Shown piece by piece: positions 1-53,010 of a DNA stretch of 53,010 nt (its first letter is position 1; the number at the start of each line of letters is the position of its first letter). The notes under the pieces were generated by a model. That model made no database searches, had not been told where the DNA came from, and saw only the letters and a list, made by a program, of their open reading frames with translations. The position numbers and the translations under genes were made by a program. The stretch is taken from positions 1-53,010 of IMG/VR virus record IMGVR_UViG_3300034631_000008, one strand, 5' to 3'. This DNA is from a virus (taxonomy: Duplodnaviria > Caudoviricetes).

Positions 1-35
1 GCCAGCGGCGGCCGGCCCGCGTATTGCCGGGTCCC

Positions 36-125
36 GGAGAGGTGGCCGAGTGGTCGAAGGCGCTCCCCTGCTAAGGGAGTATACCAGAGATGGTATCGAG
101 GGTTCGAATCCCTTCCTCTCCGCCA
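36..125 (+). tRNA. tRNA-Ser(GCT), prophage integration target
   Basis: Acceptor stem GGAGAGG/CCTCTCC + G + CCA; anticodon arm CTCCC-CT-GCT-AA-GGGAG; long variable arm; T-loop GGTTCGAATCC; 90 nt. Confidence 0.97.
61..125 (+). repeat. att core, left copy (3' part of tRNA-Ser)
   Basis: CGCTCCCCTGCT...CTCCGCCA identical to 52751-52815. Confidence 0.96.
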
Positions 126-207
126 GAGACCGGGCTTTAGCGCTCCCCCGACGTCTACGTCTCGGCACCCCTCGCACCAGAACATTCCCGGAAAATCCCG
201 CTCGTTC

Positions 208-225
208 TGGGGGAAAAGTGGGGGA
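208..225 (+). promoter_or_regulatory. Putative integrase arm-type sites
   Basis: TGGGGGAAAAGTGGGGGA resembles TGGGGGAAAATCGGGGGA at 52689-52706; both lie on the phage side of an att core. Confidence 0.5.
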
Positions 226-279
226 CGGTGTTGCCGGTGCGTTCTTCATCCACGACATTCGCCGGCTGTGGAGAACAGC

Positions 280-684
280 ATGATCCGTGCGCTCGCTCTG
301 GCCCTCCTCCTCACCTCCCCAGCAGCCGCTGATCCCCTTCCGGTCTGCTCCGGCGGCAACCGAGCTGAGCGGAAGCTGACCTGCATCGTCAACGGCGACA
401 CCGGCTGGGAGAACGGAGTGAAGTGGCGGGCTCTGAACGTCGACACGCCGGAGATCAGCCAGCCGGAATGCGCGGAGGAAAAGCGGTTGGGCCTTAAGGC
501 TCGCGATCGGCTGCGGGAGCTGATGGGCGACGGCTACACGATCGAGTGGACCGGCGACCGCGGCCGGTATGGGCGCGAGCTAGCGCATGTCATCCTCGAT
601 GACGGCAGGAACGCCGGGCAAGTGCTCATCAATGAGGGGCTCTCGCAGCCATGGCCGAATGAGGGTAACCGTTGGTGCCGGTAG
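280..684 (+). CDS. Thermonuclease (SNase-like) with signal peptide
   Basis: Signal peptide; VNGDT, R-x3-VDTPE and RYGR motifs. Confidence 0.85.
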   Translation: MIRALALALLLTSPAAADPLPVCSGGNRAERKLTCIVNGDTGWENGVKWRALNVDTPEISQPECAEEKRLGLKARDRLRELMGDGYTIEWTGDRGRYGRELAHVILDDGRNAGQVLINEGLSQPWPNEGNRWCR

Positions 685-699
685 CCAGAGGAGTCAGCC

Positions 700-954
700 A
701 TGTCCGCCAGCAAGCTCTACGTCGTACAGCAGTTCGTGAAACAGGGTCGCCGGCTGATGAACGGGCAGACCATGCAGTTTAAGACGGCTGACGAGGCGAG
801 GCTGCGCGCGGACCGTGACGGCGCTCGGCTGGGGAACGTAGTCGGCGTCGTGGCGGTGGAGCAGACGGTGGACGTGGAGACGGGAGAAGTCTTGGAAGAG
901 CCGATCGTGCTCGTCCGGCACGGCGAGGTGCCAGCAGAGGTCGCGGGTGATTAA
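700..954 (+). CDS. Hypothetical protein
   Basis: GAGGAG RBS, coupled to next ORF. Confidence 0.7.
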   Translation: MSASKLYVVQQFVKQGRRLMNGQTMQFKTADEARLRADRDGARLGNVVGVVAVEQTVDVETGEVLEEPIVLVRHGEVPAEVAGD

Positions 955-1212
955 GTGCCCAAGTCGATCACCATCTCCACCCTCGGCGACCTCGCCGACC
1001 ATGGCATGGGCCTCGCCTGGCACTGCGAGGACTGTGGACGCGAGCTCGATCTGACGCTCGCCAAGGCGATTGAGCTATGGGGCCGCGATCAAACCTATGT
1101 CAGATGGGACCCGCCGGTGAAGTGCGCCGGCTGCGGTAGCCGGAACATCAGCGGACGAGTGCGGGCGAACACGGCCATCAGGCAAGCTACAGGGACGCCG
1201 TTCGTGCCGTGA
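955..1212 (+). CDS. Small zinc-ribbon protein
   Basis: CEDC...CAGC cysteine pairs; abuts upstream stop. Confidence 0.7.
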   Translation: MPKSITISTLGDLADHGMGLAWHCEDCGRELDLTLAKAIELWGRDQTYVRWDPPVKCAGCGSRNISGRVRANTAIRQATGTPFVP

Positions 1213-1466
1213 TCCTTCACCGGTTCCGCGGCCCACCCGCCGAGACCTCGGAAGAGGTGGCAGCACTCGTCGTCCTGCATGGTCCGGAACGCGCACGACT
1301 GATGGCGCACGAGGGACTGCGGGATGCGTTGGAAAACCGACACTGGCTCGACGAGGACGAGCTGCGCCGACGCAGGCGCTACTGGAACAGCGTCATGCGC
1401 GAGATCGAGCGGCGGACCGGCTCTCGGCATGAGCCGGACACGGTGACGCGGTATCTGAAGCGGTAG
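1209..1466 (+). CDS. Hypothetical protein
   Basis: GTGA overlap with upstream ORF. Confidence 0.6.
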   Translation: MILHRFRGPPAETSEEVAALVVLHGPERARLMAHEGLRDALENRHWLDEDELRRRRRYWNSVMREIERRTGSRHEPDTVTRYLKR

Positions 1467-1812
1467 ACGGCAAGAACGTGATGCGACGTGCCGCGTTGCA
1501 GGATGAGGTGGCGCCTATAAGAGGGAGCGGGTTATCCCCACTGTCCCCCGCCGGGGCGATTAACCGAACCTTAAAACAGTCTCGCGGCCGCTTTGGCGTT
1601 GCCGCGCAGTGCGGAATCGACCAAGCTGTCCTCTGGCCTCGATACGTCGGGACCAAAAGGGGCGGGCCGCCCTGCGGCAAACAGGAGCGGCCCGTATTGT
1701 CAACCACCTTGCGGGGGCCTTGTCGTGATCACGAGACCATATGTCGGTCATGACCCGACCATGTCAACTGATGTTGAAAGCCTCCGCTCCATTCGCCAAG
1801 GAGCGAGCAGAA

Positions 1813-2850
1813 ATGTCACAGGATGAACAGCCAAAGCGCGGGCTGACTAAGCGCATTCTCGACAAGGCCTCGGCGGCCGTCCGATTTGTGAAAGACGTCA
1901 CTTTCGACGCCCTCGCAAGTTTCACCAGCGACGGGAAGCAGATCGATTTCCCGATCGATTTTCAGACGGATACCGTCTGGGCAACCTACGAACAGATGGC
2001 AGCTCTGTTCGGAACGAAGTCCCCGGCGGTGATTAAGCACGTCCAGAACATCTACAGCGACGGCGAATTGGACCGATCGTCAACCGCTTCCAAAATGGAA
2101 GTGGTTCGCGATGAGGGCGGAAGAGCCGTCCGGCGCACCATCGATCATTTCAACTTAGACGTCATCCTCGCTGTCGGATACCGGGTGAACAGCCGGAAAG
2201 CGACCGAATTCAGAAAGTGGGCGACCAAGGTTCTGAAGGGCTACATCGAGAAGGGCTACGCCCTCAACGGCAAGCGTCTCGATAGCGATCCTGCTGCACT
2301 TCTGGCTCTTTCTCGTGAAGTCCGGGCCATCCGGACCTCGGAGAAGAACCTTTACACTCAGGTTAGAGAGACTTTCGCCGAGTGCTCGATCGATTATGAC
2401 AAGGACGACCCGACTGCGAGAACTTTCTTCGCAACGACGCAGGACGTTTTTCATTACGCTGCATCTGGTCAAACAGCAGCTGAGATTGTCCGATCCCGAG
2501 CCGATGCGTCCCGACCGAACATGGGGCTGACCGCGCTGGGTAATCAGAAGCCGCGAGCAGCTGATGTGACGGTCGCCAAGAACTATTGCTCGCCGACCGA
2601 GCTTCGAAAGATGGAGCTCATCGCTGAGGCATGGCTCCTGTATGCCGAAGGGATGGCGATGCAGAGTAAGCAGGTGTCCATGCAGCGCCTTCTCGATAAG
2701 CTTCGGGAGCTTGTCACTCAGTACGAATTCCCTGTTTTTCCTGGGTATCAGCAAGGAACGGTCCGGCGGGAAGCGGCAAATCTGCATGCCAGAAGACAGT
2801 TGGATCTCTTCCGACAGGGCCAGCGCCAGATTTCTGAGTCGGGCGCCTGA
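1813..2850 (+). CDS. rhuM: RhuM-family DNA-binding protein
   Basis: TVWATYEQMAALF, HVQNIYSDGEL, NLDVILAVGYRVNS, FRKWATKVL; AAGGAG RBS. Confidence 0.85.
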   Translation: MSQDEQPKRGLTKRILDKASAAVRFVKDVTFDALASFTSDGKQIDFPIDFQTDTVWATYEQMAALFGTKSPAVIKHVQNIYSDGELDRSSTASKMEVVRDEGGRAVRRTIDHFNLDVILAVGYRVNSRKATEFRKWATKVLKGYIEKGYALNGKRLDSDPAALLALSREVRAIRTSEKNLYTQVRETFAECSIDYDKDDPTARTFFATTQDVFHYAASGQTAAEIVRSRADASRPNMGLTALGNQKPRAADVTVAKNYCSPTELRKMELIAEAWLLYAEGMAMQSKQVSMQRLLDKLRELVTQYEFPVFPGYQQGTVRREAANLHARRQLDLFRQGQRQISESGA

Positions 2851-2954
2851 TCCGGCCGCAGTAACCTGACCTGAGCACTACAGAAGCCGTCGATCCGAAC
2901 TCGGGTCGGCGGCTCTGGCACGACGGGAAGTCTATGGCTAAGCGCGCCTGATCG

Positions 2955-3620
2955 CTATAGCGCCCCCTCCCCATCCTTCCGCTCCCCACGCGCCACGATC
3001 CGCAGCACGTCATCCGGCAGCGGCCGTTGCAGCGCCGACGCCTCCGCCCACTCCGCCCGCATCCACACGTCGATCTCCTCGGGCTCCGTCAGGATCACCG
3101 GCATCGCCTTCGGGTGGATCGGCGCGACGATCGCGTTCGGCTCGCAGGTGAGGAAGGCGTAGAGGTCGGCGTTCACCTCCCCCTCCTTCACCTTCCGAAC
3201 GCTCGTCCAGTTCGTCCAGATCCCGGCGAACACCATCAAGGGCCGGCTCTCGTCCCGGGCGAACCACACGGGCACCTTCTTGCCCTCAGGCGTCGTCTCG
3301 TACTCGGAGAAGCTGGTGAACGGCACGACGCAGCGGTTTGCCGGGCCCAGCCAGCGGCGCCAGTGCGGCGACTTCACGTTGCGGACGTTGGTGACGCCGC
3401 TGTCGACGGTGCGACCCTTCAGCACGAACTGCGGCGACGGCATGCCCCAGCGCATCATCGTCAGTTCGCGTTCGCCGCCCTCCCCGTTTCGCACCACCGG
3501 CGCCAGATAGTCCGGGAAGATGCCCGGCAGCGATGGCATGTTGCCCGATCGGTCCCGCATGGCGCGGTTGAACTCTAGGATGGCCGCCTGGCCCTTGGTG
3601 ATGGAATAGAGGTTGCACAT
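2955..3620 (-). CDS. SOS response-associated peptidase (SRAP/HMCES/YedK family)
   Basis: N-terminal MCNLY (catalytic Cys2), [22 protein letters not shown]. Confidence 0.93.
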
Positions 3621-3721
3621 CACGGAAAGAGAGCACGGCGTATCGCCGCCGTCGAGATCACCATCAAATGGACTATCGGCACCAGCCGGAGACCGCTATG
3701 CGCAATCGATGAAGTGGCATC

Positions 3722-4021
3722 ATGCCAACCGCTCCAGAGGATTGTCACTTGGACAACGTTAGCGCGTTCACATTTTATTCGAGCATCGCGTTCTGGCTGG
3801 GCCTTTTGGGGACCTTGGTCTTTGTATTCGTCCTGCTGGTGGGTCCCAAGATGTCCTTCTTTGGAAGGCTCTGCTGGAGTGTCGGCTCTGTGGTAGCCAC
3901 CGTATTGTTTGTGATCATCTATGCACGTATGGAAATGCATATGGTGAAATCTCGTGCGCACCCATTACAGGAACTTTGCGACAACGAATCTCTACAATTT
4001 AGTGCCAGTGGATGTCGCTGA
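3722..4021 (+). CDS. Small two-TM membrane protein (moron)
   Basis: Two hydrophobic segments, more AT-rich than flanks, opposite strand. Confidence 0.5.
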   Translation: MPTAPEDCHLDNVSAFTFYSSIAFWLGLLGTLVFVFVLLVGPKMSFFGRLCWSVGSVVATVLFVIIYARMEMHMVKSRAHPLQELCDNESLQFSASGCR

Positions 4022-4100
4022 GGCGTCGATGGAACATCCTGATGAGGCTGCGGTCCTGAAGGCGAGAGGGTGCTGTGCCGGCGCGGTCATGGCTGAAACA

Positions 4101-4137
4101 AGAAAAGACGCCGCCCCGGTTAAGGGACGGCGGCTCT
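4101..4137 (-). terminator. Intrinsic terminator ending the late/lysis operon
   Basis: Minus strand GCCGCCGTCCC-TTAACC-GGGGCGGCG then TCTTTTCT. Confidence 0.65.
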
Positions 4138-4162
4138 GGCATGGCGGCGATGCGGGCGGCGG

Positions 4163-4492
4163 CTATCGCCGGCGGCTCATTTCATGCCGAAGCTCCTGAA
4201 CCTCTTCCTTGTGGTCGACGACGGCGCGGGCATGTTCCTCGATTGCCTTCACCAGAAGGCGGGTCGCAGCGGCGTTATCGGTTGTCGCGATTGCCTGCCC
4301 CGTGACCTCCGTCGTCAGGCTCTTGATCGCCTCGCTATCGAAGAAGTCGGTGGCGACTTCCAGTCCTGGCCGCTGCTTTGTCGGCGCGTCCTTCCCTCTT
4401 TTGAACCCGAGGCCGGCGACGAGACCGACGACCAAAATGACAATTGCGTTGGCGAGTTTCTCGATCTCGATGCCTGCGAGCCATTCCCACAT
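4163..4492 (-). CDS. Membrane-anchored coiled-coil protein of lysis cassette
   Basis: One N-terminal TM, coiled-coil C-terminus, lysis synteny. Confidence 0.65.
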   Translation of the reverse strand: MWEWLAGIEIEKLANAIVILVVGLVAGLGFKRGKDAPTKQRPGLEVATDFFDSEAIKSLTTEVTGQAIATTDNAAATRLLVKAIEEHARAVVDHKEEVQELRHEMSRRR

Positions 4493-4495
4493 CCC

Positions 4496-4948
4496 TCAAG
4501 GCCTCGCAGCGTTCTTCCCGACATCTGACCAAGACCGGTAGACGTTCATGATTTCGAGCAGCACCATCGTCGACCAGCCGATGACGCCCGAGAGCGCCCC
4601 GCCCCCGTTCAGGAACGCCATCAGGAAGCCGAGACTGACCTGCGACCAGATCGCGACGCCCGCGACAGAGGCTACGGCCCGGATGTGGGGCGAAAAGGCG
4701 AAACCCTTGAACGTGCCGTTGATGGTCAGCGCCGAGAGCCGGATCATCCCGCACGCCAGGATGACCCACGCCCACGTCTGCTCGCTCGCCCAGCGCGCGA
4801 GATACTCGTAGGAGGGCGACACGTTGAACATGTCGGGCATGGCCTGGAGCGCGGCCCACATGCCGATCGCGGGCCATAGCATCACCCATTCGGAGACGCG
4901 GATCGGGAAGTGGTCCGCGACGCCCCGGTAGATGCGCAGCACGATCAT
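4496..4948 (-). CDS. Four-TM membrane protein (holin candidate)
   Basis: Four hydrophobic helices, ATGA overlap. Confidence 0.7.
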   Translation of the reverse strand: MIVLRIYRGVADHFPIRVSEWVMLWPAIGMWAALQAMPDMFNVSPSYEYLARWASEQTWAWVILACGMIRLSALTINGTFKGFAFSPHIRAVASVAGVAIWSQVSLGFLMAFLNGGGALSGVIGWSTMVLLEIMNVYRSWSDVGKNAARP

Positions 4949-5202
4949 CGGCCCCTCACCATCGGCCGCCACGGCGCCCATCCGACCACGCAGCCGTCGC
5001 GGCCGAGAACCTGCACCTCAAGCCCGCCACCGCGCCCGACCCGGACCAGGCGCGGCGCCGGTGGGCAGACGACGTCAGACAGCCGCCTGGGAGGCTCAGG
5101 AAGCGTAGGACTGGCTTGGGCGTCCGATGACAGCCAGATGACGGCCAGCCCCGCCAGGAAGGCTACGACGGCCAGAGCAGCGAGACGCCACCGCCGGTTC
5201 AT
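4945..5202 (-). CDS. Small exported protein (spanin-like candidate)
   Basis: Basic-hydrophobic signal, Pro-rich, two Cys; ATGA overlaps. Confidence 0.5.
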   Translation of the reverse strand: MNRRWRLAALAVVAFLAGLAVIWLSSDAQASPTLPEPPRRLSDVVCPPAPRLVRVGRGGGLEVQVLGRDGCVVGWAPWRPMVRGR

Positions 5203-5564
5203 CGCCGCACCGCCTCGATCTGCTTCTGCACATGCGGCAGGACCAGATCCCGGATCGCCCGGTCGTTCAGCCCGAGCTTGTCGATCGTCTCCGGGACAGA
5301 CATGCGCACGTAGTCGATCGCCGCATCGAGGGGGACCGTCTTCGCGCCGCCCAATGCGGTCTTCGCCCCGCCGGCACGCGCCAGCGCGGTCAGCGCGGCG
5401 TTCTCCAGAGCCGACTGCAGGATCTTCGCCTGCGCTTCGGACTTGATGACCTTGTTCGCCTGAAGCCATGCCATGGCGGCCGGGATCGCGATCGTGGTCA
5501 GGATCGTCGCCAGCAGCGGCAGGACAACGGCCAGCGTGATGTCGAGTGCGTTTTCCATGGTCAT
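5199..5564 (-). CDS. Putative holin
   Basis: N-terminal TM, AIDYV..SVPETI tail, directly after endolysin. Confidence 0.6.
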   Translation of the reverse strand: MTMENALDITLAVVLPLLATILTTIAIPAAMAWLQANKVIKSEAQAKILQSALENAALTALARAGGAKTALGGAKTVPLDAAIDYVRMSVPETIDKLGLNDRAIRDLVLPHVQKQIEAVRR

Positions 5565-6223
5565 GCCTCCAGAGCCGCGCGGATAGCGGCGGTAGCGGTT
5601 TCGATGCTGGTGAGGTGGGCGGCGATGTCGGGCCGGACCGGTCCCACGGGGACGGGCTCAGCGGGCGTGTCGGCGAGGCCGAACGCGGCGCGCATCTCGC
5701 GCTCCACGTTGATGCGCTTCGCGCTGCCCCAGACTGGCGTGCCGGACGCCGTCAGCCGGGTGTATTCGAGGATCGTGCCGTCGTTCGACCATTTGCCGTC
5801 GAAGAACAGCGCCGCCTCCTTCTGCCGGCGGGCGATGATCTCCTTCGGCTTCTTCCACGAGAGGAAGGACGTCCGGGCCGCGGCGATCTTGCCCGCCTTC
5901 CACAGGTCCGGCCACGACGCAGATCGGATCGCTCCGGTGTTCCAGTGGAAGGACAGCGCCCCGGCGAACTGCGCCTTGGTCAGATCGTGACCGGAGAACT
6001 CTGCCCGCACCGCATCGGCGTAGTTGTTCAGGGCCCAAGCATAGACGGCGAGGCAGTGCTCCATCGTCTGCGGCTCGCCGATGTAGCGCTTGACGTCGTG
6101 ACCCGTGGCTGAGGTGAGCCCCACCGACCACGTCCAGACGCCAACGCTGTCCTTGTAAGCCTGTCGGATCACCGCCTCATGGGAAGCGATCTCCAGCGCG
6201 ACGTCGTAGTCGACTTCCATCAT
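5561..6223 (-). CDS. Endolysin, GH24 lysozyme
   Basis: HE-x5-AYKDSVGVWT catalytic motif, QF.ALSF.WNTG, RR.KE..LF. Confidence 0.92.
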   Translation of the reverse strand: MMEVDYDVALEIASHEAVIRQAYKDSVGVWTWSVGLTSATGHDVKRYIGEPQTMEHCLAVYAWALNNYADAVRAEFSGHDLTKAQFAGALSFHWNTGAIRSASWPDLWKAGKIAAARTSFLSWKKPKEIIARRQKEAALFFDGKWSNDGTILEYTRLTASGTPVWGSAKRINVEREMRAAFGLADTPAEPVPVGPVRPDIAAHLTSIETATAAIRAALEA

Positions 6224-6239
6224 GACGATCTCCGGGCGT

Positions 6240-6274
6240 GAAAAAGCCCGCCGCGGCAGGACCGGGACGGGCTC
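6240..6274 (-). terminator. Possible intrinsic terminator between tail and lysis genes
   Basis: Minus strand GCCCG...CGGGC followed by TTTTTC. Confidence 0.45.
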
Positions 6275-6314
6275 GAGACGCCGCTCGGAAGCGGCCGGGT
6301 GATGTCGAAGCGCC

Positions 6315-6569
6315 TCAGCGCCTGCCGCGCGGCCCGTATTTCAGGTCGCACCAGATGGCGGTGCCCAGTGCCATCACGGCGCCGAGGACGATGCCCGCAA
6401 CGGGATGGCTGGCGGCCATGGTCGCCGCGACGCAGGATCCCAGATCGAGGCTCGAGCCGAGATCCAGCGCCGAGAGATCATGGACAGTGCAGCACCGGGT
6501 GAGCGATGTGCCAAACCAGACATCCGGCCACCAGGTGCATTCCAGATCAGGCTCCCGGCCAGCCGGCAT
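6315..6569 (-). CDS. Small phospholipase-A2-like protein
   Basis: CTWWPD...CCTVHD motif, later Cys and hydrophobic tail. Confidence 0.55.
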   Translation of the reverse strand: MPAGREPDLECTWWPDVWFGTSLTRCCTVHDLSALDLGSSLDLGSCVAATMAASHPVAGIVLGAVMALGTAIWCDLKYGPRGRR

Positions 6570-7176
6570 CGACGTCGATCGCATCGAGGGAGGCCACGTC
6601 TCCGGCCGCCTTGATCGCGTCCTTCAGCGCCCAGGCGTGGCCCATGATGGCGCCGCGCCACTGGCCCATCGCGACCATTGCGCCGGACACGACAGTCGCC
6701 GAAGCCTGGAACGTCTGGTCGCCGGCGTCCCGGATGTCGATCGGGGCCGATCCCAGACCAGCGGCGATGGCGTCGTCGGCAATGCCCTTCAGCCCCAGCC
6801 AGTTGATGGCATCCATCTCGGTTCGCTGGTCGAGCGTGCGGATGCCTGCCGAGCCCCCGAAATTGTGCTGGTAGCCGCCAGCGATGACCTGGTCGCGGCG
6901 GATGTTCACCGCGGCGGCCTTCGCCGTCTTCAGCTCGTCGAGCGAGATCTCCAGCGGCCCCGGCGGCAGCATTTCGGTGCCGACGCGCCGCCATCCGGCG
7001 GCCACATCCTCCGCCACCGGCTCGAAGCCGAGAGACGGCGGGAAGAAATCGCCGACCTCCGCCGGGCGCGCCGCCGATGCGGCGTCGGGATCGCCCGAAT
7101 TGATCGCCAGGATCTCATCCGGAACGGTGACAGCCTCGAGCACGAGGCCGTCACCGTCGAAACGCGCAAGGCGCAT
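6547..7176 (-). CDS. Tail fibre assembly protein (DUF4376-like)
   Basis: Follows tail fibre; LDELKTAK..RRD; ends AIDVDAGWP. Confidence 0.8.
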   Translation of the reverse strand: MRLARFDGDGLVLEAVTVPDEILAINSGDPDAASAARPAEVGDFFPPSLGFEPVAEDVAAGWRRVGTEMLPPGPLEISLDELKTAKAAAVNIRRDQVIAGGYQHNFGGSAGIRTLDQRTEMDAINWLGLKGIADDAIAAGLGSAPIDIRDAGDQTFQASATVVSGAMVAMGQWRGAIMGHAWALKDAIKAAGDVASLDAIDVDAGWPGA

Positions 7177-7188
7177 GGTTCTATCTCC

Positions 7189-8895
7189 TCAATACTCGAT
7201 GATGACGAGGCCACGGGCGCCGTTGCCGCCGGCAGCGTTGGTTGACGATCCCGCCCCGCCGCCGCCCGGAAAGGCGCCGGGCTGACCGGCCGCGGTGACG
7301 TTCGGTCCAGCCGGCGAGCCGGCGTAGGTAGCCCCGCCGAAGCCGCCCATCTGGCGGCCAGTGGTGAGCGGAATGCCGTTGCCACCTGCGCGACCATTGA
7401 TGGCGATCTCCCCGCCAGAGCCAGAGCCGCCGGCGCCACCGAAAGCGGCCGGGCCAGCAGAGCTGCCGGAGCCAACCGCGCCGCCTGTCGCCGCGATCGT
7501 GCCGGCCACCGATGACGCGCCGCCTTGCGTGGGAGCACTGACGCCCGGTACGCCGCCCACCCCCTCCGCACCGACGATGATCGTCAGCGTCTGCCCCGGC
7601 GTTACCGCGATACGCCCCTCGGCATAGCCGCCACCGCCGCCGCCCGAGCCGGAGGAGTCGTCGTTGTTGGAGGCGCCGCCGCCGCCGCCAGCCCCCCACA
7701 CCTTCGCGCGTATGACCAGCACGCCAGCCGGAACCACCCACGAGAAGGTGCCCGCCGTCGGGAAGGAGACGGAGGACGATCGCGGCAGGTCGATGGGGCT
7801 GACGACGCCGGTACCGCTCCGGCTCGTGACTTCCGCTGCAGTCGCTCTCTTGACCAGCCCGTCCTTGGCGGTCGTTGCAAGGTCGCTCGACACGACCACC
7901 TCGCCCTGCGCCGTACCGTCGGAGGTGACGACGGAAAGCCGCATGCTGCCGGCAAGGCGCCGCAGGCGGACCAGATAGTCCTGCTCGACTTGATCCTTGA
8001 AATCCAGCGACTGGCCAGGACCAGCGATTTCGATCGTGTTGCCGTTGATGTCGACCAGGCCGTTGCCGCTATTCACGACGATCCGGGGGGCATAGAGATC
8101 CCCGGTCATCGTCCCGCCTGACTTCCGCAGGTAGGTCACCCTGGCCGCCGCCGGCGTAACGGCTTCCGAGTTGTTGGCGGCATCGCCGGCATCGGCAGCG
8201 AGCGCGATCAGGCCGCGAGCACCCGCCGCCGCATGGTCGCTGCTGACGACGATGTCGCCCTGATACTGCCCGCTCGCCGTAGTGATCGCGAGCCGGTAGC
8301 TATTTCGGCCGATGCGGACGAGGAAGTCCTCTTCAATCGTGTTCTTGAAATCGAACGACTGACCCGGACCAGCGATTTCGATCGTGTTGCCGTTGATGTC
8401 GACTTCGCCAGACGAGCCATCGTTGATCTTGATCCGCGGGAGAACCAGCGTCCCCGTCATGTTGTCGCCGCCGAGCCGGACGAACGGTCCCCACTCCGCC
8501 CACGTGGACCCATCGTACCGCAACACGATCTGCCGGCCTGACCAGTATTGCACTTGAAGCCCTGCGACCGGTGCCGCGAACGCCCACTCGGTACCGGTCC
8601 ACATTGCTATCTGATTATCGAATCCACCCCATGCCCCGGAGCCGGTCGGCAGAACGACGTATCGATCGCCAACAGCAGGAGAAGAAGGGGGCGCCGACTG
8701 CCAGCCATATACCGGGATGTCGGCATTGGCACTTCTCAGCGAGAGAGCGTTGATGGCCTGCTGTGCGTCCTGAAACAGGAAGTTGAACAGGTCGCGATCA
8801 AGCTCTCCACAGGGAAAGCCCTCGTCCAACTCTCCGGCGGAAGGCGAGCGCGTGGGTCCGTTGACGGCCCACGGGGGGTCGAAGGGCAAAGACAT
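7189..8895 (-). CDS. Tail fibre (DUF2793-like segment, two internal repeats, Gly-rich C-terminus)
   Basis: PPSSPAVGDRYVV...GAWGG..QIA; FSWVVPAGV...GAGGGGG; ends GARGLVIIEY. Confidence 0.85.
   Translation of the reverse strand: MSLPFDPPWAVNGPTRSPSAGELDEGFPCGELDRDLFNFLFQDAQQAINALSLRSANADIPVYGWQSAPPSSPAVGDRYVVLPTGSGAWGGFDNQIAMWTGTEWAFAAPVAGLQVQYWSGRQIVLRYDGSTWAEWGPFVRLGGDNMTGTLVLPRIKINDGSSGEVDINGNTIEIAGPGQSFDFKNTIEEDFLVRIGRNSYRLAITTASGQYQGDIVVSSDHAAAGARGLIALAADAGDAANNSEAVTPAAARVTYLRKSGGTMTGDLYAPRIVVNSGNGLVDINGNTIEIAGPGQSLDFKDQVEQDYLVRLRRLAGSMRLSVVTSDGTAQGEVVVSSDLATTAKDGLVKRATAAEVTSRSGTGVVSPIDLPRSSSVSFPTAGTFSWVVPAGVLVIRAKVWGAGGGGGASNNDDSSGSGGGGGGYAEGRIAVTPGQTLTIIVGAEGVGGVPGVSAPTQGGASSVAGTIAATGGAVGSGSSAGPAAFGGAGGSGSGGEIAINGRAGGNGIPLTTGRQMGGFGGATYAGSPAGPNVTAAGQPGAFPGGGGAGSSTNAAGGNGARGLVIIEY
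8018..8403. repeat. 38-bp exact direct repeat in tail fibre (8018-8055, 8366-8403)
   Basis: GGACCAGCGATTTCGATCGTGTTGCCGTTGATGTCGAC twice. Confidence 0.9.
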
Positions 8896-8915
8896 TGATG
8901 ATCCTCGGTAAAAAG

Positions 8916-9620
8916 TTAGACGCAGGCGAATGGATCGACGAAGGTCGGGCAGAACCATTGGCTGCCATCGCAGAAGCCGCCCCAGCCTGCGCCGAAGCCG
9001 GCAGATAGACCGGAGCCCCGGTGGACGTATCGCGCTACGCCGGGGGCGAACGGCAGCACCCGAAACGCCAGCGGCAGTTCCATTTCTTCGCGATTGGTAA
9101 GTTCGCGGCCAAGGCCGACAGCGGCGCGGCCGGTACCCATGTTCACAGCGAAGGCAGTTGACCCCCAGATGTCACGCGCCGCTGTCTGGAGGTCGTCGAT
9201 CGCGTAGCGCTGAAGCGCTTGGTAGCGCCGGGCCTTTATGAACCCGCGATAGACGACATCGTCATCGAGACAGATGTCGCCTGAGCCTGCCGCGCGACAG
9301 TTCGACCAGACGCCTTCCTCGCAGAATCCGATGATGACCTGATTTGGCTCCGTTGTATCGCAGGCGAAGCCGAAGACCGGCGGGGAAACACAGACACAGT
9401 GGCATCGCGGCCAGCCGAGCCGCTTGCCCAGGAGGGTGAGCTGATCGCCGATTGCGGTATCGATATCGAAGAACGACGGGATGCTGTCGATCTGGACCGC
9501 GACGTCCGCGATATTCCCGATGTCGTACCGGATCACTCCGAGGAGGTTTGGGCTCTCCCGGTACTGCGTGAGGATCCTGTCGATCGCGGTCTCTACGAAG
9601 ATGTCACGGTTCAAGGACAT
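8916..9620 (-). CDS. Baseplate wedge protein (DUF2612-like)
   Basis: QYRESPNL, FDIDTAIGDQL, LDDDVYR. Confidence 0.82.
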   Translation of the reverse strand: MSLNRDIFVETAIDRILTQYRESPNLLGVIRYDIGNIADVAVQIDSIPSFFDIDTAIGDQLTLLGKRLGWPRCHCVCVSPPVFGFACDTTEPNQVIIGFCEEGVWSNCRAAGSGDICLDDDVVYRGFIKARRYQALQRYAIDDLQTAARDIWGSTAFAVNMGTGRAAVGLGRELTNREEMELPLAFRVLPFAPGVARYVHRGSGLSAGFGAGWGGFCDGSQWFCPTFVDPFACV

Positions 9621-10503
9621 TGATCGTCACGTTCGCGAGGATGATCAGGGGGATTTCGCCGAACCCGAAGGTGAGCGGCAGCGCCGCGACGGCATCGTCA
9701 TTCTTCGCACATCTCACCGCCACGACCTCGACATTGGGCTTCGTGCAAAGCGCCTGAGAAATGATGTGCCGGGTCAGGGTGATCCCGTTGCGCGGCCGCC
9801 GCGCGCCGGTGAGGTTCAGGACCAGTTCCTCGGCGATGGCCTGCGTCGGATCAGGCGGGCAGCCGCCGGCATCGGGCCACTTGTAGATGTCGACCTCGAG
9901 CCTCGTCGGGACCTCCACCGGCCGATGGATGTGGATGGTACGGCAGAAGCCGTTGATCTCGGTCTCGACCCTCGTGTTGCCATAGGATGTGATCCCGGGG
10001 ACGATGTAGCGGCGGGCCGCCAATGCGACATCCTCGTCGGCGCCGCCCAGTGCCGCGACCGAGACGGAATGCGCATCGAGGCCGTTCTCATCGGTCACGG
10101 TGCCGTCGTTGGTGTAGATCTTCGCCCAGGTGACGCCGGGCAGGCCAATCACGGCTCGGTAGAAGTCAGCGTCCCGGGTGTTGGCGATCCCGACATTCGT
10201 GATGGCCTGAGCCAGGTCGGCATCGGTCTCGCCTGGCTGACGAGTGATCAACCGGAGCGCGGCAAGGCGATCAAGCGGAGTGCCTTCCGACTGGTTCGGG
10301 TCATAGGACTGATAGGCCGAAAGAGCGACTTCCCAGAGCACACGCTCGCGTTCTGCCCGCAGCCCGTTCAACTGCCCCATCGGCGACTGCGGCGTCTGGA
10401 TGAGCCCCGGGCCGAAGATAGCGACGTTCTGCTGCTCGATGTCGTTGAGGATCTCCGCCAGCGTCGGGAGGATGAAGCCGGTGGGCTGGACGCCAAGAGC
10501 CAT
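9604..10503 (-). CDS. Baseplate J-like protein
   Basis: PQSPMGQLNG, G..LDRL, ETDADL; synteny. Confidence 0.8.
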   Translation of the reverse strand: MALGVQPTGFILPTLAEILNDIEQQNVAIFGPGLIQTPQSPMGQLNGLRAERERVLWEVALSAYQSYDPNQSEGTPLDRLAALRLITRQPGETDADLAQAITNVGIANTRDADFYRAVIGLPGVTWAKIYTNDGTVTDENGLDAHSVSVAALGGADEDVALAARRYIVPGITSYGNTRVETEINGFCRTIHIHRPVEVPTRLEVDIYKWPDAGGCPPDPTQAIAEELVLNLTGARRPRNGITLTRHIISQALCTKPNVEVVAVRCAKNDDAVAALPLTFGFGEIPLIILANVTINVLEP

Positions 10504-10877
10504 TAGACGGTCGCCTCTTCATCGTATTCGGTCGCGAGCGTGGCGCGGGTGACGTTGATGCCGCGGACCGTCCGGCTGTAGCTGAGGGAGAAGGCCTCGA
10601 TCCCGGTCACGCCGTCCGTCTCGATCAGTTCCTTCTTGATCACGCTCTCGGCGAGCGCCGCATCGAACTGCCGCCCCATGATCTGCTCCAGCCACGGCAC
10701 GCCGCAGGTCGTGTCGAGAAACCATTCTCCGAAGAACGTCATGGTTCGCTGGCGCGCATGCTGTCCGACGGCCTCGGCGTCGGTCACCATGTCGAGGTTG
10801 CCGTCGTCGGTGACGGCGAGGTCGTGGATGCCGTTCTCGTTCGGGCGGAGAGCGAGCGCGATGCGGGAGATGGTCAT
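10503..10877 (-). CDS. Baseplate wedge/sheath initiator (gp25/gp46-like)
   Basis: EAVGQ...GEWFLDTTCGVPW. Confidence 0.8.
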   Translation of the reverse strand: MTISRIALALRPNENGIHDLAVTDDGNLDMVTDAEAVGQHARQRTMTFFGEWFLDTTCGVPWLEQIMGRQFDAALAESVIKKELIETDGVTGIEAFSLSYSRTVRGINVTRATLATEYDEEATV

Positions 10878-11542
10878 AGCGCCATGGCCTCCAGCTTGTC
10901 GGCGATGGCCATCAGCGCGGCGCGGTTCTGCAGCGCGTGGCCGGTGCCCTTCGACGAGCCATAGGCGATCGACAGTTGGTCCTCGGCGATCAGGCGAATG
11001 GCTGTTGCCAGGAGCACGTAGATGTTCCCCTCCGAGCCCTCGATCGCGAACTTGCCGTCCGCCGAGCCCCTGACGCCGTACTGCCCCGCCTCGTCGAACC
11101 GGACGTGCGTGTTCTGGTCATCAAAGTTTTGGATCGGCGAGGACACGCTGTCGCCGCCGACGATCGTGGCCCGCATGTCCGACAGGTTGAACGACCGCTC
11201 CGTCCCGACCTCGAACGTCCCGCCGCTCTCGTCGTAATTGCTGGTGTCCCGCATCTGCGGCGTCAGCCGGACGCGGTCACCCACATTCACCGGCGCCGTG
11301 ATGGCCCCGGACCCGGCGCGGGGGAACTCGACCGGCACGTCCAGCAGATCGGTGACCTGCGTCGGCACGCCGTTGAGCCGCTTCTTGTAGAAGGGCCGGA
11401 CTGTTGCCGTCTGCCGCTGGGGATCGAACGAGACGATCTCGCCGTCCATCGGTCCCCACATGTCCTCCCGCTCGGAAAGGACGATCTGGCGGACCGTGTC
11501 CTCGAAGGAGGTGTTCGTCTTGTCCGGATGGCCGAAACCCAT
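10874..11542 (-). CDS. Baseplate central spike (Gp138-like)
   Basis: IVSFDP..QTATVRP, DVPVEFP, RSFNLSD. Confidence 0.8.
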   Translation of the reverse strand: MGFGHPDKTNTSFEDTVRQIVLSEREDMWGPMDGEIVSFDPQRQTATVRPFYKKRLNGVPTQVTDLLDVPVEFPRAGSGAITAPVNVGDRVRLTPQMRDTSNYDESGGTFEVGTERSFNLSDMRATIVGGDSVSSPIQNFDDQNTHVRFDEAGQYGVRGSADGKFAIEGSEGNIYVLLATAIRLIAEDQLSIAYGSSKGTGHALQNRAALMAIADKLEAMAL

Positions 11543-11545
11543 GGC

Positions 11546-12466
11546 TCAGTTCTCCGGTCGCGGTGTCGGGATCGGCGGACGGGCCGGGCCTTCATCGACC
11601 TTCTTGCCGGTGATGCTCTCGGCCGAGATCGAGACCTTGAAGTCGCCGTTCCGGTTGTTCCCCGCATAGGTGCAGGACCCGACGCGGTAGACCCCGCCTT
11701 CCGAGTTCATCTCCAGCACGTCGCTCTCGATCCGCACCCGCCGGCCGGGCCGGATGTCCGGCGCCATCATGCAATCGACCTTGACCCCGGCATCGGTGAT
11801 CGTGGGAACGCCGATCAGGCCCGTCTCCGGCGTCAGGAGCGTCAGCCCGCCAAGATAGCCGTCGACAGGGATCACCTCGAAAGTCTCGTTCTGGATCGAC
11901 GTGTGGAGCCCGTAAGACCGGCCAACACGATCCAGTTCCCGGACGCACGACCCGCACATCGAATAGGGCCGCTTGGTCGGCGGAAGGTCATCGAGCCCCT
12001 TCACCTCGCCGCGCGCGATCCCTTCCTTCTCCAGTTGCGCGCCGATGTCGTCGACGATGGTCCCGATCTCGGTCCCGGCCGGGTAGGTTTTATTGATCGT
12101 GGCGCGCCGGATCGCGGCATCGCCATCGCCGCACTGGACCGTGGTGATGATGTTGTCGCCGTCCCGCTTGTGCTCGACGTCCCGGAGGTTCCCGGCGAAG
12201 ATGATGCCGACGTTCGCTCCGCCCGACGGCGGGATGTAGCCGGCCTCCAGCACGATCCCGTCGAACTCCTTGCCCATGGCGTTGCGCGTTCCTTCGGCCA
12301 GGTTCCACACATCGATCAGCGCGGTGTTGGCCGAGCTCGACAGGCCCTTGCTCACCGAGAACTGGATCTGGATCTGCTCGTCGGTCTCGTCGCCCGGGTT
12401 GATGGTGTGGACGATCCGGCCGCCCTTCTTCATGATCAGCCGCGCCTTCCGAAGATAGAACTCCAT
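11546..12466 (-). CDS. Baseplate hub protein
   Basis: NTA.I.VWNL, LEAGY, IF.G, TGLIGVP. Confidence 0.8.
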   Translation of the reverse strand: MEFYLRKARLIMKKGGRIVHTINPGDETDEQIQIQFSVSKGLSSSANTALIDVWNLAEGTRNAMGKEFDGIVLEAGYIPPSGGANVGIIFAGNLRDVEHKRDGDNIITTVQCGDGDAAIRRATINKTYPAGTEIGTIVDDIGAQLEKEGIARGEVKGLDDLPPTKRPYSMCGSCVRELDRVGRSYGLHTSIQNETFEVIPVDGYLGGLTLLTPETGLIGVPTITDAGVKVDCMMAPDIRPGRRVRIESDVLEMNSEGGVYRVGSCTYAGNNRNGDFKVSISAESITGKKVDEGPARPPIPTPRPEN

Positions 12467-12804
12467 CAGGCCCCCCGCACCGCCACTGCTGCGGCGATGT
12501 CGGCATCGGTGAAGTGGTAGAGCCGCACCACGCCGTTCGGCAGTTCTGTCCGGCCCGGCTCAGCCGTCCCGCCTTCCTGCGCCGGCGAGGCGACGAGATG
12601 CCCGAGCCCGAAATCGAACGTGGCGAGCAGGTCGACCCCCAGCACGATGCGCCGGCCGTGCAGAACCGGCTCATCGTCGATCGACAGATCCATCGACCAG
12701 CGGTTCGAAAATGGCGCATAGCGAAGCCGGAACGTGGCGCGCCGGTTCAGTAGGATGACGGAGAACTCTTGATCCGCCGCGTCGATCACCGGAAGCTCGA
12801 TCAT
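12466..12804 (-). CDS. Small baseplate protein
   Basis: RLRY...RWSMDL...GRRIVLGVDLL; synteny. Confidence 0.75.
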   Translation of the reverse strand: MIELPVIDAADQEFSVILLNRRATFRLRYAPFSNRWSMDLSIDDEPVLHGRRIVLGVDLLATFDFGLGHLVASPAQEGGTAEPGRTELPNGVVRLYHFTDADIAAAVAVRGA

Positions 12805-13415
12805 CACTGGCTCCACTGGTAGAGCAGCGACGAGCCCCGGCCGCTATCGGTAGGGACCGACGTGGAGCGCGCATCGCCACGGTTCACCGTTCCCGCTGCC
12901 CGATCGACCGTAGCCGAGCCAGATGCGCGAGAAGCGGACGGGGGAGCCGCACGACGTGAATTCGCCCCACCGGGCTTGTTCGGTCCGCCCGACGCCGCCG
13001 CGCTTCCCTGTCGCCCGCCCTCGCCCGCTCTGGACGTGTCGCCCGGAACGGATGCCGATGAGACGATCAGCACCTTCTGGAATTCGACCCGGCCCCGGAA
13101 CACCCGGCTGAACTCGCTGGTCCGCTCCGGTGCGATCCGCTTGATCAGCAGATCGGTGTGGACATCGAAGCCGGAGACTACGGTGAAGGGGATGCGAGCC
13201 GCCTGCCACGCCTTGAGCGCCTGCCAAGTCACCGCCGCGCTCGGCGTCACGATGTCCCAGACGAGCGTCTCCGGCTCCATGTGGGCATGATCGGTGGCGA
13301 CCGCTCCCGATTCCAACGGGATCTCCGTGATCGACAGGACGCTCTCCGGCCGCTCGCTTTCCACCACTGCGATCGGCACCGGCCCGATGGCGCGGGAGAA
13401 GAGGATCGCACTCAT
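12804..13415 (-). CDS. Dit-like / tail tube initiator protein
   Basis: ITEIPLESGA..TDH motif after tape measure. Confidence 0.75.
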   Translation of the reverse strand: MSAILFSRAIGPVPIAVVESERPESVLSITEIPLESGAVATDHAHMEPETLVWDIVTPSAAVTWQALKAWQAARIPFTVVSGFDVHTDLLIKRIAPERTSEFSRVFRGRVEFQKVLIVSSASVPGDTSRAGEGGRQGSAAASGGPNKPGGANSRRAAPPSASRASGSATVDRAAGTVNRGDARSTSVPTDSGRGSSLLYQWSQ

Positions 13416-15754
13416 GGGGCCGCTGCCGGCTGGACTACCTGAGGCCGAGACTGGACCGGGCCGGCTGCCCTGGCGCCTGCCAGGGTCTGAAGGGAGCGGA
13501 GGCGTGCCTCTGCCCGATCTGCTGCGGCCATCCACTGGCTGACGTCGAGCGTAGCCGTTGCGTTGATGCCGCGCGAAAGGTCGGCCTGGATCGCCAGCGC
13601 CTGGTTGGCCGGCGCCATGAACCCGGTGATGTCCAACAGGGCCTTTGCCGTCGCCGTCATGTTGCTGATCGACGCGATGATCTCGCCGATCCGGGTTGCC
13701 GCGGCGACACTGTCTTCCTCGCTCACACCGTATTCGACCCGCAGGCCTTCGGCGTTCTGCCGGCCATCGCGGACCAGTTGCGCCTCAGGCGTATAGGAAA
13801 GCGGCTCTCGCGATGCCGTCTCCATCACCGCGGCACGGACTTGATCCAGCTTTGCGACGATCGGACCGACGACTTCGGTAACAGTACCGGCGAGGCCGGC
13901 AGAAGGAGGCGTGGGCGCAGCATTGACGACCGGCGCAGGGGGCCTTGGATCGACAGGCCCCGTTGCGGGAGCCGTCGACCTCGACCCCGTGATGACATCG
14001 GTCGCCATGCCAAGCTTGCCTGCCAGCCAGTCGGCAGCTGCACTGGTCTTGGCGGCAGCTTCCCGCAGCTGCGCCTCGTTGACCTCAACGACGATGGGAT
14101 CGCCCGTCGCCGGCGCCACGCGGCGACCTTCGGCATTCTGAGCCCGGAACTTCGCATCGAGCGCATCGTCGGTGTATGCGCGTGGGGTTTCCGGCGTGCG
14201 GGTCGCCACTCCCGTCGAGCCAAGCGAACCCTCCGGGATAGGTTCTGCCACCTGCTCCGGACCGATGAAGCCGAAGCGCGTCAGCGCACCGCCGAGCTTC
14301 TGGTCGATCGCAGCAACGAGCCGGTCGATCTGGGCGATGGCTGCGCTCACGAAGCGCTCCCATGCCGCTTCCGGGTTGTTCAGCACCTCGCCGATGGCGT
14401 TGAGCGCCGTCGTGATCTGCTGGATCGTGTCCGCCATCTCGTTGAGGAAGCGGACGATCTCCGTCGATGCAAAACCCTTGGCAGATCGGGTGAAGGCGTC
14501 GAGCGGGTTCTCGCCGGCAAGCTGGCTGATGCCGAGAATGCCGTTGATCGCGTCGGCCACGCCATTCGCGCCGTCGACCATCTCTTTGAACGAGGCGTTG
14601 ATCCGGTCGATGGCCTCCTGGCCACCCTCCAGCGTCCCGATGATGCTGTCGTCGCCGTTGAGCGCCGAAAGCAGGTCGTCGATGACGAGCAGGCCCGCGA
14701 TCATCGGTACGCGACGCGCGACTGCCATCATTGCGCGGCGGCCGAAGGCAGAGGTCGCCAACAGACCGGCACCGAGACCGATTGCCGTTGTCGCCTTGCC
14801 GAGCCCGTTGACGCGGGCAATCAGGCTGACCACACCGTCGGCGGCATAGTAGAAGCCGCGACCGATCCGGTAGGCCTGCGTCGCGAGATGCGACACCGTG
14901 TTGATGCTGCCGATCAGCCCGTCCGAGATGCCTTTGGCGACGTTGGCGACGAGCCCGCTCTCGAACGCCTGGTTCGTGAAGTCGAGAACGCCCTGCATCC
15001 GGCGCTTGATGTCGTCGTAGTAGCCGGCGTCCCCGATCTCGCGCAGAAACTCGGTCCAGCTGTCGGACAGGTTCGACGTCATGCCGACCCATGTCTTCGA
15101 CTGCTCGTCCATCGCGCCACTGAACCGGCCGAAGATGTCCATCAGCGCCGACTGGATCTCGACGGCGTCCTTCTTCACCGTCCGGGTGAGCGCCTTGCCG
15201 TTCTCCGTCCAGCTGTAGGTGATGTTGTCGCCTTCGGCCGCCGCCCGGATGCCGAACTCCTTCAGGCGTTCGTTCTCGCCCGTGACCGCGTCAGCGATCG
15301 CCTCGACGCCCTGCATCAGGGACTTGCCCATGGCGGACGCCGCGTCGCCGACGGTCCGGAGCGATCCGTCCATCGGGTCGATGCCGTAGGACTTCAGCCG
15401 GACGAAGGCCTCGGTGACCTGGCCAGCCTCATAGGGCGTGGTGCGGCCGAATTCGGTGATCCACTCCATCGACCGGCGCGCCTCCTCGGCCGATCCGGTG
15501 ATGGTCTTCAGGGTGGCCTCGTAGGTCTCGAACTGCGCGTTGACGGTCGCGATCGAGGCGACGAAATTGCCGGCCATCCGCCCCAGCTGCAGCCCGCCGA
15601 ACGCGGCCGCAGCGACACCCGCCAGTTTCGTGAGGCTGGATGCGAATCCCTTGGCGCCCCGTTCGGCACCCTTCATGCCCTGCTCGAATTTGCGGAGATC
15701 ACCCTCGCCGCGCAGATCAAAGCCGAGGATGGCGATAAGCTCGTCGACGATCAT
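13412..15754 (-). CDS. Tape measure protein
   Basis: MIVDELIAILGF start, TPYE..QV, ERLKEFGI, Ala-rich. Confidence 0.9.
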   Translation of the reverse strand: MIVDELIAILGFDLRGEGDLRKFEQGMKGAERGAKGFASSLTKLAGVAAAAFGGLQLGRMAGNFVASIATVNAQFETYEATLKTITGSAEEARRSMEWITEFGRTTPYEAGQVTEAFVRLKSYGIDPMDGSLRTVGDAASAMGKSLMQGVEAIADAVTGENERLKEFGIRAAAEGDNITYSWTENGKALTRTVKKDAVEIQSALMDIFGRFSGAMDEQSKTWVGMTSNLSDSWTEFLREIGDAGYYDDIKRRMQGVLDFTNQAFESGLVANVAKGISDGLIGSINTVSHLATQAYRIGRGFYYAADGVVSLIARVNGLGKATTAIGLGAGLLATSAFGRRAMMAVARRVPMIAGLLVIDDLLSALNGDDSIIGTLEGGQEAIDRINASFKEMVDGANGVADAINGILGISQLAGENPLDAFTRSAKGFASTEIVRFLNEMADTIQQITTALNAIGEVLNNPEAAWERFVSAAIAQIDRLVAAIDQKLGGALTRFGFIGPEQVAEPIPEGSLGSTGVATRTPETPRAYTDDALDAKFRAQNAEGRRVAPATGDPIVVEVNEAQLREAAAKTSAAADWLAGKLGMATDVITGSRSTAPATGPVDPRPPAPVVNAAPTPPSAGLAGTVTEVVGPIVAKLDQVRAAVMETASREPLSYTPEAQLVRDGRQNAEGLRVEYGVSEEDSVAAATRIGEIIASISNMTATAKALLDITGFMAPANQALAIQADLSRGINATATLDVSQWMAAADRAEARLRSLQTLAGARAAGPVQSRPQVVQPAAAP

Positions 15755-15813
15755 GCGTTGCACCTTGCGGGCCGGGCGCCGATATTCCGGCTGTTCTGAC
15801 GGGAGACGAGAAA

Positions 15814-16122
15814 ATGCGAAGACTGATCACCGCTGCCGCGATGCTGGCTTCGACCGCGGCACATGCCGGCTGGCAGGAAACAGCGATCCAGGAAATCGAG
15901 GCAGAGCCGAAGGTGGTCGAGGCCATGTTCCAGAACGGCGGCCGCGTCCTGTGGGTGTCGATGCAGGACGACGGGACGTCGCGTGACGGCTTCGCCGACT
16001 ATCTGTGCCTGATCCTGTCGGAAGCTGGCCGTCCGGAGGATCAAGGCGTGACGGTTCGCATCTGGGATGCTTCCGTGATGCGCGACGAACTCCGCCAGAT
16101 CGGCGAGGGCCGCTGCGGCTAA
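15814..16122 (+). CDS. Small exported protein (antisense moron)
   Basis: Signal peptide ending AHA, two Cys, GGAG RBS. Confidence 0.7.
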   Translation: MRRLITAAAMLASTAAHAGWQETAIQEIEAEPKVVEAMFQNGGRVLWVSMQDDGTSRDGFADYLCLILSEAGRPEDQGVTVRIWDASVMRDELRQIGEGRCG

Positions 16123-16355
16123 TCCCGCCGGGCGCGCTCCTGCATCGCTTCCTTCAGATCCAGCGCCTCGTGCATATCGAGCAGATCGGTCAGCGTGACC
16201 CACTCGTTCATGTCGCGGAGCATGCACATCGGCGGCTCTGCCAGGATCGGCCGCCAGAGCCAGAGGTTGAGGTTCGGCGCTATGCGCCGGACTTCCCTCT
16301 CGCCAAGGCTGCGGCCCCCTTCTTGGCGCTCATACTGCCCATGAGGCCGGAGATA
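16119..16355 (-). CDS. Tail assembly chaperone gpT part, reached by -1 frameshift
   Basis: Open -1 frame after C CCT TTT: ...WLWRPIL...TLTDLLDMHEALD. Confidence 0.75.
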   Translation of the reverse strand, partial: YLRPHGQYERQEGGRSLGEREVRRIAPNLNLWLWRPILAEPPMCMLRDMNEWVTLTDLLDMHEALDLKEAMQERARRD

Positions 16356-16792
16356 AAAGGGCCGAGGACTTCCTTCAGCACGAAGCCGACGACCTCGTAG
16401 AGCCCGGTCGGGTCGGTCGAGAACTCGGTGTCGATGTCGGCCTGTTCATAGGACCCGTTCGCCGCCTTGACCTCGGCCATGGCGACCATGTCGGCGAGGA
16501 AGGACACGCCGGCATCGGGCTTCATGTTGCCGAGGATGCCCATGACAACGCCGATGATCTGGCTGTTCGCCGCCGAGAGCTTGGCCATATCCTCATCGGT
16601 GATCGAGGGCGCATTCTGCCCCTGATACCTGGACTGGATCGCCGAGGCCGACTGCATGGCCTCGATCGCCTTGGGAAGCTCGGCCGCCGAGCCGCCCAGG
16701 AGGTTCATGACGCGGAACTGCAGAGCCAGTGCCTCTCGAGCGAGCGGCTGCTGGACGCGAAACAGGCGCCCCGCGATCTTCTTCTCAGCCAT
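16280..16792 (-). CDS. Tail assembly chaperone (gpG-like)
   Basis: Between tube and tape measure; slippery site near 3' end. Confidence 0.8.
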   Translation of the reverse strand: MAEKKIAGRLFRVQQPLAREALALQFRVMNLLGGSAAELPKAIEAMQSASAIQSRYQGQNAPSITDEDMAKLSAANSQIIGVVMGILGNMKPDAGVSFLADMVAMAEVKAANGSYEQADIDTEFSTDPTGLYEVVGFVLKEVLGPFISGLMGSMSAKKGAAALARGKSGA

Positions 16793-16795
16793 CGG

Positions 16796-17233
16796 TTATG
16801 CCCTCGGGATGCGGTGCTGGAAGTTGCCCGTCCAAAGCACCCACGTCCGCACCGATGCGTTGGTGCCCTGCTGGACGCCGGGCGCCTGCATGATCATCGC
16901 CCGATCACAGGCGCCGCCCTCGTTGCTGTCCCCATCGCGGAAGGTCAGCGGGATGCCGGCGAGATTGCCGCCGCGCTGGCGGGCGAGCTGCTGGTGCAGG
17001 AGATTATGGAGCGGGGACCGATGCTGCACCCGGAGCGTGATCCGAGCCGAGTTGTTGACCGCCTGGGAGAAGATCGAAGATCCATCCGCCCCGACGACGC
17101 CGGTGCCGATGTCGGCACCCTCCTCGACGGTGATGGTGTCGTCGCCTTCCCAGAAACCGACCATGTCTCGACCGTTCAGCGTTCCGGTCACATTGCCGAA
17201 GCTGTAGGTCGTCTGAAGCGAAGAGCGCGCCAT
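16796..17233 (-). CDS. Tail tube protein (DUF3277-like)
   Basis: TYSF, VGADG, ITL...SP, RTW. Confidence 0.82.
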   Translation of the reverse strand: MARSSLQTTYSFGNVTGTLNGRDMVGFWEGDDTITVEEGADIGTGVVGADGSSIFSQAVNNSARITLRVQHRSPLHNLLHQQLARQRGGNLAGIPLTFRDGDSNEGGACDRAMIMQAPGVQQGTNASVRTWVLWTGNFQHRIPRA

Positions 17234-17257
17234 TTTTATAGAACCCCATCGTTATGA

Positions 17258-17266
17258 TGTTATAAT
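17258..17266 (+). promoter_or_regulatory. Extended -10 promoter for HNH gene
   Basis: TGTTATAAT in AT-rich patch ~35 nt before the ATG. Confidence 0.6.
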
Positions 17267-17300
17267 TTTCTGGCACCAACCTCAGCGAAGGTCGAATGCC

Positions 17301-18005
17301 ATGGATGTGCCAATGCCCAAGCACTCAGGCTTCAAGGATCATTCGGGGCGCACCTTTGGCCGATGGACCGTGAAGTCCTACGCAGGCGTTCGGGGTGTGC
17401 ACCATTACTGGATGTGTTCGTGTGCGTGCGGGACAGAGAGACCGGTTAACGCCGGCAGTCTCAGCAAGGGCGTAAGCAAGTCCTGCGGCTGCTTGGCCAA
17501 GGAGCAGATATCGGAGCGACTCCTGACGGATCGAACAGGACAGCGCTTTGGCAGGCTGACGGTAGTATCCCGGACCTTAAACAGGGGCGGGCAGACCGTG
17601 TGGCTATGCTCTTGCGACTGTGGAAACACTGCCGAGGTTTCCGGCAGCGCCTTGCAGAGTGGGAATACACGCTCCTGCGGATGCCTCCGCAACGAGAGGA
17701 CCCGCCAGCGCCGGTCGACGCATCGACAGACAAAAACGCCGGAATGGAATTGCTGGTGCGCTATACGGAAGCGATGCCATAACGAGAATGATGCCGCTTA
17801 TGCCTACTACGGCGGGCGCGGCATCAAGGTCTGTGACCGGTGGCAAGAAAACTTTGCAGCCTTCTATGCCGACATGGGGCCGCGTCCTTCTCCTGACCAT
17901 TCCATCGACCGCATCGACAATGATGGCGACTACGAGCCCGGCAACTGTCGATGGGCGACGAAGAGCCAGCAGGCATTCAATCGCCGCGCCAAGGGCACCC
18001 GCTAG
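17301..18005 (+). CDS. Free-standing HNH homing endonuclease
   Basis: Two G.RFGR...W.C.C.CG...SCGC repeats; YGGRGI.VC.RW; SIDRIDNDGDYEPGNCRWAT. Confidence 0.9.
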   Translation: MDVPMPKHSGFKDHSGRTFGRWTVKSYAGVRGVHHYWMCSCACGTERPVNAGSLSKGVSKSCGCLAKEQISERLLTDRTGQRFGRLTVVSRTLNRGGQTVWLCSCDCGNTAEVSGSALQSGNTRSCGCLRNERTRQRRSTHRQTKTPEWNCWCAIRKRCHNENDAAYAYYGGRGIKVCDRWQENFAAFYADMGPRPSPDHSIDRIDNDGDYEPGNCRWATKSQQAFNRRAKGTR

Positions 18006-19162
18006 AAGCGCATGGTGATCGAAATCGTGGCGAAGTGGACAGCGCCGGCGTAGCGGAAGTTGACCTGCACGGCGGGCGCGATGCGCGCCTTGCGCTGCGC
18101 TGCCGAGATGGCGTCCACGTCGCCCGGCGTGACGGTGAAGGCCGGCACGAACTCGCCGTTCTCGTCCTCGTAGTCGGCGACGATGCCGGCGCGACGCGCG
18201 CGGACCATGACGGCCTCCGCGGCACCGGCGAGAATGCGCATTCCGTTCGGGTCCATCGCGATGCGCTTGTTGTTCAGCAGCGCGGCGAAGATCTCCTCCT
18301 CCATCCGCGCCGACAGCCAGTCGCCGGCATGGATCTCGTCGGTGAACACGTTCGCCGTCAGGGTCGAGCCCTCGACCACCAGGTTGACGCCCTTGGTGTC
18401 GACGTAAGTGTTGGCCAGATGGCCGGCCGTCGAGTTCTGGCCCAGCGCCGGGACAAATCCGGTGATGGCCTGAACGACAGCGGTGCCCTTGTTGATGCTG
18501 GAGAGACCGTTCAGCCGCTTGAACTTCCCGGTGTAGGCCGCGCCTTCCTCATCGAAGTTGAAGGTGCCCAGCTTGGCCGCGTAGGCGAAGCCCGGGTACT
18601 TCGTTGCGTCGGTGTGGTAGAAGACATTCGCGCGCTCGTAGGCGCCCTTGTGGCGAGCCGAGATGTTCGTCGCGTCACCGGCGTCCTCGTGCCCGTCGTC
18701 GTTGGACGTCAGCATCGCCTGCTTACGGCGCGGCTCGCACCACTCGATCACGGCATCGGAGCCGGGACCGTCGCGGAGCACGGCCTCGACATCAACCCAG
18801 TAGAAGCCGTCGTCGGCGTTCTCGATCGCGTCCAGCGCATCGGCGATGAAGGCTTTCTCGGCCGCCGCGTCTGCAGCGCCGGCAAAGCCCGTCGCATCGT
18901 ACCAGCCGGCCTTGACCTGCAGCGGCGCCGGGTTCTGGGCGAAGGCGAGACTGGCGGCCTCGTAGAACGGCTGGCCGGCATCGCAATCTACCGCGACCTC
19001 GGCCATGGAGCCGTAGGTGATGGTCAGGTTGTCGGCATCCAGCTTGCCGGCCACCGTGGTCGACGTGAGCAACAGCGCGACGCCGAAGCCCTCGATGCTG
19101 GGGAAGCGATCATCGCGCGTCAGGTTGACGTCGACGAACCGCGAAATGGGCAGCTTGGCCAT
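18002..19162 (-). CDS. Tail sheath protein (DUF3383-like)
   Basis: FAQNP.P, KFKRL.G, DEIH..DWL, RKARIAP, AGAVH. Confidence 0.88.
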   Translation of the reverse strand: MAKLPISRFVDVNLTRDDRFPSIEGFGVALLLTSTTVAGKLDADNLTITYGSMAEVAVDCDAGQPFYEAASLAFAQNPAPLQVKAGWYDATGFAGAADAAAEKAFIADALDAIENADDGFYWVDVEAVLRDGPGSDAVIEWCEPRRKQAMLTSNDDGHEDAGDATNISARHKGAYERANVFYHTDATKYPGFAYAAKLGTFNFDEEGAAYTGKFKRLNGLSSINKGTAVVQAITGFVPALGQNSTAGHLANTYVDTKGVNLVVEGSTLTANVFTDEIHAGDWLSARMEEEIFAALLNNKRIAMDPNGMRILAGAAEAVMVRARRAGIVADYEDENGEFVPAFTVTPGDVDAISAAQRKARIAPAVQVNFRYAGAVHFATISITMRF

Positions 19163-19233
19163 GGCCAGCAAGTCCTTTCGTGACAGGCCCTTAACCGGGC
19201 AGGCTTAGGTTTCAGGAGAGGGCAACTGCCCGG

Positions 19234-19728
19234 TCACACCGATGTGGTTTCCACACCGGCAGTTTCGGCGACGTCGATGACGAGGCCGTCGCGGATCAGC
19301 CCGCGGATTTCGATGTCCATCTGCTTGCGGGACTGCCACGCCTCATTGACGAGTTCGGTGGCGTCGCGGACCTGCGACGTCTCGAACAGCGAGAGCGGGC
19401 GGAGCGGCGCAGTGGCGCTGAGCACCTTCTCTGCCGTCTTCACCTTGCGCAGGATGGTTGCCCCCTCGCCGCCGTAGACGTTGAGGCTGAACCGCCAGTA
19501 CCAGTCCCGCACCGGCGCCTGGCTGATCTGCTCGTCTTCGGTGCCTTCGTCGGCCACCGGATATTCATGCTCGATCGGATTGGCGTAGAGCGCGTCCGAC
19601 ATCATCAGGTTGATCACGCCGTAAGGCTCCGCCGGCTCCGGCCCGCCCTGGTAACTGTCGATCCAGAGGATCCCGGTGGTCGTGGCGATCCAGTTGCGGG
19701 TTGCATCCATGACCTCGGCTTCGTTCAT
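19234..19728 (-). CDS. Tail terminator/neck protein
   Basis: Q.GPEP..PY, SLNVYG; synteny. Confidence 0.72.
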   Translation of the reverse strand: MNEAEVMDATRNWIATTTGILWIDSYQGGPEPAEPYGVINLMMSDALYANPIEHEYPVADEGTEDEQISQAPVRDWYWRFSLNVYGGEGATILRKVKTAEKVLSATAPLRPLSLFETSQVRDATELVNEAWQSRKQMDIEIRGLIRDGLVIDVAETAGVETTSV

Positions 19729-20063
19729 TTCAGTGCCCCGAGGATCGCCCGGGTGTAGCCGCCGAGCTTCTGCCAATCGTCGATGTGAAGCACCTTGTAG
19801 CGCGCCGCGCCGTCGATGATCCGATCGCCCGACTGCAGCGCAAAACGCGTCAGGCAGGCCGCCTGCGCCTCATTGCGGATGGTCGAGGGCAGGTTGTCGT
19901 ATTCCTTGCCGGCGATCGGCTGGATCGAAGCCTTGATCGTGGTCGAAACCGGCGGCGCGGGCACCCACTTCCCGTTCACATACGATCCTGCGTCCGGATC
20001 GCTGCGCTCATGCGTGACTGCCATCGTGGTGATGGCGTTGAAGGCGCGGGCGAGGCTGGGCAT
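19725..20063 (-). CDS. Head-closure protein
   Basis: GSYVNGKWV, ASIQP, GDRI. Confidence 0.75.
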   Translation of the reverse strand: MPSLARAFNAITTMAVTHERSDPDAGSYVNGKWVPAPPVSTTIKASIQPIAGKEYDNLPSTIRNEAQAACLTRFALQSGDRIIDGAARYKVLHIDDWQKLGGYTRAILGALK

Positions 20064-20064
20064 G

Positions 20065-20538
20065 TCAGTCCTCGATCTTCCATGTCACTGCGGCGCGCAT
20101 CTCTCCGCTGTCGATCAGCGGGTTGCTGCTGCCCTTGAGCTTTGTCGTCACAGGGCTGTTCGGCGGGCTCCGGAGTGCGGTGATCTCGACCTGGATGTCG
20201 CCTTGAGCCAGGATGCCCAGCCGCGACAGGATGGCGTGCATCGACGTGCCGCTTTTGAAGATTTCGCGGGCACCGGCCGCCATGGCGCGCTGGTACTTCC
20301 CGCGGTTCGCCCGCATCGCGTTCCGCATGAACGGCCGCTCAGGAACGGGCCCGCCCCAGCCGCCGCCGGACGCGCCGCCACGCGTGCCGAACTCGTTCCA
20401 GATCGCCCGCATGACGAGATCGCTGCTGGCTTCGCCGGCCGGGAAGCCGACCTGAACGTGCGTCCCGCGGAAGCTGTGCGCCAGGATCCTCTTCCACCGG
20501 GTATCGTGCTCCTTGCGGACCACCTTGACGTTGAACAT
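20065..20538 (-). CDS. Neck/tail completion protein
   Basis: VQVGF, NEFGT, PERPFMR, KGSSNPLIDSG. Confidence 0.85.
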   Translation of the reverse strand: MFNVKVVRKEHDTRWKRILAHSFRGTHVQVGFPAGEASSDLVMRAIWNEFGTRGGASGGGWGGPVPERPFMRNAMRANRGKYQRAMAAGAREIFKSGTSMHAILSRLGILAQGDIQVEITALRSPPNSPVTTKLKGSSNPLIDSGEMRAAVTWKIED

Positions 20539-20945
20539 CAGGCGACCAACGGCCCGCTGAAATTCGCCCGCCTGAGGGCGAGGAAACGCGCGCCGTAATA
20601 GGTGGAGGCCAGAGCGTCGGCGGACATTTCCTGTCCTCCTGCGCCTCCCCCGGTCCCGGCGTAGCTCATTTGAACCTCGCTGACGCGGAATGACTTCACC
20701 GCGCCGGTCGTGGTCATGGTGGATGTGCCGTCGCCGTTCGGGTCGGCCCGCTCCACCGCGCCCTCGGCTATCAGCATGTGCGCTGCCAGGAGCATGATGG
20801 CGATGGGATAGTCGCGCTCCAGCCAGGAGGTGGTGACCGTGCCGGCCGCTTCGGTGATCACGAGGGTAACGAGGTCATCGGAGACCGCATCGAACTCGGG
20901 ATATCGCGCCTTGAGAGAGGCAGCGGTCGGCACGGTGTAGGCCAT
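20538..20945 (-). CDS. Head-tail adaptor (DUF4054-like)
   Basis: RYPEF, LLAAH, STYYG.RF..L. Confidence 0.82.
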   Translation of the reverse strand: MAYTVPTAASLKARYPEFDAVSDDLVTLVITEAAGTVTTSWLERDYPIAIMLLAAHMLIAEGAVERADPNGDGTSTMTTTGAVKSFRVSEVQMSYAGTGGGAGGQEMSADALASTYYGARFLALRRANFSGPLVA

Positions 20946-20948
20946 GGG

Positions 20949-21356
20949 TCAGTCCTCGACCTTGTTCGCCTCGACGAAGGCGGCCTTGTCCGCATCCGAG
21001 AACTCGTCGAACCCGGAGACATCGTCCTTCCGCAGTCCCTTGGTGACCTGCTTGTCGCCGTCGAAGACTGCGAACCAGCCCGGCGAGGTCGCCTTGACGG
21101 CATAGGCGCCGGTGGGCGCGTCTTCCGTCTGGGCAGGACCGGCAGCGAAGCCCTGAAGATCCGCCCGCTTGAGACCGGCAAGGCCGCGCTCGGCGGGATC
21201 CTCGTCGGCCTCGATGATTCCCAGCTTCAGCCAGGTGCGGACCGCAGAACCGCCGGAGACCATCCGCCAGTTCTCGACCTTGGCCGTGCGACCGGCCGGG
21301 ATCGTGACGCCGCCCATCGTGAGCGGCGCCGAGTGCTTGTTCGTGACGTTCGCCAT
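20949..21356 (-). CDS. Hypothetical head-associated protein
   Basis: GGAG RBS, directly after capsid gene. Confidence 0.7.
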   Translation of the reverse strand: MANVTNKHSAPLTMGGVTIPAGRTAKVENWRMVSGGSAVRTWLKLGIIEADEDPAERGLAGLKRADLQGFAAGPAQTEDAPTGAYAVKATSPGWFAVFDGDKQVTKGLRKDDVSGFDEFSDADKAAFVEANKVED

Positions 21357-21369
21357 GATCCGCGCTCCC

Positions 21370-22293
21370 TCAGAGCCCGTCGCCGTAGCGAACTTCCTTC
21401 GGGCGCCGGATGTCGAGGCCGCCGAGACGGAAGACGCCGGGCACGACCCAGTGCAGCGGGCCGTCCTGGAACACCGGCAGGAAGCGGTGCGGCATCGGGA
21501 TGTGCGCCTTCAACACCGCCGGATCGCGGCGATAAGCGACCATGCGGGCCGTCCCGCCGGCACCGGCGGTCGAGAGGCCGCGAAGCGTGCGGATCGTCAG
21601 CGCCCGGCCGGTCATCGCCGTGACGACGTTCTCGGTCCGGAGGAACTGCAGGATCGTCTGCTGGGTGTCGCCGAGGCGGTTCGACGCCAGGTAGGCGAGC
21701 TTGTCGTAGGGCAGCAGCACGGTGTCCGCCATCCCCGTTTCCTTCGTGTCCGTGGTGATGCCGAGCAGCACCTCGTTGAAGTCGGCGAGGATCTGGTCTT
21801 CCGTGGCCGTGGCCCAATCGCCTGTGGTCACGCCGGCGGCGGTCACGGCCGAGCTGTTGATCAGCCCGACGAAGCCCTTGGTCGTGTCGCCGTAGAGCAT
21901 GGTGCGGTCGACCATCTCCTCGTAGGCGCGGCGCGCGGCCATGGCGTCGTCGTTGGCCAGATTGCGGCCCGACATCATGGCGACGTTGATCTCTTCCCAG
22001 CCCCAGCCGTAGCCGATCGCCGCGGTGTAGACCGCCGTCTTGTGCTGGGTCAGTTCGGTGCCGGCCATCGGGATGTCGTCGGCGTTGCCGTTGATCCAGT
22101 CGGCCTTACCGAACTTGTCGCTCGAGTAGTAGGTGACCGTCTGAGCGAACGGGTTCGCCGAGGTGTCGACCGGGATCAGGCCCGGATACTGGATGTCCGG
22201 GTAGACGGTCTCGTTGACCGCCTGCTCGACGTGGGTCGTCTGCGAGCGGACGAAGCTCAGGGCCGCCTGAGCGTCATAGGTGTGCATGTTCAT
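21370..22293 (-). CDS. Major capsid protein (DUF2184 family)
   Basis: YPDIQY..LIPV, A.DIP, GD......GLIN, RMVAY. Confidence 0.9.
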   Translation of the reverse strand: MNMHTYDAQAALSFVRSQTTHVEQAVNETVYPDIQYPGLIPVDTSANPFAQTVTYYSSDKFGKADWINGNADDIPMAGTELTQHKTAVYTAAIGYGWGWEEINVAMMSGRNLANDDAMAARRAYEEMVDRTMLYGDTTKGFVGLINSSAVTAAGVTTGDWATATEDQILADFNEVLLGITTDTKETGMADTVLLPYDKLAYLASNRLGDTQQTILQFLRTENVVTAMTGRALTIRTLRGLSTAGAGGTARMVAYRRDPAVLKAHIPMPHRFLPVFQDGPLHWVVPGVFRLGGLDIRRPKEVRYGDGL

Positions 22294-22304
22294 GGGTGTT
22301 CTCC

Positions 22305-22763
22305 TCAGCCCAGGCGAAGCGCAGCGAGGCCGGCACCCGAAGTGCTGGTCTCCCACCGGGCGTTCGGAATGGCCACGACACCGGCGCCGACGGCAGTCTT
22401 GCCGATGATCCCGGAGGCGAGCGTGACGGTGACGATGTCGGAAGGCGCCACAGCGACAGCGACCTCGACCCAGATGACGCCCTTGCGCATGATCAGCGCG
22501 GATTCGTACTGGGCAAAGGCGTTGGGCGTCTCGGGGCGAACGCCGCGCTCACGCATGGTGACGCCGAGATAGGTCTGCGCCGTCATGCCGGTGAGCGTCG
22601 CGGTGCAGCCCTTGTCGGCGGCGCCCTGCTGGACGACCTTGCCGAAGCCGATGCCGGCCTCGTCCTCGACGGTGCGCGAGATCAGGTCGACCGGCTCCAT
22701 GTTGACCCGGGCGCCTGCGCGACCCGCATCGATGGTCTCGTTGTATGCGGTCTGGATCGCCAT
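22305..22763 (-). CDS. Head decoration/cement protein
   Basis: IGFG..V, G.IWV, ARWET; between DUF2213 and capsid. Confidence 0.8.
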   Translation of the reverse strand: MAIQTAYNETIDAGRAGARVNMEPVDLISRTVEDEAGIGFGKVVQQGAADKGCTATLTGMTAQTYLGVTMRERGVRPETPNAFAQYESALIMRKGVIWVEVAVAVAPSDIVTVTLASGIIGKTAVGAGVVAIPNARWETSTSGAGLAALRLG

Positions 22764-22766
22764 GGA

Positions 22767-23879
22767 TCAGGCCTCCTTCTTCCAAGCGTCGGAGAGGCGA
22801 GCCTCGTAGGCCGACTGACCATTGTCGTTGATGCTGGGCGGCGTCTTGTCGCCGAGCGCCTTGCGGACCACGTCGCTCCCCTTCTTCGCGTCCTCGGCGA
22901 GGATGTCGAAGCGGGCGTCGATATAGGCAGCCGACTTGCCCTCGACCGCGGCATCGCCGAGCTTGGCGACCACGACGGCCTTGCGGATGTCGGCATCGGA
23001 GACGCCGGTCGTCTTCACGTCCTTGGCGATGGCGCCGGCGAGCGCGACTAGATCGCCGCGGTCCTGGACGCGCTTGTCGATGTCGGCGTCGGACAGGATC
23101 TTGCCCTTCGCGTCGTCGAGGGCCGCATCCTTGGCGGCGATCTCCGCATCCTTGGCGGCGAGCGCGGCGGCGTGGTCGGTGTTGAGCTTGGCGATGTTCG
23201 CCGCGCTGTCGCTGAGCCGCTGCTGCAGCGTGGCAATGACCGTGGCGCCCTGATCGGTCACTTCGATCGGGATGCCATCGACGGTAACCGTCTTGAGCGT
23301 CATGGGAGGGTCCTTGTCCTCTATGGTGATCGGGGCGGCGCCCCACGATGCGGCACCGTCACCGATGCGGCATTCCGAGCCCGCACGGCCGCGCTGGACA
23401 ATCGCCAGGTGGTTCGCACGGATGTTTCGTTGGATTGCGTCGTAGGCCTCGCCGTTGGGCGTGACGCCATCTTCGAACGAGAGGTCGCAGGTGTAGCCGG
23501 CGGAGAGCTCCCGCTTGCCGCCCTGGATCGCCTTCACCGCGGCCGCGTCCTTGACGATCAGCGGAATGCGCAGCCGCTGGCCGTCCCGCAGCACCTCGTC
23601 GCCGGTCTCGCCCTTCGCCAACTTCGACCAGTTGTCCGCCGTGACGGCTTCGGAGGGGTGATCGTCGGTGATCGGGACGTGAGAGAACGAGGCCAGGCTG
23701 TCGCGGTGGAAGACCTCTTCCTCCGGCCGGTAGACCCGGACCATCTGCATTTCCGGCTTGCCGACCTCGAACCCGGCGTAGTGCTGGATCCCGGTCCGGA
23801 CGATCCGGGCATCGGCCACGAGATAGCCGTCGCCGGTCAGCCGTGGGTGCTCGACCGCGGCGGCGTCGATGAACTGCAT
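22767..23879 (-). CDS. Prohead protease/scaffold (DUF2213)
   Basis: RTGIQ.Y, YRPEEEVF, PIT.DHP, ELS.GY, NHLAIV.RGRAG. Confidence 0.92.
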   Translation of the reverse strand: MQFIDAAAVEHPRLTGDGYLVADARIVRTGIQHYAGFEVGKPEMQMVRVYRPEEEVFHRDSLASFSHVPITDDHPSEAVTADNWSKLAKGETGDEVLRDGQRLRIPLIVKDAAAVKAIQGGKRELSAGYTCDLSFEDGVTPNGEAYDAIQRNIRANHLAIVQRGRAGSECRIGDGAASWGAAPITIEDKDPPMTLKTVTVDGIPIEVTDQGATVIATLQQRLSDSAANIAKLNTDHAAALAAKDAEIAAKDAALDDAKGKILSDADIDKRVQDRGDLVALAGAIAKDVKTTGVSDADIRKAVVVAKLGDAAVEGKSAAYIDARFDILAEDAKKGSDVVRKALGDKTPPSINDNGQSAYEARLSDAWKKEA

Positions 23880-23895
23880 GTTGGTGATCCTCAGA

Positions 23896-24177
23896 TTACC
23901 GTTTGGGCGCCGGCACGTGGTTCTGTTCGCCGAATGCCACGGTCATAGGGTGCCAAGAGCCGCACCAGCATCCGTCGCAGCCTTTGACGTGCTCACGCTC
24001 GCTCGGGGCATCTGCATGAACAACATCCGTCAGTCGCGCGTCGCGCCATGAATACCGGACGAAATCTCGGCCCGGCTGCGGGCGCCCCGGACCTGCCGTG
24101 ATGCAGGCTTCCTCGACTTGTAGGATCACCTTGCCGAACCATCCGAGGCGATACCGCGTCCGACCTGTCAAACGCAT
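23896..24177 (-). CDS. Hypothetical phage protein
   Basis: MRLTGRTRYR..WFGK.ILQVE...WRDA. Confidence 0.6.
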   Translation of the reverse strand: MRLTGRTRYRLGWFGKVILQVEEACITAGPGRPQPGRDFVRYSWRDARLTDVVHADAPSEREHVKGCDGCWCGSWHPMTVAFGEQNHVPAPKR

Positions 24178-24213
24178 GGGCTTCGCCCTCGATCTGTGTA
24201 TGATGCCGCCCCG

Positions 24214-24420
24214 ATGACGACCGATCCCGACCGCCCCATGAAGACGCTGATCCTCGACCTGATGATCGAGGTGAAGGAACTGCGGATGCAGGTCAGCCGG
24301 ATGGAAGAGGCCGCAGACCGCCGGCACCGCATCGTCATGGACGCGATCGAGCCGGAGTTCGAGGAAGTCGATCCGCCGGCCGATGTAAGCGGCCCGCTGT
24401 CGGAATGGATGAAGCGCTAG
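24214..24420 (+). CDS. Small coiled-coil protein (antisense moron)
   Basis: Protein-like composition; CTAG stop overlap. Confidence 0.55.
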   Translation: MTTDPDRPMKTLILDLMIEVKELRMQVSRMEEAADRRHRIVMDAIEPEFEEVDPPADVSGPLSEWMKR

Positions 24421-25244
24421 AACCGCTCCCCGTCGATCACCACCACGCCGCGCGCGACACACCGGCACTGGATCGGCTGCCCCGGCGGCAACCCGCCTTC
24501 CGCACCTGTGGGCTCGCCGTAGGCGTATTCCTTACCCTCCAGCGCCCGGTGCCGCTCCCGGACCCTCTCGTCTTGGCTCGTCGACCAGATGTAGTGCGTC
24601 AGCCCCGCCTGCTGGTGCCGGATCCGGTTCAGGTCCGACGTCAGCTTCGCCGTCTGGTCCCGCGCGATCAACTTCGCCCGGCTGTCCAGCACCCCGAACT
24701 CTTCGGTCATGCGCTTTCGCAACTGCGCCGCTGTCTGCCCCTGCAGCACCGCCTGGTAGGTGGCCTGCTCGACCCGCTTCACCGCATCATCGCCGAGCGA
24801 CCGGATCAGGCTCGCATTCCGCGCCGCCGCCGTGGTCAGGTAGTCGGCCAGATCCTCCTGGCTCACCACCGCGGCGATATCGATCCCGATGGTCGACCGG
24901 ACCGAGGCCAGCCACTTCTTGGTGTGCCGCTCGCTTTCCAGCCGAAGGATGCGCCCGACCATGCCCTCGGCAATGACGCCGAGGCTGACGGCGAGGTCCC
25001 GGAGACCCCGGAAGATGTATTCGCCTATCGCGTCCTGCGTCACTGCGGCCCGCTGGCGCGCGATCTCGGCTTCAGCGGCCGGAAGCACGTCGGAGCGCAC
25101 CGTGGCCGCCAGTGACCTCAGCATGGCGCGGAGGGCGCGGACGTATTCGGTCTGCGCGCCCCGGCTGTCGGCTATCGGAGGGAGGGTGATCGAGGCGCGG
25201 CGGGTCTTAGTGGCCGCCATGCGGGAGAGGCTGTAGGTTTGCAC
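24417..25244 (-). CDS. Head morphogenesis protein (Mu gpF-like)
   Basis: RAKLIARDQ, W.T..DERVR..H, PG.PIQCRC. Confidence 0.9.
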   Translation of the reverse strand: MQTYSLSRMAATKTRRASITLPPIADSRGAQTEYVRALRAMLRSLAATVRSDVLPAAEAEIARQRAAVTQDAIGEYIFRGLRDLAVSLGVIAEGMVGRILRLESERHTKKWLASVRSTIGIDIAAVVSQEDLADYLTTAAARNASLIRSLGDDAVKRVEQATYQAVLQGQTAAQLRKRMTEEFGVLDSRAKLIARDQTAKLTSDLNRIRHQQAGLTHYIWSTSQDERVRERHRALEGKEYAYGEPTGAEGGLPPGQPIQCRCVARGVVVIDGERF

Positions 25245-25306
25245 AGTGAGCTTCCTGACTGCCTCGAAGTGTGCAAGCCTGCAATTCGACAACGGAGGAG
25301 GAGCGC

Positions 25307-25573
25307 ATGACGGTCTTTATCGTCGCCTACGATCTCAATCAGGTGGGGCAGAACTACACGTGCATCACGCGCAAGCTGGAAGCCCTGCCCTACTGCCACG
25401 CTCAAGGCTCGGTATGGTTTGTTGACTGGCATGGAACAGCATCATCATTGCGCGACCACTTGGCTTCGTGCTGCGATGCTAACGACAAGCTTTTCGTAGA
25501 CCCTGTCTCGAACACGTGGGCCGGCAGAGGCATGCCCAACTGTGGCACATGGTTGAACGGCAGAGGCTTATAG
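25307..25573 (+). CDS. Small Cas2/VapD-like protein (antisense moron)
   Basis: FIVAYDL, Q.SVW, D.NDKLFV; GGAGGAG RBS. Confidence 0.7.
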   Translation: MTVFIVAYDLNQVGQNYTCITRKLEALPYCHAQGSVWFVDWHGTASSLRDHLASCCDANDKLFVDPVSNTWAGRGMPNCGTWLNGRGL

Positions 25574-27391
25574 CTTTCTTCCCGCCGCCCAATCCTCGTT
25601 CACCTCCTCGAATATCTCCGGGCCCAGCACGATTTCGCCCTGGTACGGCTCGATCTCGGCCAACGGGCGCTTGTCGCCGTAGCTGATCGTGATGTGGGGC
25701 TGGTACTCGGGATGATCCCACGTGGCGCCGGCCTCGATGATCTCCCGGTGCCGCCAACGAAGGTCGGACGCGGTGAACAGCAGCACGGTGGCCTCGCCGA
25801 AGCGCTCCATCTGCCTCGGCCCGCCGGCGCCGATCTCCAGCTTGGGCGACCACGATTCCCCGACGGCGAACCAGTCGACCGGCTGCCGGCTATAGATGAT
25901 CGTCACGTGCAGGTCGGGCACGATGTCCGTCATCCCCTGCGACTTCGCCCAAGCGGCAATCTCAGCGGCGTTCAGCACGTCCCTGCGCACATACAGCGTC
26001 CGGGGCGCGGCATCGTTCGCAGCGGCCTGCATGCGGGTCACATTGCCCGGCGCCACCGGCGGCACGACCTCCGGCTCTTCCGCACGCTCGCCGAAGTCAA
26101 TCGCGTCGCCCTCGGCCTCAGCTTCGTCCAGCGCGTTCTCGAAGCCTGGATAGAGCCCGTCCTCGATGATCTGGTTCTGCCGGCCCTTGGCGAGCACACT
26201 GTCGGGCATCACACCGGAGTTGATGTCGATCTGGAACGCCTGCGCCTTCTTCAGCGCGACCTCGGCCTTGTCCTTCTCGCTCATTTGCGAGAGCGGCGAC
26301 CACTCGTAGTAGACCTCCGCCGGCCGCTCGCCGAGCGCAGACCGGATCAGCGCCTCGTCGAGATTGTAGATCGCCGGCTGCAGCTCGAGCTTCTGCATGC
26401 TCTCGATGCGGTCGTGATAGTTCTTCATATCGCTTTCGCCGGTGGCGTTCATGCCGGCGGGCGACTGCCCCAGGAGGCGGGTGGCTGGAATATCGGCCGC
26501 GCCCGAGACGATGATCAGGAACTGCTGCAGGACCTCCGGCAGCTGCGAAAAGCTGATCTGCTTTCGGTCGTAGGTCTCGTTCGCGTCCCGGATCAAGGCC
26601 CGGTTCATCGACTTGCCGACGTTGGCCAGCAGGAAGCGCTCCAGCAGCCGGCTGCGGTACTCCGGATCGGCGACCATCGACATGAAGTCCGGCACGCCGA
26701 ACACGTCGATATTGGCCTCGAACACCAGGCTGGCGATGTTGGCCGCCGTGCTGTCGGCGTTCTTGATCGCGCTGAACACTGCCTGCAGCGAGCTTTCGCC
26801 CCAGCCGCGGTTCGGACCCTGTGCCAGCCAGACGTCCGGGTGAGGCTGCCCGGTGAACACCACCAGCCGCGACGGGTGGATGTTGGCGAACGCCACTCGT
26901 CCCGTGACCTGATAATCCTTCGGCCGCCCGTAGGTCTCGGCCAGAGCGTCCTGATCCAGTTCGCCGGCGATCACCTCTCGGCGCGAGAGGACCGTCAGGT
27001 ATTTCAGCCCGCCCTTGCCCAGTCCGTCCAGGCGCAGCGGCTGATCCGGCGCCTGGTCTGTGCCCATGTAGATCGCCGCGCCGCCCCACAGCCGCGCCTT
27101 GATCCGCGCGTCCAGAAGCTTCTGCCACAGCCCGAGCCGCATCTCCTCGGCTTCGATGGCCTCGATCTGGTCGTTCTCGGCCTGCCAGTCCCGGCCCTTG
27201 CGGATGGAGTCCATCGCCGGGATGTTGACGATCTTCTGCGGCAGCCAGGAGCCCTGGTAGGCGTAGAGCAGCTGCTCGTCGGTCAGGAACGACGGCCCGT
27301 AGTAGGTGCCGGCCGCCTTGTCCCGTGCCGGGTCCCCCATGCCGGAGGTCAGCGCCAGAAGGCTATCCGTCTGAAGCTGAGTTCCGGTCAT
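25568..27391 (-). CDS. Portal protein (DUF1073) fused to Acb1-like 2H phosphodiesterase
   Basis: Portal motifs (Y..SWL..KIV.IPA.D; AADIP.TRLLGQSP.G.NATGESD..NY); C-terminal LHVT and PHIT. Confidence 0.9.
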   Translation of the reverse strand: MTGTQLQTDSLLALTSGMGDPARDKAAGTYYGPSFLTDEQLLYAYQGSWLPQKIVNIPAMDSIRKGRDWQAENDQIEAIEAEEMRLGLWQKLLDARIKARLWGGAAIYMGTDQAPDQPLRLDGLGKGGLKYLTVLSRREVIAGELDQDALAETYGRPKDYQVTGRVAFANIHPSRLVVFTGQPHPDVWLAQGPNRGWGESSLQAVFSAIKNADSTAANIASLVFEANIDVFGVPDFMSMVADPEYRSRLLERFLLANVGKSMNRALIRDANETYDRKQISFSQLPEVLQQFLIIVSGAADIPATRLLGQSPAGMNATGESDMKNYHDRIESMQKLELQPAIYNLDEALIRSALGERPAEVYYEWSPLSQMSEKDKAEVALKKAQAFQIDINSGVMPDSVLAKGRQNQIIEDGLYPGFENALDEAEAEGDAIDFGERAEEPEVVPPVAPGNVTRMQAAANDAAPRTLYVRRDVLNAAEIAAWAKSQGMTDIVPDLHVTIIYSRQPVDWFAVGESWSPKLEIGAGGPRQMERFGEATVLLFTASDLRWRHREIIEAGATWDHPEYQPHITISYGDKRPLAEIEPYQGEIVLGPEIFEEVNEDWAAGRKL

Positions 27392-27394
27392 CGG

Positions 27395-28912
27395 TTACCT
27401 GACATTGTCGAGCGAGTAGGTGCTGTGTCCGGCCATCTCGCCGACGGCATCGATGAAGGGATCGACCTGGTCGTCGAACGATCCGTCGGGGAACGCTGCG
27501 ACCTCGGCCTCGAAATCCTTGAGCCACGGTGCCGCCTTGGGCAGCACCACCAGCCCGGCCGCGCAGGACGGAACCACGTCAAGCGCGCGGGTGTACTTGT
27601 CCTTCTCGCGCTGGATCGCGATCACCGGGATGGACTTGCGCTGCAGCGACTGGATCAGCCCCGTTCCCGAGACCTTGTCCTCGATCGCCATCTTGCGCAG
27701 GTGGCCGTACCGGCCCGCATCCATCGCCTTGCAGCGGGTCCACAGCGCGATCGCCGTGCTTTCCAGTTCCGGCGCCTCGAACCGCCCGCGGACGAGGTCC
27801 AGCAGGTAGGCCTTGCCGTCCCTGCCCGCGCCCCAGTGCTCCAGCACCGTGTAGTCGTTGCGTTCCTTGGTCTTCTGCGCCGTGTCTACGTAGATGCCGC
27901 GCCAGGCCAGCGACGGCACCTCATCATACCGGCCCCACCACTCCGTCTTGAACAGGTTGCCGCCGGCCACCACCGGATCCTGCATCGACTGCCCGGCGAA
28001 GACCTGCGGCGAGCTCTGCAGGACCTTGATCTGGTCGACGGTGTGCTTCTCGGCCCACAGCGGCCCCGTCGGCAGCCCGTGGCGGATCATCGTGACGTCG
28101 CCCGCCGGCGCCTCGTCTTCCCCGTCGATGAGGATCGGCAGCTTCAGCAGATGCCAGTGCTCACCGGAGTCCTGCAGCAGGTGCGCGGTGAAGTCGTCGA
28201 CGTGCAGCCGCTGCATGATCACGATCACCGGCACGTCTTCATGCGCCAGGCGAGACCGGAAGGTGTTCTCCCACCGCTCGTTGATGAACTTCCGCGTCGT
28301 GTCCGACGAGGCATCGTCCGGCTTCAGCGGATCGTCGATCACCAGCGCGCCGGTGAACCCCGGTTCGGCCAGGATGCCGGCGCGAAAGCCCGTGATTGGC
28401 TCACCCGACGCCGCGGCGCGAAGGTGGCCGCCATCAGTGGTCCGCCACAGCCCCTTCGCGTTCGTATCGATGCGCATGCGGACGGGCCAGTGAGCCTGGT
28501 AGCCGTCGAGATTGATGACGTCCTTCACCTTGGACGAGTTGTCCAGCGCCAGCGCCTGCGCGTAGCTGGCATGGATGAACCGGGCGCGCGGATTGATCGC
28601 GAAGCCCCGGGCGATGAAGTTGACCACCGCCAGCTCGGTCTTCCCGTAGCCGGGCGGCACATTGATGATCAGCCGGCGGATCGTGCCTGTGAAGACCTGG
28701 TCGAGCGCGTCGCAGATGACCCGGTGGAACGCCGCAACTGAGAACGGCTGGCCTTCCTTCTCGACGAAGAACTTGCGGGTGAAATCGAGATGCGACCGCA
28801 GCAGGCGTTCCCGCTCGGCCGCCCGGTCCTCCTCAGTCTTCCTCGCCTCCCGCTCCGCCCGGATCGCCGTCAACAATGCCGATCTGGACAAGTGCACGTT
28901 CAAGGGCTTCAA
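27395..28912 (-). CDS. terL: Terminase large subunit (start uncertain)
   Basis: INVPPGYGKT, IDDPLKP, IMQRLH, DTAQK, IEDK.SG, DDQVD. Confidence 0.95.
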   Translation of the reverse strand: MKPLNVHLSRSALLTAIRAEREARKTEEDRAAERERLLRSHLDFTRKFFVEKEGQPFSVAAFHRVICDALDQVFTGTIRRLIINVPPGYGKTELAVVNFIARGFAINPRARFIHASYAQALALDNSSKVKDVINLDGYQAHWPVRMRIDTNAKGLWRTTDGGHLRAAASGEPITGFRAGILAEPGFTGALVIDDPLKPDDASSDTTRKFINERWENTFRSRLAHEDVPVIVIMQRLHVDDFTAHLLQDSGEHWHLLKLPILIDGEDEAPAGDVTMIRHGLPTGPLWAEKHTVDQIKVLQSSPQVFAGQSMQDPVVAGGNLFKTEWWGRYDEVPSLAWRGIYVDTAQKTKERNDYTVLEHWGAGRDGKAYLLDLVRGRFEAPELESTAIALWTRCKAMDAGRYGHLRKMAIEDKVSGTGLIQSLQRKSIPVIAIQREKDKYTRALDVVPSCAAGLVVLPKAAPWLKDFEAEVAAFPDGSFDDQVDPFIDAVGEMAGHSTYSLDNVR

Positions 28913-29216
28913 GCTCCGTGTCCGTCATCCCCTTCAGCTTGGTGACGTCGATCGTTGGGATGGGGCCACCTGTCGGGCCACCGTGGCGATGATCCTGCGT
29001 CGGTCTTCCCCAGCCTCGGTCGAGCACGCTGTTGGCTGCTGTGGCACGTGCTGCCGCCGGCGCAGCGGCGTCGCTCATGATCGACGTGAGAACGCCGATA
29101 GCCGTTTCGGTATGGTCCCGGGCGATCTCGGTCAGCGTGCGCTTCTGCTGAGCGTTGATTTTGGTGGACGAGCCCGGCCTGCGACCGGCGCCTGGTCGCT
29201 TTCCGCCGCGCGCCAT
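28833..29216 (-). CDS. terS: Terminase small subunit
   Basis: RGGKRPGAGR, LDRGWGRP; upstream of terL. Confidence 0.75.
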   Translation of the reverse strand: MARGGKRPGAGRRPGSSTKINAQQKRTLTEIARDHTETAIGVLTSIMSDAAAPAAARATAANSVLDRGWGRPTQDHRHGGPTGGPIPTIDVTKLKGMTDTELEALERALVQIGIVDGDPGGAGGEED

Positions 29217-29291
29217 GTTTGATTACCTTTGATTATGCGAATGGAGCTCTTTGTGAAGATCAAGGTCGAATATGACAAATCCGGTTATCAG

Positions 29292-29924
29292 ATGGGCCTC
29301 CAATTTACCGGTCTCAAACGATGCCCCCACTGCTCCATCGCTTCTCCGAACTACTGGCGAGTTTGGGCAACCACTGGCTATAGCCCCCACACAGATAATT
29401 CCGCAGACAGGTTGTGGGGCGCCTATCACTGCAGGTCTTGCGGCTCGATCATCGCCGTCAGGGGCGCCCCTTCTGAGGGGCAATCAGGATCAAGTTGGCT
29501 GAATATTGACGCGGTGTTCCCGGAGGCACCTGTCGCCCACGATGATCTGCCGGACGCAGCACGCCGCTTCTTGCAACAGGCGTATGAGACTCTTCATGCA
29601 CCCGACGCCGCCGCCATGATCGCAGGGAGCGCTGTCGACGCAATGCTGAAGGCCAAAGGTTACGCAGACGGAAGTCTGTATTCACGTATTGATTTGGCTC
29701 TGAAGGACAACGTGCTGACTCAGGGGATGGCGGACTGGGCCCACTCAGTAAGACTGGGTTCGAACAGACCGCGGCATGCTGATAAGGATAGCCCCCACGT
29801 TCTCGAGGAAGAGGCACGACAATCGGTCGATTTCGCGGAAGCTTTGGGGAACTTTCTATTCGTTCTCACGGCTCGGATCGAACGTGGCATCGTTGCTGCG
29901 ACGACCAAATCGCCGGAAGCCTAG
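29292..29924 (+). CDS. DUF4145 (HEPN-like) protein with zinc ribbon (moron)
   Basis: CPHC...CRSC, LYSRID, R..SN...H. Confidence 0.8.
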   Translation: MGLQFTGLKRCPHCSIASPNYWRVWATTGYSPHTDNSADRLWGAYHCRSCGSIIAVRGAPSEGQSGSSWLNIDAVFPEAPVAHDDLPDAARRFLQQAYETLHAPDAAAMIAGSAVDAMLKAKGYADGSLYSRIDLALKDNVLTQGMADWAHSVRLGSNRPRHADKDSPHVLEEEARQSVDFAEALGNFLFVLTARIERGIVAATTKSPEA

Positions 29925-30062
29925 TCGGCCGTCCAGCTTTTGCGGGTTCGCGACCAGATGGCGCCCCACACTCGGGATCGCCTTCACCACGCCCTTGATG
30001 CCGGCCTTGGCGCGGGCCTCGGCAAGGATGCGGCGGCGCTCGGCGCAGGATTTGCAGGACAC
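29856..30062 (-). CDS. Small CxxC protein
   Basis: SCKSCAERRR, GAGG RBS; 3' end overlaps DUF4145 gene. Confidence 0.4.
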   Translation of the reverse strand: MSCKSCAERRRILAEARAKAGIKGVVKAIPSVGRHLVANPQKLDGRLGFRRFGRRSNDATFDPSRENE

Positions 30063-30130
30063 CGTAGATACCTCGACATCCAACTCGCGAGATGATTCAG
30101 TGAGCGCCGACGCCGGCTAGGAGAACGTCA

Positions 30131-30340
30131 ATGACCGAGAAGCCAACAAAGGTCCGCCAAGTCCGAAACGAGGGGACAGCGGACGAAGCAGTCACCTTCA
30201 CCGTCCTGCACAATGGCGGGGTCGCGGGACGCGGAATGTCTGAGGCCGAGGCAGACGCTCTGATCGCGGAGATCGAAGAGGTCGAAAACTCGCCCTACCC
30301 TGCCGACAATATGTCTGATGCCTTCCCGAACTTGAGATAG
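30131..30340 (+). CDS. Hypothetical protein (antisense moron)
   Basis: AGGAG RBS, acidic protein-like composition. Confidence 0.6.
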   Translation: MTEKPTKVRQVRNEGTADEAVTFTVLHNGGVAGRGMSEAEADALIAEIEEVENSPYPADNMSDAFPNLR

Positions 30341-30524
30341 TGAATATCCCGCCGGTTACCTGAAGCCGCTGATCCGCTCCGCCACATCGACCAGATCGAC
30401 GCCGGCCATGCGCGCGTACCGCTGCAGCCCCAGCACTGCGCTTTCCTCCGCCTGCCAGTGCGACCAGTAACACCGACCCGTCGCTATCCTACAGGGCTTG
30501 CCTGCATGGATGTTCAGGAGCGTG

Positions 30525-30830
30525 CCGGCACATCCCCGGCTTATTGACCCCGCCCCGTTAGTCGCCTTCCGCAATGTTTCAGCGGATGTCGTTGGCCGGT
30601 GGGTCGTCTCTCGCCCGCGTTCGCCCGTCAGTGGTTTCGGACCCGTACGCTCCTGACTGGTGGCGGCGCCCGTCCAGGCCGGGACTTGATTATCCCGGCG
30701 GGGCGTCGCCCATTCCGAGACCGCCATATCGAAGGGAGTGGAACCGCTCAGCGTTGCATGCAGCGCCTTTCGGCATCGCCACCATACGGTGACCACCGCC
30801 GCTCCCTACTCGTGCGAGGGCTGCCCCTCG
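30525..30830 (-). ncRNA. Candidate structured RNA downstream of late regulator
   Basis: Dense hairpins incl. GCC-GAAA-GGC, CGAGGG/CCCTCG, GCCGGGA/TCCCGGC. Confidence 0.45.
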
Positions 30831-30837
30831 AATTCTG

Positions 30838-31503
30838 TCACCCCGCCTTGCGCTCAGCCATCCGCCGTCGGCGCTCGTTCTGATCGTCGGCCCAAGTCGT
30901 GTCTCGATTGTCGGGATCGTTCGCGGGGATGGCGTCTGCCGCGTGCCATGATCCGATACCGTCGCTGGCCTCGAATGACGGCTTCGGCGCACCGTTCCCC
31001 ATCTTGCCAACGTCCATACCCGAAACCTGGGCGAGTGTGGACACCCTATTCCAATCAGGGGCTTGCAACGATTTTCCGTTTTTTCGGATTAACGCGGCAA
31101 CGATAGAGAATGCCGACAGGAGCCGCCGATCCGCCGTCCTACGCACGCGGCCGGTTTCCTTGCACCAGCGGGCGAAGGAGCCATAGCGCTTCGGGTTCGC
31201 CATGCTCGCGGACCATGCCAGGATCAGCTTACGATGCTCCAGATCGGGGATGAAGTCGATCAGCCAGCCGTGCATGACCTCGTCGGCACGGGAAATGGCG
31301 ACAGAGCTCGGCCGCCAGACGTTCGGGATCGGATCGTCCTCGCTACCGTCGGATTGCGTGGCCGGCCAGCAGGAGACGACTGCCGGCGGCCGGGTGAGCC
31401 GGGAACTGACATGCGCGTCGGTATCGATCGCCTCGACGAAGCGGGCCTTTACCACGATCATCATGTCGGCGATGACGGCCGCGTCTTCGGAAATGTCTCT
31501 CAT
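30838..31503 (-). CDS. Putative late transcription regulator (DUF6362-like)
   Basis: ARFVEA..T, RPS..AISRADEV..W; Q-gene position. Confidence 0.65.
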   Translation of the reverse strand: MRDISEDAAVIADMMIVVKARFVEAIDTDAHVSSRLTRPPAVVSCWPATQSDGSEDDPIPNVWRPSSVAISRADEVMHGWLIDFIPDLEHRKLILAWSASMANPKRYGSFARWCKETGRVRRTADRRLLSAFSIVAALIRKNGKSLQAPDWNRVSTLAQVSGMDVGKMGNGAPKPSFEASDGIGSWHAADAIPANDPDNRDTTWADDQNERRRRMAERKAG

Positions 31504-31703
31504 GCTTTGCCCTCATTCCAGAGCCTGACGAGAGCCACGCCCTTGGCGGATGCCTGCCATCGCCGCGGCTTGCCTACGTAGGCGATGAACCCATGTCGGC
31601 GGAGCGCCTGCTTTGCCCTGTCCTCCGCTCTGTCGGATGACCTGATGTCGATGCCCGCCACACAGTTGCGGAGTACCTTCTTCTCCATGTCGCCGAAGAT
31701 CAT
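31500..31703 (-). CDS. Small hypothetical protein
   Basis: ATGA overlaps at both ends. Confidence 0.6.
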   Translation of the reverse strand: MIFGDMEKKVLRNCVAGIDIRSSDRAEDRAKQALRRHGFIAYVGKPRRWQASAKGVALVRLWNEGKA

Positions 31704-32140
31704 GCCGCTTCCTCTCCGAATAGATCGCCATCCACGGCCGTATCGAGCCGCTGGCGCAGTTCCATGAACAGGAAGGCCCGGAGCGTCTTCCGGACCTCCC
31801 ATGGCCGCAGGCGGGTTGCCTGGAGCCGCATTGCCCGAAGGTCGATCTTGTCGAACGCGTCGAGGAGTTCCCCGCCCCTCTCCACCCAGCGCGGCCGCTG
31901 CTCAAGCACGTCGCTCACGGCGCCGATCGTTTCGCTCCAGAGTTCGTCGCGATTGCCGCTGGTCTGCCGGATGCAGCGGAGCGTCAACAGCAGATGCCCA
32001 TCGCCCATCCTGTTGCGCACTTCGTGGAGCGTGGCGCGTGCGTGCGTCTCGGCGGGGCCCCGGCGGCGGAAGACCGGGCGGACCCGAATGCCAACCCCAT
32101 CAAGCAGCGCGTCGAGGGCTCCCTTGGGGCGCGAGGTCAT
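31700..32140 (-). CDS. Hypothetical phage protein
   Basis: ATGA overlaps; protein-like. Confidence 0.7.
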   Translation of the reverse strand: MTSRPKGALDALLDGVGIRVRPVFRRRGPAETHARATLHEVRNRMGDGHLLLTLRCIRQTSGNRDELWSETIGAVSDVLEQRPRWVERGGELLDAFDKIDLRAMRLQATRLRPWEVRKTLRAFLFMELRQRLDTAVDGDLFGEEAA

Positions 32141-32499
32141 GCGCGCCTCCGCTTCGTCTCGACGGTGACCGGCTTCCGACCGGCCTTGTGCATGGTGAAG
32201 GTCTCGGATTGCAGCCGGCGCGATTCCTCGGCGCGGCGATCCTTGAATGCCGCGATCTCGGCCTTGATGCCGGCGGCGAGCGGATCCTCGGCAGCAGCAA
32301 ACCCGACCACGTCCGGCTCCCGCTTGCGGATCATGGTCATCGCCGCCGCCATTGCCTCCTGGAAGGTCGGGAAGATCACCACCCGGCCCTTGTCCTTGAT
32401 GAATCGCGGGTGCTTGTTGCCCTGGTTGGCGTATTCGGCCGCGTAGCCGCGCCCCCATGCGGTCGCCCATGCGTGGGTCTTTCCGGGTTCGTACCGCAT
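32137..32499 (-). CDS. Hypothetical protein
   Basis: Coupled to helicase stop. Confidence 0.65.
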   Translation of the reverse strand: MRYEPGKTHAWATAWGRGYAAEYANQGNKHPRFIKDKGRVVIFPTFQEAMAAAMTMIRKREPDVVGFAAAEDPLAAGIKAEIAAFKDRRAEESRRLQSETFTMHKAGRKPVTVETKRRRA

Positions 32500-34019
32500 C
32501 AGAACAGCTCCGGCGCGGCACGGCGGTCGCTCACATACTTGGTCGAGGGCCCGACGAACCGGACGAACTCGCGGACGCCCGAATTGCCGTATCGCACCTT
32601 CACGGCCCCGATCTCGGCCATGCCCTCGGGATCGCGCGGCTCGTCGTTGAAGCCCCGGCGAAGCATGAACCGCTTGCGGATAGCCTCGGCATCCTTCTCG
32701 TCGCGAGCGACCGACAGTTGCTCGTCACGCCACCGCTCAGGCCGGTAGATCGACAGGATGGCGTCGTAGTCCTCGCGAGCTTGCTCCCCGCCGAAGAGGT
32801 CCGCCGCGATCGGGCGCGGCACATACCGATCGGCGCCCTTCGAATTCCTCTGATTGAGAAACAGCACCGCCCCGCCGATGTCCTCGGCAAGCGCCTTCCC
32901 GGCCGAATTGACCGCGCCGGCTATCCTGCCCTCGTGGGCCCGCGGATCCTCCGGGGTGACGCGCCGGTTGTGGTCGAGGATGAACAGCGGCGTCGGCATC
33001 ACGATCCCGCGCGCCTGATACTTCTTCCGCTCGGTCGCTGCCCACCGCCGGACCAGCGCCGTAATGACGCCGATCTTCGCGTTGGCGAGCTTCCTGCCGA
33101 CGATCGGAAGCTTCTTCAGATCGTCCTTCGCCTTCGCGATCATGTCGACCTCGGCGCGGCTCAACGTCTCCCGCTCGCCGGCCTTGTTCCGGCGCATCTG
33201 GCTGACCGAGATGCCGGTGGCCTGGCTGACCATCTGCATTCCGATCTGCCCCTCGCTCTGGTCGAAGGAGATGATCATCGTCGGATGGCCGGCATCCACG
33301 GCCGCGCGGGCGATCTGCAGCATCAGCGACGTCTTGCCCTCACCCGAGGATCCGAGCAGCGCATAGAGGTTGCCGGGCTGAAAACCGTCTTCCTGGAGCA
33401 CGTCGCCGATCTCCGGCAGCGGGAACGGGATGGATCCTGCCGACGATGCCCGCGGACTCATGATGGAGGTGAACATCGTATCCAGCGCATCGCCGAACGT
33501 CGCGGACCCGGCATCCAGCCCGCCCGATCGGCGCAGCGACGAAAGCTGTTCCTCGGCCGTCTCGATCAGGCTGACCGGATCAGCATCGAGGCGCGCATCG
33601 TAGGCGTCGTTGACCAGGTCCTCGCCGACGCGGATCAGATTGCGTCGGATAGCGAGGTCATAGATCGCCCGGCCGTAGTCACCCGCGTTGATGATCGTCG
33701 TCGCCTCGGCAGCCAGCCGCGCGAGATACTGCGCCACTGTCAGTTCGCCGACCTTGTCGTGCTCCTTCATGAAGGTCTTGAGGGTGACCGGGTTCGCCAC
33801 CTTGTTCGACCGGATCATCTCGGCCGCGGTGGCGAAGATGTCCCGGTGCAGCGGCTCGTAGAAGTGATCCGGCTGCAGGAACTCGGCGACCGCGAAGAAC
33901 GCCTCGTTGTTGACGAGCAGCGCTCCGATCAAGCTTTGTTCTGCCTCAAGATTATTCGGCCTCTCCCGGTAGAACGGATCGGCTTCGCCATATGCTGCTG
34001 CTGGAGCCTGCGCGTTCAT
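32499..34019 (-). CDS. dnaB: DnaB-like replicative helicase (divergent)
   Basis: EAEQSLIGALL..N...FYEPLH; Walker A GSSGEGKT; RP...DL; K.R finger. Confidence 0.88.
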   Translation of the reverse strand: MNAQAPAAAYGEADPFYRERPNNLEAEQSLIGALLVNNEAFFAVAEFLQPDHFYEPLHRDIFATAAEMIRSNKVANPVTLKTFMKEHDKVGELTVAQYLARLAAEATTIINAGDYGRAIYDLAIRRNLIRVGEDLVNDAYDARLDADPVSLIETAEEQLSSLRRSGGLDAGSATFGDALDTMFTSIMSPRASSAGSIPFPLPEIGDVLQEDGFQPGNLYALLGSSGEGKTSLMLQIARAAVDAGHPTMIISFDQSEGQIGMQMVSQATGISVSQMRRNKAGERETLSRAEVDMIAKAKDDLKKLPIVGRKLANAKIGVITALVRRWAATERKKYQARGIVMPTPLFILDHNRRVTPEDPRAHEGRIAGAVNSAGKALAEDIGGAVLFLNQRNSKGADRYVPRPIAADLFGGEQAREDYDAILSIYRPERWRDEQLSVARDEKDAEAIRKRFMLRRGFNDEPRDPEGMAEIGAVKVRYGNSGVREFVRFVGPSTKYVSDRRAAPELF

Positions 34020-35326
34020 GCGGCGGTCTCAGTAGGCTTGAGCAGCCGGACGGTGATGTGCCCCTTGAGCCCGGCGACGGTCTCGATCTGGCCGCGGCGC
34101 GTCAGTTCCTCCAGCGCCTCATCGATCCGGTACTCCGTCACGTCGAACCGCTTCACCAGCCCTTCCCGGCCGAACATCGCCCGGTCGTCGCCCGCATTCG
34201 CCGCGGCCTGAGCGAACAGGTCCATCAGCTTGTCGGCGAGCGCAGCGATGGCCTGGGGCTGCAGCGGCTTGGGCGGCTCGCTGACGCGCGGGATGGGCTT
34301 GCGGGCCGCAACCTTCGCTGGCCCTGCCTTCTGCTCGCCCAGAGGCGGAAATGAGCTTCCACGCTGCGACACGCGATAGGTGCCCTGGCTGACGTGAACG
34401 ATCCGGCGCGCCCGCAGCAATCGACTGATGGAGGCGCCGACGACGTCCTTGTCGAGGTCCGCGATCTCGCACAGGCCGTGGGGCTTGATCCCGCAGACGC
34501 CGTGCCGGTCGAGGTTCATGCGCATCACGTCGAGCAGACGCTGATCGTAGACCGTCATGCCATCAGCCTCCGGCACTGGGTCGTGGCGCGGGACCAGTCG
34601 CTCCGGCTCCTGAGCATGGACAGGCTCGGGCTCTGCCGCAGGCGCGTTCTGCAACAACTCGAGGTCGGATTGGATCAGGAGGACGAGCCCGGAGAGATAT
34701 TCCACCGGCACATCGCTGAGCGACTTTGGTTTGCCGGGGACGGTGGCCAGCGCCGACTTCATCATGTCGGTCTTGTCGTTCCGATCGCCGATGAGCTTCA
34801 TGATCTCCCGGCGCGCGGCCTCGTGCTTGTCTTCGGCATCCGCTTCCTCGCCAGCCGCTCCGCCCGGTCCTGCTCCGCCACCGCCCTCAGCACCCACCGG
34901 GGCATCGGATGGGAGATCATCGCCATCGGGCCCGGCAGTCTCGGCCACAGCGCTATCATCGTGAATTGGATCGTCGCGCGCCGGTAATTCGTCTGCCGCC
35001 GCGACAGCAGCGGCTCCCGCGACGGGCTCAGCATCTCCGGCGACAGCGCCAGCGGCCGGCTCATCCACCGGGGCCGGCGCGGGAGCGGGTTCGGCTTCAA
35101 CCGTCGCGGTGATCCCGATCGTGAGCCCGGACGGGGCCTGGAGCAGGAACTCGCGAAGCCCGCGGACTCGCGTCGACGCCCGTTCGCAGAAGATAGCGAC
35201 GCCCTGGTTGATCTGCGCTTCGTCTTCATGGCGTGCTTTCTCCGCGAGATGTCGGTTGGCTTCCCTCGTCGCGGCGTCAGCGCGGGCTTCTAGGAAGGTC
35301 TCGAGGTGCATCAGGTCCATGTTCAT
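34016..35326 (-). CDS. Multi-domain protein with C-terminal winged-helix-like segments
   Basis: ATGA overlaps; acidic linker; HTH-like segments; upstream of helicase. Confidence 0.6.
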   Translation of the reverse strand: MNMDLMHLETFLEARADAATREANRHLAEKARHEDEAQINQGVAIFCERASTRVRGLREFLLQAPSGLTIGITATVEAEPAPAPAPVDEPAAGAVAGDAEPVAGAAAVAAADELPARDDPIHDDSAVAETAGPDGDDLPSDAPVGAEGGGGAGPGGAAGEEADAEDKHEAARREIMKLIGDRNDKTDMMKSALATVPGKPKSLSDVPVEYLSGLVLLIQSDLELLQNAPAAEPEPVHAQEPERLVPRHDPVPEADGMTVYDQRLLDVMRMNLDRHGVCGIKPHGLCEIADLDKDVVGASISRLLRARRIVHVSQGTYRVSQRGSSFPPLGEQKAGPAKVAARKPIPRVSEPPKPLQPQAIAALADKLMDLFAQAAANAGDDRAMFGREGLVKRFDVTEYRIDEALEELTRRGQIETVAGLKGHITVRLLKPTETAA

Positions 35327-35934
35327 GCCGCAGTCCTTTCCTGCTGAGCGTCGTGGCAAAATTTCTTGAAGGCCGGAGTTCCGGATGCTGCGAACGCAAT
35401 GCCGACGGCCTCGGCCGCGTCGTGGTTCGGGACCGGGATTTTCAGCTGCGCGCACATGGCGACGGCGGCGCCCTTCCAGTCGGGCTTCTGGACGATCTTG
35501 CCGCGCTCCTTCACCGCGTTCATCGGCGGCTTGAAGCCCTTGCCGTAGAAGAGCGGGCGCCAGGAATTCACGGCGATGACGATGCGTGGAATGCCCTTGG
35601 CGCCGGCTGCGCAGGCGAGCGCGGAAACCATCTGGTTCGATGAGATCACCGCGTTGACGCCGGAGCCGCCCTCAACCTCTTGGGCCTCGCCCATGAAGGT
35701 CTGGACACGCTTTCCGCCCGGCTGTGCGCGGAGCGGCATTTCGATGGCGACGAAGTCCGGGCGCTGCTCTCGCATCATGACGAGGAGCTTGCGGTGGAGG
35801 TCGATCGCTTTCTCTTCGTAGCTCTCGCCAGTTGCGCGGATCAGCCCGGCCCGTATCGATGCGAGCGACCGCTGGGTGTCGTAGTAAGCAAAGCCAGTGC
35901 ACTGGGCGCCGTCGAGGCCGAGGATGATGGTCAT
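35323..35934 (-). CDS. RuvC-like Holliday junction resolvase
   Basis: ILGLD....TGFA, PDFVAIE, W-R, NHDAAEA. Confidence 0.8.
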   Translation of the reverse strand: MTIILGLDGAQCTGFAYYDTQRSLASIRAGLIRATGESYEEKAIDLHRKLLVMMREQRPDFVAIEMPLRAQPGGKRVQTFMGEAQEVEGGSGVNAVISSNQMVSALACAAGAKGIPRIVIAVNSWRPLFYGKGFKPPMNAVKERGKIVQKPDWKGAAVAMCAQLKIPVPNHDAAEAVGIAFAASGTPAFKKFCHDAQQERTAA

Positions 35935-37187
35935 GCTGCGCTTCCGAAGAGAGGACCGTGGTCAGGGTCGGTACCGGCTCGGCCAGCCTTGACGGCGGCA
36001 ATGGCGCGCTTGCGCTCCTCAGGCCCGGCGATTGCCATCTTCATGCGGCGCCGGATGTCCCCGGCATATTCCGCCTCGCGTTCGATCAGGATCGCGTCGA
36101 ATCCCTCGCGCCACGCAGCCTCAGCGGTCGTGCCGGTGCCTGCGAACGGGTCGAGGATCGTGCCGCCCTTCGGCGTGATCAGCCGGCAGAGGTATTGGAT
36201 GAGGTCGATCGGCTTGACTGTCGGGTGCTTGGACCCGATGCGGTCGTCAGCATCAGCCTTGGCCGCATAGAAGAACCGGGCTGCCGAGCCGCTGCCGCCG
36301 CCGTAACCGCCGCGTTCTGTCGCTACGAACTTGCCGCGCGCAACGCTATCGGCACCACTACAGCGAATGACCCCGCCGCTGTTGCCGTCGCTGTCTGGGA
36401 ATGCCGCCTCGACATCCTCGCTGCCGTCATGAAGGAGATTGGCCGGCCAGCGCCCATCGGGCGATCCGCCGCGCGGCCCCGGCTTCGCTGCGAAGTTCGT
36501 GCTGCCCGCGTCCTGGTACCTGCGCTCAGCGCTGGCCTCGCCTTCCCGATAGTGCGACCACAGCTTGCTGGCGCCTTCGCGCAGGCTTTCGTCGGTACCC
36601 ACGCGGCAGGCGTCGATGTTCACGGCGCCGGTTCCCCAGCGCAGGATGTTCGCGGTACCCGTCTCTTCGCTGAACGGCTTCTGGCCCATGTAGATCGGCT
36701 CGAGCGCCGGCTTGAGCGCTTGGCCGCCGTAGCGCTGGCCCTCGAACCCTTCCGCCTTGATGCGGGTCGCCTTTGGAAAGCCGCTGCCGAAGATCCAGCC
36801 GATCATCGGATGGGTAATGAAGCCGGCATCCTCGATCGCCACTGACATGCGGCCGAACCCGCGGGTGGACGCGAACGCGAGGATGTAGCCGCCGGGCTTG
36901 AGCACCCGCAGGACCGCCGCCCATGTCTCGACACGGAAGGCGACATCGCCACCGTCCCATGCCTTTCCCATGAAGCCTGCGGCGGAGCGCTTGTAGACGC
37001 CTGTGGGACCGTCCGCCTTCGTCGGCGTAGCGCCCTCCCCGCCGAACCGCTTGACGATGCTCGTCAGGTGGTAGGGCGGATCGCAGACGACGGAGTCCAC
37101 GCTGTTCTCAGGCATCGCCGCCAGCACGTTGAGGCAGTCGCCGACATGCAGCGTCACCCGTCCGTCGAGGAAGGCTTCCGCCGTCAT
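35931..37187 (-). CDS. N6A/N4C DNA methyltransferase (beta class), orphan
   Basis: DPPY before HPTVKP and DPFAGTGT. Confidence 0.93.
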   Translation of the reverse strand: MTAEAFLDGRVTLHVGDCLNVLAAMPENSVDSVVCDPPYHLTSIVKRFGGEGATPTKADGPTGVYKRSAAGFMGKAWDGGDVAFRVETWAAVLRVLKPGGYILAFASTRGFGRMSVAIEDAGFITHPMIGWIFGSGFPKATRIKAEGFEGQRYGGQALKPALEPIYMGQKPFSEETGTANILRWGTGAVNIDACRVGTDESLREGASKLWSHYREGEASAERRYQDAGSTNFAAKPGPRGGSPDGRWPANLLHDGSEDVEAAFPDSDGNSGGVIRCSGADSVARGKFVATERGGYGGGSGSAARFFYAAKADADDRIGSKHPTVKPIDLIQYLCRLITPKGGTILDPFAGTGTTAEAAWREGFDAILIEREAEYAGDIRRRMKMAIAGPEERKRAIAAVKAGRAGTDPDHGPLFGSAA

Positions 37188-37654
37188 GCCGCCACCCTCG
37201 CCGGCTGCACCAGCCCCATGATCTCGCCGGCTTCACGCGGCCGGAACTTCTTGATGTCGACGAGGAAGCGATATTCCGCCTGCATCTCGGCAGGGACGCG
37301 GAACCCCCGGAGCCGCGCATAGTGCTCGGAAATCTTCTCCCGCCGCACGACGTTCGCCGCAGCCGTTCTGATGCCGGCCAGCATTCTCTCCCGGCACTCG
37401 GGATCCTGCCACCGACGCTTGGAGTGCTCCGATATCTTCGCGCCGAACCCGCGCGGGCGCTTCTTTCCCTTCAGCCGCTCGCTGCGGATAAGGGCGGAGC
37501 GCCCATGCCCGGTCCAGCCATACTTGTACGCCGTGCACTTGGCAGCGTTCGGGGTGCAGCCGAGCCGCGCACCGATCTCCTCATAGGAGAGGTGATAGTT
37601 CATCAGCCGCCGGAGCTCGGCGAGACGCTCGTCGGTCCATGATGTCCGCGCCAT
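37184..37654 (-). CDS. GcrA-like HTH protein
   Basis: WTDERL..LRRL...SY.EIG.RLG.T.NA; KISE repeats. Confidence 0.65.
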   Translation of the reverse strand: MARTSWTDERLAELRRLMNYHLSYEEIGARLGCTPNAAKCTAYKYGWTGHGRSALIRSERLKGKKRPRGFGAKISEHSKRRWQDPECRERMLAGIRTAAANVVRREKISEHYARLRGFRVPAEMQAEYRFLVDIKKFRPREAGEIMGLVQPARVAA

Positions 37655-38223
37655 CACGCGGCGTCCTTCTCATCGTCGAGGTCTTCGTCGTCGCTGCCCT
37701 TGATGAGCTCTGCGGCGGCGTTGCGCTTCTCCATCGCCGACTGGAGCGCAGCCTGGAGCTTCTTCTGCTCCTTCTGCCATTCCTCCGCCCATGCGCGGCC
37801 CGACGCGGAATCCTCGTCGTAGGGATTGGAACCGACGCCGGACGCACCGGCCGCCCGCCCCTGCCGGCGCGCGAGGTCTTCGCTCGGCTCGCGGCTGAAG
37901 TCGCCGAACATGTCGGGCTGATACTCGACCGGGAGCGCGAACCACGATGCGATCTCGACCCGGCGCTTCAGTTCTGCCGGGATGATGCTGGGGTCTTCGA
38001 CGTCCGCGCACTTCATCATGAAGTCGATATCGGCGAGGACGATGCTGTCCGCCTTCGCGTCCTTGCGGAGCTTCTTGTAGATCTCCGCCTCCGCATCGAC
38101 CCGCGCCTTCTGCGCGCTGATCTTGCGGAAGTGATCCATCATCACCGCCTTGAGCTCGGCAGTGTCCTGCTCGGCGTTGTGACCGATGCCGGGTGCGTCG
38201 TTATTCGCTTGCGTCTTGGCCAT
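37654..38223 (-). CDS. Hypothetical protein (GapR/DUF2312-like N-terminus, NPY..W C-terminus)
   Basis: GIGHN, K.AKAD, QPDMF, G..AG...NPY....RAW...W. Confidence 0.65.
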   Translation of the reverse strand: MAKTQANNDAPGIGHNAEQDTAELKAVMMDHFRKISAQKARVDAEAEIYKKLRKDAKADSIVLADIDFMMKCADVEDPSIIPAELKRRVEIASWFALPVEYQPDMFGDFSREPSEDLARRQGRAAGASGVGSNPYDEDSASGRAWAEEWQKEQKKLQAALQSAMEKRNAAAELIKGSDDEDLDDEKDAA

Positions 38224-38225
38224 GG

Positions 38226-38522
38226 TCAGATCCTTTCGCCAGGGCGTGGGGTTTCAGGGCGGTGCCAGGGGATTGAGCCGCCGACGGCATTCTCGGCCCG
38301 GGTGTCGATCAGCCGGGTCAGAACAGCGTCGAGGGATTCCGAGAGTGGGCGGAGAGGCCCAGCCGGAGCCGGGCCTTCCTCGACGAGCGTGCGCGGATTG
38401 CCGGGTGCAAAGGCACCCTCTCCCAAGCCCGGCGCGCATCCGTGCAATCTCGAAGGGCTCGTCGGCCTCCGCTTGGACGTCTCGGGAGAGGTGTTCGTAT
38501 TGGCTGGGCGGAGGGCGCTCAC
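38226..38522 (-). CDS. Hypothetical protein
   Basis: GTGA overlap, fills operon gap. Confidence 0.4.
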   Translation of the reverse strand: MSALRPANTNTSPETSKRRPTSPSRLHGCAPGLGEGAFAPGNPRTLVEEGPAPAGPLRPLSESLDAVLTRLIDTRAENAVGGSIPWHRPETPRPGERI

Positions 38523-39790
38523 AGCATCAGCGGCTGCACAGAGCCGTCCCTGAAAACGCTATCCATCGGGGTGTCGGCCTGCGGCTCGTCGCCGGTCCAA
38601 CCTTGCGGCCAGGTCTCCGCAGCGATCAGGGCCCGGATGCGGGCCGCTTCTTCTGCGTTGAGGATGTCGACGCCAGGACGACCGAGGCGCGCGGCTGCGT
38701 CGTTGCATTCGGCCTGAATGGCTTCGATGCGCTCAAGCGCCATCAGCCGGGCAGCGAATGTCAGTGGCCCCATCCGCTGCTTGTTCTTGCCGGTGGCGAC
38801 CGTCCGTACATCATCGAGCGACGGGCCGCCGTTGTGTCCGATGGTTGCGTCGGCAGTGACGGGATCAAAGCCTGTCTTCTTGATCCGGTGCCGGCTTTCC
38901 CGCAGCTCACGATAGATCGGCTTCAGACCGCGGAGCGGCGCTAGGTGAGCCCATGCGGGGGTGGCTAGGACGGTTTCTAGGGCGAGGTCTTTGGAGGCCA
39001 GCGGGCAGCCGATGCAGCCAGTGCGAGCCGCGATCTCTGCCGCCTCGTCACCGCCGTAGGCGTCGGCAATCGCAACGGTCGCCCAGCCGCCGTACTCCTT
39101 CATCGGCGCGTAGATGCGGAGCCAGTCCCACACGTTGCAGACCCGCCAGTGCAGGATCGGCGCCAACGTCGCGATCCGCCCGCGGATGCCCTTCGCCTGC
39201 GGCAGGACCTCCTGATACCAGCCCTGCCCGCACTCGGCGCCGTCCTTGCCGCAGGACATGGCGATGCGCTGGTCTCGCACGGCGCTCTCGCCCTGGCGGA
39301 CGCCGGTGATCATCAGGACCTTCCCGTCGATCTGTTCAAGCCGCTCGGCGATGGCCTGCGCCATCGGATCAACCTTGACCTGACGGGTGCACCAGCGGAG
39401 CGTATTGTTGTTCGGCGGCGGGACGCCCCGGCCAAGGATGTAGACCAGAAAGCGCTTATCCATCGGCGCGCGGACAACCTGGCACTCAATCCCGCGTGCG
39501 GCGAGCTGATCCATGATTGTGAAAGCGGACGCCTGAAGGGGCGGAAGCTCCTGTCGGGTGTCGGCATAGAAGACAGTCAGCGACTTCGGTGCCGCAATCC
39601 GCCCGACGTCGATCAGATGCACAATGAGGGTCAGCACGGCGGACGAGTCTTTGCCGCCCGACCATGCGATGCCCCAGTGGGGATGCTCCGGCCCGTAGGC
39701 CTGCAGCGATGCAACGGTCATTTCGACGGCGTCGTCGTAAACAAGGCGCTTCGATCCCTCGAACAGTGTCGGCTGGGCCGCAGCGCTCAT
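38519..39790 (-). CDS. PAPS reductase-family (DndC-like) protein
   Basis: SGGKDS PP-loop, RWCT..VK..P, GVR..ES..R, RTGCIGC. Confidence 0.9.
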   Translation of the reverse strand: MSAAAQPTLFEGSKRLVYDDAVEMTVASLQAYGPEHPHWGIAWSGGKDSSAVLTLIVHLIDVGRIAAPKSLTVFYADTRQELPPLQASAFTIMDQLAARGIECQVVRAPMDKRFLVYILGRGVPPPNNNTLRWCTRQVKVDPMAQAIAERLEQIDGKVLMITGVRQGESAVRDQRIAMSCGKDGAECGQGWYQEVLPQAKGIRGRIATLAPILHWRVCNVWDWLRIYAPMKEYGGWATVAIADAYGGDEAAEIAARTGCIGCPLASKDLALETVLATPAWAHLAPLRGLKPIYRELRESRHRIKKTGFDPVTADATIGHNGGPSLDDVRTVATGKNKQRMGPLTFAARLMALERIEAIQAECNDAAARLGRPGVDILNAEEAARIRALIAAETWPQGWTGDEPQADTPMDSVFRDGSVQPLML

Positions 39791-40278
39791 TCCGCAGCCG
39801 CCAGCTTGACGCCGGATGCGCCGAAGCACTTCCCGCGAGCCGCTTCCATGCCGCGCGTGATGTCCGCGACGGCTGAGCGGCCTTCCGCCTCGATGCAGGC
39901 CAGCTCCCGCCGGGTGATCACGTCGTCCGCATCGGCGGTGGTGACCGCGAAGACGAACTTGCCCGCATCGACCGCAGCCTGTCCCGCCAGCGAGCACAGC
40001 GGCATGTCGGCGTGCTGGATCTCGTCCCGGCGGATCAGGTAGCCGGCCATCGCTGCGATCGCCTCGAGCATGCACGGATAGCCCGCCGCCGCGTCGATCT
40101 TGCAGAACAGTTCAGCCGGGATCGCGTCGGGATGGTTGTCGCGCTTCCACCGGGTGATCGTCGGCTCGGACACCCCCAGCGCGGCCGCCATGCGAACGCC
40201 GCCGCCGGCCATCTTGCAGGCGCGGTCGAACGCGGCCTTCAACGCCAGAAGTTCGATGGAGAGAGGCTTGTCGCTCAT
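39787..40278 (-). CDS. Phage regulatory (CII-like) protein
   Basis: HTH (AAALGVS..TITRW), AD.VIT.RE. Confidence 0.7.
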   Translation of the reverse strand: MSDKPLSIELLALKAAFDRACKMAGGGVRMAAALGVSEPTITRWKRDNHPDAIPAELFCKIDAAAGYPCMLEAIAAMAGYLIRRDEIQHADMPLCSLAGQAAVDAGKFVFAVTTADADDVITRRELACIEAEGRSAVADITRGMEAARGKCFGASGVKLAAAE

Positions 40279-40660
40279 AGGGGCTCCGAAAGTTCAGGGC
40301 GGCGAATTACGGTGACGGTTGGTCAGGTGCGCGCGATTGTCGCGCCATGAGTGACGACAGCGATCTTGGATGGGTGACGATCGGCGAGGCGGTGGATGCC
40401 GTCTTGGCCGAGTTGGGATTGGGCGACCGGAACGCCGGCTGGGAGGCCCGACGCTCCGGTCTTCAAGCCAGCAGGGAGGACGCCAGCGAAGGAATGGGGG
40501 CCGGACCGGTCATCAAGGCGGGGGGAGCCTCTACCGGTCCGGCTGACACGCGCCTTGGTGGGGAAACCGGCTGCGTGATCCTGATCTTTCCAAGCCCCCA
40601 GCAGCGCGCCGACCGCGCACGCGGCAGACGCCAGCAGCGGCGATCCGACGAGAAGCGCGA

Positions 40661-41143
40661 TCATGCCGCGACCTGCACGGCTTCATTCGCCTCTTTCCGG
40701 CGACGCATCCGTTCAGCCGGCTCGAGCTCCAGCCAGGCAGACGAGCATTCCCGGCAGGACGGCATCCGATGAGAACGGTCGCAGCCTTCGGGGTTGCGGC
40801 ATTCGGGGTTGGCCGGGCCGGTCGGCGCAATGACGGGCGGGGTCGGGAGCGGCATCCAGTGGGTGGGCTGACCTTGCGGGGCCGAGAGCCAATGGTCGGC
40901 TCCTCCGAAGCCGCCCTTCTCGCTTCGGCCGGGGTAGGCGTAAGAAGTCCCGACCCAACCGGCGTCATGCCCTGGCTGGTCGACCTCGTCGTCCACACGG
41001 TCCGACCCAGACATGATCTCGCAGCCGGCCAGCGGTCCGTAGGCGAGGATCGGGGTGTCCTTCGGCGCCGTCTCGATCGGCTGCCACTCGCGCTCGCCGC
41101 AGTAGGCGTTGATGGGGAGGTCGCGGATCGGGTGGTGGGTCAT
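40661..41143 (-). CDS. DUF551-like protein
   Basis: WQPIETAPKD...PTHWMPLP. Confidence 0.75.
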   Translation of the reverse strand: MTHHPIRDLPINAYCGEREWQPIETAPKDTPILAYGPLAGCEIMSGSDRVDDEVDQPGHDAGWVGTSYAYPGRSEKGGFGGADHWLSAPQGQPTHWMPLPTPPVIAPTGPANPECRNPEGCDRSHRMPSCRECSSAWLELEPAERMRRRKEANEAVQVAA

Positions 41144-41571
41144 GCTGCGGCCTCGCTCGGCCGCGCCTGCACGTATTCCCGGATCTCACGAGCATGATCG
41201 CGGCAACCCTTGGCCATCGCGTCGTATTCGGTGGCTCTCGCCAGCAGCTCGTCGTCGGAGAGAAGATCGACAGGCACGAGATGCGACGCGCCTTCCCTGA
41301 TGACGGTGTAAGCCTTCTGGAGGTGGTCGAAGCCCGGAAGGACCATCTGGCCGTCCGCCTTCTTCGGCTTGCTGTCGTACTTGCCGACGCAGCGCTTCAT
41401 CACTTCGTGGACGTGGGCGATGGCGCAGACGCGGTAGAAGGGAACGTCGCTACCGGCGACATCGCCTTTGCTCTCCAGGTACTCGGCGGTCAGCCATTCG
41501 ACCCGAGTGATGACGCCGGCATCGACGCGATCCTGAACGAACTTCCGGACTTCCGTGTAGATGCTATCCAT
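41140..41571 (-). CDS. Hypothetical protein
   Basis: Q..LPGF.HLQ..Y; coupled to neighbours. Confidence 0.75.
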   Translation of the reverse strand: MDSIYTEVRKFVQDRVDAGVITRVEWLTAEYLESKGDVAGSDVPFYRVCAIAHVHEVMKRCVGKYDSKPKKADGQMVLPGFDHLQKAYTVIREGASHLVPVDLLSDDELLARATEYDAMAKGCRDHAREIREYVQARPSEAAA

Positions 41572-41574
41572 CGG

Positions 41575-42267
41575 TCAAATCCTTGTGGCGATGATGTCGT
41601 GGATGCTGTCGATCGACGCGATGTTGGCGCGGACCTTCGCCGTCTGCTTTTCGTCGAGGTTCGGGAGGATCGCTTCGAGATCGGCTTTGCCGAGTTCCGC
41701 CGCGTATTCGCTGACGAGCGCCACGAAGTGCATGGCCTTGTTGAAGGCTTCCGGATCGCGGCCCTTGAGCCACGTCTGAGGATCGGGCGCCGGGCGGGCC
41801 TTCCGGCCTTGATCAGCCAGCGTGGTCAGCGTCGGCGGCGTCGGGCTCTCGACCTGCTCGGTGAATTCCGGCTCGGGCAGGCTGGCAATGCGAACAGCCT
41901 GCTTCGTCTGATGCGGCGACATGCCGGCTTGTTCGGCCACCTCGCGCTGTGTCGGCGCGGGAGCAGAAGGGCGGGCGCCCTCCTTTTTGGTCGTGTCGCC
42001 GCCGCGACCATCGAATTGCTGAAGGAGTTCTCCGGCGCGGCGCATCGCGCGGGCCCTGATGCGCGCCGCCATCCGCTCGAGCTCGAGATCTTCAGCCTGC
42101 TTGGCGTAGGATGCGAGAGCGGCGGCCTTGTCTGCCCAGTCCTTGCACTCGTCGACGGAGGCGCAGTTGGTCAGCGCCGTCTTGGCGTTCTCGTAAGAGA
42201 CCGGAAGGCGAGCATTCGAGACATTCGCCGGGAGTTTGGTGGGAGTAGCGGGCGCGATTTCGATCAT
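41575..42267 (-). CDS. Hypothetical phage protein with HTH-like segment
   Basis: DECKDWADKA.ALASYAKQA...RA.RR.GELL; directly after cro. Confidence 0.78.
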   Translation of the reverse strand: MIEIAPATPTKLPANVSNARLPVSYENAKTALTNCASVDECKDWADKAAALASYAKQAEDLELERMAARIRARAMRRAGELLQQFDGRGGDTTKKEGARPSAPAPTQREVAEQAGMSPHQTKQAVRIASLPEPEFTEQVESPTPPTLTTLADQGRKARPAPDPQTWLKGRDPEAFNKAMHFVALVSEYAAELGKADLEAILPNLDEKQTAKVRANIASIDSIHDIIATRI

Positions 42268-42467
42268 GCGGCCACTCCCTCAGCGTTCGGGGTCGGACGT
42301 TGTGCGACCGCCTCAAGAAGCTTCTGCGCGGAGCCGCGAGGGCGGGTGATGCCTTTCTCCCATCTGGAGACATTCGATCGGTCGACGCCGATCTCTGCTG
42401 CCAGCTCTTCTTGGGAGAGGTTCAGGCGCTTGCGGAGCGCCGCGATATCGATTGGTTTCTGATCCAT
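42264..42467 (-). CDS. cro: Cro-like Xre HTH regulator
   Basis: LSQEELA..IGV.RS.VSRWE.G; divergent from repressor. Confidence 0.9.
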   Translation of the reverse strand: MDQKPIDIAALRKRLNLSQEELAAEIGVDRSNVSRWEKGITRPRGSAQKLLEAVAQRPTPNAEGVAA

Positions 42468-42480
42468 GACGATCGCATAT

Positions 42481-42541
42481 GTGCATAACGCACTTATCCT
42501 CGTCAAGTCGAAACGCACATTCGATCCGGTGCAATTTGCAC
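42481..42541. promoter_or_regulatory. OR operators and divergent pR/pRM promoters
   Basis: GTGCATAACGCAC (42481-93), AGTCGAAACGCAC (42506-18), GTGCAATTTGCAC (42529-41); CTTGAC -35 on minus at 42502-07. Confidence 0.8.
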
Positions 42542-42543
42542 GG

Positions 42544-43158
42544 ATGGATTTTGACGACCGCCCAGAGCCCGCGAGAAGGCTGGAAGAAGCGAGGCTGGCA
42601 CGAGGCTTTAAGAGCGCCCGAGCCGCCGCCGACTACTTCGGGTGGAAGTACGACAGCTATGCTCAGCACGAGAGCGGCCTTCGCGGCCTTTCCAGATCGG
42701 CAAAGCGATATGCGAATGCCTACGGTGTGTCCGAAGGCTGGCTGCTGACCGGCGAGGGAAACGACGAGATCACCAACGTGCCTCACGTCTCTTGGGTGAG
42801 CGCAGGCCAACTGAAGAAGTCAGAGGGTGTGACCTCAGCCGAAATCGAACGGTATGTGCCGGTAGCCAATCTGCCTCGGGGCGACTGGATGGCTTTGACC
42901 GTCCGCGGTGACTCGATGGATCGGATTGCGCCCGAGGGTTCGATTATCGTCCTCAACCACGCCGACGACACGCTGCTCAACGATCGCTTCTACGTCTTCT
43001 CGCTGGAAGGCGGAGAAGCGACATTCAAGCGCTACCGCAGCTCTCCCCGCCCCATGCTGCAGCCGTTCTCGACGAACCTCGACCACATGTCGATTCCCGC
43101 CAATGAAGGCGAGTTCTATGTCGTCGGCCGCGTTCGCCGGGTCATCACCGATGTCTGA
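42544..43158 (+). CDS. cI: CI-like repressor (HTH + S24 autopeptidase)
   Basis: N-terminal HTH, SAG cleavage site, GDSM Ser, TFKR Lys; no RBS, likely leaderless. Confidence 0.92.
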   Translation: MDFDDRPEPARRLEEARLARGFKSARAAADYFGWKYDSYAQHESGLRGLSRSAKRYANAYGVSEGWLLTGEGNDEITNVPHVSWVSAGQLKKSEGVTSAEIERYVPVANLPRGDWMALTVRGDSMDRIAPEGSIIVLNHADDTLLNDRFYVFSLEGGEATFKRYRSSPRPMLQPFSTNLDHMSIPANEGEFYVVGRVRRVITDV

Positions 43159-43522
43159 GAACCCGCCTATCCTCTACGCCCGCCTTCCGGATGCAGCATC
43201 AAGTGCCGGATACGTCGTCCGCGGGCACACGATGGGGGCAATCCGGGACGGATGGATCGTGTTCATCGAGAACAAGCAGAGGCCTCCTGGCGACCATCTC
43301 CTGAACGAGTTGTGCGTGGTCGAGACGAAGGCCGGCGAAAACCTCATCCGCTACGTGCGGAAAGGACGGCGGCCCGGCACGTGGGATCTGGTTACGGTCA
43401 CGGGGCCCGACATGCGAGACGTCCCCGTCGTGTGGGCTGAGCTCGTGATCCTGATCCAGCCGCACAGCCTCTCGGGACCGGAGATTGAGGTTCTCAATCA
43501 GATGGATGGGGTGCTGGGGTGA
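43151..43522 (+). CDS. Stand-alone degenerate S24-like domain
   Basis: VRGHTM..IRDGWIVF, CVV..K.GE.LIR..R.G; overlaps cI stop. Confidence 0.7.
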   Translation: MSENPPILYARLPDAASSAGYVVRGHTMGAIRDGWIVFIENKQRPPGDHLLNELCVVETKAGENLIRYVRKGRRPGTWDLVTVTGPDMRDVPVVWAELVILIQPHSLSGPEIEVLNQMDGVLG

Positions 43523-43561
43523 TCGACGCAGCTGCGCTTGCCTTGAGCGGAGGGTGATGCC

Positions 43562-44470
43562 GTGAGTCATGTCTTCGGCGGCGAACACACTGAACGGAAG
43601 CTTGACGTCGTCGAAGACTACCTGAAGCGCTACACCAGTGCGTTGAGCACGAAGCCATTCACGCTTTGGTACATCGATGCTTTCGCCGGCACAGGATCGC
43701 GAGATGTCGAGCGAGATGTCGGATTATTTGACGAGACCGACGATCCAACGGTTCGGCAAACATTGGACGGCTCGGCGCGTCGCGCCCTAAAGATAGACCC
43801 TCCGTTTCAACATTTCGTTTTCGTAGAAGAGGACGCCGAGCGCGTCGCCACTTTGGAGAACATCCGCAGCGAGTTTCCTGATCGCGATGTGACGATCAAG
43901 TGCGGAGAAGCCAATGAGGCTCTCGCAGACTTCGATTTCTTGAAGACGTGGTCAAGAGTTAACCCGCTCAATCGAGGCGTCGTATTCCTAGACCCATACG
44001 CGCTGCAAGTCGACTGGGCGACGTTGGTCAGCTTGGCTCAGACGAGGAAGATAGACGTCTGGTATCTCTTCCCCATTCGTGATGTCACCCGGCAGCTGGC
44101 GCACGACATTGATGGCGTCGGTCCGAAATCCGGAAGGCTTGATCGCGTCCTCGGGCACGCGTGGCGGGAGTTGTATGCGCCCCCGCCAGCGAACCAATCA
44201 AGCTTATTCGACGCCCCTGTGATCCCTTCTCACAAACGGATAGCGACGAAAGCAGAGATAGAGGATTGGTTTAGGCGAAGGTTGGAAAGCGAGTTCAGCT
44301 TCGTCGCCGATCCGGTTCCGATCGGCGGTCGCGACGATAGCCCGATATTCTCGCTCTTCCTGGCGATCGGCAACAAGAGCGAGAGAGCGAAGCGGCTGGC
44401 AGGTCAATTTGCCAAAGATGTCAGGCGCCGGCATGAGCAGCGGGCATCTCGTCGTATGTCCGGCCGTTGA
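43562..44470 (+). CDS. tcmP: Three-Cys-motif partner protein (MTase-like)
   Basis: HT..KL..V..YL..Y, YIDAFAGTG, GSA..AL, FLDPY. Confidence 0.9.
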   Translation: MSHVFGGEHTERKLDVVEDYLKRYTSALSTKPFTLWYIDAFAGTGSRDVERDVGLFDETDDPTVRQTLDGSARRALKIDPPFQHFVFVEEDAERVATLENIRSEFPDRDVTIKCGEANEALADFDFLKTWSRVNPLNRGVVFLDPYALQVDWATLVSLAQTRKIDVWYLFPIRDVTRQLAHDIDGVGPKSGRLDRVLGHAWRELYAPPPANQSSLFDAPVIPSHKRIATKAEIEDWFRRRLESEFSFVADPVPIGGRDDSPIFSLFLAIGNKSERAKRLAGQFAKDVRRRHEQRASRRMSGR

Positions 44471-45179
44471 GCATCCGACCGGACGCCTTCTTGTTCCGTC
44501 CGCCCCACTGCTTGAAGAAGAACGCTGTGCGCGCTCCACGACACATGCGCTCAATCTCGTCGACCCATGCAGGATCCATGTGACGCGACTTCGGACCTGA
44601 TTCCCCGCCGACGATCGCCCAATGAATATCTGAAAGGTTCGCCCCTGCGACAGAACCGATGAGCGGCTCGAAAGAGATGAACCGGACCGCTGCCGGCACA
44701 CGGCGCAGATCGTCGATGCGATTGATCACCCGGCCATCCTCGACGCTCGTCCCCAGCCAGACATTTGGCAACACAGCGAGTCCGCTGTTTTGCAGCACGT
44801 CGGCCATCCGATCAGGTCGCTTCGTCAGGATCTGGTAGGTGTGGTGCGGCGTGTTCCGCATGACCGTCCAGACCTCGCCGATGAACTCGACAGGCACGCC
44901 GTCATGGAACAGATCCGACATCGAGTTGACGAAGACCCGGCGCGGCGATCGCCACTTGGCGGGTGCCGCCAGCGCGCCATGATCCAGCGTGATTTTCCCG
45001 GTCCAGACCTTCCGCCCGCCGCTGGTCCGAGTGAGGCCGCGGTACTTCTCCTGCCCCATGGCCTCGAGCCGCGCGGCCATTCGCATCGCGTAGCAGTTCG
45101 TGCATCCGGCTGTCAGCACGGTGCATCCCGCCACCGGATTCCAGGTGGCATCCGTCCATTCAATCGAGGTCTCGGCCAT
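44421..45179 (-). CDS. DUF5131 (phage Gp37/Gp68, radical-SAM-like three-Cys) protein
   Basis: IEWTD.TWNP..GC-x6-C-x2-CYA, FVNSMSDLFH, LTKRP, GGESG, FFFKQWGG. Confidence 0.93.
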   Translation of the reverse strand: MAETSIEWTDATWNPVAGCTVLTAGCTNCYAMRMAARLEAMGQEKYRGLTRTSGGRKVWTGKITLDHGALAAPAKWRSPRRVFVNSMSDLFHDGVPVEFIGEVWTVMRNTPHHTYQILTKRPDRMADVLQNSGLAVLPNVWLGTSVEDGRVINRIDDLRRVPAAVRFISFEPLIGSVAGANLSDIHWAIVGGESGPKSRHMDPAWVDEIERMCRGARTAFFFKQWGGRNKKASGRMLNGRTYDEMPAAHAGA

Positions 45180-45255
45180 GGGATGATTCTCCTATGTTCA
45201 TGGCTTAATCTTTTGTAGACCAATTCGGGCTTTCGCGTGCCTGTCGCGTACTATT

Positions 45256-45640
45256 CAACCTTCAGGAGTCTTGGCGTTCTTGGTCCCTGAAGGTTGCGAG
45301 AGGAGGGTTCCGGAGCCAAAGACCCCCCTACCCCCACAGGCCGAAGCCAGCGAAGGTAGGGAGGCCATGGCTGGTCCTGAAGGCCGGAGCCGGATGGGAC
45401 ACTACGCCAGGACGCCTCTCGGCAATCCGTCCTCAGTTTCCGGTCGCACCGTAGGATGATCTAACCCCCGCGCGTGGCGGCTGTACCGGCAGACCCGTTG
45501 CAGAGCCCGTCGCCGCCTTCACCCTTCGAGGTCGCGCATAGACTTGCCTTGCGAGGCAAGATCATTTAACCGAAATCCTGTTCACAGACTTCAGCATGCG
45601 AGACGCGAAGGCCCCGGTTCACCGCCGGGGCTTTTCGCGT
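45256..45640 (-). ncRNA. Candidate structured RNA or long leader upstream of DUF5131
   Basis: Many helices favouring minus strand (G-U pairs), cUUCGg and GAGA tetraloops, upstream promoter. Confidence 0.6.
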
Positions 45641-45642
45641 TC
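45603..45642 (+). terminator. Long hairpin, likely terminator insulating pL
   Basis: ACGCGAAGGCCCCGG-N7-CCGGGGCTTTTCGCGT. Confidence 0.6.
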
Positions 45643-45718
45643 TAGGCCGTGCTCCTGTTCGCCGTCAACAAAAATGTGCGTAACGCACTTGACGTGATGT
45701 GCGTAACGCACGCATATT
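45640..45718. promoter_or_regulatory. OL operators with pL and a divergent promoter
   Basis: GTGCGTAACGCAC at 45676-88 and 45699-711 flanking TTGACG (45689-94) with GCATAT at N17; minus TTGACG (45663-68)-N17-CTAGAA. Confidence 0.8.
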
Positions 45719-45757
45719 AGGCCCATCGAAACGCCACCGCCCCGATGGAGCCCCGAC

Positions 45758-46003
45758 ATGCTGGACACGCCCGAAGCAGCAATCAGCAGACGCGGTTTTC
45801 TTGGCGGCATCGCAGCCACCGTCACCGCAGCCTTCATCCCGGTCATGTCCGGCAAGGCCGACGCCGCTGAGGTGAGTGAGCCGAAGCACCGGAAGCTTCC
45901 CGATGGCTGGGAACATGTCGGCTCGGGCCGCTACCGCTTCACCGCATTCACGTCGACCGAGACCGTGGTGTGGGCAGAAACGCCCGCAATCGCCGCCGCC
46001 TGA
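45758..46003 (+). CDS. Small protein with twin-arginine signal
   Basis: SRRGFL, hydrophobic core, ADA site; GGAG RBS. Confidence 0.7.
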   Translation: MLDTPEAAISRRGFLGGIAATVTAAFIPVMSGKADAAEVSEPKHRKLPDGWEHVGSGRYRFTAFTSTETVVWAETPAIAAA

Positions 46004-46030
46004 CCACCCACCCCCTCTGGAGCCGCCCCG

Positions 46031-46378
46031 ATGAAGCACCCTTTCCGCCCTGACGAAGCGCCTTGGTACATCAACCGCAGCCCGATCGAGGTTGAGACGA
46101 CTGCCGACCTGATCATCTGCGGCGCGCTCATTGCCGAGCCCACGGTCACTCTGACCATCGCGGACGTCCGGACCAACCCGATCGTCGTGAACTACGAGTT
46201 CGAGGACCACGCCGGGACCGTCGTCGAGGTCGATGCCCAGAAGTGGCACGTCACCCACAAGTCCGAGCAGGCGGCATGGCCGGAGATCGCGGTCTTCGTC
46301 AGCGCCTGCGACTGCGCCTTTACCGATGCCGTCCGCGCTGAGGCTGCCGAGCAGCTGCAGACGGCGATGGCGGCCTGA
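46031..46378 (+). CDS. Hypothetical protein
   Basis: GGAG RBS, early operon. Confidence 0.7.
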   Translation: MKHPFRPDEAPWYINRSPIEVETTADLIICGALIAEPTVTLTIADVRTNPIVVNYEFEDHAGTVVEVDAQKWHVTHKSEQAAWPEIAVFVSACDCAFTDAVRAEAAEQLQTAMAA

Positions 46379-46440
46379 GCGGCCGCCCGAATTTCCCCAC
46401 CCCAACCACACACCCCGCCCCGGCGGAATGGGAGCCAGAG

Positions 46441-46680
46441 ATGACGAGCACCAGCAACTATGTCGGCGGCGATGTCAGCGCGCCCGCGAAGTATGAACTC
46501 CGCATCAACGGCACGGTCACCGAGACCAGCAGCAATGTCGTTGACCTTTACTGGAAAGCGCGTTGGGCGGTCTGCGGGAAGCCCGAAGCTCGCGCAGAAG
46601 TCGAAGCTGTCTCTGGCTTCTACGTCAACGCCTTCTTCTCGGATGACACCCTCCTTGAGTGGGAACGCGCCGCCGTCTGA
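46441..46680 (+). CDS. Hypothetical protein
   Basis: GGGAG RBS. Confidence 0.65.
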   Translation: MTSTSNYVGGDVSAPAKYELRINGTVTETSSNVVDLYWKARWAVCGKPEARAEVEAVSGFYVNAFFSDDTLLEWERAAV

Positions 46681-46732
46681 GCCCCCACCGAGGGGCATCG
46701 GCCCCTCATCCCCAACACCGGAGATTGAGACA

Positions 46733-47140
46733 ATGACGAAGGCGAAATCCGCGAAAGCCCGCAAGCAGCATCACGAAGCATCGAAGCCGGAAGAGGCCCC
46801 GATAGTCGCGCTCAAGGTGGGCGACTGGCAGTTCCCCGCCTTTGACGGGCTGTCCGCAGCCTTCGGCGCAGATGGCCGTGACTACCCGCCGATGGATCGC
46901 ATCCCCGACGAGTTCATGCGCGGTCACACGCCCTTCAACAAGGTCGTCTCCACGCTGTTCTTCAAGGGCGGCTCGCTTGCTGATTTCAGTCTGCAGTTCA
47001 AGCCGGACATCGACCGCCGGTCAGCGATGACTGCGATCCGCGCCCTCCTCTGTTCCTTCGCCCCGAAGCACGAAGTCAAGGAAGCCACCGTCGCTTGGTG
47101 CCTCTCCGAATGGACCGTGCCGACCGACCTCCCCGCCTGA
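46733..47140 (+). CDS. Hypothetical phage protein
   Basis: GGAG RBS; LFFKGG, SFAPKHE.K. Confidence 0.7.
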   Translation: MTKAKSAKARKQHHEASKPEEAPIVALKVGDWQFPAFDGLSAAFGADGRDYPPMDRIPDEFMRGHTPFNKVVSTLFFKGGSLADFSLQFKPDIDRRSAMTAIRALLCSFAPKHEVKEATVAWCLSEWTVPTDLPA

Positions 47141-47175
47141 TCCCATCCCCAACGACGAAGCGCAAAGAGGCAGAG

Positions 47176-47559
47176 ATGACCAACCGACTCTCCGACGCCA
47201 CGCTGTACGCCCTAGCCGATCCTGTTGAAGTCGAAGGCTACGACGCCCCGCTTCAGCCGTTCACTGCGGCTCGTGCCCGACTGGACGATTTCGACGTGAT
47301 CCGCGAGACGGCCCGCGCCCTCAAGCTGCCGCCGCTCAATGCCCACCAGGAAGACGCGATCATCGAAGCTGTCGGGCCTGCCGATGGCGTTGACGATGAT
47401 GTCCGGCGCGTTCGGATCGTTCGCGAAACCCTCGCCGAGTTCGGCGTCGATACCGACCGCTGCACCGCCGTCTATTCCAAGGTCTACGGCCGGTGCAAGC
47501 GCATCGCGATGGACGTGGACCGGGCGCACCGGGGCGCGTTCTCGGAGGCGAGGGTATGA
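47176..47559 (+). CDS. Hypothetical protein
   Basis: GAGG RBS; ATGA overlap with next gene. Confidence 0.7.
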   Translation: MTNRLSDATLYALADPVEVEGYDAPLQPFTAARARLDDFDVIRETARALKLPPLNAHQEDAIIEAVGPADGVDDDVRRVRIVRETLAEFGVDTDRCTAVYSKVYGRCKRIAMDVDRAHRGAFSEARV

Positions 47560-48506
47560 CGGCGGAACAGGTCTGGACCGGCAAGCCAATCAGCAAGCCC
47601 GGCATCTATCGGGGCATCGGATTGTCCGAATACCACGAGAAGGCGGACCTGTTCGACGGCCCGTCGATCTCCAAGAGCTCGCTGAAGCACCTTCTGCCGT
47701 CGCATGGCGGCAGCCCGAAAGCCTTCTGGGGCCGGTGGCGGCACAACCCCGAGCACATCGCACAGAAGTCGACCGATGCGCTGAATTTCGGCAAGGCGGC
47801 GCACTGCCTGCTGCTCGGCGACGAGGTCTTCGACGACAGCTTCGTCATCCGCCCGGACGAGTATCCGGACGCGAAGACGGGCGAGATGAAGCCGTGGAAC
47901 GGCAACGCCGGTTGGTGCAAGGGCTGGCTCGCAGATCATGCGGGTAAGACGATCGTCACCGCCGACCAGATGACCATGATCCGCAAGATGCGGGACGACG
48001 CCGCGCGCTATCCGCTGGTGCAACAAGGCCTGCTCAATGGCGCCGTCGAGCGCACGATGGCCTGCAAGGATTCTGAGACCGGCATCTGGCTGAAGGTCCG
48101 GCCCGACGTCATCCCGGCGGCCGACGGTGTCTATGCGGACCTCAAGACCACGGCCGACCTGAGCGAGGACTTCCTCGAGCGCCAGGCTTTCGACGCCTGC
48201 TACTACCTGCAGGGCGCGATGATCCGCATGGTGTGCCGAGAGCTCAAGCTGCCGTTCACGACCTTCGCCCTGCTCTACGTCCTGAAGGACGAGATCCCCG
48301 ATACCGCGCACGTTGAACTGTCGGAGCACGAGCTCGACCGCGGCGAGCGGGAAATCCGCTGGGCTCTGACCACGATCCGCAAGTGCCTCGACGCTGGCGA
48401 ATGGCCCGGCGCGCGGCCGTTCAAGGGCGGCGAGCAACACCTGCAGCTCAAAAATTGGCACAAGACCAAGATCGACGACTTCCTCGAAATGGAGCAGGCA
48501 GCATGA
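47556..48506 (+). CDS. recE: RecE-like exonuclease VIII (PD-(D/E)XK)
   Basis: YH.....ISKS.LK, FG.A.H..LL, K.RPD, DLKT, Y.LQ. Confidence 0.88.
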   Translation: MTAEQVWTGKPISKPGIYRGIGLSEYHEKADLFDGPSISKSSLKHLLPSHGGSPKAFWGRWRHNPEHIAQKSTDALNFGKAAHCLLLGDEVFDDSFVIRPDEYPDAKTGEMKPWNGNAGWCKGWLADHAGKTIVTADQMTMIRKMRDDAARYPLVQQGLLNGAVERTMACKDSETGIWLKVRPDVIPAADGVYADLKTTADLSEDFLERQAFDACYYLQGAMIRMVCRELKLPFTTFALLYVLKDEIPDTAHVELSEHELDRGEREIRWALTTIRKCLDAGEWPGARPFKGGEQHLQLKNWHKTKIDDFLEMEQAA

Positions 48507-49771
48507 ACCAGATCGCCCCCATTGATCGCCTGCCGCAGGCCTTCCGTGACGACGTGCACGCGATGGAGCCGCAGTTCGTCGCCGCGCTCCCGCCTCAGAT
48601 CCCCGTCGAGCGCTTCATGCGCGTCGTGATGACCGCGGTGAACAGCGACCCGGACCTTCTCCGCGCCGACAAGCACAGCTTGTTCGAAGCCGCCGTCAAG
48701 GCAGCGCAGGACGGCCTCCTGCCCGACAAGCGAGACGGCGCCTTCGTCATCTTCTCCGGCAAGGTCCAGTGGATGCCCATGGTTGGCGGCATCCTGAAGA
48801 AGGTGCGCAACTCCGGCGAGTTGAAGAGCATCGCCGCGCACGTCGTCTACTCCGGCGACCAGTTCACCTACGAGCTCGGCGACGAGGAGCGGATCGAGCA
48901 TCGCCCCAACCTTTTCGGCGATCGCGGCGAGCCCATCGCCGTCTATGCCGTGGCGCACACCAAGGACGGCGGCATCTATCGCGAGATCATGTCGACGAAG
49001 GATGTCGAAAAGGTTCGGTCGGTCTCGAAAGCGAGGAACGGCGGGCCTTGGAAGGAGTGGTGGGACGAGATGGCCCGGAAGACGGTCATCCGCCGGCTCG
49101 CCAAGCGGCTTCCGATGTCCAGCGACCTCGACGACATCATCCGCCGCGACGACGAGATGTACGACCTGAACCGCCGGGAAGCCGACGTCGAGCGGCTACC
49201 GTTGTCGGCGCGCCTCGCCGCATCGGCGCAGCACAGCATCACGGATGCGACGGAGGGCTTCAGGCACTCGGTCATCGACGGAGAGCTTCGCGGCGCTACT
49301 GAGGCTCCTGCGGGCGAGAATGGCGCGGATGAAGGCGAACAGCCGGGCCAGCAGGAGGATGTGAGCGAGGTTGAAGTCGCGCAGACGAGCCGAGAGAGCG
49401 AGACTCCCGTCGCGCCGCCGGCTGACGAGAGCGAGACCGGCGACGTTGACCCCGCCGACGAGCGCGAGGAGCCGACCGTCTCGGAAGCCGACCGCAAAAC
49501 TCTGGCACGGTACGCGCAGGACATGTTTGGCAAGGCGATCGGGGAAGGCATCCCAGAGAAGCGCGAGGCCGACATCCTGAAGGGATCGAAGGTCTGGGCC
49601 GCAGACATCGGTAAGATGTCCGACGAGGCGAAGGAGATGGCCCGCGCGATCATGCGGTCAGCGAAGGCCGTGAACTCGGGTGACACGAGCGTCGAGAGTG
49701 CGGCCGATTATTTCGCGGGCGTTCTCGACGTGCCGATGGAGTCGATCATGCCGGCGCGGGATGTCGCGTGA
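48503..49771 (+). CDS. recT: RecT recombinase with long C-terminal extension
   Basis: LP..I..ERF.R, AA..GL.PD, PW..W.DEMA.KTV.RRL.K.LP.S. Confidence 0.9.
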   Translation: MNQIAPIDRLPQAFRDDVHAMEPQFVAALPPQIPVERFMRVVMTAVNSDPDLLRADKHSLFEAAVKAAQDGLLPDKRDGAFVIFSGKVQWMPMVGGILKKVRNSGELKSIAAHVVYSGDQFTYELGDEERIEHRPNLFGDRGEPIAVYAVAHTKDGGIYREIMSTKDVEKVRSVSKARNGGPWKEWWDEMARKTVIRRLAKRLPMSSDLDDIIRRDDEMYDLNRREADVERLPLSARLAASAQHSITDATEGFRHSVIDGELRGATEAPAGENGADEGEQPGQQEDVSEVEVAQTSRESETPVAPPADESETGDVDPADEREEPTVSEADRKTLARYAQDMFGKAIGEGIPEKREADILKGSKVWAADIGKMSDEAKEMARAIMRSAKAVNSGDTSVESAADYFAGVLDVPMESIMPARDVA

Positions 49772-50166
49772 TGCCTCGCCGCGAGTTCACGAAGCAGACG
49801 AAGCGCGACGCTCTGCGCCGGTCCGGCCTCCGATGCGAGAGCATCGGAGAATGGTACGGCCACGCCCCTGGCCACCGCTGCAACGCGGATCTCAGCAAGG
49901 GCGTCCAGTACGATCACATCGACCTCGATGCGAACAGCAAGGACAACAGCCTGGGGAACTGCGCTGCGGTCTGCATCGCATGTCATCGCTGGAAGACGGC
50001 GAAGGTGGACGTTCCGAAGGCCGCGAAGACGCTCCGCCAGCAGGACAAAGACCACGGCATCGAGGGTCGGAAGCAGCCGATCCCCAGCCGCAACACCCTT
50101 CAGCGAGGCAAGCGAGCGTCCAAGCCGCCGCTGCCCCCACGCGCACTCTTTGGGGCAAGGTCATGA
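49771..50166 (+). CDS. HNH endonuclease (NinG-like)
   Basis: RREF, YDHI, N...NC...C..CH..KT. Confidence 0.85.
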   Translation: MPRREFTKQTKRDALRRSGLRCESIGEWYGHAPGHRCNADLSKGVQYDHIDLDANSKDNSLGNCAAVCIACHRWKTAKVDVPKAAKTLRQQDKDHGIEGRKQPIPSRNTLQRGKRASKPPLPPRALFGARS

Positions 50167-50669
50167 CCCAGGCGACGGACACGATGAAGACGGTACGGGA
50201 GGCGAAAGCTTGGGAGTGCGAAGACTGGCCGGACTGGCTGCATTCGGTGGTAGAGGAAACCAACACGGTCGCCGACGAGATGGATATGAGTGCGGAACAA
50301 GCGCACGCCTATGCTGCCCTCGCCGCTATCGACGCAATGAGCGCGGGGGAGACGGTGGCGTGGCGCTGGAAATACGATGACGATGGGGTCTGGTTCGTTC
50401 AGGATTACGAGCCGAAGTTCTCCCTAAGCATGCGAAATATCACAGTCGAGCCGCTGTTCGCCGCCCCTCCCGCAGACACTACCGCGCTGGGGGTGGAGGT
50501 TGAGCGCTGGCACAGCGCATACAGCATTGCCGTTGATCAGGCACAGGAGAATGGAGCCCGAGCCGACGCAGCCGAGGCGGCTTTGCGAGTTATCGCAGAG
50601 GGGGAAGTCGGCATTCACGGATATAGAGCGTTTGCCCGCGCCACCCTCGCCCGGAGCACAACCCGATGA
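50163..50669 (+). CDS. Hypothetical protein
   Basis: ATGA overlaps; VAWRW...EPLFAAP. Confidence 0.7.
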   Translation: MTQATDTMKTVREAKAWECEDWPDWLHSVVEETNTVADEMDMSAEQAHAYAALAAIDAMSAGETVAWRWKYDDDGVWFVQDYEPKFSLSMRNITVEPLFAAPPADTTALGVEVERWHSAYSIAVDQAQENGARADAAEAALRVIAEGEVGIHGYRAFARATLARSTTR

Positions 50670-51196
50670 GCGCCAACAACCGGGAGCAGGTGCCGGACGA
50701 TGTGCGGAAGCTGGCGATGGAGGCGGCCAACGATCTGCACCCATTCGTCCATGTTTCAGACAGAACTATAAGCATCATTCACCGCGCCATCCTCGCCGAC
50801 CGCGCCACCCGGCCAGCCGAGCCCGCGCCTGACGTGGCGGACCTGATCGAGCGGCTGACGCGACAGAACGTGTGTCGGCGCTGCGACTGCATTTCATGCG
50901 AGCGCGATGGTGCCGGCGAGCTTCACGATCATGTCTGCACCGATGGCGAAGGGTGCGTCGAGACGCGGGAGAAGCTTCGCAAGCGTGTTCAGGCGCTCCG
51001 CTACCTCTGCAACGAAGCTGGACGCGCCCTCGCCAGCCTTCAAGCGGATCGGGTGGCGGTGGTGGAGGAATGCGTGCGCCTTCTCCGCTCGTTCCTCGTG
51101 AATGACACCTCCGTCAACATGCGTCTCATTGACGAGATTTCCGAAGCCATCCGCGCCCTCGCCGCCAATCCGGCCGGGCCAAAGAGGGAGGGGTAG
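50666..51196 (+). CDS. Hypothetical Cys-rich protein
   Basis: ATGA overlap; AIRAL C-terminus. Confidence 0.65.
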   Translation: MSANNREQVPDDVRKLAMEAANDLHPFVHVSDRTISIIHRAILADRATRPAEPAPDVADLIERLTRQNVCRRCDCISCERDGAGELHDHVCTDGEGCVETREKLRKRVQALRYLCNEAGRALASLQADRVAVVEECVRLLRSFLVNDTSVNMRLIDEISEAIRALAANPAGPKREG

Positions 51197-51199
51197 GAG

Positions 51200-51364
51200 A
51201 TGGCGCCCCTAGCACATCCCACGCACCAGATGGACACGCGCCTAATTCCGTCCCGTTGCGCTCTCTGTCTCGCGACATCGAGTGACCCTATGACGCTCGC
51301 GTTTCCCTGCATTAACGCAGAAGTCCCTGACGAGGACGATGACACTGACGAGGCCAATCAATGA
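51200..51364 (+). CDS. 54-aa hypothetical protein (absent from ORF track)
   Basis: MAPLAHP...RCALC...EANQ; RBS; ATGA overlap. Confidence 0.45.
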   Translation: MAPLAHPTHQMDTRLIPSRCALCLATSSDPMTLAFPCINAEVPDEDDDTDEANQ

Positions 51365-51507
51365 CCCGCCTCAGCTTGTGGATAGCCATCCGCCTCGACG
51401 CCCTCGGCTTCATTCGTCAGCGCGAGATGGAGCACCAGCGCACCGTAGCGCGGTATAACGCCGCCCTCGCGCAGCTCCGCCGGTACGAGGCAGGGGAGCG
51501 GGTGTGA
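51361..51507 (+). CDS. 48-aa hypothetical protein (absent from ORF track)
   Basis: MTRLSLW...GERV; TGATG coupling to next ORF. Confidence 0.5.
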   Translation: MTRLSLWIAIRLDALGFIRQREMEHQRTVARYNAALAQLRRYEAGERV

Positions 51508-51860
51508 TGGAGACGGTTCTTGACCGCGCCATCTCGCCGGCCGAGGCTGTGGAAAAGCTGTGCGCTCGCGGTGTGAAAATCACCGAGCGCTCTCTCCGCG
51601 AGAAGGCCCGGCAGATCGGCGCTTATCGTAAGGTCGGCCGGGAAGTCTTCTTCCTGCCGGAGGACCTTGAGAAGATCGTGGAACCAGCATGCTCGAACCG
51701 AAGCGCCGTCCGAAAAGCCCGTACTGGGTCCTCCGCGGGACCATCGACGGCAAGCGCGTCGAAGTCAGCCGGAAATGGACAACCGCGGCCGCCGCGCGCC
51801 GCGCCCTCCCCGGCGTCATCGCCGAGCTATCCGCCGATCCGGTTGGTGAACAAGGTCTGA
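51507..51860 (+). CDS. Excisionase-like HTH protein
   Basis: SP.EA...ER.LR..AR..G...KVGR...F; overlaps integrase start. Confidence 0.7.
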   Translation: METVLDRAISPAEAVEKLCARGVKITERSLREKARQIGAYRKVGREVFFLPEDLEKIVEPACSNRSAVRKARTGSSAGPSTASASKSAGNGQPRPPRAAPSPASSPSYPPIRLVNKV

Positions 51861-52741
51861 CATTCCGCCAGGCTGCGGCGACCTACGTCACACTGCACCC
51901 GAACGCCCGGTTCATAGGCCCGCTGCTGCGCTACTTCGGCGAGATCCTGGTCGCAGACATTACCAACGCCGAGATGCGCCGCGCCGCGAACTCCATCTAT
52001 CCGAAGGCGGCCCCGGCCACGATCCGGCGGCAGCTCTACACCCCGGTCAAGGCGATCCTGAACCTCGCCGCCGAGGACGATCTCTGCACCGTCCCGAAGA
52101 TGCGCGCGCCCGCCGGCGGCAATAAGCGCACCGTGTTCTTCCTGCCCGAGCAGGCCAACGCGCTGATCACCGAACTCGGCCGCGATCCCAACGGTTTCCT
52201 CGCCCCGATGGTGACGTTCCTGTTCGGCCAGGGCTGCCGGATGAGCGAGGCGATCACGCTGGACGGGATGGACGTCTCGCTCGAGCATCGCTTCGCCATC
52301 CTGCGGGACACGAAGAACGGCGAGGAACGGCGCGTCTCGCTGATCCCGCGCGTCGTGGCCGCGCTGTCGACCCTTCCGACGATCGGCCAGCCAGGCCCGG
52401 TGTTCCGCCGCAGCGATGGTCTCGGCTTCCGCTATGGCAAGGCGAGCGGCGGGCAGATCAAGAAGGCCTTCGACCGCGCCCTGAAACCTGCTGAGCTCGA
52501 CCCTTCCCGCTACACCCCGCACGTCTGCCGGCACTCGTGGGCAACCTGGTTTCATGCCCAAACGAAGGACGTTCGCCGACTGCAGGACGAAGGCGGGTGG
52601 AAGTCGGGGGAATGGCAGCGCTACACGAAAATCGGCACGCCGACGCTAGGGACCGACGCGCTGCGCAAGGGCTGGGATTTCCGGGAAGTGGGGGAAAATC
52701 GGGGGAATGGCGAGGTCGAGGCATATGCTTCAAGTGCTTAG
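51689..52741 (+). CDS. int: Tyrosine integrase
   Basis: GCRMSE, TKNG, HVCRH, GGW, RY catalytic set; ends 9 bp before att. Confidence 0.95.
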   Translation: MLEPKRRPKSPYWVLRGTIDGKRVEVSRKWTTAAAARRALPGVIAELSADPVGEQGLTFRQAAATYVTLHPNARFIGPLLRYFGEILVADITNAEMRRAANSIYPKAAPATIRRQLYTPVKAILNLAAEDDLCTVPKMRAPAGGNKRTVFFLPEQANALITELGRDPNGFLAPMVTFLFGQGCRMSEAITLDGMDVSLEHRFAILRDTKNGEERRVSLIPRVVAALSTLPTIGQPGPVFRRSDGLGFRYGKASGGQIKKAFDRALKPAELDPSRYTPHVCRHSWATWFHAQTKDVRRLQDEGGWKSGEWQRYTKIGTPTLGTDALRKGWDFREVGENRGNGEVEAYASSA

Positions 52742-52750
52742 CACCAGTTC

Positions 52751-52815
52751 CGCTCCCCTGCTAAGGGAGTATACCAGAGATGGTATCGAGGGTTCGAATC
52801 CCTTCCTCTCCGCCA
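52751..52815 (+). repeat. att core, right copy
   Basis: Identical to 61-125; lacks tRNA 5' part. Confidence 0.96.
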
Positions 52816-52824
52816 TCCCGCATA

Positions 52825-52884
52825 TGTCCGGCCCGGACACATAGGTAAACGAACGTACCTAAGACATGGGTGACAACCTCGTGC
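52825..52884 (-). mobile_element. IS481-family terminal remnant
   Basis: Minus strand encodes TRLSPMS* followed by repeats (TCACCCATGT, TTACCTATGT) ending CCGGACA. Confidence 0.6.
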
Positions 52885-52885
52885 G

Positions 52886-53010
52886 GAACTGGTCGCAGAA
52901 ATCGAGTATCGAGGCTGGACAGGCGACGGCAAGCTCCGCCATGCCTCCTTCAAGGGCCTGCGCGAGGCGGCCGATCACGCGAATATCCTTCTCCTGCCGG
53001 TGGACGGGGA
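52886..53010 (+). pseudogene. ligD: C-terminal OB-fold fragment of LigD-type DNA ligase
   Basis: ELVAEIEYRGWTGDGKLRHASFKGLRE with 5' part replaced by IS end. Confidence 0.75.

Follow-up and report, generated by a model that had tools for sequence, protein, structure and literature searches.

A convergent TcmP/DUF5131 gene pair beside the repressor of a temperate phage, with features of a SAM-dependent module that may act on DNA

Among the described enzymes with which the two genes considered here can be compared are RlmJ, the methyltransferase that makes m6A2030 in 23S rRNA, and spore photoproduct lyase (SPL), whose cluster motif is CX3CX2C. The pair itself is not new: a protein of the NCBIfam family TcmP next to one of the Pfam family DUF5131 makes up the PADLOC candidate PDC-M41, the PDC label designating candidates only. 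No experiment on the pair was found in the literature searched, and it is not named in the main text of a PADLOC-related preprint (10.1101/2024.01.29.577857).

The copy analysed here is carried by a temperate myovirus-type prophage within a stretch of 53,010 nucleotides, the whole of which is called the window below. The host is probably an alphaproteobacterium, since the closest protein relatives come from Rhizobiales. The features in and around the immunity region are as follows.

42264-42518 (longest ORF), minus strand: Cro-like HTH gene, probable start the ATG at 42464; matches HTH_3 at 5.1e-13 and the PHROG transcriptional regulators
42466-43158 (alternative start 42544), plus strand: cI-type immunity repressor with HTH and S24 autopeptidase
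42481-42541, no strand: putative right operator region between cro and cI, with GTGC-N5-GCAC at 42481-42493 and 42529-42541
43151-43522, plus strand: orf123, whose ATG overlaps the cI stop codon
43562-44470, plus strand: tcmP, 302 aa, predicted RlmJ-like class I methyltransferase fold with motif I and D-P-Y conserved
43638-43650, no strand: fifth GTGC-N5-GCAC palindrome, 76 nt inside tcmP
44421-44470, no strand: overlap of the tcmP and DUF5131 3' ends, 50 bp including both stop codons
44421-45179, minus strand: DUF5131 gene, 252 aa, predicted radical-SAM-type enzyme with a Cx6Cx2C motif
45288-45516, likely plus strand: conserved structured element of ~230 nt, from nhmmer and covariation
45609-45642, plus strand: terminator-like site after the element, a GC-rich hairpin followed by a U-run
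45676-45718, plus strand: putative left operators and promoter-like site, two perfect 13-mers and TTGACG-18-CATATT
45758-49771, plus strand: start of the leftward early operon, first a small ORF with a TAT-type signal, later ExoVIII-like and RecT genes

This arrangement had been described in an initial annotation as a tcmP gene with DAFAGTG and DPY motifs co-oriented with cI, a Cx6Cx2C DUF5131 gene on the opposite strand, a 50 bp overlap of their 3' ends, and a location between cI and OL. The description holds throughout: the tcmP reading frame and both motifs are present, the opposing gene is a full PF07505 member with cysteines C19, C26 and C29, both reading frames share the 44421-44470 segment, and the pair is bounded on one side by the S24/HTH repressor and on the other by the putative operators and the promoter-like site of the ExoVIII/RecT operon. 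The PADLOC check proposed there has been run and lists the pair as candidate PDC-M41, with the A and B component models both matching adjacent genes in the window (TcmP with PDC-M41A at 2.5e-71, the DUF5131 protein with PDC-M41B at 2.9e-106).

The repressor matches Peptidase_S24 of Pfam at 1e-11 and the phrog_4 repressor family of PHROG at 1.3e-30; it and the Cro-like gene are divergent and face each other across the putative right operators. The operator palindrome GTGC-N5-GCAC occurs five times in the whole 53 kb window, against 1.7 copies expected. The two left 13-mers, at 45676 and 45699, flank the -35 of the promoter-like site at 45689-45718 on the plus strand, which sits upstream of the ExoVIII/RecT operon, while the copy inside tcmP may be fortuitous. 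Between the repressor and tcmP lies only orf123, for which no family match was obtained in Pfam, NCBIfam, PADLOC or PHROG. It is plausible that tcmP rides on the repressor transcript: cI runs into orf123, 39 nt separate orf123 from tcmP, and the consensus scan lists no terminator-like site on the plus strand. A look-up of RNA runs containing this DNA listed none.

The premise that TcmP and DUF5131 are regular partners is well borne out: the two genes adjoin in 23/23 viral loci and 79/80 genome loci, counts that overstate independence, since the loci share part of their ancestry and some elements enter twice, once from each of two collections (e.g. L009/L085 and L011/L094). The tail-to-tail (convergent) layout is present at 22 of the 23 viral and 54 of the 80 genome loci, with convergent relatives ranging from a ~46 bp overlap to a 133 bp gap, as measured from tblastn match ends. 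Over the same 23 viral loci, identity to the window copy is 52-81% for DUF5131 and only 34-44% for TcmP. TcmP is the fast-evolving, lower-GC partner of the pair; the GC content of tcmP is 57.0%, as against 64.9% for the window, and this lower value is counted as a sign of foreign origin. At four related loci (L023-L026) tcmP is split by a frameshift and DUF5131 is intact. DUF5131 is also a very large family, with 37,357 clusters at 50% identity matching at E <= 0.001. Among isolated phages, 174 records carry it, only about 10 of them with TcmP-type partners, so that DUF5131 does not need TcmP in general, and in many phages a lone DUF5131 gene is found among early or replication genes.

The position of the repressor relative to the pair is also patterned. 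In 11 of 19 distinct IMG/VR loci tcmP is preceded by an S24 repressor gene on its own strand, and in only one of 20 (L014; 21 were examined with L002) does the repressor lie on the DUF5131 side. The order repressor, TcmP-like gene, then convergent DUF5131 is found in all four Gordonia phages examined, and Bosnia gp45 matches TIGR04474 at 6.2e-36; this polarity appears to have become fixed independently in the phages of alphaproteobacteria and in those of actinobacteria. The slot after the repressor behaves as a cargo slot, and varied genes occupy it in related phages. In these, the stretch from the repressor to the conserved structured element holds DarT and Macro genes, a HEPN gene with a C5 methylase, or a DUF3800 or Arc-like gene, and in some relatives a SocA/Panacea gene is placed between the repressor and tcmP. 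Among the 54 convergent genome loci, only four have an S24 repressor upstream and most adjoin housekeeping genes; the cassette is thus found in many settings besides the repressor slot, and elsewhere tcmP must have its own promoter.

The structured element at 45288-45516 is probably an RNA, and it is independent of the TcmP/DUF5131 pair. It is matched by nhmmer and occurs in 30 viral contigs. Either strand gives a fold with covarying pairs, and G-U pairs appear on both; the plus strand is the likely one. The hairpin that follows it at 45609-45642 folds at -31.5 kcal/mol with a z of -4.2 on the plus strand, and is absent from the consensus terminator scan. A search of 43000-46500 against Rfam at E <= 1 returned only sR40 and the COG2908 RNA, both unrelated and far below gathering scores. 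The proposal that DUF5131 is controlled through this element as a structured leader did not survive the comparison: DUF5131 is nearby in only 5 of the 30 contigs, a plus-strand terminator hairpin follows the element, and its left neighbour is co-oriented with it in about half of the loci. The element is instead a candidate new phage RNA, and it marks the end of the variable cargo slot.

TcmP starts with a GTG codon preceded at 7 nt by GGAGGG. It belongs to NCBIfam TIGR04474 (E 1.5e-48, 166 bits, against a curated cut-off of 53), and no Pfam family matches it. Its motifs are D39-A-F-A-G-T-G45 and L143-D-P-Y146; in an alignment of 38 relatives, D39, A40, A42, G43, F142, L143, D144 and P145 are invariant, and N118 is also counted among the conserved residues. 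The invariant D144-P145 is followed by Y or F, which leaves one proline fewer than in D-P-P-Y and makes catalysis uncertain. The predicted model (pLDDT 87) matches 2oo3 with a VIA Z of 17.3 (rmsd 3.6, 209 aligned), RlmJ at 16.3-16.6, Trm1 at 15.9 and generic methyltransferases at about 13.5-14; the RlmJ/DUF519 fold match (Z 16.3-17.3) spans nearly the full protein, from model residues 1-4 to 299. At the sequence level, none of the 38 relatives matches the RlmJ family PF04378 at E <= 1, the Pfam matches to these relatives at that threshold are scattered and at chance level, and PDB searches with TcmP as a single protein or a profile gave no match.

The DUF5131 protein matches PF07505 (phage Gp37/Gp68) along the whole profile, 1-243 of 243, at E 6.9e-95 and 317.6 bits, where the gathering score is 28.9. 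The three cysteines of its Cx6Cx2C motif are invariant across 30 relatives; their spacing is a variant one, the canonical CX3CX2C not being present. Further conserved residues are K120, E171, K223 and the invariant G191-G192-E193, which we take to resemble the SAM-binding GGE motif. We know of no chemistry established for this family. The nearest fold to the predicted model (pLDDT 93.7) is SPL 4fhc_A, with a VIA Z of 13.5 (rmsd 2.9, 196 aligned), the next radical SAM enzymes scoring 10.8 or below; such enzymes make up 22 of the 24 top VIA matches, indicating a shared partial TIM-barrel fold. There is no sequence-level match to SPL, and no PDB chain matches at E <= 10 with either a single sequence or a profile. 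In RadicalSAM.org (PMC9477430), DUF5131 is nonetheless a radical SAM subgroup in spite of its cysteine spacing, Megacluster-5-2, beside SPL in 5-3.

We favour, at a probability of about 0.5, the reading that the pair is a mobile, self-contained cassette which occupies the repressor's cargo slot and benefits the lysogen by modifying or processing DNA. The predicted folds are consistent with two SAM-dependent proteins that work on nucleic acid, and we infer a module of this kind whose target is probably DNA and whose action is tied to lysogeny or DNA damage. The Cx6Cx2C motif of DUF5131 would bind a [4Fe-4S] cluster; the enzyme would cleave SAM to give a 5'-deoxyadenosyl radical, and might act, like SPL, on a flipped-out nucleotide in DNA. 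RlmJ-like TcmP would bind SAM and flip bases, contributing target recognition, methylation, or both. In the lysogen, tcmP would be made together with the repressor and DUF5131 transcribed separately, from the opposite strand, and the resulting modification or processing of DNA might benefit the lysogen through exclusion of other phages or through marking of self. At stand-alone chromosomal copies, the module could be switched on by DNA damage via LexA.

LexA-type boxes are indeed enriched before both genes in relatives. Of 77 convergent loci, 10 have an exact GTTC-N7-GTTC in the 250 nt before tcmP and 12 have one in the corresponding stretch before DUF5131, whereas 200 shuffles give on average 0.56 and 0.48 and at most 3 and 2. 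Loci L070, L071 and L074 are examples with such boxes. These boxes form part of the case for a repair module, in which an SPL-type DUF5131 would reverse a DNA lesion or crosslink and TcmP would find or flip the base, protecting phage or host DNA around induction. SPL being the closest DUF5131 fold (Z 13.5), the proximity of the cassette to RecA-sensitive S24 repressors, and the lone DUF5131 genes among the early and replication genes of many phages all point the same way. However, the boxes are found at only 10/77 and 12/77 loci and are absent from the window, where none precedes either gene even with one mismatch allowed; DUF5131 has no sequence-level match to SPL; and a fast-evolving, lower-GC TcmP together with the listing as a PADLOC candidate fits a conflict system better. 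Repair is thus a possible function, but an unlikely one.

A more elaborate version of the cassette reading, which we regard as tentative and rather doubtful, has the two halves under split control: TcmP would be present with the repressor in the quiet lysogen, DUF5131 would be restrained, either through convergent transcription or by a repressor that responds to damage, and full activity would follow when CI or LexA falls. If true, the pair would act as a switch that ties DNA modification or self-marking to induction or DNA damage. In the window, the search for CI operators gave none in front of tcmP and none closer than about 500 bp to the start of DUF5131, and a hairpin over the DUF5131 ribosome-binding site is not significant (z -1.7).

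Mom and phage methylases shield phage DNA by modification, and the pair might in the same way hypermodify the DNA of a lytically growing phage, defeating host restriction or other defences. A Mom-family gene does adjoin the pair at one locus (L015), a C5 methylase lies near the lone DUF5131 gene of RcapNL, and the PHROG scan finds other DNA-modification genes in the window phage itself, a PAPS-reductase-like gene and a DNA methyltransferase. Such self-protection is nonetheless improbable, tcmP being coupled to the lysogenic repressor and not to late or early lytic genes, and most genome copies lying outside prophages.

The target might also be RNA, the pair modifying rRNA or tRNA and so altering translation in lysogens or infected cells. 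Both RlmJ and Trm1 methylate RNA, and RlmN, Cfr and MiaB belong to the radical SAM enzymes that act on RNA; the former two are the best TcmP folds (Z 16.3-16.6 and 15.9), and the latter three are among the weaker DUF5131 fold matches. Against this, the DNA enzyme SPL scores 2.7 Z units higher than any radical SAM enzyme that acts on RNA, and fold likeness does not fix the substrate, so that we give an RNA target little weight. That the cassette is neutral or decaying cargo in a permissive slot, of no use to the window phage, as the frameshifted tcmP of L023-L026 and the lack of any recognised regulatory site for DUF5131 in the window might suggest, is very improbable indeed, given that both reading frames are intact with all family-invariant residues present and that distant phages share the same layout and polarity.

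The window offers a well-defined natural setting for the pair: both genes are intact, and they belong to a complete temperate phage in which a repressor and its putative operators lie next to them. The polarity rule drawn from the comparison predicts which half is on in the lysogen, and the LexA boxes of relatives point to DNA damage as the condition under which the pair may act. The pairing of the large DUF5131 family with TcmP is, moreover, a listed defence candidate.

Several known systems resemble parts of this locus. TcmP shares with RlmJ/DUF519 and Trm1 the amino-methyltransferase motif order, an AxAGxG-type motif I and then D-P-aromatic, but it has D-P-Y/F where RlmJ has D-P-P-Y, gives no PF04378 match in any of the 38 relatives, and, unlike RlmJ, always has a radical SAM gene as its partner. 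SPL provides the closest solved fold to the DUF5131 model (4fhc) and shares its RadicalSAM.org megacluster (PMC9477430), though DUF5131 is about 90 residues shorter, has the Cx6Cx2C spacing and shows no sequence-level match. The slot recalls that of lambda rexAB and of the lysogen-expressed defence genes found next to the repressors of temperate phages, in that it lies downstream of the repressor and co-oriented with it, before the leftward operon, and its contents vary between relatives; here, however, only tcmP is co-oriented, DUF5131 being on the other strand, and no Rex family was detected among the slot genes in Pfam, NCBIfam, PADLOC and PHROG scans. In convergent type II restriction-modification systems, too, the gene for a methyltransferase fold and that for a second enzyme meet at their 3' ends and have promoters of their own, and the methyltransferase-like gene would again be the one expressed with the resident regulator, but there is no nuclease here, the second gene encoding a radical SAM enzyme; since DUF5131 often occurs in the absence of TcmP, a toxin needing an antidote is an unlikely role for it. 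The closest system remains the TcmP + DUF5131 cassette itself (TIGR04474 + PF07505; PDC-M41 and PDC-M30), which the window copy matches with no difference in kind: its convergent genes with overlapping 3' ends are typical of the relatives closest in DUF5131, mostly alphaproteobacterial, and it is placed in a prophage immunity region.

The window, a complete IMG/VR record of 53,010 bp with an estimated completeness of 99%, belongs to a temperate phage with a tail of the myovirus type. One end carries a tRNA-Ser gene, the opposite end an integrase, and the - strand encodes the terminase, portal, major head, sheath, baseplate and tape-measure proteins. An HNH endonuclease gene (17301-18005, +; phrog_374, 5.4e-84; GC lower, at 60%) sits on the opposite strand within the tail gene block, with sheath and chaperone genes on either side, and looks like a homing-type insertion. 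Near the tRNA-Ser end, a 369-aa ORF (1741-2850, +) has the record's lowest GC (56%) and matches nothing in PHROG; it may be a further piece of cargo. By PHROG profiles, the rightward early operon encodes a helicase of the DnaB type as well as a DNA methyltransferase and a PAPS-reductase-like protein. The genes of the last two lie at 35931-37187 and 38519-40075 (-), and the large PAPS-reductase-like protein matches phrog_12882 at 1.9e-218; the phage thus has DNA-modification genes besides the pair considered here.

Within the immunity region, the CI-type repressor gene and a Cro-like HTH gene (-) are divergent; from the repressor gene onwards, the following features were located:

42466 (or 42544)-43158, + strand: cI, the HTH/S24 repressor gene
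43151-43522, + strand: orf123, between cI and tcmP
43562-44470, + strand: tcmP
43638-43650: GTGC-N5-GCAC palindrome, 76 nt inside tcmP
44421-45179, - strand: DUF5131 gene
45288-45516: structured element
45676 and 45699: 13-mers of the left operators
45689-45718, + strand: promoter-like site
45758-46003, + strand: first ORF after the left promoter

Between both operator regions there are thus cI, orf123 and tcmP (all +), the DUF5131 gene (-) and some 580 bp without a convincing ORF. Orf123, which has no family matches in four libraries, starts with an ATG that overlaps the stop codon of cI and is therefore probably translated with the repressor. The GTGC-N5-GCAC palindrome is present in 5 copies in the window against 1.7 expected, two of them between cro and cI; the fifth, inside tcmP, could be due to chance or be a putative repressor site limiting read-through from cI. 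On the left side, the promoter-like site has its -35 flanked by the two perfect 13-mers and lies upstream of an operon carrying ExoVIII-like and RecT genes. The first ORF of this operon has a twin-arginine (TAT) signal (TIGR01409, 4.9e-05), which is unusual for the leading gene of an early operon for recombination.

The tcmP and DUF5131 genes lie where the initial annotation had placed them, with 3' ends overlapping by 50 bp, and the motifs it had singled out are conserved: D39, A40, A42, G43 and F142-L143-D144-P145 are invariant among 38 TcmP relatives, as are C19, C26 and C29 among 30 relatives of DUF5131. The 302-aa tcmP product matches TIGR04474, the NCBIfam TcmP family, with 166 bits (cut-off 53), and the match of the 252-aa DUF5131 protein to PF07505 spans the whole profile. 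GC is 57.0% in tcmP versus 64.9% in the phage. For TcmP, the best relatives share about 50-54% identity, those with names being mostly Rhizobiales, and the closest named relative of DUF5131, from Aurantimonas coralicida, is 89% identical; the DUF5131 family is huge, with 37,357 50%-identity clusters at E <= 0.001. The TcmP model (pLDDT 87, pTM 0.85) has a predicted class I methyltransferase fold, with the RlmJ/DUF519 family as its nearest neighbour: Z is 17.3 for 2oo3 and 16.3-16.6 for the top-scoring RlmJ entries from E. coli, compared with 15.9 for Trm1 and about 13.5-14 for ordinary methyltransferases. Foldseek agrees, but this likeness of predicted fold has no counterpart in sequence: none of the 38 TcmP relatives matches the RlmJ family at E <= 1, and a sequence search of the PDB with TcmP gave zero matches. 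The DUF5131 model (pLDDT 93.7, pTM 0.91) is predicted to be a radical-SAM-type partial barrel, for which spore photoproduct lyase is the top match (Z 13.5, rmsd 2.9 over 196 residues), again in agreement with Foldseek, and viperin, SuiB and lysine 2,3-aminomutase come next (Z 10.1-10.8).

That the two families are regular partners is borne out by the relatives, since DUF5131 adjoins a TcmP relative in all 23 viral contigs; 22 of these loci are convergent and one (L022) is co-directional. Among the best 80 of 581 TcmP loci in bacterial genomes, 54 are convergent and 3 divergent, DUF5131 is co-directional downstream of tcmP in 9 and upstream in 13, and the partner is missing from one, a locus with almost no flank. 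Convergence follows the DUF5131 lineage: all convergent copies but two are at least 60% identical to that of the window, against 38-53% (one 61%) for copies in other layouts, for the most part those of Chloroflexota, Planctomycetota and sphingomonads. The tail-to-tail layout is therefore the rule in the window's clade. Across the 23 viral loci, identity to the window copies is 52-81% for DUF5131 and only 34-44% for TcmP. Four related prophage contigs have a frameshift that divides tcmP into ORFs of 76 and 229 aa, the DUF5131 gene beside it being intact:

about 3843-4762 in L023, L024 and L026: split tcmP
1940-2859 in L025: split tcmP

The pair also has a polarity with respect to the repressor. 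Upstream of tcmP (73 crude ORFs from 19 IMG/VR loci plus the Synechococcus phage locus L002, four near-duplicate loci being left out), an S24 repressor in the same orientation was found in 11 of the 19 IMG/VR loci and an HTH-only protein in one more. On the DUF5131 side (52 ORFs from L002 and 20 IMG/VR loci), a co-oriented S24 repressor was found at one locus of 21 (L014), and + strand recombination genes (RecT, ERF, PDDEXK, Gp157) recur downstream of DUF5131, as they do in the window. The four Gordonia phages that were examined (Bosnia, Angelique, ThankyouJordi and Easley) all keep the order: a Cro-like gene, the immunity repressor, a TcmP-like "methyltransferase" abutting the repressor gene (4-bp overlap or 3 bp after), then, on the opposite strand, DUF5131, the 3' ends overlapping by 4 bp. 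In Bosnia, gp45 matches the NCBIfam TcmP family at 6.2e-36 and is of the PDC-M30A type. Among 50,697 isolated phage records, DUF5131 is present in 174, TcmP of the window type in 2 and of the Bosnia type in 8. In bacterial genomes an S24 repressor is upstream in only 4 of the 54 convergent loci and many of the latter lie beside housekeeping genes, so the cassette is autonomous and mobile, with the repressor slot as one favoured home. In three different alphaproteobacterial genomes (L065, L068, L104) the convergent pair directly follows lepA, which suggests a recurrent chromosomal insertion site.

The initial annotation had DUF5131 regulated through the structured element as its leader, and this part did not stand. 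A 19-base word of the element occurs in 30 IMG/VR viral contigs, only 5 of which carry DUF5131 in the fetched stretch; of the TcmP loci, 5 of the 23 viral ones and 3 of the 80 from genomes have the element, and the cargo between repressor and element varies (DarT + Macro, HEPN + C5 methylase, DUF3800, Arc, YcxB or the DUF5131 pair). The role of DUF5131 leader is thereby rejected; the element is a trait of a single prophage lineage and delimits the cargo slot on its far side. At 11 of the 25 loci open to inspection, an S24 repressor lies upstream in the same orientation. In two relatives (L041, 5155-6928; L040, 3322-5068) the slot is occupied by DarT plus a Macro-domain gene or by an HEPN gene plus a C5 cytosine methylase, so it collects conflict-type cargo. 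The roughly 230-nt element is about 72% conserved in Synechococcus phage Yong-M2-251 (L002, 2082-3981), which also shares DUF5131 (72% protein identity) and the layout from repressor side to RecT side; the window phage (65% GC) looks alphaproteobacterial, while L002 is recorded on a cyanobacterial host. In a 29-copy alignment, 96.9% of the cells of a 41-pair structure are paired versus 51-60% with partners slid, and 12 pairs have changed on both sides versus 2-6; the covariation score of this structure was matched by none of 500 shuffles, and no Rfam family matches. The base pairs do not fix the strand, but + is favoured because of terminators and co-directional right-hand neighbours; in the window, a strong + strand hairpin with a U-run (-31.5 kcal/mol, z -4.2) follows, and then the left operators. 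With its clear covariation, and lying between cargo slot and left operators, the element is a candidate new phage RNA.

The direct repeat GTTC-N7-GTTC, which we take to be the alphaproteobacterial LexA box, was sought as an exact match within 250 nt upstream at 77 convergent loci. It precedes tcmP in 10 (mean 0.56, maximum 3 in 200 shuffles), DUF5131 in 12 (mean 0.48, maximum 2) and both genes in 3, the counts of 10 and 12 being inflated by near-duplicate loci. Neither gene has the box in the window, even at one mismatch.

Gene identity, conserved motifs, layout and polarity relative to repressors are established by these comparisons, and the folds are predicted. In the mechanism we propose, DUF5131 would be a radical enzyme using a [4Fe-4S] cluster and SAM, with a flipped-out DNA nucleotide as its substrate, and TcmP its variable partner, binding SAM and recognising or methylating the target. 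The tcmP gene would be transcribed together with cI, and DUF5131 alone, starting either within the 108 bp that separate it from the structured element or further upstream; the module would serve the lysogen, free-standing copies responding to DNA damage. We give this mechanism as a whole a probability of about 0.5. A repair module, to be considered given the lyase-like fold and the damage boxes of relatives, is possible although unlikely, the window having no such box. Self-protection of the phage is a doubtful alternative, to be set against the copies in bacterial chromosomes, and an RNA target, brought to mind by the RlmJ- and Trm1-like predicted fold of TcmP, is equally doubtful, the nearest fold of DUF5131 being spore photoproduct lyase. 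Neutral cargo, despite the split tcmP copies, is very improbable given two intact ORFs and a layout and polarity maintained in distant phages. What the initial annotation observed of genes, coordinates, motifs and overlap is confirmed, and its interpretation is partly supported.

Literature searches found no functional study of TcmP, DUF5131, PDC-M41 or PDC-M30. Two Sinorhizobium papers offer only a TcmP entry in a table of prophage ORFs (PMC12429752) and a table row, SMa2243 (TcmP), adjoining the Hna defence gene (PMC12445080); the main text of a PADLOC-related preprint has no mention of the pair (10.1101/2024.01.29.577857). The RadicalSAM.org paper (PMC9477430) treats DUF5131 as a radical SAM subgroup, Megacluster-5-2, with spore photoproduct lyase next to it as 5-3. 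PADLOC-DB, a check the initial annotation had proposed, lists a defence candidate, PDC-M41, made up of exactly TcmP and DUF5131, and both components match here (A, 2.5e-71; B, 2.9e-106); PDC-M30 combines a longer TcmP paralogue with DUF5131. This kind of pair is thus already known and catalogued as PDC-M41, of which the window carries a new member, and the useful additions are the polarity rule, the comparison of cargo slots and the separate structured element.

Follow-up and report, generated by a model that had tools for sequence, protein, structure and literature searches.

It is rare for a large structured RNA to combine pseudoknots with strong covariation, and the majority of such RNAs have proved to be riboswitches, ribozymes or cores of ribonucleoproteins. 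The CI RNA of phage P4 (seqA, seqB and seqC) and the c4 RNA of P1/P7 (a1b1 and a2b2) are RNAs of about 70 nt in which an internal element is complementary to flanking repeats. The put antitermination RNAs of phage HK022, also about 70 nt long, are made of two stem-loops and follow both early promoters. Among alphaproteobacterial small RNAs, alpha-r14/NfeR1 and AbcR contain repeated anti-Shine-Dalgarno motifs.

The RNA described here belongs to an undescribed family of structured RNAs of about 230 nt that temperate phages, most of them from Rhizobiales-type hosts, carry in their immunity region. It was analyzed in a stretch of 53,010 nucleotides of phage DNA, hereafter the window, where it occupies positions 45286-45516 on the minus strand. 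It is non-coding and has a compact, pseudoknotted 5′ domain. Judging from the sequence, the RNA follows directly on a predicted sigma-70-like promoter and heads a short putative transcription unit, whose cargo varies (DUF5131 in the window) and which runs toward the 3′ end of the repressor gene.

The RNA resembles riboswitch-type leaders (kinetic or Rho-dependent platforms) in its conserved, pseudoknotted 5′ domain of the sensing type directly after the candidate promoter, in a possible competition of a segment of this domain (S1) and a downstream strand (S3) for one partner (S2), and in a C-rich tail ahead of the putatively regulated gene. However, no Rfam riboswitch matches it, the genes downstream of it are mutually unrelated, some copies may be without a downstream ORF, and its direct repeat A/A′ has no riboswitch counterpart. 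Like the P4 CI and P1 c4 RNAs, it appears to lead a transcription unit of the immunity region, and its strand Y-S2 is complementary to direct repeats on either side, repeats and element changing together between phages. It differs from them in its size, which is about threefold greater, in an unrelated 5′ domain that is conserved, in the lack of a match to the C4 covariance model, and in its Rhizobiales-type rather than enteric hosts. With HK022 put it shares the arrangement of a cis structured RNA just past a phage promoter and before variable genes, but it is about 230 nt long and has one confident copy, the second match having an E value of 0.12. As in alpha-r14/NfeR1 and AbcR, which come from the same host group, C/U-rich motifs occur in the RNA more than once; in contrast to these small RNAs, whose models are in Rfam and gave no match, it is larger, prophage-borne and without a defined terminator.

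Prophage setting of the RNA

The window is a prophage, bounded by a tRNA-Ser(GCU) gene (36-125) and a partial copy of the 3′ half of this tRNA (52709-52812), as identified by covariance-model search and ARAGORN. The two look like attL and attR of a prophage of about 52.6 kb integrated in tRNA-Ser. The RNA lies in a gap of 578 bp between the DUF5131 gene on one side (44421-45179, minus strand; Pfam PF07505, E 6.9e-95) and the plus-strand early operon on the other, which starts at 45758 and is divergent from the RNA. This operon includes an exonuclease VIII-like gene (47493-48506) and recT (48383-49771), both on the plus strand. The DUF5131 gene is the downstream cargo of the RNA in the window phage. 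It lies on the same strand, with its start codon 103 nt past the RNA core, as expected from the preliminary description, in which the RNA points toward DUF5131.

A Cro-like HTH gene (42264-42518, minus), a CI-like S24 repressor gene (42466-43158, plus) and a gene for a three-Cys-motif partner protein, TcmP (43562-44470, plus; NCBIfam E 1.5e-48), lie beyond DUF5131. TcmP is the usual partner of DUF5131, and the two form a known gene pair. TcmP-like genes were found alongside the RNA in six loci. In the window, the TcmP and DUF5131 genes converge with an overlap of 50 bp, which would make their transcripts antisense to each other. The first gene of the early operon (45758-46003, plus) encodes a protein of 81 aa with a twin-arginine-like N-terminus (RRGFLGG), for which Pfam and PHROG gave no match.

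Relatives, hosts and known RNA families

Scanning for exact or degenerate motifs, twice in viral contigs and once in genome contigs, yielded 232 loci; the matches of genome contigs to a 17-mer were mostly chance matches inside genes. An nhmmer profile built from the first alignment identified 94 copies in 233 collected sequences (E up to 1e-5), of which 91 could be extracted whole and 85 of these were distinct. Most family members are Rhizobiales-type prophages, and the named hosts are Rhizobium, Shinella, Aquamicrobium, Phyllobacterium and Pseudorhizobium, including strains of Shinella kummerowiae (L053), Phyllobacterium leguminum (L065) and Rhizobium leguminosarum (L049 and L067). There was no match among 72,556 plasmid records. 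When 50,697 phage records were searched by blastn, the central 205 nt were found at 75% identity in two records only, OM868082.1 and PP438429.1, both deposited as Synechococcus phages. Neither record annotates the match, which in both precedes a DUF5131 gene by a short distance, the product of which is 72% identical to that of the window. These two phages also carry a RecT module, and all other members come from Rhizobiales-type hosts; the assignment to Synechococcus may be questionable, or the module may have been transferred recently.

A covariance model of the 5′ domain, R1, scored 85.8 bits (E 7e-19) on the window and gave this one confident match in the 53-kb prophage. A second match at 25690-25798 on the plus strand (12.9 bits, E 0.12) is probably due to chance. 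R1 found one copy per genome in all five source genomes and was positive in 3 of 151 genomes sampled evenly from the same order, a sporadic occurrence that fits a prophage-borne element. The alignment and the covariance model are ready for the annotation of related prophages.

A search of Rfam 15 (4227 models), one of the checks proposed in the preliminary description, showed that the RNA is absent from this library: only tRNAs reached the gathering threshold in the window, and the best sub-threshold match of the interval at E up to 10 was COG2908, with 17.2 bits against 58.7. Nine member loci contained one tRNA and nothing else known to Rfam, and the best match of one of the relatives, L013, reached 16.9 bits against 90. 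ARAGORN reported tRNA-Ser only and nothing in the interval. Within the limited literature collection searched for structured or noncoding prophage RNAs, immunity regions, Rhizobiales and DUF5131, the RNA is undescribed; the prophage passages of the Minerva preprint (10.64898/2026.09.22.753630) deal with UG27 reverse-transcriptase systems and not with this RNA. As to other kinds of element, a T-box-like specifier, an integron-like cassette site, translational bypass and a put-like antiterminator were dropped by eye, and template jumping for a reverse transcriptase was dropped as there is no reverse transcriptase nearby.

Non-coding status and 5′ domain

The ORFs that overlap the core in 31 loci, which were grouped solely through DNA conservation, lie in all three frames and have unrelated starts and stops. 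The interval is therefore non-coding, protein coding is ruled out, and the earlier statement that it holds no credible CDS stands. As had also been stated, folding favors the minus strand (z -4.0, compared with -2.9 for the plus strand). In the 5′ domain, G-U dominates some paired positions, in 51, 45 and 30 of 55 sequences, respectively. On the opposite strand these would be A-C mismatches, and the minus strand of the window is thus the sense strand.

The structure model was obtained with RNAalifold, refined by eye and tested by pair counts. With 38 sequences, RNAalifold predicted 50 pairs, 19 of them with compensatory changes. According to the R1 score and the pair counts, the conserved 5′ domain extends over 45405-45519 on the minus strand. 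It is composed of P1 (45516-45512 with 45481-45477), the T-loop-like hairpin P1a with a UGCAAnU loop, P2/P2a (45475-45445), a single isolated long-range pair, the hairpin P3 with a GAGA (GNRA) tetraloop (45433-45409), and a pseudoknot between CCGG at 45490-45487 and CCGG at 45443-45440, which has the form CAGG/CCUG in the family. The pseudoknot helix was paired in 96.8% of cases in the 5′-domain alignment, with exchanges among UA, AU and CG. The isolated long-range pair was intact in all 55 sequences, as GC in 23, UA in 20 and CG in 12.

In the 5′ domain (55 sequences), 93.0% of cells were paired, compared with 81.3% in shuffles, and the covariation score was 0.350, compared with 0.137; none of 500 shuffles reached either value, slid controls scored 0.090 or less, and 16 of 30 pairs showed changes on both sides. 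For the full model (74 sequences), the respective values were 82.6% against 74.3% and 0.269 against 0.152, again with no equal among 500 shuffles and with slid controls at 0.143 or less. The scores of P3 to P5 are lower partly because MAFFT aligns their variable tips poorly. Covariation among homologues, which had been named as a check, is thus above shuffles and slid controls, and the G-U pairs fix the strand of the structured RNA as minus.

Two of the helices first read from the single sequence lie in this domain. The AGGAC/GTCCT stem around GCC-GAGA-GGC (45409-45433) is present and corresponds to P3. The closure of a multiloop by GCGCG/CGCGC is lost in relatives, where the conserved helix is P2 (GCGC/GUGC, within 45445-45475). 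A third, CTTGCCT/AGGCAAG (45543-45560), exists in the window, on the upstream side of the conserved core, but relatives do not keep it.

With its pseudoknot, T-loop-like hairpin, GNRA tetraloop and invariably paired isolated base pair, the 5′ domain could be the tertiary-folded core of a ribonucleoprotein scaffold or a ribozyme, and A/A′, which are identical to each other and have no Watson-Crick partner in cis, could be two recognition or cleavage sites of a co-evolving partner. We consider this improbable: no protein gene adjoins the RNA in a conserved manner, the recurrent neighbors being only CI-like and exonuclease-like genes, and no known ribozyme model matches, the best being twister-sister with 13.7 bits against a gathering score of 34.

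Promoter and operators

A candidate promoter of the RNA was read from the sequence at 45640-45668 on the minus strand, with TTGACG (45668-45663), a spacer of 17 nt and CTAGAA (45645-45640). It was missed by a consensus promoter scan, and the transcription start is a predicted one. In many loci, a promoter of the form TTGACG/TTGACA, N16-18 and a TATGTC-like hexamer ends 11-15 nt before P1 and is flanked by operator-like palindromes. A subset of loci, to which the window belongs, shows TTGACG-N17-CAAAAG/CTAGAA in its place, with a GC-rich 5′ hairpin after it. In the window this hairpin, GGCCCCGG / CCGGGGC, adjoins the promoter at 45604-45639; the same layout, a promoter and then the 5′ hairpin AAAAGCCCCGG...CCGGGGC, was found in L017, L023, L053, L044 and L005. 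The preliminary description had given the RNA its own promoter, back-to-back with an operator/pL region, and this agrees with the sequence of the window.

On the minus strand, the hairpin would be the 5′-terminal hairpin of the putative transcript. Read on the plus strand, with TTTTCG after it, the hairpin has the look of an intrinsic terminator. It is the sole good terminator-like hairpin on the plus strand past the cI-TcmP genes, 1.1 kb beyond TcmP, and it stands upstream of the RNA core. Plus-strand transcripts would traverse DUF5131 and the entire RNA in antisense before they end there.

Two copies of the operator-like palindrome GTGCGTAACGCAC are located at 45676-45688 and 45699-45711, overlapping a plus-strand promoter, TTGACG-N18-CATATT, at 45689-45718. 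The nearer copy ends 8 bp from the -35 element of the RNA promoter. The two palindromes are likely operators common to both divergent promoters.

The 3′ half and the direct repeats

All elements of the 3′ half are given for the minus strand. Element X (CUGGC, about 45405-45410) lies immediately 5′ of the hairpin P4 (45375-45403; GUCC...GGAC with an inner GGC-UCCG-GCC), which carries element A (GGCCUUCAG). P4 is followed by the long hairpin P5 (45313-45374), in which strand Y-S2 (GCCAUGGCCUCCCUACC) pairs with strand S3-Z (GGUAGGGGGGUCUUUGGC). The C/U-rich 3′ tail (45286-45312) consists of seg2 (GGAACCCUCCUCUCGCAA) and then element A′ (CAACCUUCAGG), a direct repeat of A. This tail is conserved and is unpaired in the stable fold. 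In the window, a 3′ arm, CCUGAAGGUUG (45256-45266), pairs with A′ in a stem of 11 bp. The G-U-containing helix with a GGC-UUCG-GCC tip noticed at 45321-45366 is the core of the longer conserved hairpin P5. The 11-bp stem noticed at 45256-45296 is present as well, but only its 5′ arm (A′, 45286-45296) is kept in relatives, the 3′ arm being specific to the window.

The G5-UA-G6 tract in P5 had suggested a replication primer RNA that forms an R-loop, like ColE1 RNA II. The tract is present and conserved, and a DnaB gene follows the RNA in one locus, L190. However, the tract is the 3′ strand of the covarying P5 and is paired with a C-rich strand, the sequence downstream of the RNA differs between loci without relationship and keeps nothing origin-like, and the RNA lies between the early recombination genes and cI, outside any replication module. 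A primer function is therefore highly improbable.

Three pairs of segments, S1/S3, X/Z and A/A′, change together as identical copies rather than as complements. S1 is the triplet after GCGCGGG in the loop of P2a, and S3 is the triplet after the G-run of P5. The two triplets were the same in 81 of 83 sequences, with seven matching states (AAG, GGU, GAG, UGU, GCU, AAU and AGU); of the two exceptions, one (L210, AAC) arose because the search pattern was out of register. S1 and S3 are each complementary to S2, the 5′ strand of P5. Similarly, Y is complementary both to X, which follows P3, and to Z, which follows S3, and the forms of X/Z that vary with Y, as read from the alignments, are UGGC, UAGC, UGAC, UUGC, UGCC and CCCGG. 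Since S1/X and S3/Z both match Y-S2, they are alternative partners for that single strand.

We tentatively favor, at somewhat less than an even chance, a cis-acting conformational switch, in which the RNA would be the leader and portable head of a short unit in the immunity region. It is preferred because of the position right after the promoter, the 5′ domain of the sensing type, the competing helices and the C/U-rich tail that is either free or sequestered. In such a switch, Y-S2 would pair either with S1, inside the 5′ domain, and X, in a form able to arise first during transcription, or with the later-made S3-Z to give the stable hairpin P5. The form that persists would be set by the locking of the 5′ domain through a ligand or a factor. 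Once P5 has formed, the C/U-rich tail (CCCUCCCUC...CCUUCA) would be free to act as an anti-Shine-Dalgarno element or a Rho loading site. In the other form, the freed G-rich S3 would sequester the tail. The outcome would determine the expression of the downstream gene and the reach of antisense transcription toward cI.

The alternative helices S1:S2 and X:Y were paired in 77.4% of cases, compared with 72.3% in shuffles, and none of 500 shuffles equaled the observed value. Against the cis-acting switch, a control slid by -1 paired as well (80.3%), because of the G runs. In addition, when the two folds were forced computationally in 12 sequences, the alternative fold was between about equal (-0.6) and 20 kcal/mol less stable than the P5 fold and so could count kinetically only. 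The computed alternative fold did show the freed G-rich S3 paired with the C-rich tail. Also weighing against the switch are the lack of an intrinsic terminator 3′ of the RNA in the loci examined, and A/A′, which covary with no complementary partner in cis and for which the model gives no account.

A and A′ lie about 90 nt apart and had at least 6 nt in common in 78 of 85 sequences. There are at least a dozen variants, including CCUUCAG, GGUUCAA, GUACAG, UCGACA, CCGUCA, GAUCAA, GGGUCAG, GUUCUU, GUUCCAU and GGUUGAA. Searches for a partner site in cis (W) gave nothing consistent, whether for full 8-mer complements up to 350 nt away on either side (G-U pairs included), for exact complements over whole loci or for column-mapped 6-mer complements. 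Duplexes of A with the 5′ UTR of the divergent early gene, compared by medians only, were not separable between cognate and foreign pairs (-18.9 vs -18.45), and the own A paired better in 44 of 76 cases only.

Such a pair of elements is also what a trans-acting prophage small RNA for lysogenic conversion might carry. CCCUCCCUC and CCUUCA, which occurs twice, would then be anti-Shine-Dalgarno seeds for host or phage mRNAs, and A/A′ would be one seed in two copies. The conserved 3′ tail that is unpaired in the stable fold, the co-change of A and A′ as expected of repeated seeds, the single copy in each of the source genomes and the sporadic, prophage-borne occurrence in the order sampled are in line with this function. 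We nevertheless find it quite unlikely, as no Rho-independent terminator sets the 3′ end, the divergent 5′ UTRs contained no cognate target, and seed pairing does not need an elaborate 5′ domain.

Genes around the RNA in related loci

In at least 42 of 92 distinct loci a CI-like gene lies downstream on the opposite strand, always convergent, and in at least 24 of 92 an exonuclease VIII-like gene lies upstream; both counts are minima, many loci being incomplete. The proposal that the RNA is CI-linked is thus upheld as regards position and goes no further than position. Of the 94 copies, 11 have a DUF5131 gene on the same strand no more than 400 nt downstream, and 13 have one no more than 800 nt downstream. 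This count, the result of a co-occurrence check set out in the preliminary description, does not agree with a leader specific to DUF5131, as other genes follow the RNA elsewhere: a D12 methyltransferase, another methyltransferase, HNH endonucleases, a DnaB helicase and small ORFs. In many loci, the start codons of these unrelated ORFs are 35-67 nt past the core, in a purine-rich stretch. The variation of the downstream genes indicates that the RNA is portable. At least one locus, L010, has no ORF between the RNA and a convergent terminator; the RNA may act alone there, a further point against the cis-acting switch.

The gene order bears on another explanation, by analogy with P4 CI and P1 c4, namely an immunity or anti-immunity RNA in which Y-S2 is complementary to the repeats S1/X and S3/Z. 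A resident RNA, possibly after processing, would act in trans by pairing with the leader of a homologous phage as this leader is transcribed, and alter its fate, and the diverse variants of S and of X/Y/Z would be specificity types. The location in the immunity region next to the convergent CI-like and upstream exonuclease VIII-like genes, the operator-like palindromes that flank the promoter, the three-way covariation with many discrete states, the solitary copy in L010 and a layout of repeat, element and repeat as in seqA, seqB and seqC of P4 all speak for it. On the other hand, the C4 antisense family gave no match at E up to 10 in the window or up to 5 in L013, nor did any other Rfam family, the RNA has about 230 nt and a large conserved 5′ domain against the roughly 70 nt of the P4/P1 RNAs, and this most conserved part has no role in the model. 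We regard this explanation as rather unlikely.

The cis-acting conformational switch, which remains our preferred reading, can be extended to a more speculative proposal that we consider possible, though on balance unlikely: a phage sensor RNA for the decision between lysogeny and lysis. By a two-state strand exchange, the 5′ domain would gate antisense transcription into the repressor gene as well as the expression of accessory DNA-modification or defence genes; S1/S3, X/Z and A/A′ would be the moving parts, and A/A′ would be read by a co-evolving partner. If true, the RNA would represent a new regulatory class, whose architecture has been described neither for riboswitches nor for the P4/P1 immunity RNAs. 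The RNA is confined to temperate phages and is located where decisions between lysis and lysogeny are wired, between an early recombination operon and a repressor gene and beside operator-like sites. It precedes a slot that gathers DNA-modification genes, such as the DUF5131/TcmP pair, methyltransferases and HNH endonucleases. That direct repeats covary is a clear mark, open to testing, of either alternative pairing or a common partner. For work on RNA-based control, the family provides a new and tractable model in phages that infect nitrogen-fixing and related alphaproteobacteria.

Many loci (L018, L013, L017 and L023 among them), but not the window, contain another conserved non-coding element, CAGATCGGC-N3-7-GGCTTCTTCGTG, on the upstream side of the RNA promoter. 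Read on the opposite strand, this element belongs to the 5′ UTR of the divergent early gene, whose start codon is 15-25 nt away.
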